A stretch of DNA of 64,000 bases from Macrostomum lignano (Eukaryota): the NCBI GenBank assembly GCA_002269645.1, contig NIVC01003744.1:1-64000 (forward strand), written 5' to 3'. Shown piece by piece: positions 1 to 64,000 of the stretch (positions are counted from its first letter, which is position 1; each line of letters begins with the position of its first letter). The translations under genes were made by a program, and so were the position numbers. The notes below the pieces were generated by a model. It worked only from the letters and a program-made list of their open reading frames with translations, was not told where the DNA came from and did not search any database.

Positions 1-2
1 GG

Positions 3-290
3 TTTGCTGCCCTCCTTGGCGAGAGAGTCCGCGAGCTCATTGTCCAGGATGTTGCTGTGACCAGGTGTCCAGATAATTCTAATCCTGTTAAGGGCTGAGA
101 AAGATTGCACACTGCGGTGGCATTGAGATAGTGCAGCGGAGATATTCTCAGTGGTTAAGGCCTTAATAGCGGCTTGGCCATCATTGTAATATCGAAGTTA
201 TTAATATTCGCCTGGAGCAGGTGCTGGGCGCACTGCTCAATGCGCAAATTTTAGCTTGGAAAACGAGGTGTTCTCACCGAGGTGCAGACT
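3..290 (-). mobile_element. Degenerate RNase H domain of a non-LTR retrotransposon
   Basis: Hand translation of the minus strand gives YNDGQAAIKAL...IRIIWTPGHSNILDNELADSLAKEGS, which is the RNase H DS and W.PGH...NE.AD.LAK motifs. The upstream VFQA.I part is frameshifted. Confidence 0.8.
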
Positions 291-386
291 TTCCTGGAAA
301 AATTTTCTGTAATAGAAACTAAATCTTCAAAACTGCTTACTTGTCAGCCTACTATTAGTAGCAAACTCGCGCATTAATCCACACAG

Positions 387-555
387 AAGAGCTGGCCAGT
401 TACGTGCGCTACACTCGCAGCCTGGAGTTCTACCAAACCCCTGACTACGCCTTCCTGCGCTCGCTGTTCACCGACCTGATGGCCAAGAACGGCTGGTCCT
501 GGACTGGGACTTCGACTGGCTGTCCCGGCAGAGCGAGAAGCCGGCCTCGGTTTGA
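387..555 (+). CDS. Casein kinase 1 (CK1gamma/gilgamesh-like) terminal coding exon, 1-nt frameshift near 500
   Basis: After acceptor acacag the exon reads [37 protein letters not shown], then in the shifted frame [17 protein letters not shown]. This matches the end of the CK1 kinase domain (Y..Y.R.L.F...PDY..LR.LF...D..FDW). Confidence 0.85.
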
Positions 556-838
556 TGGACTCCGGCAATTTGTCATGTATTTCATTTCAAATACAATTTA
601 TATTTCCTACAGTCGCGGTGCTGCAAAAAAAATCTGTCAACTGCATTTTAGAAAGGAACTTTGATTTTGTAAAAAAAACAGACAAGTTTTTTGTGCCTTG
701 CTTTTTTCATTTGTTTTGGGGCTGTGATCAGCATCTCCCCTTCATCATGAGCGACCAGCATCTCTTTACCATGAATTACAGCAGCTCCTTTTCATCATTA
801 GGGACCATGCAGTATCATTATTTTGCCTGTCACATTAG

Positions 839-910
<72 letters not shown>

Positions 911-971
911 GTGTCTGTCTGTCTGTCTGTCTATCTGTCTGTCTGCCTGTCTGTCTGTCTGTCTGTTTGTG

Positions 972-1002
<31 letters not shown>

Positions 1003-1003
1003 G

Positions 1004-1038
<35 letters not shown>

Positions 1039-1103
1039 GTGTCTGTCTGTCTGTCTGTCTATCTGTCTGTCTGCCTGTCTGTCTGTCTGTCTGTCTGTTT
1101 GTG

Positions 1104-1142
<39 letters not shown>

Positions 1143-1148
1143 GTCTGT
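839..1148. repeat. (TGTC)n microsatellite
   Basis: Direct reading; explains the CLSV ORFs. Confidence 0.98.
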
Positions 1149-1733
1149 ATTTTCTAACTGAATCTGTTTCATTTGCTCTATGAGATTGTCTGTGAACTCA
1201 TTTCCGAACGCTTATATCTACTCTGCGACCAAATGTGCTGGGCGCATTTGGAAATGCAACTTGCGACCTGAAAACTGCAGCTCTAGGAAACTTCGCTATT
1301 ATTTCTAGGATGACGGGAACCGCTCGCTGGCTTTTAGTTTTCGGCTACGGCGGGGCTGAGTTGCGTAGCTTAACAAGGTTTTCATCCCCAGAGGAAAAAT
1401 TATTTTCAACTGCTTCCGTTACTAGGCAAAACAGCTCACCCATCTCACCCCAGGCTCTTCAACTGAAACGGACTGCACACGTTAGTGGACACAATTGGAT
1501 ATGGGCTTATCAGGGCTGCAATATGCTTTATTGTTTCAGTGAGAACTTGCAGGCATGAGTCCTTGGGCCCAGTTATGCCATCTGTCTCGTACACGATGAG
1601 CCCGCGCGTGTCGCATCCCTCCATGTAGCTGTCGCAACGCCCACGTCCTCAAACTATGGTTTGGCAAAATGCATAAAGCAGCTTGCGGAGGCAGAAGCCT
1701 CTCTCAATAGAAAAACATTTCAAAGCGCTGACA

Positions 1734-2435
1734 ATGCAGGCCTCATCAATTCTGCCGCTTCTCTGTTGCTGCATCGCCTTCGGCTACTCGCTGGCCACCA
1801 CTGAGTTCACTTTCATGGGCTGCTTGCAGACAGTGACCCCAGGGACCTTGACGGCCTGGCAGGACACTCCACCATCGGGCCCTACTCAGTGCAGGGTTTG
1901 CTTGTGCCATCCAGCTCGATGACTCTGGGGCTGTGCGACAAAGTCTGCAGCTACGGCAACTTTCACTACTTTGGAACTCAGTATGCAGAAACATGCTTCT
2001 GCAGCAACTTGTACGGCAGGTATGGCTCTGCACCCGGTAGCGACTGCAACATGAACTGCCGTGGCAACGCCTCGCAAATCTGCGGAGGCGCTCATCGAAA
2101 TTCCGTGTACCGTCTGGCCCGCTCTCACCCAGGCAAGTGCAACCCAGCTGAGTGTCTTCTCTAGTGGCTAAAGCCTTTCCAGGATTTTTCTCGCTTATCT
2201 TTCTTTCAGTTGCCAAGCGTTTCAACTCTGCTGACCGGGTCTACCTGAACCTGACCTCTGCCGGGCCGATGTACCGCACCGTGCAGCCCGTCAGGAGCCT
2301 GGCTGACTGTCTGGTTCAATGCGTTGTCAACTGCCAGGCCGTGCTGTTTCACTGGACGCCTGCCACCTGCTGAAATTCGCCGTTCTGCCGCACGAGCTGG
2401 AGACCGTGGCTGGGGAATTCCTCGTTGGCATCTGA
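1734..2435 (+). CDS. Secreted WSC-domain + PAN/Apple-like protein, paralog 1 (exons 1734-2132, 2210-2435; two apparent 1-nt deletions)
   Basis: Signal peptide MQASSILPLLCCCIAFGYSLA; WSC motif MTLGLCDKVC...YFGTQYAETCFC...DCNMNCRGNASQICGG. The 77-nt intron is GC-AG (CAG|GCAAGT...TTTCAG). Exon 2 aligns with the paralog at 30726. Frameshifts near 1825 and 2352. Confidence 0.8.
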
Positions 2436-2444
2436 GGCTCCGGA

Positions 2445-2820
2445 CATGAGAATCGGGCACATGAGAATTGGGGACTTGAGAATCGGGCACATGCGAATCA
2501 GGCACATGAGAATCAGGCACATCAGAATCGGGCACATGAGAATCGGGCACATGCGAATCGGGCACATGAGAATCAGGCACATCAGAATCGGGCACATGAG
2601 AATTGGCGACTTGAGAATCGGGCACATGAGAATCGGCACATGCGAATCGGGCACATGAGAATCAGGCACATCAGAATCGGGCACATGAGAATTGGCGACT
2701 TGAGAATCGGGCACATGAGAATTGGTGACTTGAGAATCGGGCACATGAGAATCGGGTACATGCAAATCGGGCACATGAGAATTGGGGACTTGAGAATCGA
2801 GCACATGAGAATCGGGGACT
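2445..2820. repeat. 15-bp minisatellite (GAGAATCGGGCACAT)n
   Basis: Direct reading; starts 10 nt after the WSC stop codon. Confidence 0.95.
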
Positions 2821-2857
2821 GCATAACCTGCTGCAGGGAGCCTTGTTTGCTTTAGTT

Positions 2858-3262
2858 AACTCTGTGGTTAAGCGCTGTGTTTTCAGAGATTTTTTATATT
2901 CTAAGCCTTTATCTCTGTGGTTAAGCGTTGTTTTTTAGAAATGTTTGATATTTTAAGCCCGTGTTTATCTCTGTGGTTAAGCGTTGTTTTTTAGAAATGT
3001 TTGATATTTTAAGCCCGTGTTTATCTCTGTGGTTAAGCGTTGTTTTTTAGAAATGTTTGATATTTTAAGCCTGTGTTTATCTCTGTGGTTAATCGCTATT
3101 TTTTAGAAATGCCTGATATTTTAAGCCCGTGTTTATCTGTGTGGTTAATCGCTATTTTTTAGAAATGCCTGATATTTTAAGCCCGTGTTTATCTGTGTGG
3201 TGAAGAGCTGTGTTTTCAGAAATTTTAGATATTTTAAGCCCGTGTTTATCTCTGCGGTTAAA
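2858..3262. repeat. 56-bp tandem repeat, about 7 copies
   Basis: Unit TTTATCTCTGTGGTTAAGCG...TTTTAAGCCCGTG recurs at 2964 and 3020 and onward. Confidence 0.92.
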
Positions 3263-3879
3263 TCTGCTGCATGTTTTGAGCCAAAAAGATACGTCACCAA
3301 TAAATTTTCAGACTCAAACTCTGTCACACTTGTCAGGTCTCAGAGCTGATTTAAGCAAGCAGATGAGGGGACCCAGCTGAGCAATCCACCTGCGGAGAAA
3401 TACTGTTTGGGAATTTGGTCCCAGAAAATGGGACAAATTTGCTTCTGATTTGGATGAGTTGTTGGGTTTGGGAGCTGCCACTCTTGAACTGAAAAGAATT
3501 TAGATTTAAAAAATTCAGGCGGATTTTATGTGTACATAATTTCGGATGTTCTGTGAAAATTGCAAATTATGCTGTAAATCAGGTGCAACTCTACAGACTT
3601 GATGATCGGTCAGCATGAATGTTCAAGCTTGAGTTGCTCTCGCATACCCATGAGTTCGAAGCTACTCGTAAATAGCTGTTCAGGGAACACGGAAGACCTG
3701 GAAGACACTTCAGACTCGTTTCCGAAACTGTTCGTCAACATAGGCGGAGAAAAGCTCTCCTCGATAATAAATCCTAATCTAAAAAATTCCTCGATAATAT
3801 CAGAACGTCAGGGCTCGGGTTCGGGGCCTATTTTTCGACATTGACTTCTACTTACTAATCTGATCTATCTATCTAGGAT

Positions 3880-5853
3880 AAGCCAACATGGTCGCAAGTT
3901 CGAGCCCCCAGCCGTCCGCAACGCACACACAAAGCGACGCTGCAGGCAACCCTGGACCAGCGGCCGTTCCTCATCGGCCGGTGCGCGCGACCACCTGACC
4001 TACCGGCTGCTGGATGCTGGCCCACTTGACCCCACTGACTCGACTGACCCACTGGTCTACTGACCCCACTGACTCGACTGACCCACTGGTCTACTGACCC
4101 CACTGACGCACTGACCCACTGGTCTGCCGACACCACTAACCTACTGACACCACTGACCTACTGATACCATTGGCCTACTGACCCACTGGCCTACTGACAC
4201 CACTGGCTCATTGATCCACTAACACCACTGACACCACTGACCCACTGACACCACTGGCCAACTGACGTTACAGACCCACTGACACCAGGGACATCACTCC
4301 CAGGGACAGCACTCATCACCAGGGACTGACACCAGGGACCCACTGACACCACGGACATACTGACACCACTGACCTACTGACACCACTTACCCACTGACAC
4401 CATTGACCCACTGACACCACTGACCCACTGAAACCACTGACACCACTGACCCACTGAAACCACTGACCCACTGAAACCACTGACCCACTGACCCACTGGC
4501 CTACTGAGGCAACTTACCCACTGACTCTGCCACTGACCCACTGAATCCACTGACCTTATTTTCTATCAAGCGGTGTACACACTGGCTAGCGTGAATGCTC
4601 GACAAGTGCCATGCAATATGGCCGTGTGTGCTGAGTCGAACACGGGAACTCACACCCGTGAATGCTCGGGCGAATGTTTGCGCAAGGGCCACGTGAATAT
4701 CTTTGTAGATATTGGTGATTGGTGTCAGTGTAAAACAGCTCCTTAAACATATTCGCATAAGCCTACTAACAGTGGCAGTAGAAGCAAATTGCACGCCAAA
4801 AATTCGATTCCACCCCCTGGACAGGTCGCTTCGGCTGCCACCTGCGTCAGCTGTCCGAGGACTTCAACTTCACCGTCCAACTGCCCGGCCGGTCGTGGAG
4901 GGCGGCTCCGCACCGGCAGGGACTGTGCGGGTACGCGGAGCCCAGCCCAGCCGCCGTGGACCCATACGGTCTGACCCACACTGTCTGACCCACACTGCCT
5001 GACGCACAGTGTCTGACCCACAGTGTCTGACCCACACCGTCTGACCCACACTGCCTGACCCACACTGTCTGACCCACACTGCCTGACCCACACTGCCTGA
5101 CGCACAGTGTCTGACCCACAGTGTCTGACCCACACCATCTGACCTACACTGTCTGACCCATGTTGACCCTCGCAGAATAGGGTCAAATAGTTATAACATC
5201 TCTCCCATTTACCGGTTGTGGACATTAGCTCAGTTATTTGCCTCATCACTGAACTCACATGCCCGCCCTGTGTTCTTCAGAGCACTCTGTTGCCAGCGAG
5301 AACTTCAAGCTCAGTCATTTATAATAAAAAACTTTGGTGACTGCAGGATCGATTTCTTTCGATTTTTTTGTCAAAAAACGTATTTTTCTACTATCTCAGT
5401 AGTGTTTATAGCGTGTATATTACAAAATTCAAACGCTGCTTTACAAGAGCTTCTCCGTTCTGAGCAAAGCATGCAGTGTCATCCAAGTGAGCATCGCTAA
5501 GTACATTAAAAGTACATACTAACCTTCAGATGTGCAGAATCAGTGGCTTCACCTGTACAGAAACAGTCTTTGTACATTGCAGGATTCTTCATCAAGCCAA
5601 AGAAAAAGTTTTGCTAATATTATTATCCAGACCTGGCAGCAATGGCAACCTGCAGTCAGGCGGTTAAAAAACGGGATCTGACACTTTAGTTGAGACGAGT
5701 ATTTAAAAATATGAAGTTAATGCTGCGATAAACACATCACAAATTCCTTCTTTGCGTTTCTTGCACAGGAGAGGGAAAACCGTGGCCGGCTCGGTGCGTG
5801 AGCAACTCGCTGGTGCTCTGGGCGAAACTCTGAAGTTCCTGAACTCGGACTGA
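3880..5853 (+). CDS. Possible KH-domain protein fragments (exons ~3880-3990, 4825-4930, 5769-5853)
   Basis: Exon peptides KATLQATLDQRPFLIG / RFGCHLRQLSEDFNFTVQLP...GLC / GRGKTVAGSVREQLAGALGETLKFLNSD* resemble a KH fold with a hIGxxG loop. Exon 2-3 phases match; exon 1-2 needs an indel. Confidence 0.3.
4020..4545. repeat. Degenerate CTGACCCA/CTGACACCA minisatellite
   Basis: Direct reading. Confidence 0.9.
4968..5160. repeat. 14-bp minisatellite (CTGACCCACACTGT)n
   Basis: Direct reading. Confidence 0.9.
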
Positions 5854-5892
5854 TCTGAAATTGAAAGTGCAGAGACAGATTCTTACAGGCTA

Positions 5893-6735
5893 GCTGACAT
5901 CCTGACAGTCTGACATCCTGACAGTCTGACATCCTGACAGTCTGACATCCTGACAGTCTGACATCCTGACAGTCTGACATCCTGACAGTCTGACATCCTG
6001 ACAGTCTGACATCCTGACAGTCTGACATCCTGACAGTCTGACATCCTGACAGTCTGACATCCTAACAGTCTGACATCCTGACATTCTGACATCATGACAG
6101 TCTGACATCCTGACAGTCTGACATCCTGACAGTCTGACATCCTGACAGTCTGACATCCTGACAGTCTGACATCCTGACAGTCTGACATCCTGACAGTCTG
6201 ACATCCTGACAGTCTGACATCCTGACAATCTTACCTCCTGACAGTCTGACATCCTGACAGGCTGACATCCTGACAGTCTGACATCCTTACAGTCTGACAT
6301 CCTGAAAGTCTGACATCCTGAAAGTCTGACATCCTGACAGTCTGATATCCTGGCAGTCTGATATCCTGACAATCTGACACCCTGACAGTCTGACATCCTG
6401 ACAGTCTGACATCCTGACAGTCTCATATCCTGACAGTCTGATATCCTGACAGTCTGACATCCTGACAGTCTGACATCCTGACAGTCTGACATCCTGACAG
6501 TCTGACATCCTGACAGTCTGACATCCTGACAGTCTGACATCCTGACAGGCTGACATCCTGACAGTCTGACATCCTGACAGTCTGACATCCTGACAGTCTG
6601 ACATCCTGACAGTCTGACATCCTGACAGGCTGACATCCTGACAGTCTGACATCCTGACAGTCTGACATCCTGACAGTCTGACATCCTGACAGTCTGACAT
6701 CCTGACAGTCTGACATCCTGACAGTCTGATATCCT
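5893..6735. repeat. 16-bp minisatellite (CTGACATCCTGACAGT)n
   Basis: Direct reading; about 52 copies. Confidence 0.97.
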
Positions 6736-6850
6736 TACTGTGTATGCGACACTGTCTGATACTATCTTGCTGCTTTCCTGACCGTCTAACTGACACCCTG
6801 ACTCACTTGAGCATGGAAGGCAGGTCATCTCTGATTCCCGTTAGCGGCGG

Positions 6851-24911
<18,061 letters not shown>

Positions 24912-26044
24912 GTAAGACGTCCGGGAAGGAAGACGAGGCATAAGCAAACTCGAACGAATTCCTTTCTGCTGCTGGCAGGCGGTGAGATCAGAGCTGAGTT
25001 AACAGAGGCCTCTCTCCCCCTCCTTATTAAGAGAGGAGTCTGTCCATGACTAGAGGCAGGTGCAAAAATAACAAGCCTTCCAGGCCTCACAAAGACAGCA
25101 CAGAAGAGGGAGCCGGGAAGAAAGACAAGGAGTAGAGGGCAGTGACGTGTTTACGCACGTGTGTCTAGTGGATCTGGCTTGTAGAGGGGAAAGAGCTGCC
25201 CCCGGCTCCACTGCGTCTCCGCCTTATAACCCGGGGGTTCCCTCGCCTCTGCCTCCCCTCCCCAACCCTCCTTTCAGGATTTTTACCCCCCCCCCAAAGC
25301 TTCCCGCAGCCGCTCTGGCGCCTGGGACTCCCTCAGGCTGCCCACACCCACTCAGACGCAGTCTGGCGGCTGCCCCACTGCCATTGGCTGGACACGATGG
25401 GCCTGGTTGAGGCTCGGTGCAGTCCGCGTCGCGTGAATAGAAGCGAATGAGAACAGCGCGAATGACTGAGCCCCCAGCCCGGGCCCAAAGGGTGAATTAT
25501 GTGTGGTTGTAAAACTGCCCCCTCTCAGTTCTCTCCTTCTCTTGACCTCGGGATATCAGTGCTAAAGAGGGCATGGAAGCCTGGTACCTTCGGGGTGCGA
25601 GTTACACATGCAAGCAAATAAGCAAATGTTTGTGCTGCTGTTATATTGCCCCGGCGGGGCAACGCGTGGCTGGGGGCCGCTCTGCTATTTTAAGCTGCAA
25701 TCTTTCAGGGCGTGAGTCAGAGAGAGTCTATAAACAAAGGCCAAAGTTTTGCACCGCGGTCGAGCGAAATAAACTACAATTAGCGAGCTAACAAAGGCAG
25801 GGAGCTGCATGTGGACGCGAACTGCGTGTCCGCTTATGAGATCTCCCTTCATTGTTTGCTCTATCAGAAACCGCTTGCCGGTCCCCACGGTGTCATTTGG
25901 ACCAAGCTTACACGGAGCTTTACAGCTTTGAAAAACTGTCACTTTATCTTGAAAAAGTTTTCCTATTCGATTTACATTCTTACCCTCGTGTGTTCGTTGC
26001 GTCTCCCATGCTTCTATTCCTATTCCTAGTTCCTGATCTCTCCC

Positions 26045-26728
26045 ATGTTCCAATCCCTGCTCATGCGCCAATCCCTGCTCATGCTCCAATCCCTGCTCAT
26101 GCTCCAATCCCTGCTCATGCTCCAATCCCTGCTCATGCTCCAATCCCTGCTCATGCTCCAATCCCTGCTCACGCTCCAATCCCTGCTCATGCTCCAATCC
26201 CTGCTCATGCTCCAATCCCTGCTCATGCTCCAATCCCTGCTCATGCTCCAATCCCTGCTCATGCTCCAATCACTGCTCATGCTCCAATCCCTGCTCATGC
26301 TCCAATCCCTGCTCATGCTCCAATCCCTGCTCATGCTCCAATCTCTGATCATGCTCCAATCCCTGGTTATGCTCCAATCCCTGCTCATGCTCCAATCCCT
26401 GCTCACGCTCCTCTCCCTGCTCACGCTCCAATCCCTGCTCATGCTCCAATCCCTGCTCATGCTCCAATCCCTACTCATGCTCCAATCCCTACTCATGCTC
26501 CAATCCCTGCTCATGCTCCAATCCCTGCTCATGCTCCAATCCCTGCTCATGCTCCAATCCCTGCTCATGCTCCAATCCCTGGTTATGCTCCAATCCCTGC
26601 TCATGCTCCAATCCCTACTCATGCTCCAATCCCTACTCATGCTCCAATCCCTACTCATGCTCCAATCCCTGCTCACGCTACAATCCCTGCTCACGCTCCT
26701 CTCCCTGCCCACGCTACAATCCCTGCTA
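26045..26728. repeat. 18-bp minisatellite (CTCATGCTCCAATCCCTG)n
   Basis: Direct reading; source of the PAHAPI ORF. Confidence 0.96.
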
Positions 26729-29337
26729 CAGCGTGAATCATCCATGTGGGGCTCAGGTGACTGTGCGGATAGTGACGGATTTGGTACAGAAGCGAGCATT
26801 AGTGCTGATTAATTGTCGTCTTTGTTTCTCAAAGCCCTCAATCGTCGTGTCGCTCTTTTTCAACTCATCATGCTTTCGTTTTTTGCACCGCAGCCTCCCG
26901 CTCAGCCTCTTGTCTGCGGGTAATTGCTCCCCAGACAGAGACAAGTGCGGATGAACAGACTGCCGCATGACGGCTTAGTGCTGCCTCCTTGATCCGCTTC
27001 AATGAGGATTAACAACTTTCCTTTGTCCCAGCAGAGCAGCTATTGTATTCCGCACGGGCTGCTTTCATACGCTCACAGAATCCCAACCAGCCGCTCGGCT
27101 CCATCACCCGCTCCTCCCGGCATCCCGGAAGCAGACATTGTTGCAAACTTCAGGGAGGTTTTCAGCCGTCTCGGTAATAAGCGAGTGACTAAGCCTGCAG
27201 CGCTGATTTCAGGCTGCTGATATTTATAGACCTGCATCATTCCGCAGCACCCGATGCCGCTGATAAGAGCAGCGGTTCCGCATAGCAAATGTCACCCGGT
27301 GCGCCAGCCTGTCTGAGGGAGCCCCCGGCCACCCTCCGCCTGCCCAGGTAGCTCTTGAAGCGCGGCGCACAAATCCCCGGCGTGATTGGCGGCCGCGGTC
27401 GCGGCAAATTTACAGATTGCAGTGCCACCGTCAGTTTATCCAAGGCTCCCACTGGCCCTGCCTGCCCTCTCCCCAAACAAGCAGCCCCCGGCAACGTAAA
27501 TCTTTTTACAGTCTCCACTTTCCCAATAATTTCTTCTTTTCTTCCCCCCCAGCCCAGCCTCCCCGCGACTGCAGGTAAATGATGATGATGCATCGCTAGC
27601 TTCCCTCCAAAGCAGCCATTTGCCGTTCATCTTAGAACACTCAGACGAACAACAGCAGCTGCAGCAGCAGCCCAGCTGCCCACCTGAACACCCCGGCTGT
27701 CCGTGCGAGAGTGTAGCTGCTACCAATTATCTAGGATAAATAAATGCGTCATCAATACCAATCATAGACTGAAAGTGAATGCGTATTAAGGCATTTCTTT
27801 GCTAAAGCAAACGAAAACAAAACCAACTAATCTTTGCGTTGGCATTTCTTCCCGACCCGTCAACTGTCATTTCCTCAGCTCTCTAATCAGTTGGTGAAGT
27901 TGCAGGGCAGAGCCTCCATACAGCTGAGTCTACTGAAGGTATTTAAAGTTATAGAAAATCGGGTTCAAAAATCTAAAACTACGAGCTTACGGTTAGCGAC
28001 CTAACATAGGCGACAAACTATTTCCTAAAGCCGAGCTCGTACTCACGCCAGAAGCAATTCCAGACAATTACAGCCGAATGTAACTGAATGCACGCTGTTG
28101 CTGCTCTCATTTGTGGACCAATTACCAGCAATTGCAGTCGGCTGAGATCTCTCAGGCCACTATAGCGGCACTCGGCAAGCATTTCTTGGCGCAGACCGCG
28201 GCGCAAAATCTTGCAACATCTGGCTTTCTGTCCTGCAAACACAGATTTAAGAACTTAGTCGCTCTGGCGTCTTCTGCTCCTCCTCTTATAGAAGAGGTCA
28301 AGAAATTGTCGCCAACCCGTCAGGCCCGCCTCAAGATTTTGCTTTCAGGGTCACAAAAAGAAGACTGGCTAGAGAAAAAAGTAATTGCTTTTTGTGGCTT
28401 TGGGATCGCTGCCCTGCCGGGTCTGGGACATGACATTGTGCACACAGGCCGGGCCGGACTGAATGCATAATAATAATTATGGGAGCGAGCCTTGGGTTGG
28501 GAGTGGGCGGCGCATGAGAACTAAGGAAAAGAATAAGATAAGAACTGGCCATATCTTTCTGGCCAAGGCTGTGTGATGCAATTTATTCAAAGGAACGCAA
28601 GCCTTACATACATGTAAGCTGCGTATCGGTGCTCCTGCGACTGACCCCTTCCCATTCGGCTGAGTCATTGCCAACAATTGTGCTGTAATACATGGCTATG
28701 CATATGTATACACATGTGTAGAGTGCACGGGTCTCGGGCTGAAATGAGATCTCTTTATAGATATTCCGCTACAGCCGTTTAGCAAACCTCTTTGCTAAAT
28801 GGATGCCTCCCGAGTCCAGCATAATTGGATTCGCTCGCTGGAGCTCGCTCAAATCGCTTAGCGAAGTGCTAGCGGAATCCATGCATGTACATTCGGAATT
28901 GAGCGCACAGCATGTCATTAAATGACAGCTATATTGCCATGCATTTGTATATCTGCATCTGCATTTGTGTGAACAACAGTTTTTATCGATTTGAGCCATA
29001 AATCAGCCATCTGTATCATTAAATTTGAAAGCAATAAAATCATGTTGCTAAATGGGTTCTCATGTGTAATAGGCGTGACACGCTTGTCAAATGAAATTAT
29101 TAATTGAAAATTCACTGCATAAGACGCATGTGCCTTGAATTATTTCTTTAAACTTGTATTTTCCCGATCAAAATCTACAGATCATCAAAAAAGTCCAACA
29201 ACTTTAACGAGGAATGCTTAACAATTGATTTATTAATTTTCTCCAAATATTCTCCACACATGAATTCCGGCGGATTTCCCTTAGTGTCCTACTTACAGTA
29301 GTGACGTAATTAGTAGTAACCAATATTTGACTTCTTA

Positions 29338-29440
29338 GCGGCGCCCCTGTCCCTTGGTGGGCGCCCCTGTCCCTTGGTGGGCGCCCCTGTCCCTTGGTGG
29401 GCGCCCCTGTCCCTTGGTGGGCGCCCCTGTCCCTTCCTTG
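29338..29440. repeat. 20-bp repeat (GGGCGCCCCTGTCCCTTGGT) x5
   Basis: Direct reading. Confidence 0.9.
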
Positions 29441-30175
29441 GTGCAAGGACCACTAGGAACACTTCGTTATTGTTTAGTAGTCCTTGTATCGAGTCTTAAA
29501 CCATCTCACCCTAAACCCTAAAATCGAATGACAGATTTTCATTAGCTTTCAACAAGCGTTAAGTCGCCTGTAAAATCTTGCATCTCATGGGCTGATTATT
29601 GTTGAAGAATTTTCATGCGCCATGCAAACTAAGATTCTAAGTAGCTTTGTGGAACAAAAAATCAATTAAACAATAGGGAGGCGAGATGGGTAAGCGAATA
29701 CCCTAAGAATATCCTAGGATATGCCTTGTGCGGCGCTAAACCCAACTCCTCACTCCTCGCGTTTGTTGATCTCAAGCCATAATGGCTCACAGGCAAAGGA
29801 CCCAGCTCACTTCTAATGTTGGAGCACAGGCTCCTACTCCTACTTAAAACAGGGGACTGCTGCAGTCCCTGCCAGTTAGAGCCTCTCTGCTGAGTTTGGC
29901 TTGCCTTTCTCGCCTTTCAATTGTCAGTTTTTTTCTAGCTTCTCCGAAACTACTTGGAATCTATAGCAGCTCCTGGCTTTTGTCTTTCGCACATTGTTCC
30001 CAGGGAGCTCGCTTGAGAACGCAGTGCCGTTCCGCTACAGTGACTGCTGCAGCATCCCCATGCGGCTCAAAGCCTCTTTAACTCAACTTTTTAGAATGAG
30101 ATAAAAAGGAGTCAAGCAGAGACGATCTGGTCGGCTTACTTTGAGCAGCAGTTCGCCACCCAAAACAGTCTGAAA

Positions 30176-30958
30176 ATGTACCTCTCAGGCCCTCTGCTGA
30201 TGCTGCTGTGCGCTCGGCTCTGCTGGGCTGCTGAGTTCGTCTTTGTCGGCTGCTACAGGGATTTCACGGGTGGCGCCAGGGACCTCGGCGGACTGGACGG
30301 CATGTCCTCCATCGGGCCCTACGCGGTAGCTGCAAAAGGCGTGAACAGGGCCGACATGACGCTGCAGCTGTGCAGCCAGATCTGCGAGCTAGGCAACTTC
30401 AAGTACTTCGGTGCGCAATACAGCAGCCACTGCTTCTGTGGAAACTCGTACGGCAGTCAGGGCGGTGCTCCAGTGAGCGACTGCAACATGAACTGCGCTG
30501 GCAACGCTAGCCAGATCTGCGGCTCGGGAAGCCGAAATTCGGTTTACCAGAACTTTTACCTCCGTCCAAGTGAGCAGCGGCAACTATTGTGGCTGAGGGA
30601 TTTGATGGATTTGATGGGTTTGGATGAATTCGGATGGACCCACTTGTGGCCATTTTAGTCTTCTTTGTTTCCCTAAGCCAAACATTGATAATCAACTGCA
30701 CTGAACTGCGTTTTGCTCATTGCAGTCGGCAACAAATTCGTCGAAACTCCCCGCGTCTACCTGAACCCGACCTCATCTGGCGGGCCCTTCTACAGCACCT
30801 TGCAGCCGGCCAGAAGCCTCATCGACTGCCTGCTGAGTTGCGACGCGAGCTGCCAGGCTGTCCTGTTCCACCTGGACACCTGCTACCTGCTGAAACTGCC
30901 GGCTCTGCCGCAGGAGCTGGTCGGCTTTGATGGTGGGAAGTTCGTTGTCCGTGGCTAG
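30176..30958 (+). CDS. Secreted WSC-domain + PAN/Apple-like protein, paralog 2 (exons 30176-30569, 30726-30958), intact
   Basis: Signal peptide MYLSGPLLMLLCARLCWA; WSC motif FVGCYRD...MTLQLCSQIC...YFGAQYSSHCFCGN...DCNMNCAGNASQICGSGSRNSVY; phase-1 GT-AG intron; exon 2 SLIDCLLSCDASCQAVLFHLDTCYL is PAN-like. Confidence 0.9.
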
Positions 30959-32668
30959 AAGTCCTGATGATTCAGCTCGTACGTTGCGCTGCGATCAACT
31001 TGGTTGTGTGTTTTCTGTTAATCCTTATGTTAGTCACTGTGTGGTTTTTCAGTCTCTAAAAAACATTGGCTTGTTCCTAATTTACAAAATCCCGTGTTAG
31101 ATTAATTTTAAATTTTATTAGTTTCAGTAATAACTGTTCAAACCTTCAAGACCAAACACCTTTATTGTGATTGTGAACACTGGCTAATGTGCAGGTGTAC
31201 GCTAGTTCAGATTAAGTTGCAATTAAAGTGCAAAATAATAGTAAACCTAAAGAGACTGTATATTTACATGTACATGTATTTGTCTAGAAACTGGGCTCGA
31301 CCATTGTGGAGGATCCTCCTCCTTTTTAATATGTAATGTAGAAAGTTAAATATACGGGTCTCGGCTTCGATCTTAGCCACTCTCCAGTATATGGACAAAG
31401 TGCGCCTTGCTTGTCGTATTTGAATTGGTGGCAGCGTTTGTCGAACCTGACAGTCGATCGCTCCCTTTGCTGTTGAATGCAAGGACAACTGGCTATATAC
31501 AGTGATCCTTGGTTGAATGGTTTGGAGATACGTGGGCTACTACTATACCTACATGTAGTAGCGACATCCGTTGTACGAGTATCTGCACACACGTTCTATA
31601 GATCATGGCTAGACCACCAGCTGGGGCATGACTTTGGTTGGCCAAGATCGGCACAATGCCCGATGGGAAATACATTTTCTGTAATTGTCTGTTCAATGGC
31701 GCACATACACTGTACATGTACACATGCATGTGGAAAACAGGTAGATAGGAAGCGACAAAGTAACTGTCGAAGATAAACAAAAATGGTTGCAATCGACAGT
31801 TGTGGTAAAGATATATGATGAATATTGGCATATTTTATATGAAATAACTCTATATTTTGTTTACTGAAAATTTTATAATTTACACGAATGGCAAAACAAA
31901 AAAGCAAAGCTAGCTATAGGCTGAGTCCAGAGTGTGAGAAAACGAAGTACGTAGAAAGGTGCAAGAAAACGATTAGTCACGATAGAAAATAAGTTTAGTT
32001 TCATTTGATCGGCTGCTGACCAATTCGGCGATAAAAAAATTGGCGACAAAGATTTATCGTGGTCAAATTCGGCGAAAGCAAATTTGGCGACAATATAGTT
32101 AAATTCTGTGACAAAGAAAAAATTGTTTATAACCTTACTAAATCTCTGAAAAAATAGTATTAGTTATTGTATACCATATTAGCTTTCCTTTTTAATTGAG
32201 TTTGTTTTATCCAATCAATATGCTGTGTTTTCAAATGTGCTTTCCAAGAAACATTCAAGTTCAATTCTTTCTTGCAGCTTGCAGACTGCCCAATGGATCG
32301 AATTGCATTTTTTCTATCAAAGGTCATGTCAAACTGACAACCAGATAAGATAGTAGGCATTTGACTTGTCATTGATTGACTCATTGTGTCTGGGTTACTG
32401 CTTACTAGGTAAAAGTTCTTTACAAAGGCTTTATGTGGATTTCAAATTATGCATATTTATTCAAAAATTCATTATTCGAAATGTAAGAAAACGAATCAAT
32501 AATTGTAAAAATATAGTTCTTTATAAATATTTTTTCTTCATAATCATAAGACATAGTTAAAATACTGAACTTTCATTTAAAATAAATATTGAAAAAAAAG
32601 CTTTGACTTTTACTAGTTTTAGTGCATTGCTGCTAGTAATGCCAGTATTTTTTAAACATAGGCCTAGG

Positions 32669-32955
32669 CATACATGCACAACAGTCGGCCGATCCGGCCG
32701 ACCGATTTGGCGGCCAACCAAGAAAGTCGCAAAAATGCCCACCCAAGAAATACCCAAATAGTAGTACTAAGTAGCTGATGAAGCATTCTGGCTTAGTAAG
32801 ACAGTCTTAGTTACTTCTGCTGTTTACCCAAAGTTGCGATAATTTTGCTTTAGGGTTTTTTACATGTAAGTCGCATTTTTGGCCAAAAACTATGTCGCAT
32901 TTTTGTTAAAACTAAGTCAAATGGCCAACCAAATTTTCGAGATTGCGCATGTATG
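32669..32955. mobile_element. hAT-type MITE, copy 2 (287 bp)
   Basis: TIRs CATACATGCACAAC / GATTGCGCATGTATG; 8-bp TSD GGCCTAGG (32661-32668, 32956-32963). Confidence 0.88.
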
Positions 32956-34232
32956 GGCCTAGGTCTAGAGAAAAATCTTTTTGTAATTATATTAGCTTTC
33001 AATAAATTGAAACAGGAAAAACTGTCATCTAGAAATAGCTGTCTTTTTATAGAAATAGCTTATTAAAAATATGACATTTAAAAATAATAGGAGCTTTTGT
33101 ATTTTTTAAATTAAACAAAAATAGTTAGCTATAGCATAAAACATCATTATTAATATGCAAAGCCAATGTATATAATAATAAGCTATTTTTAATTCTTATC
33201 TATATTAGATAATAAATACAATTATTATATTTCATATTTATTTTTATTTATAGAATTATATTAAATAATTAAGGAAATGTGGGATAAAAATGTGGAAAAT
33301 TAAAATACAAAATATAAAAAAGTTTTATAATATTTTTATAAATATTATATAAAAATAATATTTATATTTTACTGCCCGCCCCCCCCCCCCAAATAGCTTC
33401 AAGACCAAAAATATTGTGCCCCCTAAAAACATAAATTTGCGTCCTCTAAACTTGATTCTTTGTCCCCAAATGCCTTTTTTGCACCCTTAAGCTTGATTTT
33501 TTGCCCCCAAATGCATTTCTTGTGCCCCTAAGCTTGATTTTTTGCCCCCAACATGCATTTTTTGTGCCCCTTAGCTTAAAATTTAGTGCCCTTTACACTC
33601 GTGTTGGCGCCCCAAACTTGGACTGCCCCCCCCCCCAAAATGAAACTAGATCCGCCACTATTTTTTTTCTTTTACATTTAACAACTTGCATTATGAAATG
33701 AATTAGCAAAGCAGAAAACAAAACTTTTCAAATACAAGTTTTCAATTTAAATTTTTTTACTTTATGCATTGAATATAGCTTATAATATAACCATGCAATC
33801 ACATGGAGAGGTGCACATAAGTTGCTGCAATTCACGGCCAACCCCTCCTCCCAACTTGAGAGATGACAGAGGAGAGTTGAGAGGTGAGGTAAGAGAGGCT
33901 AGGAGAGAAGAGATGAGTGAAAAGATAAGAGATGGAGATAGCAGGGAGTAGAGGAGATGAGATGCGATGTGAGAGTAGAAGAGATAGTAGAAGAAAGGGG
34001 AGAGGAAAAGAAAAGTGGAGCAGAGGGAAGAGGAGATTAGAGAAGATAAGAGAGTCAGAGAGGAGAGGAGATAACTAACTGAGAAGATTCTAAAGTGCCC
34101 AAGGACCCCAAGGGCCAGATAGAGAGGCTTTGCGGGCTGGAGTTTGCCCACACCTGAATTGTAGGGGATATTGTGAGGGTAAAGAAGTTCATAAATGTTA
34201 GCAAAAAGTTGATTACTTCTCACAAATCTCTC

Positions 34233-34586
34233 ATGCCAATGAGCGACGTGAAAAGCTGCCTTGACGAGGCCCAGGCCGCTGTTCGCGAGGTCGCCTTCGC
34301 GGTGTCCAGCATTGAAATGTCGTCCGCTCTGCCAGCCGGCGGCTCGGAGGCCTTCTTGAACATCGTGACGCTGGAGGGTCGCCGGATGTGCGTGCGAATC
34401 GGCGAGGAGGGCTTCCGGGTGGTGTCCGACCAGCCAGACTGCCAGGACACCCCGGCGCCTGCCTGCTACGAGACTGTCTACGCCCTGCTTAGCGACCTCA
34501 GCGAGGGCTTCAGGAGCGCCTTCAGCGGGGCGCTGTCTGCCCGCCTGCTGGACCTGACTGCGGCTGCGGATGCTGACAAAAATTGA
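34233..34586 (+). CDS. GSKIP: GSK3-beta interaction protein (DUF727)
   Basis: EAQAAVREVAFAV...AFLNIVTLEGRRMCVRIGEEGFRVV...YETVYALLSDLSEGFRSAFSGALSARL matches the GSKIP family signature (YET.Y.LL..LS..YR..F...L..RL). Confidence 0.93.
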   Translation: MPMSDVKSCLDEAQAAVREVAFAVSSIEMSSALPAGGSEAFLNIVTLEGRRMCVRIGEEGFRVVSDQPDCQDTPAPACYETVYALLSDLSEGFRSAFSGALSARLLDLTAAADADKN

Positions 34587-34779
34587 TTGATTGACAATTG
34601 CGCCTGGCAAGTTGAACAGGTTAGACAGGTACTTAGATTGCTCCGCATTCGTAGGTAGTTTGTTGAGGAAACAAGTGGTTTAAAAGTGTAGACCGACAGG
34701 TAGTTGAATGAGTAGGCATGTAGTATGATGGATAAATTGGTTTGGTAGGTTTGATGGGTAATGGTAGTTTAATTGGTAG

Positions 34780-35070
34780 ACAGGTAGTTTAGTAGGTAGA
34801 CAGGTAGTTCAGTGGGTAGACAGGTAGTTCAATGGGTAGACAGGTAGTTCAATGGGTAGACAGGTAGTTCAGTGGGTAGACAGGTAGTTCAGTGGGTAGA
34901 CAGGTAGTTCAGTGGGTAGACAGGTAGTTCAATGGGTAGACAGGTAGTTCAGTGGGTAGACAGGTAGTTTAATGGGTAGACAGGTAGTTCAGTGGGTAGA
35001 CAGGTAGTTTAGAGGGTAGACAGGTAGTTTAATGGATAGACAGGTAGTTTAGTGGGTAGACAGGTAGGTT
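34780..35070. repeat. 20-bp minisatellite (GGGTAGACAGGTAGTTCAGT)n
   Basis: Direct reading. Confidence 0.93.
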
Positions 35071-35992
35071 GGCTGGTACACAGATAACATAATTAGAAAC
35101 ACAAATATATGCTTAGTATTTTAATGAGCAGATGAGTGGTTTAATGGATAGACAGGTAGTTTGGTGGCTTAGCTAGAGAGACAGGTGTACTGAGGCAGCA
35201 AGTATCGCGAAGACACTGTATTAAGAGTTCCAATACTAAATGTTTTTTTGATTTTCAATAATAATTGTGCTTACCAAAATCTGTGTTTAATAATTATTTA
35301 TATCTGTATAGCTCTATAGTTTTTGGCGTTCATGTTATTTTTAATTTATTATTTAATTAATTATTAATTAAACTATTAGCATATGTCTATTGTAAATGAT
35401 GATTTATTATTCAATTTGTTTCGTTGCTCTTCACTGCATCAGCCAAATTGCAGCCAAAAGTGTGCGTATCTACTTAGTGCAGCGTCTTGATGCATTTTAG
35501 AGTGGCACTCTGAGCTTGGAATCTCGCGATTACTATTAGTAGTATGTCATGGTGTTAATATTTCATCTTTTAACCCTCTGGTCTAATTTTGGCGTTTTAT
35601 AACTTTCTTACTTTGCAATTTTTTGCCTGATTGCTGCTCAGAAGGAATCTTGATGCGGAAATATATATAAAAAGAACTGATTTTGTGCACTTGGATTGAC
35701 AGTTCCCTTTGAACGCTATTGTGAACTTGAAATTGCTGTCAGTCAGGCTTCTCGGTAACTTTTCTCACTTTAAAGTGCTTCGGCTCTATGGGAGTCGTTT
35801 TAGCTAAATCTGCTACTGGCAGTAAAATCTTACTAATGTCTTAGCTTTGAATTCTGATACTCTTCGATTGACAGATTGAATTCGAAGTGCTTTTTATTCA
35901 TCAAATAATCTGGGTAGTCAATAGGAAAAATTGATATATTATTTCATGTTGGGTAAATTTTTGAACATTTATAAAGGATGATCAACAGAATG

Positions 35993-36480
<488 letters not shown>

Positions 36481-39400
36481 GACAGATAAATAAAGGTAGC
36501 AGGCAGGTAGGTAAGTGCAGATCTGCAGGATCTCTGGGGATTTCGCAGCAGACTCCTGAAAACCAGCGCAGCTTTTATTTCTCACCCCCCCCCCTCAAAT
36601 AAGTCGCACCTGCCCCATCTAGCAAGCCTGATTAGCAACGGATTATGATTGCGTTGTGGCTCTGCTTTGCCTTGTGATTAGCCGCCAATCCGCAGTATCA
36701 GGAAAGGGTCTCCCCGCCCTTGTTACGGCGAGACCCTGTGGATTTAACAAGCAGAACAGGCAGGCTGCCTGAGCACTCGCTGTGTAGGGCCGAGTGCTGC
36801 ACACTGAAGTTCAGGTGCCCTCTTGCGCTCGCACTCGCACTGTGCAGAGTTCACTATTATTCTTGCGGACTCGCTGCTGAGCTGCACTTTTCTGACAGTA
36901 GGCAGAAATCTCACGCGCCAGATTTTCTACACCTTTTCCGCGGCCCAACCTTGGGGCTGATAAGCGCTGGCTTTGTGGGCCGGGGCTAGGGCTGTTTTTC
37001 TAATTCCCCACCTCGTGCCCTCTGCGGACAAAGTTTGCTCATTTCCTTATTTGGATTGGGGAAGACAGAATGGGAAGCAATGCGAAGGGCACGCCCGGAG
37101 CCTCCTGACCGAGTTTTCTGTTTTCTTATGGCAAAAACTCGCATATTTTTTCCCTCTGGTCTTACACGGCCTAAGATTGTGCGGGAAATTTCCCATTGGT
37201 TTGAAGCTCATGCTCATATTTTTCCCATGCCTACCTTTTTGGTGTGATATATTTCTGTAAATGATCTTTAACTGACTGATAACTGGGTTGCTTGGATTCA
37301 TGAAGGAATTGCTGATTGCCCATGATTGACGTCTTGAAAAATGAATAACTCGAATGACAAGAAAATTTGTGACAGACTTGTGTTGACCAACCTGTCGGTA
37401 ATAATTTATGAATATCACAATAAAACGAATATTGAAATGAAACTTTTTTATTTTTGATTTTATAACCAGAATTTTTCATTTGTGAATAACAATTGGTGTT
37501 ACAAATAGAAGTGGGATTCGGGAAACGGCTATATATATATAGCAACATTTAACAAGCAAAGTTTCTTTTTGTGCTTTTGTCTATTGATTTTGACTTTTTT
37601 TTCAATTTTCCTTATTTAGAACCCAAGTTGAAAAGTAGTGCTTTGCGTTTGCGGCGTGCGCGGAAACGGAAGGACAACAATAAACTTTTGCGGTAGGCTT
37701 TCATGAGAAACTGATGAAAATCCGAAGAAAAATAGCGTCAACAAATTTAATACTCAGCAAGCCTGTGGATGGGATATGGGTCTGTCGGGGGGCTCTGCAG
37801 CTGTCTGTCAGATCGCTAACATTACAAAATGCGCCAAAGCTCTCGAACTTGCAGCGCCACGTGTCGGGCAGAATGGACCCAGAGCATGCGGGTTGCGGCA
37901 CCCTGCTGCAGTCAGCACAAAAATCTCAGGTCTTTCAGAAGCCGGCGGCTTATCATATTTTTGGTGGAAGGGGGGGGGGGGCTGACAGCGCGGGGGACGC
38001 AACGCACAGCTTAGCGTGTAAAATCAATGGCAATTCATCGGTAACGCTGCTGCAGCATCAGGGAGATTTCACAGTTAGATACAAAATCAGGCGAAACTGC
38101 CGGCGCTTTCCACGCGAGCTTCTAGGAACTTTTTTTGACAGTTTTTAACCTTCAGTAACTTATTTGTAATCAGTTTCACTTCGCGGGCAAGCGCTAGCAA
38201 AAATATAGAAGCATAATCTGAGTTTTTATGTACACAACATTTACAATTTTTGTTTGCTTTTTACAATTAGTTATTTACACGGACGATAAGTGAGTCAACA
38301 AGGACAGCATGTGAATAAATGGCTATAAAAACAACTTAGAATCTACATTGTTTGAAACTAACAATATTTATATAGCTAAGGAGCATAGTTGTGCTTAAAA
38401 CTGGATCTCTCCATATTAATATTGGCTGCCAATGTCATTAGGTTGCGGTGTTTTTGAACTATAATACAAAAATGATTTAGCTGTCACTCCTGCTCCTCCG
38501 GCCAAAACTAGGACTCGTACAGTAAGGTCAAAAGTGCCGCGAATACCTTCCGGTTATTCGAATACAAAACACTGACAAATCAAAGGAAAGAGCAATGGCT
38601 GACCTGACTTTTTATGCTTAAAACTTGAAAGAACAATCGACAGCAAAAAGGAGTGAGAATGGTAAACAAAGGCCTGCAAATACCGACAAAGTATAAAAAT
38701 ATGCGCGCATCCGCGATTACCTAAACAAAAATTGCACTGGTATCTTCAATGCTGCAAATCGATGGTAACGGATGAGAATTAAATGTGTTCGCGCCTATCA
38801 GGTGGCCAGAGAAGCGACCGATGGGGCAGATGCGAACTGTGTAAACATCAACACTTCACAAAGCCAAGTGATGCGCTCGCAACTACTGCACTCCAAAATA
38901 GGATAAAAGTTACTGGGAGGGGCGCTGAAGGTATTGAATTCACTTGGGGTTCATCGACGTGGGGCTCCGATGGAGTATATAAAGCAGATGGAAAATGTGA
39001 AAATTCCGATGGACCTCATGAAGCAGAACTCGCTATTGCTTTCACACAGTTCGGTTACAGTGCAAATAAATAATTCTCACTAAGTGTGCAGACTGGGTCT
39101 AAGCGGGTGACTTCAGATAGATACATAAATATTCAATAACACACTCTAGAAGAGAATGAACGACGCATTCAGATTTGCAGCGTGGGAGCTGCAGCGGGTG
39201 TCTGGTTCATAACTAAAACATAATTAGGAATAAATGAATAAATAAGTATGGAGTATATAATAGTTGAACAGTACTGCTAATATTCACACACAGACAGACT
39301 GCACTGGATCGAGCTCTGCCTCTTCTGCAAGCTCCATGTAGCGTCTCCGTCTCCGACCTCCTACCCTTCTCTGTATTCCATCGCCCTGGCTCGAGTATCA

Positions 39401-39650
39401 ATTTACAGAAGACACTGAGTCCGTCCCGACCCAGTCAAGCAGGTGAGGCAAAGCCGAACCAGTGCACACAAGAAGAGGGCACGCGCACTCTTCAGAGGGC
39501 AGACGCAGGCAAACTGCAAGCAAAAATTAACACAAAGAGGACGTCCAGTTTCAAGCAGAGGGCACTCCAATCCGTCCTCGCTTCCTCGCGTCTCATCGCT
39601 TACTTTTCTGTCGCCCAGTCTCCCAAGCAGCTTTGTTAATCCGCCATTGG

Positions 39651-41552
39651 TTAATCCTCTCGAATAGGGTCCAACAGCGAGGCCTGAGCGGAGGGCCGCA
39701 TCAGGCTGACCAGAGTGCGGCGGCTGACCGCCCACACAAGAAGGCGCGGGGCCGGCGTTCGCGTCTGCAGGCGGCTCACGATGCCACTGATGGCCGCGTC
39801 AACTTCCGACAGGCTGTCTGAGGACAACTGAAGGTGTGGGGGTGAAAAACTCTGGTTTATAGGCTTAAATTCAGGCTTAAGCTGGCTTACAGATATTCAG
39901 TGTTGCACTGAACTGCAGCACTGGATCTCACCTGAAACAGATCGCACAGCTGCGACAGCACCTCGTCAACAGCGTTCCGGTTCGCGGGCCCAGCGGCAGC
40001 CAGCAGGTGTTTCCGAGCGATGGCCAGCGCCAGCACGCACGGTCGGTGCTCGTAGACCGCCACGGAGCAGAGGCTGGTCTCCAGCTCGCCCACGGCCCGC
40101 TGGAAGGCCTGGACGCTGGGGAAAAGCGACTGCAGCTCCAGCAGGAAGTGAAGCGGAGTGGCCGCCTCCTCCAAGCAGCGCTGGTCGCGCAGCTTGTTCC
40201 TGATGATGACCTCCATGCGCTCCAGGTCGTTGGCTGAGCCGCCGCACCTGGCCATGCAAACCAGCTTCTCTGGCACCGGCCAATCCTGTTGGCGGAATAT
40301 CGTGGCAGTGAGGCGATGTACATCTTTTTGCCCAAGTCCTTTGGCACTCAAGAGTCTCATGTGATGCTCTGTTGATGCGCCGAAGCAGATTCGATAACGC
40401 CTTCTTAACTGACTCACTCACTAGAGCCGCTAATTAGTAGATTCCCAAATTTTTCCCAGTGATTAATGATGGATCAGCTCGACTAAGATCTTGGACAGGG
40501 AGACAAACCAGTGGGCCATAAATCAATCAATATTTGCTTACGCTCTGGTCCTCAATCATCTTGGCGGCTATCAGATAGGCAGCGGTTGCCAAGCAGGCCA
40601 TGTACTTTGGCTTAACCTGGAATAAAATATTTTTAGAGCGTCATTCTATAGATTCGATCGCTGCCCTCCCTACAGTTGGTTTCCCAACGAACCAAATGTA
40701 GCTTTTATTATGTAAAAAGCATCTTAACTCACCTTGACCTTCACTACGAAGCGATCAGCAATGTTCACGGCGTGGGCGAAGCACTCAGGCGACAGGTTGT
40801 AAAACTTGTGCAGGAAGCGCAGGTTGTAAATCGCCTCGTCGCGAAGCCTGGCGTCCACCTTGTCTTCGGAAGCCTGAGATTAGTAGTTAGGCTATTGCGT
40901 TACATTGCTGCCTAATCCTAGTTGTATTAAAATTTTCTGCTGGCAAACAACTCACCGAGTTGATCCGGAACAAGAAGTCAGTCTTGGGGTGATAATCCGG
41001 CTCCCTGGCTAGCAGCTCAATGAGACGAGCAATGGACTCATCCGTGAGGCTCACAGGCTCAGCGAGTCCCTGCAATAAGACGGTTGGGTGGCCCACGAAT
41101 TGCAATCGCTCTGAAGATTAGTGAGTTCTCGTTCATATAAGCAACGAATAGATGAACTTCATTACCTCATCATGCTGCAGCGGCTGGTCCTTTTCGCTGC
41201 ACACTTCGCTTTCGCCATCAGAACTGCAGCTGTTGCTCCTTCCTCCATTGCTGCTGCTGTTGCTACTGTTGTTATTGTTGCCCTTGTCATTCTCCTCCAC
41301 ATTGTTGTTGTTTTCGAGTTCGTCACCGCCCGAGGCGCGGAAGTCCCGCCCTGCGGCGCCGCTAACACAGGCCTCGTCGCCTCGACGCGCCTCCTTGCTG
41401 CTTTTGGCCGCCCAGCTGTTGGCGGCGGCGCCCTGAGCTGCCGACTTTTTCGAACGCTTCCTGCGCACGCGTCTGTCATTGTGGACCATGGCGAACGGCT
41501 GCTGGGACTCCTGAGACTGCTGGCTGCTGATTTCTACAGTCGCGACTGGCAT
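39651..41552 (-). CDS. CCNG: Cyclin G, about 415 aa; exons 41552-41166, 41069-40956, 40873-40733, 40616-40542, 40285-39932, 39827-39651
   Basis: All introns are phase-0 GT-AG. Cyclin box RDEAIYNLRFLHKFYNLSPECFAHAVNIADRFVVKVK|VKPKYMACLATAAYLIAAK; CGGSANDLERMEVIIRNKL...ATPLHFL; cyclin G-type C-terminus LVWAVSRRTL...LDPIRED. Confidence 0.9.
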
Positions 41553-44500
41553 ATAACCAACTGGACGCGAGTACTCTGTACAATTTCCTTGCGGAAATCA
41601 ACTATGGAGTCCAGAGACTGGGGCGAGAGAGCGAGCGAAGCTGCGATCGGACTGTGCGGGAGATGCCCCGGGGATGCAGACTCACAGACAGGCAAAATGA
41701 AAGACTTGCGGGCAAGATGACGGTGATCTCCTGGTGCCAGTTCTCGCTCTCTCTCACTCGCACTCTCACTCTCTCTGTGTTTCACTGTATTCAATTGGCC
41801 ATGTTCGACTCCAGCTTGACGACTTAATGACAAAATAAAATAAGAAGAGGCTGAATCAAGGAGAGGAGGGTGCAGAAGCAGCTTTGACAAAGTGAGATCG
41901 CTCGGCGTCTGCGTTCCCGCTCCCTTCCCTGGCAGTGAAGAATCGCCTGCAGGGGCTGCGGGCTTCTCTTTTTAAGGCAAACTCGCTGGCCAATGGCCCG
42001 GCAGCAACCCCTCCGCGGCCTTCGCCCCCTGCCGCTGCCGCAGCCACCCTCCGCCTCAAGTCAGCTGATTCGGGGCTCTCACTGGGTGAACAGCTGATTG
42101 CCGACCGTAGTTGCCATGACAACGGCATTGAGCGAGTAACTTTTAGCTCGGGTACTTGCAGGGCAGAGATTTCACCCTGAGCCTTCTTGCTTTTCTGTCC
42201 CTCCGGCCTTGCCAGCACTGTACTGGCAAGTTGAACAAATGTACACAGTTGCTGAGTGCGCATTGCCGTACACGCACTTCTGTACGCGCGGCCACTGCTT
42301 GGTTAAGGGTGGCCTTGAAATAGAATTCAGCGAAGGAAATCGCAGAGAGTGAAGAGTATTCAAGGCGCAATGCAAGTCTCTCACCCCGCTATTCTGGCCT
42401 CGCGATTCCTCCCACTGCTTCACTGCTGCCTCACGCACCCTGCATGAAAATCAAGTGCGCCCCCCTCGCCCCTCTTTCCCCGTTCCGTCCGACTCTCTTC
42501 CCCCTCGCGCAAACCCAAGTTCACAACATGGGGTGATCCTCAGCCTCCCTGCTCCCGCCCTGCCGCTAGGGAGACGGAACTAATGGGGGAGAGAGAATTT
42601 GGGGTACTGAATGAATGAAAGGCAGCGAGCGAGAGCGAGGCGGCTCTTCGGGGATTCTGCCCGGGTTGGCCAGGGCGAACAACTGAACTGGCGTACTCGC
42701 GTCCCGGGTTTGAACTTGGCCTTCCCTGCCTGCAGCGCAGCCTTGCCGCAGCCTTCCGCTTCCTCGCTCCCAATCTGCCTGAATTCTTTCTGGCTGCCTG
42801 CCTCTTCCTCTTATAGAGAGGGGCCTGTGGGAGCGCTTTTTCCCATTATTCCCCAGCTTTCCCCCTCTAAACACTTCTGTACTCGGTCCACTCAGTTCGT
42901 GCACTTTTCCAACACCGACAGCAGCTTGAGTGGAGCAGCACGGCTGAGGTGGCCCGCTATGGAATGGTCGGCTTGCGTGACAGGCCTCGGAGCTGGGTGG
43001 GGAGGGAGAGAGTGGCAGGGCACAGGGTGGTCTTCACGCGACCGAGGGCTGAGAGGCTTGCAGCGCAGCGTTTTGCTTTCTAAGGCCAGCTTGAAGAGAA
43101 ACGGAGCCTTGTGTGACGCGCGCACAGAGCTCACTTGTTGTATTTCACTCGCTTAACACAAAATGCAAACCAGGGCAGTCAGCATAGCTGAGAGACCTGC
43201 GCGCACGAAGAGAGAATTTAAGGGTCAGACACTCGAATACAGATGCGTGCACTTTTCAAGTGGCGGCTTCAGGAAAAGAGATAGGGGCCTGGCCAGGCAA
43301 GATAGCTGGCTGGCTGGCTGACAAGCCCAGCAAGCCGAGCCCAAGGGTTTGTGGTTGTGGCATTCCATTCTGCCTGCGCGGCCAGCATCTCTCTAACCTT
43401 GCAGCGATCGGCTGGCCATTGTTCAGAGGATAGGCGGGCAGAAACAGGAAAGGCTGACAGAAACAGGCGGCCATTTTTGGGAGTTGAGGGCAGAATTGGA
43501 CACTGCACTGGCGGCTCTCAGCAACTCCGCTTTGTTTACAGCATAGAGAGAGAGGGCTGGCATGGAGCGTCCAACTGAGCTGCCCCTGCAGTACCTGCGT
43601 GCGCACTCGCCCTACTCGCACTGCTCCATGCAGTTCCTTCTCTCTTTCTCTGCTTGTCAAGGAACGGGCTGGGAGAGCCTCAGTTCAGTGGGTGTGGCAA
43701 ACGAGAGGCCACTTGGGCGCAGTTTACCCTGCAGGGTGGGTTTCCTGGGGCTAAATTTGAGCCGGCACTCGTACAACTGCGTGAGTGAAGTCAATGCAAA
43801 ATGTCGGCAGTAGAGAAATTGGATCGATAAAGCAGTGAGTGCCCTCAGTGCATTGTTCTCAACCTCGGGTTAGGAATGGAAAACAACAGGAATTTTCTTC
43901 GCTAAAAGTACATTTTCTTAGGAGAAACAAACCGCTGGCTCAAGCACGGCTAGGAAATTTGCTAGCAAAAATAGTTTCTAGCGAACTCTAATTATCGCTG
44001 GCCCACGCGGCGGTGCCATGCTAGGGTGGGGCAAACTGAGCTGCTCACTGCTGCTCAGGGGACGAAGTTGCTCAGCTGCCTCAAAGCTAATATTTTCTCG
44101 GTCGCCTTTCTCACTTCCTCCTTAGGCAACTTGGATAACTTGAATCTTTGCCTGTCTTTTATTTTCTCGATTCTCTCTTCGCCTCGCTTCCTTGGGGCTT
44201 CGTCAGAGAGAAGCGCATGCAGTGCACTTCCCTTCCTAGCCCCCGAGTGCCTGCCTCCCCCGCTGGGATTAGGCAGATAAGATTAATGAGGTTTCTTTCT
44301 TCCCTCACCCTTTGCGTGTTGACGACCCAAGCGGGTGGGGGCCGACGGGAAACGGTTGACTGACTGCTCCCGACTGGCCGGCCATTGTCAGGAGTTGGGG
44401 GAGTCAGACGGACAGTCAGACAGGCAGCTGCTGCTGCAAAGGCGATGGAAAATCCAGGCTGGCACGCAGTGGGTTCAAACTTTCTACATGCATTTTTTCA

Positions 44501-46106
44501 GGCTGGGGGAAAAACAAGTTTTTCTTCCTTTACCCGTCAGGCGCGACTGAACGCAGAGGGGCCCTCTTGGTCCGCTAGGATCCCGCAATGGCAATGCAGG
44601 CAGAGTGCGGCCCGATTTCAGTACAATTCCCAAATACTTTTCTCTTCCTAAATATGGGCTGGCAAAGCCGTGAGTGAGCGAGCGTGCAGAGGCGGCTGGA
44701 ATCCGAACTGGGTGGGCGGAACCCGCGCTTTTTGGTAGCATGCACGGTTTATCTGGATTAGACCGCAGCTACAGATTAAGGGGCACTGTAGTTGGGCTGG
44801 CACGGGTGCAAGTCAGGAATGCGAAAGCAAGGAGGTCGCGGTGGTCGGTTAGCATCGATTTTCGGGTAATTGCCTTTTCCATAGTAGCAAATGGTGCTGC
44901 TTATCTGAACAAAGTGTAAATATCAATTAGTTCCACATTGACTGAGGAAAAGGGTATTGAGCTTCGATAGGTTGAGTCGGATTATCCAGATTATTGCTTT
45001 TGTGGGAAAATAGTCAGTGACAGGGAAGCGAGTGGGGTGCTCAAGAGAGGCCCGCAGCGGACTCGAGGGCAAAGGTGTGCCTCAGTTCTCGCTTCTTCTG
45101 GCTGATCCACAAGCCAGCTGAGCAGAAACTGCATTAGGATGAAATTAACGCAAGTCTGCCTGGTTCTTAGCAAACCGAGAATCAAATTAGAGCCATCCAC
45201 TGGAACTGATTTCATTAGGACGGCTTCTAGGCAGGCAGACTCCTTCCGGATATTCAGTCTGGGCCAAGCATCGAGAGGCTGCCGATGTATTTGCGGCCTG
45301 GAACACAGGATTATAAATAAAAGATGAAGAATTGACAACAACAGGAAATTGAGAAATTCGATCGAGCAGATTCTGTTTCAGGGTCTCAAAAGGAATTATG
45401 CTTGCTGAAAAAACGGGATGACAGGTGACGGGATGACATGCTGGGTGAGCAGCGGCCCTCACTTCCTCATCACATGCACACAACATCGAGTTGCAGGAAT
45501 GCAAGCGGCTTCAATGGCTTGCATGAAAAGATGCGACTGATAATTCCCAATGAGAGTCGGCTGTGATCAGTTTGCATCGCATCTGAGCTCTCGACCCCCC
45601 CCCTCAGATGATTGACGTCCACCTGCAGGTAATTGACAGCAAAGCTTGGATTAAGCTGAGATGCTGGCTCCCCGCCACCGGCCATCCGTGCTGCCTTCAT
45701 CCAACTGATTCCTTCTTAATCCCTTTTTACTTGCTTAGCTGCCCTCTAAACGCCCTCAACGCCCTCAAAGCCCTCAACAGTCCGTCACCTGTGCCGCTTC
45801 CGATAGATGCAAATTTTCTCCGAATCAATGCGAAATTGCTGGTGGCGTCCTTGCGTTCGCCTGGCCTGGCTCTTCTTTGCGTTTGTTTGCTTTTAGGCCC
45901 CAATCAGCGCCCTAAAATGACATTTCTGTGTCCCAAAGAAAGAAAAACTTGATTGAGCTATTGCGAAAAAACCTTAATTTGGCTCTGAGCTTGTAAGCCA
46001 TTTTTGAGAAGCCTCTTGAGCCCAATCTCATATTCTGGTCTCTCGGATAATTCTTGCTGGTGACTGAACTTCAGCTGGCATCCGCTTCCTCCCGGGTGAT
46101 CTGGCT

Positions 46107-46405
<299 letters not shown>

Positions 46406-47106
46406 CATTGTTATATTTATTTATTTTTAAAACTTCAAACCGAAACGATAAAAATACTTTGAAAGACAACAAAGACCCAAAGCAGAAGAAGCTGCTGCTA
46501 GTAGCAGAGTTTTGGCATAGGACACAGCTGTTTTACGAGCTACATGCAAAAGTAACGTTAGTCAGACTGAAAACATGGCAGCGAACTGTACTGAATACTA
46601 GCAGGTGAGGCGGGGCAGGGAATACTCGTACTCTACATCTAGATGAAGAAGCGAGTCTGGACTGAGCTGGGCCAGCTGCTCTTTTAGAGACCTCTTCAGC
46701 TGCTTGAAAAGAAGGCTTGCCATGCGTTTGGTTTTTCTATTTATAAAGTCTTCTAAATAACAAAGCGGGGACCGCAGGGGCAGAGAGTAGCGCCAGAGTC
46801 GAAACCACAGGGCAGTCCGTGAGCGCAGCCAAGGAGAGATAAGAGTTGCGTCTTTGCTTGACTTTTTTGCGCAGTCGGACCGCCACTCTCTGTGTGTTTG
46901 GCCGGTGAAGTTGAGGCGCAAGCGAAGGAAGTGGCGCAGCAAGGCTACTTTCAAGTCTATTTAACAGCACGCAACCTGTCCGTGTTACTTGTAGTAGTGC
47001 GTATGTGCATGAAAGCTAACATATTTGGTAGAGAATGTTTGTTTGAACGAGCGGAGCGCTTCTTTCTTTAGTTCTTAACTTTGCCCAAGCGATCCGTGGC
47101 TTCCCT

Positions 47107-47884
47107 TCTTCTTATTATTATTCTTCTTATTCTTCTTCTTCTTCTTCTTCTTCTTCTTCTTCTTCTTCTTCTTCGGGCGCGCTCGGGCCAGGGCCCATGG
47201 CACCGGCGTCAGACGGCGCCCGCCTTCCCGAGGAAGTTCAACACCGCGACGCAGTTCTCGAAAACTGCCGCGGGCTCCGGGCTTGGTCCCCAGAGGCGGC
47301 AGCGGTGTGGAGTCAGGGCGGGGCAGGAGATCAGCAGATGGGCCGCCGTCTCCTTTCCATCGCCACAGAAGCGGCAGGTGGGGGCCACGTCAACGCCGAT
47401 GGCGGCCTGGAAGCCCCGCAGGGCCGGGCAGCGGTCGGCGCGCAGCTGGCAGATCAGCCGCTCCTGCCGCCGCGTGAGGTCATTCGTCGGCGGAGGCGGC
47501 AGGCGGCCCGCCGTGCAGGCAAGGTGCCAGACCAGCGAGCTCGTGCTCGCCGCCTCGGTGGCCGCCGCGTTGTAGGTCTGGTGCCAGCGGGCGAGGCAGT
47601 GGCGGCGGACGGCAGCCTGCGCGGCAGCCAACGGCACGGGCGCGGTGCCTTGCGCCAGCGTGGAGCCTCGCTTGACGATCTCGTCCACGGCCTCGTTGCC
47701 GGGGATTCCCGCGTGGCCAGGCACCCACTGCAGGTGGACCGAGGTTTTCCGGGCCGCGAGGTCGGCGAGGCTGGCCCAGACGGCGTCGATCATGGTGGCG
47801 CCCGTCGACCCAGGGCCGGACGCGAGCGCGCTGAGCGCGCTCAGGGAGTCAGAGCAGATGCGGACCGGCGACAGCTCTGCCGGG
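47107..47884 (-). mobile_element. 5'-truncated non-LTR retrotransposon (RNase H + CCHC knuckle; I-superfamily-like) with (GAA)n tail
   Basis: Open ORF VRICSDSLSAL...LQWVPGHAGIPGNEAVD...CRFCGDGKETAAHLLISC; (GAA/TAA)n tail at 47107-47173; 14-bp TSD TCCGTGGCTTCCCT at 47093-47106 and 47885-47898. Confidence 0.93.
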
Positions 47885-48169
47885 TCCGTGGCTTCCCTCG
47901 GTGCATGTAACAATTGGCCTTCAATCACGTTTGCACGGGTAGGTAGGTCATAGTGACTGCTCAGGTGAGCGGGTCAGTTGCCGGTGTGACAGGCTTTTTC
48001 AAAAAGAAGTAGAGCAGCAATGAGAAGGCGTTGAAGAGGATAACGAAGGCGGAAGAAAAGATGCAGATGGGTGCATGGCGGAGAAGGTTGCAGAGGAGGC
48101 AAGAGAATAGGCTCACTGTGACGTTCTTCACGTGTCCAAGAGTGAGGTATTCAAGAGCTATTTTTGAGT

Positions 48170-48730
48170 GTGACAAATTCGAGAGTGACTTATTCGAGAG
48201 TGACATATTCGAGAGTGACATATGCGAGAGTAACTTATTCGTGAGTGACATATTCGAAAGTGATATTTTCAAGAGTGTTGATTTTTTCGAAAGTGACATA
48301 TTCGAGAGTGATATATTCGAGAGTGACATATTCGAGAGTGACATATTCGAGAGTGATATATTCGAGAGTGACATATTCGAGAGTGACATATTCGAGAGTG
48401 ATATATTCGAGAGTGACATATTCGAGAGTGACATATTCGAGAGTGACATATTCGAGAGTGACATATTCGAGAGTGACATATTCGAGAGTGACATATTCGA
48501 GAGTGACATATTCGAGAGTGACATATTCGAGAGTGACATATTCGAGAGTGACATATTCGAGAGTGACATATTCGAGAGTGACATATTCGAGAGTGACATA
48601 TTCGAGAGTGACATATTCGAGAGTGACATATTCGAGAGTGACATATTCGAGAGTGACATATTCGAGAGTGACATATTCGAGAGTGACATATTCGAGAGTG
48701 ACATATTCGAAAGTGACATATTCGAGAGTG
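48170..48730. repeat. 15-bp minisatellite (GAGTGACATATTCGA)n
   Basis: Direct reading. Confidence 0.97.
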
Positions 48731-48951
48731 AGACAATCAGTCGCCTCATGCACTCCCAGTTGCCAATTTTTTGCCGCGTGTGCGAGCAAGTTGCCCAGGC
48801 GTTATAGATTAAAATAACGCACTAAATTTGTCTGTGGCCCAACCCGCTCGCCCTGGTCATGCGAGCTGAAGTGAAGCGCTGGCTCGCTGTGCTCAGTCCG
48901 GCGAACTCAAATCCCAGCACTCTAAAAGTACAACAGCAATCAACCAGCAAC

Positions 48952-49272
48952 ATGCCCAGCTGCTACGAAGGAATCTTGAAACGCATCCGCAGGCGCTTTG
49001 TGCCCAAACGCTACCGCTCGGATCAGGAGCAGAAGCAGGAGCAGAAGCAGAAGCAGGAGCAGAAGCAGGAGCAGAAGCAGGAGCAGAAGCAGGAGCAGAA
49101 GCAGGAGCAGGAAGCACCGAAGGAGAAACGTGAGGACGCCATTTTCGATGAGTTTCTGCGGCTTCAATTTGAAGTCCAGAGAAACTTCGAAGAACAGTTT
49201 AGGTGGCGGATGATGGCGGCCTGCGGAGCGCTCCCGTCGGTCGACAGTTACTTCTCCTTTGAGGAGTGGTGA
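48952..49272 (+). CDS. Small intronless ORF of unknown function (106 aa, QEQK repeat)
   Basis: MPSCYEGILKRIRRRFVPKRYRSD(QEQK)n...FSFEEW*; AATAAA at 49390 lies inside an A-rich tract; no recognisable domain. Confidence 0.35.
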   Translation: MPSCYEGILKRIRRRFVPKRYRSDQEQKQEQKQKQEQKQEQKQEQKQEQKQEQEAPKEKREDAIFDEFLRLQFEVQRNFEEQFRWRMMAACGALPSVDSYFSFEEW

Positions 49273-49970
49273 TTGCGGATTCCCGGTGAGCGAGGTGGCA
49301 TTTTGCAAGGGCGTAGGCTAGGACTTCTTGATTGTGGCTGCAATTCGAGAGTTCAATTCTTCAAAAAAATCCTAAAAGCGCAAAAAAGCAATAAAACAAA
49401 AGCAAAAAAACAAAAAAACAAAAAAGCAAAAAAAACAAAAAAACAAAAAAACAAAAAAAAACAATCACTTCTTTTCAATCACTAAAAATCAGACACTAAA
49501 TGATTCCAATGATCCATAACAAATTACTCCAATTTTATTTCTGATTGATCATCTATTTAATCAAAAATTCGATTCATTAATAACCCCCAACCCAGATTCC
49601 ACCCTGCCCCTCGCTCCTCAATAAATCCCCAAACCCCACACCGCCCCGCCCCCCTCGCCCCCCCCGAAATTCGCCGCCCGCAGGTGCAGGTGGTACACCG
49701 GCGGCAGCGCAACGACTGGAATTCTCATTCACTCAAACTTTGCATTCATTTATTTACTCTTTAACATTTTCTCTAATCTCTTCTCCCCCTCCATTTCTAA
49801 TATCTTTCCCGACATTCCCATCCCACTCTCCAGATCTCTTCTAATCCTTCTCTATCAACCCTAAAATAATTCCTCTTCTACTCTCCATCTCCCATTTATA
49901 ACAAAATAACCAGTTTAAAATACACCTGTTCCCTCAATTTACTCTTTAATTTTTCTCTAATCTCTTATTT

Positions 49971-50098
49971 CGCTACTCTTCCCTACAATCACGATTCTTT
50001 GCCATGGACAAGAATCGCGATAGTAAAGAAGAGTAGTGGGTCAAACCTGAAGGAGTTGGAAAGAGTTTGGCTGGCTCTTTTCAACTTCAGACAGGTTT
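49971..50098 (+). ncRNA. Candidate twin-hairpin (pre-miRNA-like) cassette, copy 1
   Basis: Stems CGCTACTCTT...AAGAGTAGTG (49971-50038) and AAACCTG...CAGGTTT (50043-50098) with G:U pairs; duplicated at 50533-50654. Confidence 0.35.
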
Positions 50099-50532
50099 CC
50101 CAAACTCTCTTTATATTAAAAAAATAAATTCTTCATTCCCATTATTTTCCATTCCCGCTAAATTAATTGACCAATTCCAATCACTCACTCCCGTTATTCC
50201 CATCCCCCTCCCCGGATCTCTTCCAATCCTTCTTTATCAACCCTTAGATAACATAACATTATCTGCTAATCTCCTTCTCCCATTTATAACAATCTACTAA
50301 CCTGTTACAAATGCACCTGCTCCCTAATTTTACTCTAATTTTTTCATTAATAACTTCTCCCGCTTCTTTTTCTGCTACCTTTCTCAACATTACCATCCCA
50401 CTCCCCGGAACTTTTTCAATTCTAACAAAATTTATCCCCTCCTCTCAATCTCCCATTTATAACAAACAAACCCTGTTACAAATACACCTGCTCCCTCAAT
50501 TTACTATTTAATTTTTCCGTAATCCCTTCTTT

Positions 50533-50654
50533 CGCTACTCTTCCCTACAATCACGATTCTTTGCCAAGAATCGGGATGGTGAGGAGGAGTAGCGGGTCAA
50601 ACCTGAGGGAGTTGGAAAGAGTTTGGCTAGCTCTTTTCAAATTCAGACAGGTTT
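50533..50654 (+). ncRNA. Candidate twin-hairpin cassette, copy 2
   Basis: The 5' arm of hairpin 1 is identical to copy 1; differences in the partner arm mostly keep pairing. Confidence 0.35.
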
Positions 50655-51402
50655 CCCAATATTAACAATAGAATTTCTTCATCCCCCATTATTTTCCATT
50701 CCCACTAAATCACTCCACCCATTCCAATCACTCCCTATCCCGTTATTCCCATCCCACTCCTCGGATCCCTTCCAATCATTTATCACCCTGACATAATCTC
50801 TCTTCCACTCTCCTCTCATTTATAACAAACTAACCCTGTTTCAAGTACACCTGCTCCCTAATATACTCTTCAATTTTTCTGTAATCCCTTCCTTTCGACT
50901 ATTTTTCCGCCATTCCCATCATACTTCCCGGATCCCTTCCGATCCTTCCCTATCAACCCTAACATAACATAATATTATTCTAACCTAAATTTACTCTCTC
51001 TATATGGTATTAACAAAACAATTTCATCATCCCCCGTTATTTTCGTTTCTTATTAAATTAATTCACCATTCCAATTACTCCCTATCCCGCCATTCCCATC
51101 TCACTTCCCGGAATTTTCCCCACCCTAACATAATTTCTCTTCTCTTCTCCTCTTTTATCTTTTACTATTTATCTCCTATTTATAACAAAACAAACCCTGA
51201 TACAAATACACCTGTTCCCTTATTTTCTCTTTAATTTTTCTTCTTCAACATCTCCAGCTCCTTTTCTACAATTACATGTATTCCGCCATTCATATCATTC
51301 CATTCATATTCCCCGGATCTCTTCCATTTCTCTCTATCTACCCTAAAACCATTTCTCTTCTACTCTTAATCTTTTCAATTATTCTGCTCTTTTCTTTGTC
51401 CA

Positions 51403-54400
51403 ACCGGCGGCAACAGCGGCATCTGCGGCGGCAACAGCGGCGGCAACAGCGGCGGCAACAGCGGCGGCAACAGCGGCGGCAACAGCGGCGGCAACAGCGG
51501 CGGATACAGCGGCAACAGCGGCAACAGCGGCGGATACAGTGGCAACAGCGGCAACAGCGGCGGATACAGCGGCAACAGCGGCAACAGCGGCGGCTGCGGC
51601 GGCTGCGGCGGCAACAGCGGCGGCAACAGCGGCAACAGCGGCAACAGCGGCGGCAACAGCGGCAACAGCGGCAACAGCGGCGGCAACAGCGGCGGCAACA
51701 GCGGCGGCAACAGCGGCGGCAACAGCGGCGGCAACAGCGGCGGCAACAGCAGCGGCAACAGCGGCGGCAACAGCGGCGGCAACAGCGGCGGATACAGCGG
51801 CAACAGCGGCAACAGCGGCGGCTGCGGCGGCTGCGGCGGCAACAGCGGCGGCAACAGCGGCAACAGCGGCAACAGCGGCGGCAACAGCGGCAACAGCGGC
51901 AACAGCGGCGGCAACAGCGGCGGCAACAGCGGCGGCAACAGCGGCGGCAACAGCGGCGGCAACAGCAGCGGCAACAGCGGCGGCAACAGCGGCGGCAACA
52001 GCGGCGGCAACAGCGGCGGATACAGCGGCAACAGCGGCAACAGCGGCGGCTGCGGCGGCTGCGGCGGCAACAGCGGCGGCAACAGCGGCAACAGCGGCGG
52101 CAACAGCGGCAACAGCGGCGGATACAGCGGCAACAGCGGCAACAGCGGCGGCTGCGGCGGCTGCGGCGGCAACAGCGGCGGATACAGCGGCGGATACAGC
52201 GGCAACAGCGGCAACAGCGGCGGCTGCGGCGGCTGCGGCGGCAACAGCGGCGGATACAGCGGCAACAGCGGCAACAGCGGCGGCTGCGGCGGCTGCGGCG
52301 GCAACAGCGGCGGCAACAGCGGCAACAGCGGCGGATACAGCGGCAACAGCGGCGGATACAGCGGCAACAGCGGCAACAGCGGCAACAGCGGCAACAGCGG
52401 CAACAGCGGCGGATACAGCGCCGGCTTCGGCGGCAATAGCGGCGGATACAGCGGCGGATACAGCGGCGGCTTCGGCGGCAACAGCGGCAACAGCGGCGGC
52501 TGCGGCGGCAACAGCGGCGGATACAGCGGCGGCTGCGGCGGACACAGCGGCGGACACAGCGGTGGATACAGCGGCAACAGCTGCGGCTGCGGCGACAACA
52601 ACGGCCGCAACACCGACACACTGGTGACAGCAGTGGGGAGGTGGGAGGACCTGTCGGCGGCGTCGGTGTCATCGGCGTGGTAAGAATCAGTTTGCTCCTC
52701 TGTGTCTCCGAGTTTCTGTTTTCACTTCAATTATTCAGCAAGCTCCTGTCTGTGGTTCTATCGTCTTATCGAATACAGGCGGCAACTGCAGCGGCGATGG
52801 CAGCAGCAGCGGCAAAAGCGGCGGCAACAGCGGCGACGGCGGCAACAGCGGCGACGTCGGCAACAGCGGCGGCAACACCGACACACTGGTGACAGCAGTG
52901 GGGAGGATATTTTTTGGCGGCGTTGGTGTCCTCGGCGTGCAGTGGTAAGAATCAGTTTGCTCCTTTGTCTCTGATTCTCTCTTTGTACCCCAATTATTCA
53001 GCAAGCTCTTTCTGTGGATCTATCGTCTTATCGAATACAGGATGCAATAGCGGCGGCAGTGGTGGAGGCTACAGCGGCGGCAACACCGACACACTGGTGA
53101 CAGCAGTGGGGAGGTGGGAGGACCTGTCGGCGGCGTCGATGTCATCGGCGTGGTAAGAATCAGTTTGCTCCTTTGTGCTCTGATTTTCTGTTTGTAACTT
53201 CAATTATTCGGCAAGCTCTGTCACTGACTCAATCGTCTTTTCGAATGCAGGCGGCAACAGCGGCGGACACAGCGGCGGACACAGCGCGGACACAGCGGCG
53301 GACACAGTGGCGGACACAGCGGCGGACACAGCGGCGGACACAGCGGCGGACACAGCGGCGGCAACAGCTGCGGCAACAGCTGCGGCTGCGGCGGCGGCAA
53401 CAACGGCCGCAACACCGACACACTGGTGACAGCAGTGGGGAGGTGGGAGGACCTGTCGGCGGCGTCGGTGTCATCGGCGTGGTAAGAATCAGTTTGCTTC
53501 TCTGTGTCTCCGAGTTTCTGTTTTCACTTCAATTATTCAGCAAGCTCTTGTCTGTGGTTCTATCGTCTTATCGAATACAGGCGGTAACTGCGGCGGCGAT
53601 GGCAGCAGCAGCGGCAAAAGCGGCGGCAACAACGGCGGCGGCGGCCAAGGCGGCGGTGGCCACAACAGCGGTGGCGGCGGAATCGGCAACAGCGGCGGCA
53701 ACGGTGGCGGCGGCGGCAACAACGGAAGCGGCACGTGTGGCAAGAGCAAGGAACCGTGGACCAGTAGCAGAAGGGAATAAATGAGCTTCAGAAGGATGCG
53801 CACAGGCCACTCGATCGAATTGGCGGCCTACAGGAAACGAATAGCGCTCCAAGAAGAAAGCTTGTGCCGGTGTTGCGGCTTGGAAGTAGATACTATGCAG
53901 CATGTGTGGGACTGCCCAGTGACGGAGGAAAGGAGGAGGGCGTGGTGCTGCAGCGGCATTCGGGCGGTTTGTGAGCAACCGGATGAAGCGCTGAAATACT
54001 GGGAATGGTGGAAAGGTCACCAGCCGGTGGGGGTGTCATGGTGGAGGCTCCTAGCCGTAGTTGACTGGTGGTGGTTGGCATCAACAATAACAACAACAAT
54101 GGCAGTGGCGGCAACAACGGCGGCAGCGGCAACAACGGCGGCAACACCGACTGACTGGCGACAGCAGTGGGGAGGTGGGAGGACCTGTCGGCGGCGTCGG
54201 TGTCATTGGCGTGGTAAGAATCCGGTTGCTCTTTTGTGTCTCCGAGTTGATCTTACCACTCCAACCATTCAGCAAGCTCTTGTCTGCGGCTCTATTGTCT
54301 TATCGAATACAGGCGGCGATTGCAGCATCAGTGGCAACAGCGGCGGCGGCGGCAACAGCGGCGGGGGCGGCAACACTGACAGACTGGTGACAGCAGTGGG

Positions 54401-54760
54401 GAGGTGGGAGGACCTGTCGGCGGCGTCGGTGTCATTGGCGTGGTAAGAATCCGGTTGCTCTTTTGTGTCTCCGAGTTGATCTTACCACTCCAACCATTCA
54501 GCAAGCTCTTGTCTGCGGCTCTATTGTCTTATCGAATACAGGCGGCGATTGCAGCATCAGTGGCAACAGCGGCGGCGGCGGCAACAGCGGCGGGGGCGGC
54601 AACACTGACAGACTGGTGACAGCAGTGGGGAGGTGGGAGGATCTGTCGGTGGCGTCGGTGTCATCGGCGTGGTAAGAATCAGTTTGCTTCTTTGTGTCTC
54701 TGATTCTCTCTTTGTACCCCAATTATTCAGCAAGCTCTTGCCTCTGTGGCTCTGTTTGGC
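51403..54760 (+). repeat. Modular array of GGC/AAC/AGC low-complexity blocks separated by 96-99-nt intron-like spacers (7 modules)
   Basis: GTAAGAATC donor-like sites at 52680, 52945, 53153, 53482, 54214, 54443 and 54672; GAAT(A/G)CAG acceptor-like ends at 52778, 53040, 53250, 53580, 54312 and 54541. Confidence 0.8.
53726..54100 (+). mobile_element. 3' fragment of a non-LTR retrotransposon inserted in the array
   Basis: WTSSRRE*MSFRRMRTGHS...CRCCGLEVDTMQHVWDC (R.RTGH plus CCHC knuckle); (AAC/AAT)n tail; 18/20-identical direct repeats at 53706-53725 and 54101-54120. Confidence 0.75.
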
Positions 54761-55156
54761 TTCATAGTCCATTAAACTGGTTCGGCGCCTGACGTGACAA
54801 AATCAGTGTCTGACTTTTTTAGCCTTCAGCTCTTCACTTAGCTGCAGGACGCATTTCGTGGACTTCCTGTGGTTTTGGAAGTCCCCTAGAGAGTCTGCCA
54901 GTGTTTTGGGCCCATAGGCCTGGCCCGTTTCATACGTCACTGGCGAGCTGAATACACCTTCGCGAGCTGGCCGGCAGCTCGGCCCCATAATAGTTTTTCA
55001 TCTTTTTCATGAGCCGCTACGTTGTATGATTATTTTGATCAGCCAATGACAGAGCGGCACTGCGACTCTGGTCAAATGCAACCCTACGTGCTCATATTAA
55101 GCTTGCCTTCAGATTAAAAAATTTGCGTCTTGCGTCTGCAACATCATCTGAATTCA

Positions 55157-55897
55157 ATGAATGCGAAGGCCGGTCTAATCCTTTGCAGTCTCTCAGCTGT
55201 CTGTCTCATTGCTGTTCAAGAGATTGAGCAGTGCTTCAGACAACTCACCAATGGCTCCCTCTGCATCCGCAGCGCCTTCACCCGCAACCTGAGCGGCATC
55301 ACCTCGGACCTGCCGTGCTCTCTGCATTGCGGCTCCGATCAGCGCTGCCAGGCCTTCACCACCGCCGACGGTCTGTGCCAGCTGTTCGTGTTCGACAAGT
55401 GCAGCAAGTCGGTGAGGGACTGCAGCTGCTCCAGGAGAGGCCGCCTGTTCGTGAAGCGGCAGCCGGGACTCTCGGCGGGCTCGCTGTGTCCTGTGGGCTA
55501 CGGCGACGAGCTGTGCGGAGTGAAGTACCGGGTGCTGAAGAACAACGCAACTTGGGCGGTTCAGAGAGGAAGGTGCGAGTCGGAGCCGGGCCTGGTGATC
55601 ATGGCCGATGTCGCTGACGCAGCTGAGCTGAGCCACGTGAATGCCCTGTTTGCCGCTCACTCCCCCACCAATCCCATGTACCTGGGCGGCTACCGGGTGT
55701 TTCCGGGAGCCCAGGAGACAGACGGCTGGTTCTGGGTCGGCTGCAACATCACGATCGGCTCCGTGTGGGGAACTGGTGAACCGAGTGGATTTAGCGAAAT
55801 GGCCACCGCTCGATACCCGACCGTAACAAACGTAGTGGACATCACCGATATGGGTCTCTTTGGCGCCCTTTGTGAATGCGTATCGCCCTTCGACTGA
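55157..55897 (+). CDS. Secreted PAN/Apple + C-type lectin-like protein (246 aa, intronless)
   Basis: Signal peptide MNAKAGLILCSLSAVCLIA; PAN motif CSLHCGSDQRCQAF...CQLF; CTLD motifs CPVGY...TWAVQRGRCES...MYLGG...WFW...WGTGEPS...ALCE. Confidence 0.85.
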   Translation: MNAKAGLILCSLSAVCLIAVQEIEQCFRQLTNGSLCIRSAFTRNLSGITSDLPCSLHCGSDQRCQAFTTADGLCQLFVFDKCSKSVRDCSCSRRGRLFVKRQPGLSAGSLCPVGYGDELCGVKYRVLKNNATWAVQRGRCESEPGLVIMADVADAAELSHVNALFAAHSPTNPMYLGGYRVFPGAQETDGWFWVGCNITIGSVWGTGEPSGFSEMATARYPTVTNVVDITDMGLFGALCECVSPFD

Positions 55898-57907
55898 GTC
55901 TGTCATCGCACACCGTCTCTGTTGAAAATGTCAGAAGCCACGTTTTGGAAACGGACCCTAAGAACTGGTTAAACTGAGTTTTAAAGATTGCGATTGCCGA
56001 AACGTATTTTGCCTTTGACGCACTGCCACCCGTTCCTCACAGGTTTCGCTGTGTTCTGAGCATGCCCGCCTCACAACTGTCACTTTCAGTTGATCTCCTT
56101 GGCTGCCACATGGCTCCCACCGAGCCTGAAACGAATTTGCCTCTGGCTTTTCAAACAGAATCGCAGCTTCTCTTTTCTAAGAATTCACAAATCGCCAAAT
56201 TCTCTTGCAGATTTTCCTCCACTTCAATGAAGTTAGAATGCGACTTGACGCTTGTATTCTTAGCTATTTTTATGTATGCAGTGAGAACTACAGTACTTGT
56301 TGTAATTAATTTTTTTATCTGCTCTTGTTACTACAAACCGGTTGGATCTGAGATTTAATTTCACCTCCCACCTCGAGCAGATAACCTTGGCTGTTTCCCT
56401 TGAATCGTGTACCTGAAGCCGTGATCCTTGAACTTATATCATCTAAACCAAATATATTTTTGACTAGATTAATTGATTTTATCAAATGGACTCCACGCAG
56501 TTTAGCTCGTGTTTCTGGCAAACAGAAATCGATCATTTTTTCTGAAGCCCTGCGTTTTCTCCTGGGTCAGCATAAAGCACAAAAATACAGCCCAAATATG
56601 AGGAAACATCGCTGCATATTTGCATATTGACAGCAGCTGACTGTTACCCCTTACCCAAATCACCTCCGGTTGCAGGTGCACCTGAATCGAATTTTTTATT
56701 GTGCTGATAATTACACATTAAACTTAGTCAGGATCATTTGTTTACGAGCGTGAGATAAGCAAAAAGTTGGATTAAAAATATTTTTTCTCCATTCTTCCAA
56801 TCTCCAAATGGATTGACTTCATCTAGCTCTCCCAGCCTCATAATGCAGCCTCACAGAAATTATCTTGTAGCTGTGCGGAGGTTAAAAAACAACTCAATAT
56901 TTGATGGAGCAATTTTTGTATGGGCTCCACATCAGCCTCTTTAATAATTCATGCCAATATCTACCATCCGTAGCAGGATGAAGTTTCTATATCCGCTTCC
57001 AGAGACAACTGCTGTGGGATTTGGGGAGCCTGCAGCGTTCCGCTGAGGCGCTTAAGCTTGACGATGGGCCATGCAGAGTCCCCCTCCTGCCCATTTAATC
57101 CCAGTTTGATCCCAGTTGATTGATTCTTTTTATGCAGGCAGATATTTATCGACGCATAGCTGAGACTCACATATAGATGCTGGCTTAAAACAGTTGCCAT
57201 GCGCGGCAAGTGCATCGAAATTGTTGACAACGTAAATTTGTAGCTGGGGACAGCTTGGCCAGCACCGGCTAACAAGAGCGACTTTTTTCCGGCTTCTCTT
57301 CAGTCTTAAATCCAGTAACAATTTCGCCAATCAGCAGTTCACTTCAATTAGTATGCTCAACTATGAGAATTGCGTGTATGAATCAGAAGCAGATCTTGGG
57401 GCCCAGTGACCACACGTTAAGGTCCTTGCGAGTCCCTGTGAGTGAGAACTCGTCAAAGTCCTCTTGCAGCATCTGGAGACATTGGAAAGCATTTTATCGG
57501 GATGAAATCATGGCCAGGGCCACCATAGCGCCGCGTAAATGCATTTAAACGATCTGAATGTGTTCTTTTATTTTACGGTAGATCGACAACAGCAATTTCA
57601 TGTTAAGTGCTTCCATTCTAAGTAGAAAATAAATAAGGCCTTGAGTTACTTCATCCACTGACTCCCCAGCAACAGATTAGTCTACTTTTTTTGCAGATAC
57701 GCTTGTCAGAACTATTGTTCATTGGCAAGCTGGCACAAGTGGGTGCTGGTATTTTACCCGGCCCAGCCACTGCGGCCAAACGACCAAACGGCCCCCATGC
57801 CTAGCCGACATAATATGAGAGGCTTGTTTCTTATTTTAACATCAAATCTTAATATTTTAATGAAAAACAAATGCATGAATTACTATTGCCTCCGTATTTA
57901 TACCTGT

Positions 57908-58290
57908 ATATCTTGTACCTGTAGCCGTGCTCCTTGAATTTATATCTTGTACCTGTAGCCGTGATCCTTGAATTTATATCTTGTACCTGTAGCCGTGATC
58001 CTTGAATTTATATCTTGTACCTGTAGCCGTGCTCCTTGAATTTATATCTTGTACCTGTAGCCGTGCTCCTTGAATTTATATCTTGTACCTGTAGCCGTGA
58101 TCCTTGAATTTATATCTTGTACCTGTAGCCGTGATCCTTGAATTTATATCTTGTACCTGTAGCCGTGCTCCTTGAATTTATATCGGTTGTACCTGTAGCC
58201 GTGTTCCTTGAATTTATATCTTGTACCTGTAGCCGTGCTCCTTGAATTTATATCTTGTACCTGTAGCCATGTTTCTGGAATTTATATCTT
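57908..58290. repeat. 34-bp minisatellite (TGTACCTGTAGCCGTG(C/A)TCCTTGAATTTATATCT)n
   Basis: Direct reading; about 11 copies. Confidence 0.95.
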
Positions 58291-59114
58291 CTAAACGAAA
58301 TATAAACGAAATATTTAAGCCAATAATCCTGAAACTCCTGAATAATGGACTTTACGCAATGTTTTATGGCAAACAGAAATATAGAATATATCTGATGCTC
58401 CTGAGTAGTGTTTATCCTGAGTCAGCAGTCAGGCTGGTGGAGCATAAATGCACCCCAAAGGATAAGAAAACTTATCGCTGCATATTGGCAGCAGGATTGC
58501 CTGTTCCACCTCATCCGAATCGCTAATTGCCGGTACGGTTGCAGGTGCTAATAAAGATATAAAGATAACCTGTTTGATTATCTTTATAGCAAACAATTCA
58601 TTTTTGCAAGTGTTAAAATTTTGGTCAGATTTCAAACTGCCGGCCGTAGGCGGGCATACAGAACCCAGTCAACAATCAATCAATGACTTTATATTTAATT
58701 ATGATTATACAGAACTACATAGAGCATATAAGTATGTATGGCTTAGAGAAATATTTCTGCCCAGTAATCTAAAATTTAAACAAATAGATTTTTAAAAATT
58801 AAATAGAAAAATTCAATCGTTTGTTATACTTTCTAAGATAATTTTAAATGCTAACGTGACTATAAGTGAATTAATTCATAAATGAAGAATGATATATGAA
58901 TACGTAATGTTTGATATGATCAATACAAACTACAAAAATAGGACTGCAAAAAAGATTTTTAAGTACTGAGGTTAGAAAAACAGTCCACACCGCAGTCAAG
59001 TCTTATACATGTACTAAATATCAACAAATCAAGTGTGGCTCATACTTGAGTGTCCTACTGGTCAACGGACTATAAAAATTCAACGTATATTTCGGGGCAC
59101 CACAGTACACAGCT

Positions 59115-59972
59115 TCATTGCAAGCTTCTGACAAGCCGTTCTACCACTTCAGCAACAGCACACAGTGCGATTAGCGGCAGTAAAATATAATAAGAGACAA
59201 AGCATAATAAAGTCCATGCTACAGCAAGTAGGGACAGGAAAATATTCCAAGAAAATGAAATTACCAAGTAGAGTACGTAACAAGAAAAGGCGGCCGCCAA
59301 GAAGCCACAGAAGGCTTCAGGCCAGCTCTGCAAATCGCACTGAACTCCTTTGTCGACCATCGCACTCGTTTCGCCAGAGGTAAACGTCACCAAGTACCTT
59401 GGAGCCGCCTGCTCAGCTCGGTACACAATGTACTCATCGTTGAGCACACCTCCGCTGCTCTTGGTGGCCCGTTTGGCGAACACAGAGTCGAAGCCTCGAG
59501 TTGTCACCTGCTCAAGGTCAAGCCCAGGACTGGACGCTTTGCAAACCAAGGGTTTTCCGATGGCTACGTAGCACAACAGCAGATACTTTGTTCCATTCTC
59601 TCGGCAGTACTGAGCACTCTTGGTGCTGTCGGTGGCAAAGTAGATCCCCGCACCGAACATGCCTCCCCGGCCGACCCGAAAGCCGTCTTCGATAATTTTT
59701 TCAGCATTTTGTCTCGTCGTCCCGTGAAAAAGCAGCTCTGGCTGGCGATCAGCGCTGTGCAGCTCGGGTTGGCAGTTCCTCAGCCTGCGATCCAGCTCTG
59801 GGTTCTCGATTCTCTCGATTGACTGAATCTGAATCCGGATCCGATGCTCCGGTTTGATGTACCGCTCCACTCTGTCCCGAACTGTCAGATACTCTTGAAC
59901 CGTGTCATCGCTGGCCTCGGTGAGGTGTGTCCGGCGGACTTTGCTTTGTGTCCAGTTTGGCGGAAGGTTGTT
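59115..59972 (-). CDS. PARP/ART catalytic domain protein with C-terminal hydrophobic membrane anchor (terminal exon; 5' exon not resolved)
   Basis: After acceptor TTCTTCAG the exon reads NNLPPNW...IERIENP...LLFHGT...GMFGAGIYFATDSTKSAQY...LLLCYVAIG...FDSV...NDEYIVY, followed by about 55 hydrophobic residues. Confidence 0.88.
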   Translation of the reverse strand, partial: NNLPPNWTQSKVRRTHLTEASDDTVQEYLTVRDRVERYIKPEHRIRIQIQSIERIENPELDRRLRNCQPELHSADRQPELLFHGTTRQNAEKIIEDGFRVGRGGMFGAGIYFATDSTKSAQYCRENGTKYLLLCYVAIGKPLVCKASSPGLDLEQVTTRGFDSVFAKRATKSSGGVLNDEYIVYRAEQAAPRYLVTFTSGETSAMVDKGVQCDLQSWPEAFCGFLAAAFSCYVLYLVISFSWNIFLSLLAVAWTLLCFVSYYILLPLIALCAVAEVVERLVRSLQ

Positions 59973-60612
59973 CTGAAGAATTGTCGAGTTTAAATGAAAG
60001 TTTAGCCAGACAGATGGAGCCTATTTTAAGTACTTAAGTACATGCAGATCTTTCGATTCGGATAAGCTTTAGAAATCAATTGATCAGCTACGTTATGCAT
60101 TCAACAATTTAAGCAGTTCACACACCTGGAATGAGGACTCTGCTGTGGACGCTTGATTACCCATTCGGTGTAGTGTGAATACTCAGATAGGAAACTTCTG
60201 TATAATTCAGTGAGATCTTTACTTGACTCAATTGTATTTATTGTTTTTTCTCTGCTCAGCCTAACAGTCTCAAATGGTTGTAGAAATACGTCCGACCTAC
60301 CATCGAGATGGGGAACTTCGAAATGAGGGCTAGATGGACATACAAGCACAGCTAGCCATCGTAATAGTCAATGTACAAGCATTACATTACGCTCGTGAGA
60401 GCGTGTTCTTACGTGGGTATTTCGCATACGAGCAACTGCTTTTCTCACTTTGTGCATACACCTGCGTGTACAAGATTGTACAATAGCAAAGTAACTCGTA
60501 ATTCGGTATGCTATTTTGCCCGTCTTTCGTCTGTTAACTGGTCAAGCATATTGCCAGTCAAGCGAAGTCTGCACGGCGAGTTTGGTCGGCTTTCGTCAAA
60601 AGGGGAACTTCA

Positions 60613-61660
<1,048 letters not shown>

Positions 61661-63508
61661 TGTTTAGTTGGACCTTTCGTCAGTATTTTTCCCTCCTTAC
61701 ATGGACCACCCGTTTTAACTGGACCCCTTACGTGGACCACCATATATATTTCTACATGAAATGTTAAACATGTTTTACATAGACCTATGATGGAGTCTAG
61801 TAGAAAGCGATCGTGGTCCCTAAAGTTGCTCACTCGAAGTTCTTTTGGTTCCAAGTTACAACGGTTTCAGTTTACCTGGACCTTTTACTCGGTCCACCTA
61901 AACCGATTTTCGAGGTCCACGTAAATCGAAATTTCACATGACCCATTTTCAAAAACTGTCTGTTTGGTGTCTGTTTTGTGTCTGTTAGATAAATTGGTAG
62001 CTAAATTTGTCGATTTGTTGTAATCGTGAAAACGTTGTTTTTTGCGATAAAATAACAAATTTGTTAGCAACAATATGTACGAGCGTATAATGGATTTGGG
62101 GCTTGGACGACAAAGACGGAACTATTATATGCTATTAATTTCAAGACAATTTTTATAAAAAATCACGATATTGCATCACAGCATTGAGTCTCCTCTCCAC
62201 CTTGAGTTACTAAAAATTCCTTTAAGATCGCAATTGTAAGTGATGCAACTGGCCACCTGTGCTGCAGGGAACGATGTATTTACACAATCACACACTATGA
62301 AGTAATGATTGATAACAGGCTGTTTCGTACGAGCTATATACCTGTATCTTATTATGTCAAAGCCAAAACGAAAGCCATATTTGTATCGCTATCTTTGAAA
62401 GTCGTAGCTTATCCGAACATTTAAGTGTCTTTAACCAAATTCATTGGACGGAAAATGCAGAGTACATCGTGTGATTGGACTAAGTGAGCCGCTCTTATGC
62501 TTAAAGGAGCCTCACACTCCTTGAAAGATAGCGGCCTTCAGTGGTTCCCCTAAAACGATGTCCTGTAGCACAGACTAATCTCTACCCCCTTATTTTAGCA
62601 TGACTGCTTGTCTCATTGTACACAGCAATGAACACTAGTTGTTTGCTTTTTATTAAAACAGCTGATGTCGGGAGATAAGAATTCTAGAATTTTCTGTTTC
62701 AAGACTGTACAGTGTGAATAGACACTGGCCAACCAGTGGGGTTTCTCAATGGGCACTGTACATTTGCCAGCCACAGAATCTCGCTAACCAATAGGAAAAG
62801 GTCTAATGAAATTGGCGTGGGGTTGCTTGCCTATAGAAGCCTCGCAATCAGGTCCATTTAAACCCAGACTTACTAAGACCAGAGTTTATTTAGGCCCCGT
62901 TGCAATTGCAACTGCAAGTATATAGGAAGAATATCCTGTAGAAAACGGCCAAAATATTTTACTTCGAAAGGATTGAGAAGTGCTGCAAAAAGAAGTTTTT
63001 TATAAAGTGGACTGGCTATCCCAGGTAAGAAAATTTTCAAAAAGAATTACTTCTAATTCTAAATAATATTTTACTTAACTTGTAAAAAATTTAAGGCTTT
63101 ACTGCTTTTCATTTTTAACATGCTTTGTAGGAGTAAAAACACATGGGAGCCGAAAAAAATATCCCCGAGAACATACTAAAGGCTCTGCACTCTGAGTGCG
63201 GTAAGCTATCCTCTACAGTCAATATCAATAGCAAACAATAGCACATTTGCATCAACAACTTATACAGTATTACATTATTTTATACATTTCAGGCAAGTGC
63301 TTCCCTAGAACAAAAGCTAAGGAAAAGTCAGTAGGTTTTGTTGTAACGTGTTATTAAAATTTCTGGTTTTTGCGCTTTACTTAAACTATGAACAAATATT
63401 GTGGACACAATTCTCCTTTACGTTTTTCTTTGATTCGAAATTCCTATACAGCTACAAAATGATTAGCTTCATACTCGTGCTTCAAAGTAAACAAACAGTA
63501 ATTGATTA

Positions 63509-64000
63509 GGGTCCAGCTAACACACCGTGACACCAACAGACAGACGCAGTCAGTTTAAGATGGTGGCCCGATCTGGGGTCCAGCTAACACACCGTGACAC
63601 CAACAGACAGACGCAGTCAGTTTAAGATGGTGGCCCGATCTGGGGTCCAGCTAACACACCGTGACACCAACAGACAGACGCAGTCAGTTTAAGATGGTGC
63701 CCCGACCTGGGGTCCAGCTAACACACCGTGACACCAACAGACAGACGCAGTCAGTTTAAGATGGTGCCCCGACCTGGGGTCCAGCTAACACACCGTGACA
63801 CCAACAGACAGACGCAGTCAGTTTAAGATGGTGCCCCGACCTGGGGTCCAGCTAACACACCGTGACACCAACAGACAGACGCAGTCAGTGTAAGATGGTG
63901 CCCCGATCTGGGGTCCAGCTAACACACCGTGACACCAACAGACAGACGCAGTCAGTTTAAGATGGTGGCCCGATCTGGGGTCCAGCTAACACACCGTGAC
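63509..64000. repeat. 67-bp tandem repeat, at least 7.3 copies, runs off the window
   Basis: GTCCAGCTAACACACCGTGAC... recurs at 63511, 63578, 63645 and onward. Confidence 0.96.

What the first reader, a model, noticed from the sequence alone, without database searches (positions are those of the whole stretch)
51403..54760. Modular exon/intron-like array with three alternative low-complexity readings
Seen: seven modules consist of a variable GGC/AAC/AGC block, a conserved ~70-nt cap, GTAAGAATC, a 96-99-nt spacer and GAATACAG. The blocks are stop-free in three frames: Gly-rich (GGNS/GGYS/GGCG), Ala-Ala-Thr, and Arg/Gln. Splicing at the obvious sites shifts frame (module length is 1 mod 3 in most modules), and two frames end in a fixed tail in most modules (TPTHW* or ...SAW*). 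The spacer also reads through as an open hydrophobic peptide (VVRISLLLCVSEFLFSLQLFSKLL) in several copies. Hypotheses: alternative terminal exons giving length-variable structural proteins, frame-rotating splicing, or a decayed exon-duplication gene.
Basis: partly seen in the sequence, partly recalled or inferred. Interest (0 to 1): 0.7.

Follow-up and report, generated by a model that had tools for sequence, protein, structure and literature searches.

The report
Duplicated glycine-rich exon–intron cassettes, flatworm
This is a real tandem array of seven GC-rich "exon" plus roughly 100-base "intron" cassettes in a repeat-rich flatworm (Macrostomum-like) genome, most likely the partly decayed 3' part of a lineage-specific glycine-rich gene; the three "alternative readings" follow automatically from the repeat and are not evidence of a special coding trick.

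Summary
There are seven caps, seven GTAAGAATC sites and six complete spacers of 96-99 nt that end in GAATRCAG. Intact exon lengths are 1 mod 3.

The window is eukaryotic. Its flanking genes match Macrostomum lignano best (57-66% aa), and about 25% of it is tandem repeat.

Being open in three frames is trivial here: the 1.2-kb block has one stop across all six frames.

Several features are not trivial:
- GC alternates between 66-72% (exons) and 39-46% (spacers).
- The GTAAG donor is invariant.
- Spacer length matches annotated M. lignano introns of 96 and 104 nt.
- The cap diverges 1-6% where the spacers diverge 15-24%.
- The spacers carry non-3n indels and stops, so the hydrophobic read-through peptide is not coding.

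Codon usage favours the Gly frame, which also ends naturally in the last module (TGG-TAA, then ATTAAA 96 nt on).

No start codon, signal peptide, homolog or transcript evidence was found. The cap peptide has no credible relative among 1.84 billion proteins.

Best reading (about 0.5): exon-intron cassettes of a lineage-specific Gly/Ser/Asn-rich gene, multiplied by slippage and unequal crossing-over and now partly decayed. Frame-rotating translation is not excluded but is unlikely.

The parts
49740..51402 (+). C/T-rich degenerate tandem repeat (units of about 180 and 550 bp) that abuts module 1. Its last 159 nt (51257-51414) contain no AG. The first AG after this tract is at 51415-51416 (AACAG|C), a possible acceptor for module 1.
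51403..52608 (+). Module 1 variable block, made of 9- and 12-nt units (GGC AAC AGC / GGC GGC AAC AGC / GGC GGA TAC AGC / GGC GGC TGC) with higher-order periods of 60 and 228 nt. The Gly frame reads GGNS/GNS/GGYS/GGC: G 46.5%, S 24%, N 19.5%, C 4.2%, Y 4%. There is no ATG/GTG/TTG in that frame.
52609..52679 (+). Cap of module 1 (71 nt). Gly frame: NTDTLVTAVGRWEDLSAASVSSA(W). Arg/Gln frame: QHRHTGDSSGEVGGPVGGVGVIGV. Ala/Thr frame: TPTHW, then TGA at 52625-52627. The same cap recurs at 52874, 53082, 53411, 54143, 54372 and 54601.
52680..52778 (+). Spacer/intron 1 (99 nt, type A), GTAAGAATC...GAATACAG.
52779..52944 (+). Module 2 exon (166 nt). Its cap is rearranged (a 5-nt deletion and a 5-nt insertion), so the length class is kept.
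52945..53040 (+). Spacer/intron 2 (96 nt, type B). Two separate indels and a stop break the read-through frame.
53041..53152 (+). Module 3 exon (112 nt).
53153..53250 (+). Spacer/intron 3 (98 nt, type D), ending in GAATGCAG. Stops occur in the read-through frame.
53251..53481 (+). Module 4 exon (231 nt; GGHS repeats). A 1-nt deletion at about 53287 shifts the Gly frame into the Ala/Thr frame.
53482..53580 (+). Spacer/intron 4 (99 nt, type A). It has 2 differences from spacer 1.
53581..54213 (+). Module 5 exon (633 nt), disrupted by a foreign insert. Its cap carries TGA in the Gly frame at 54152-54154.
53726..54108 (+). Insert in module 5, with approximate borders. A possible 14-nt target duplication GGCGGCAACAACGG lies at 53712 and 54109. 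The insert holds a 100-aa ORF with RTGH...CxxC...HxxxC followed by a CAA-rich tail. I read it as the 3' end of a 5'-truncated non-LTR retrotransposon, from my own knowledge of such ORF2 tails. No tool confirmed this.
54214..54312 (+). Spacer/intron 5 (99 nt, type C).
54313..54442 (+). Module 6 exon (130 nt).
54443..54541 (+). Spacer/intron 6 (99 nt, type C), identical to spacer 5.
54542..54671 (+). Module 7 exon (130 nt). It has 3 differences from module 6.
54672..54776 (+). Last donor-like site and truncated type-B spacer with no spacer-type acceptor. In the Gly frame TGG-TAA (54670-54675) ends the ORF. ATTAAA at 54771-54776 is a possible poly(A) signal, so this stretch may act as a 3' UTR.

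Best explanation
The locus is a set of tandemly duplicated exon-plus-short-intron cassettes from the 3' part of a lineage-specific gene in a Macrostomum-type flatworm genome. The gene's reading frame is, or recently was, the glycine frame (GGNS/GGYS/GGC repeats ending in ...NTDTLVTAVGRWEDLSAASVSSAW).

Two mutational processes built it. Replication slippage of 9/12-nt units made the blocks variable in length. Unequal crossing-over multiplied units of 229 to about 800 bp that span cap, intron and the start of the next block; the youngest copies are 98-100% identical.

The 96-99-nt spacers are, or were, spliceosomal introns. The Ala/Thr and Arg/Gln readings and the hydrophobic spacer peptide are by-products of the sequence, not products of the gene. 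The array is at least partly decayed.

**Shown:** the anatomy, the duplication history, the slower divergence of the cap, the intron-like properties of the spacers and the codon-usage preference.

**Inferred:** that the locus is or was transcribed and spliced, that the Gly frame is the coding frame, and that the product would be a Gly-rich structural or secreted protein.

**Open:**
- where translation starts;
- which AG is used. The obvious ACAG|G breaks the Gly frame. The next AG|C, 10-25 nt downstream and inside a Ser codon, would keep it, joining every exon through a Cys codon.
For: 1. **Splice-like signals.** GTAAGAATC is invariant in 7/7 modules and GAATRCAG in 6/6. M. lignano cis-splice motifs are GT[G/A]AG and CAG (PMC8629364).
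2. **Spacer size.** Spacers are 96-99 nt. Two annotated introns in M. lignano PARP paralogs measure 96 and 104 nt and are T-rich with GT-AG ends.
3. **Composition.** Spacers are 39-46% GC and 34-41% T. Exons are 66-72% GC and 4-14% T.
4. **Conservation.** Between independent spacer lineages the cap differs at 1-4 of 69 sites and the spacer at 15-24 of about 100 (Fisher p = 0.0015-0.025). The 35 nt next to the following block are as diverged as the spacer middle, so homogenisation spreading from the blocks does not explain the conserved cap.
5. **Spacers are non-coding.** They carry 1- and 2-nt indels and stops.
6. **Codon usage.** GGC, AAC, AGC, TAC and TGC are each the preferred codon in four bona fide ORFs of this window. 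Mean log relative codon usage in module 1 is +0.57 for the Gly frame, +0.10 for Arg/Gln and -0.31 for Ala/Thr. The third-position variants GGT/GGA/GGG, AGT and AAT are silent only in the Gly frame.
7. **Natural ending.** In the Gly frame the last module ends with TGG-TAA, followed by about 95 nt and ATTAAA.
8. **Recent duplication.** The stretch from the end of module 1 into module 2 is about 98% identical to that from module 4 into module 5. Module 5/6 is 99-100% identical to module 6/7.
Against: - No start codon or signal-peptide exon was found for the Gly frame in the 2 kb upstream.
- Splicing at the conserved first AG does not keep the Gly frame. Exons of 1 mod 3 give Gly, then Arg/Gln, then Ala/Thr with TGA.
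- Several modules are damaged: modules 4 and 5, and the cap of module 2.
- No homolog of the cap peptide exists among 1.84 billion representative proteins, apart from one weak hit to a repetitive sushi-domain protein. There is no Pfam match.
- About 25% of the window is tandem repeat, which raises the prior that this is just another repeat.
- No transcript data could be consulted.
Confidence: 0.5

Rival explanations
1. The locus is an inert compound satellite. It would be one more tandem repeat in a repeat-rich region, whose unit happens to contain GT...AG-like ends. It would be neither transcribed nor spliced.
For: - About 16 kb of the 64-kb window lies in strong tandem arrays.
- M. lignano has 15% simple or tandem repeats genome-wide (PMC5730564).
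- The youngest units are 99-100% identical, which shows active array turnover.
- There is no homolog, no start codon and no frame continuity.
- A retroelement-like insert and an indel are tolerated.
Against: - Divergence is very uneven within the unit: 1-6% in the cap against 15-24% in the spacer.
- The donor 9-mer is invariant and the spacer length is species-typical.
- Exon-like and intron-like composition alternates sharply.
- Codon usage is biased towards one frame.
- None of the window's other tandem arrays has this two-part structure.
Confidence: 0.22
2. There is no splicing at all. Each module would be a copy of the terminal coding segment plus 3' UTR of a Gly-rich gene. TGG-TAA would be the true stop, and the 'donor' GTAAG would be a by-product of that stop. 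At most one copy would be used: module 1 as the ORF end, or module 7 with its ATTAAA.
For: - The Gly frame ends with W-TAA in all seven modules.
- The last module is followed by ATTAAA at a UTR-like distance.
- The first 20 nt after the stop are as conserved as the cap.
Against: - The internal spacers carry no poly(A) signal.
- The spacer ends in a conserved pyrimidine-rich tract plus CAG in 6/6 copies.
- The spacer's length and composition match real Macrostomum introns.
Confidence: 0.12
3. The modules are alternative or mutually exclusive exons. One module per transcript would be chosen between constant flanking exons, giving length-variable Gly-rich proteins. The 1 mod 3 length would enforce exclusivity through frameshift.
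For: - All intact modules share the same length class and the same splice-site sequences.
- The blocks differ widely in length and composition.
Against: - No constant upstream or downstream exon was found.
- The sequence after module 7 gives only short ORFs and then the promoter-like region of the next gene.
- Module 1 lacks the spacer-type acceptor.
- The length class is explained by 3n-unit slippage alone.
Confidence: 0.07
4. There is true multi-frame use, in one of two forms. In the first, consecutive splicing at the first AG gives a three-part protein: Gly-rich, then Arg/Gln-rich, then Ala/Thr-rich ending in TPTHW*. In the second, spliced-leader trans-splicing onto ACAG|GCG uses the leader's terminal AUG to start small Ala/Thr peptides, one from each module.
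For: - The frame arithmetic works for modules 1-2-3.
- The TGA of the Ala/Thr frame sits at a fixed place in 6/7 caps.
- The M. lignano spliced leader ends in ATG, and operon spacing peaks near 100 bp (PMC8629364).
Against: - Ala/Thr-frame codons are the non-preferred ones.
- The Arg/Gln frame has a stop in module 1 and in the caps of modules 6 and 7.
- There is no signal peptide and no internal poly(A) signal.
- ATACAG does not fit the YTNCAG trans-acceptor motif at its first position.
- Openness in these frames is automatic.
Confidence: 0.05

Closest known systems
Iterated exon-intron modules of repetitive structural protein genes, for example the spider flagelliform silk gene (Hayashi & Lewis 2000; cited from my own knowledge, not checked here)
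   Same: - Glycine-rich low-complexity exons alternate with homologous introns.
- Whole exon+intron units are multiplied and homogenised by unequal crossing-over.
- Exon length varies through small-unit slippage.
   Different: - Here the exons do not keep one frame at the obvious splice sites.
- The introns are about 100 nt and less conserved than the exon ends.
- Several modules are damaged.
- No expression evidence or homology exists.
Tandem exon duplication and mutually exclusive exon clusters (Dscam1-type; from my own knowledge)
   Same: Tandem copies of one exon carry conserved splice sites. A length that is not a multiple of 3 could in principle enforce exclusivity.
   Different: - The exons are low-complexity and of very unequal length.
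- No constant flanking exons were found.
- No docking or selector RNA structure was found: z-scores were -1.2 and -0.15 and there was no covariation.
Trematode eggshell precursor p14 (44% Gly, 11% Tyr; PMC3499410)
   Same: A flatworm protein class dominated by Gly, with Tyr, Cys, Asn and Ser. The module 1 Gly frame is 46.5% Gly.
   Different: - Only 4% Tyr.
- No signal peptide found.
- No sequence similarity detected.
- The resemblance is in composition only.
Antifreeze glycoprotein genes, (Thr-Ala-Ala)n (PMC6410882)
   Same: In one frame the 9-nt unit ACAGCGGCA reads Thr-Ala-Ala. Arrays of this kind grow from short GC-rich repeats.
   Different: - The dominant period is 12 nt (AATA), with Asp and Ala runs interspersed.
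- No signal peptide, propeptide or cleavage sites.
- Non-preferred codons in that frame.
- The source is a flatworm, not a polar fish.
Simple and tandem repeats of Macrostomum genomes (15% of M. lignano; PMC5730564)
   Same: Same genomic milieu and the same mutational processes.
   Different: The unit has two compartments with different composition and different divergence, and it carries canonical splice signals.

Membership tests
Spliceosomal intron (short flatworm type) | GT...AG boundaries that match the species' donor GT[G/A]AG and acceptor CAG motifs | tested here: met
   GTAAG in 7/7 and CAG in 6/6 modules. Motifs taken from PMC8629364.
Spliceosomal intron (short flatworm type) | Length and composition typical of introns in the lineage | tested here: met
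   Spacers are 96-99 nt and 39-46% GC. Two annotated M. lignano introns measure 96 and 104 nt and are T-rich. That is only two comparators.
Spliceosomal intron (short flatworm type) | Removal from a transcript | not testable with these tools
   No transcript data for the source species. The protein databases hold no product from this locus.
Protein-coding multi-exon gene | One reading frame maintained across the splice junctions | tested here: inconclusive
   Not maintained at the conserved first AG, because the exons are 1 mod 3. The Gly frame is maintained only if the next AG|C, 10-25 nt downstream, is used (my reading).
Protein-coding multi-exon gene | Start codon, plus a signal peptide if the product is secreted | tested here: not met
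   No ATG/GTG/TTG in the Gly frame of module 1, and no plausible upstream exon in 49.3-51.4 kb.
Protein-coding multi-exon gene | Excess of silent over replacement change | tested here: inconclusive
   Too few substitutions in the cap: about 2/7 silent in the Gly frame and 3/7 in the Arg/Gln frame. Codon usage favours the Gly frame.
Antifreeze glycoprotein | Long uninterrupted (Thr-Ala/Pro-Ala)n with a signal peptide and cleavage sites | tested here: not met
   The frame reads AATA/AADT/poly-Ala, with no Met or signal peptide. Definition taken from PMC6410882.
Trematode eggshell precursor (p14-like) | About 44% Gly together with about 11% Tyr, and secretion | tested here: not met
   Gly is 46.5% but Tyr is 4%. 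No signal peptide and no homology.
Non-coding satellite | Divergence spread evenly over the repeat unit, with no compartment under constraint | tested here: not met
   The cap diverges 1-6% and the spacer 15-24%.
Spliced-leader RNA gene array | The leader exon sequence followed by a donor and an Sm site, in a regular array | tested here: not met
   The M. lignano leader is absent from the window. There is no Rfam match. The modules are irregular in length.
Structured RNA element | Folding more stable than shuffled sequence, with covariation | tested here: not met
The covariation term is only -1.09 kcal/mol; just 3 of 47 predicted pairs have a compensatory change, and the one spacer stem is broken without compensation in modules 5 and 6.

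The most novel reading that the evidence does not exclude
Frame-rotating splicing is real. Every cassette is 1 mod 3, so consecutive splicing at the conserved ACAG|G acceptors would translate the same DNA repeat successively as Gly-rich, Arg/Gln-rich and Ala/Thr-rich segments, closed by the fixed TGA in the third cap. One repeat family would then encode three chemically different low-complexity domains in a single protein.
Probability: 0.04. Interest if true: 0.75.

Novelty: new member of a known kind. Interest (0 to 1): 0.3.

Why it matters
If the locus is transcribed, it would be a very young example of how a low-complexity structural gene grows. It would grow by whole exon-intron cassettes as well as by codon-unit slippage, in a genome where tandem repeats are unusually abundant. 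It would also show how such growth collides with reading-frame maintenance. If it is silent, it serves as a warning: GC-rich triplet repeats are open in all six frames, so multi-frame openness carries no information. Either way the biological weight is modest until expression is shown.

Tried and rejected
1. **Antifreeze-glycoprotein lead.** The Ala/Thr frame and the ACAGCGGCA unit suggested it. I read the gadid AFGP paper. The gene structure, repeat period, composition and host do not fit.

2. **Homolog searches for the cap.**
   - The word-index search with cap peptides in two frames plus the read-through found nothing. It hit the 8000-candidate ceiling, probably because of low-complexity words.
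   - An exhaustive profile search with the Gly-frame cap gave one hit, P0034. This is a multi-sushi-domain protein with four weak stretches (GGNKSSVCTAAGRWENVSLVC). I judged it chance: its score is the sum of four weak repeated stretches, it lacks the cysteines, and the cap has no Pfam Sushi match.
   - The Arg/Gln and Ala/Thr frames were not searched exhaustively.

3. **Synteny.** Three M. lignano loci around PARP paralogs (L001-L003) hold no array. M. lignano lectin homologs are UniRef-only, with no contig. A Logan contig (L004) was uninformative. Exact-sequence look-ups of the window's lectin ORF failed, so the source species seems absent from the collections.

4. **DNA scan.** A metagenome scan for a 24-nt cap core returned 0 hits.

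5. **RNA explanations.** Rfam, tRNA scanning, folding and the alignment fold gave nothing significant.

6. **Minus-strand gene** (MTPTPP...CCRR protamine-like ORFs). The spacer has stops in all three minus frames and no GT-AG context.

7. **Pfam on the three block translations.** No hits.

8. **Retroelement nature of the insert.** Pfam, PDB and BLAST against the window and loci found nothing. The assignment rests on motif recognition from my own knowledge.

9. **Adhesive proteins Mlig-ap1 and Mlig-ap2.** These are Lys/Arg-rich and multi-domain, so they are unrelated.
Full report
**What is there**

- A 1.2-kb block of 9/12-nt units (GGC AAC AGC and relatives) is detected by TRF as period 12 with 103 copies.
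- A 71-nt cap follows the block, then GTAAGAATC, then a spacer that ends in GAATACAG.
- Six further, much shorter modules of the same build follow.
- The cap core occurs 7 times against 0.01 expected. GTAAGAATC occurs 7 times on the + strand against 0.33 expected.
- Spacers measure 99, 96, 98, 99, 99 and 99 nt. The seventh loses homology at about 54750-54760 and has no such acceptor.
- Exons 2-7 measure 166, 112, 231, 633, 130 and 130 nt.

- Module 4 has a 1-nt deletion at about 53287.
- Module 5 is interrupted at about 53726-54108 by foreign sequence. This sequence contains a 100-aa ORF with RTGH...CxxC...HxxxC and a CAA-rich tail. I read it as the 3' end of a non-LTR retrotransposon, but no tool confirmed that.
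- The cap of module 5 has TGA in the Gly frame.
- The cap of module 2 is rearranged by a 5-nt deletion and a 5-nt insertion.

**Where the window comes from**

The window is eukaryotic.
- The two clear flanking ORFs are a C-type-lectin-like protein with a signal peptide (55157-55897, +) and a PARP catalytic domain protein (59115-59990, -). Their best hits are all Macrostomum lignano proteins, at 57-66% identity.
- Window 1-301 is 90% identical at the DNA level to an M. lignano contig.
- No near-identical protein exists in the collections, and exact look-ups failed.
- The source is therefore probably a Macrostomum species, or a close relative, that the databases do not hold.
- About 16 kb of the 64 kb lies in strong tandem arrays. 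M. lignano has 15% simple or tandem repeats genome-wide (PMC5730564).

**What is trivial**

The 1.2-kb block has one stop codon in all six frames together. ORFs of 362-444 aa are listed in five frames, and the sixth, the Gly frame, is open but has no start codon. A repeat made of GGC, AAC and AGC cannot produce stops in any frame, so 'three alternative readings' says nothing about coding.

The 1 mod 3 exon lengths are also automatic. The modules descend from one exon, and their blocks change length in 9/12-nt steps.

**What is not trivial**

1. The unit has two compartments. Exons are 66-72% GC and 4-14% T. Spacers are 39-46% GC and 34-41% T.
2. The spacers begin with an invariant GTAAG and end with a pyrimidine-rich stretch plus CAG. 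These are the motifs reported for M. lignano cis-splicing (PMC8629364).
3. Two annotated introns that I reconstructed in M. lignano PARP paralogs are 96 and 104 nt, T-rich and GT-AG. That is the same size class as the spacers.
4. The spacers fall into four lineages: A (modules 1 and 4), B (2 and 7), C (5 and 6) and D (3). Between lineages the cap differs at 1-4 of 69 positions and the spacer at 15-24 of about 100 (Fisher p = 0.0015-0.025). The first 20 nt of the spacer are as conserved as the cap. The last 35 nt, which touch the next block, are as diverged as the middle. Homogenisation spreading outward from the recombinogenic blocks therefore does not explain the conserved cap.
5. The spacers differ by 1- and 2-nt indels and contain stops in modules 2 and 3. 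The hydrophobic 'peptide' is what a T-rich intron looks like when translated.

No RNA structure explains the conservation.
- Folding z-scores are -1.2 for the cap and -0.15 for the spacer.
- There is no meaningful covariation: the covariation term is -1.09 kcal/mol, and the one spacer stem is broken without compensation in modules 5 and 6.
- Rfam and tRNA scans found nothing above noise.
- The M. lignano spliced leader is absent from the window.

**Which frame**

Four bona fide ORFs of the window prefer GGC, AAC, AGC, TAC and TGC, which are exactly the codons of the Gly frame. Mean log relative codon usage over module 1 is +0.57 for the Gly frame, +0.10 for Arg/Gln and -0.31 for Ala/Thr. The third-position variants in the blocks (GGT, GGA, GGG, AGT, AAT) are silent only in the Gly frame. 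They create Val/Asp or Trp, and one TAG, in the other two frames.

In the Gly frame the last module ends with TGG-TAA, followed by about 95 nt and ATTAAA at 54771. That looks like a normal terminal exon.

Against this, the few substitutions inside the cap show no clear silent excess in any frame (about 2/7 in the Gly frame, 3/7 in Arg/Gln; my count). The Gly frame also has no start codon and no upstream signal-peptide exon within 2 kb.

**The frame problem**

Splicing at the conserved ACAG|G gives TG|G (Trp) and moves the reading from the Gly frame to Arg/Gln. The next junction moves it to Ala/Thr, where a fixed TGA in the cap stops it. So modules 1-2-3 would give a Gly-rich, Arg/Gln-rich, Ala/Thr-rich product.

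The Gly frame continues across every junction only if the next AG is used. That AG lies 10-25 nt downstream (10-13 nt in most modules) and always sits inside a Ser codon (AG|C). The junction then reads TG|C (Cys) and the exons become symmetric. The only AG after the 159-nt AG-free pyrimidine tract upstream of module 1 is also of this AG|C type. This is an inference from sequence, and without cDNA I cannot choose between the two acceptors.

**History**

The stretch from the end of module 1 into module 2 is about 98% identical to the stretch from the end of module 4 into module 5. Modules 5/6 and 6/7 are 99-100% identical over 229 bp. The array is therefore being reshaped now by unequal crossing-over on top of small-unit slippage. 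Damage is tolerated in modules 4 and 5.

**Search for relatives**

- The cap peptides found nothing in the word-index search, though that search hit its candidate ceiling.
- The exhaustive profile search of 1.84 billion representatives with the Gly-frame cap found one weak, repetitive sushi-domain protein, which I regard as chance.
- Pfam finds nothing in any block translation or in the cap.
- A metagenome DNA scan found nothing.
- Three M. lignano loci near PARP paralogs hold no array.

**Comparison with known things**

- *Architecture.* The nearest analogue is the iterated exon-intron organisation of repetitive structural protein genes such as spider flagelliform silk (from my own knowledge), and tandem exon duplication in general.
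- *Composition.* The Gly frame (46.5% G, 24% S, 19.5% N, about 4% each of C and Y) recalls the trematode eggshell precursor p14 (44% G, 11% Y; PMC3499410). It has much less Tyr, and no homology or signal peptide.
- *Antifreeze glycoproteins.* The Ala/Thr frame superficially recalls them, but every defining feature fails.

**Verdict**

The most likely explanation (about 0.5) is a set of duplicated exon-intron cassettes from a lineage-specific Gly-rich gene, partly decayed, with the Gly frame as the meaningful one.

The rivals are:
- an inert compound satellite (about 0.22);
- unspliced copies of a terminal exon plus UTR (about 0.12);
- alternative or mutually exclusive exons (about 0.07);
- true multi-frame use (about 0.05).

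Interest is modest (0.3) until transcription is shown.

Noticed in passing
window 53726-54108: A foreign insert of about 383 bp inside module 5, in the same orientation as the array. It holds a 100-aa ORF (MSFRRMRTGHSIELAAYRKRIALQEESLCRCCGLEVDTMQHVWDCP...) and a CAA-rich tail, and GGCGGCAACAACGG occurs on both sides. It looks like the 3' end of a 5'-truncated non-LTR retrotransposon. There is no Pfam, PDB or BLAST support and no other copy in the window.
   Followed up: partly
window 49740-51402: A C/T-rich degenerate tandem repeat with nested periods of about 180 and 550 bp, directly upstream of module 1. Its last 159 nt contain no AG dinucleotide.
   Followed up: partly
window 48859-49272 and 49362-49461: A 137-aa ORF with an (EQK)n repeat and a stop codon, followed 90 nt later by a 100-nt A-rich tract. 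This looks like a retrocopy or the tail of a retroposed sequence. Pfam hits are weak low-complexity matches, all below their thresholds.
   Followed up: no
window 55044-55897: A C-type-lectin-like ORF (246 aa from the ATG at 55157, with a signal peptide), 66% identical to M. lignano 'C-type lectin domain-containing' proteins but with no Pfam hit. Upstream lie a CCAAT-like and a TATTAA-like motif, and a CCTTCAG site at about 55107-55113 that fits the YTNCAG trans-splice acceptor motif. The gene lies only about 385 nt after the array's ATTAAA, so an operon-like arrangement with the array is conceivable.
   Followed up: partly
window 59115-59990 (-): A single-exon PARP catalytic-domain ORF with a long hydrophobic C-terminal tail. 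It belongs to a family with several paralogs in M. lignano (57-66% identity), two of them on one contig.
   Followed up: partly
whole window (for example 8900-10935, 13336-14290, 60615-61647): About 25% of the window is in strong tandem arrays. These include a 34-nt unit with 61 copies, (CTAT)239, (TCTG)260, (ACAG)147 and many 14-84-nt minisatellites. Several of them are open in multiple frames and generate long spurious ORFs.
   Followed up: no
window 1-301; L002 18157-18469: 90% nucleotide identity over 313 aligned columns to M. lignano contig NIVC01001462.1. This is probably a shared transposable element, and it is the strongest DNA-level link to the genus.
   Followed up: no
window about 381-555: On my reading, this stretch encodes a casein-kinase-I-like C-terminal segment (...[32 protein letters not shown]...) that appears to be frameshifted just afterwards.
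   Followed up: no
window 30176-30658: An ORF with a WSC domain (Pfam E = 1.3e-15).
   Followed up: no
P0034 residues 269-289 and three further stretches: The only database match to the Gly-frame cap is the C-terminal half of sushi domains in a 767-aa protein (GGNKSSVCTAAGRWENVSLVC against GGNTDTLVTAVGRWEDLSAAS). It is 10/21 identical but lacks the cysteines, and I judged it chance.
   Followed up: partly
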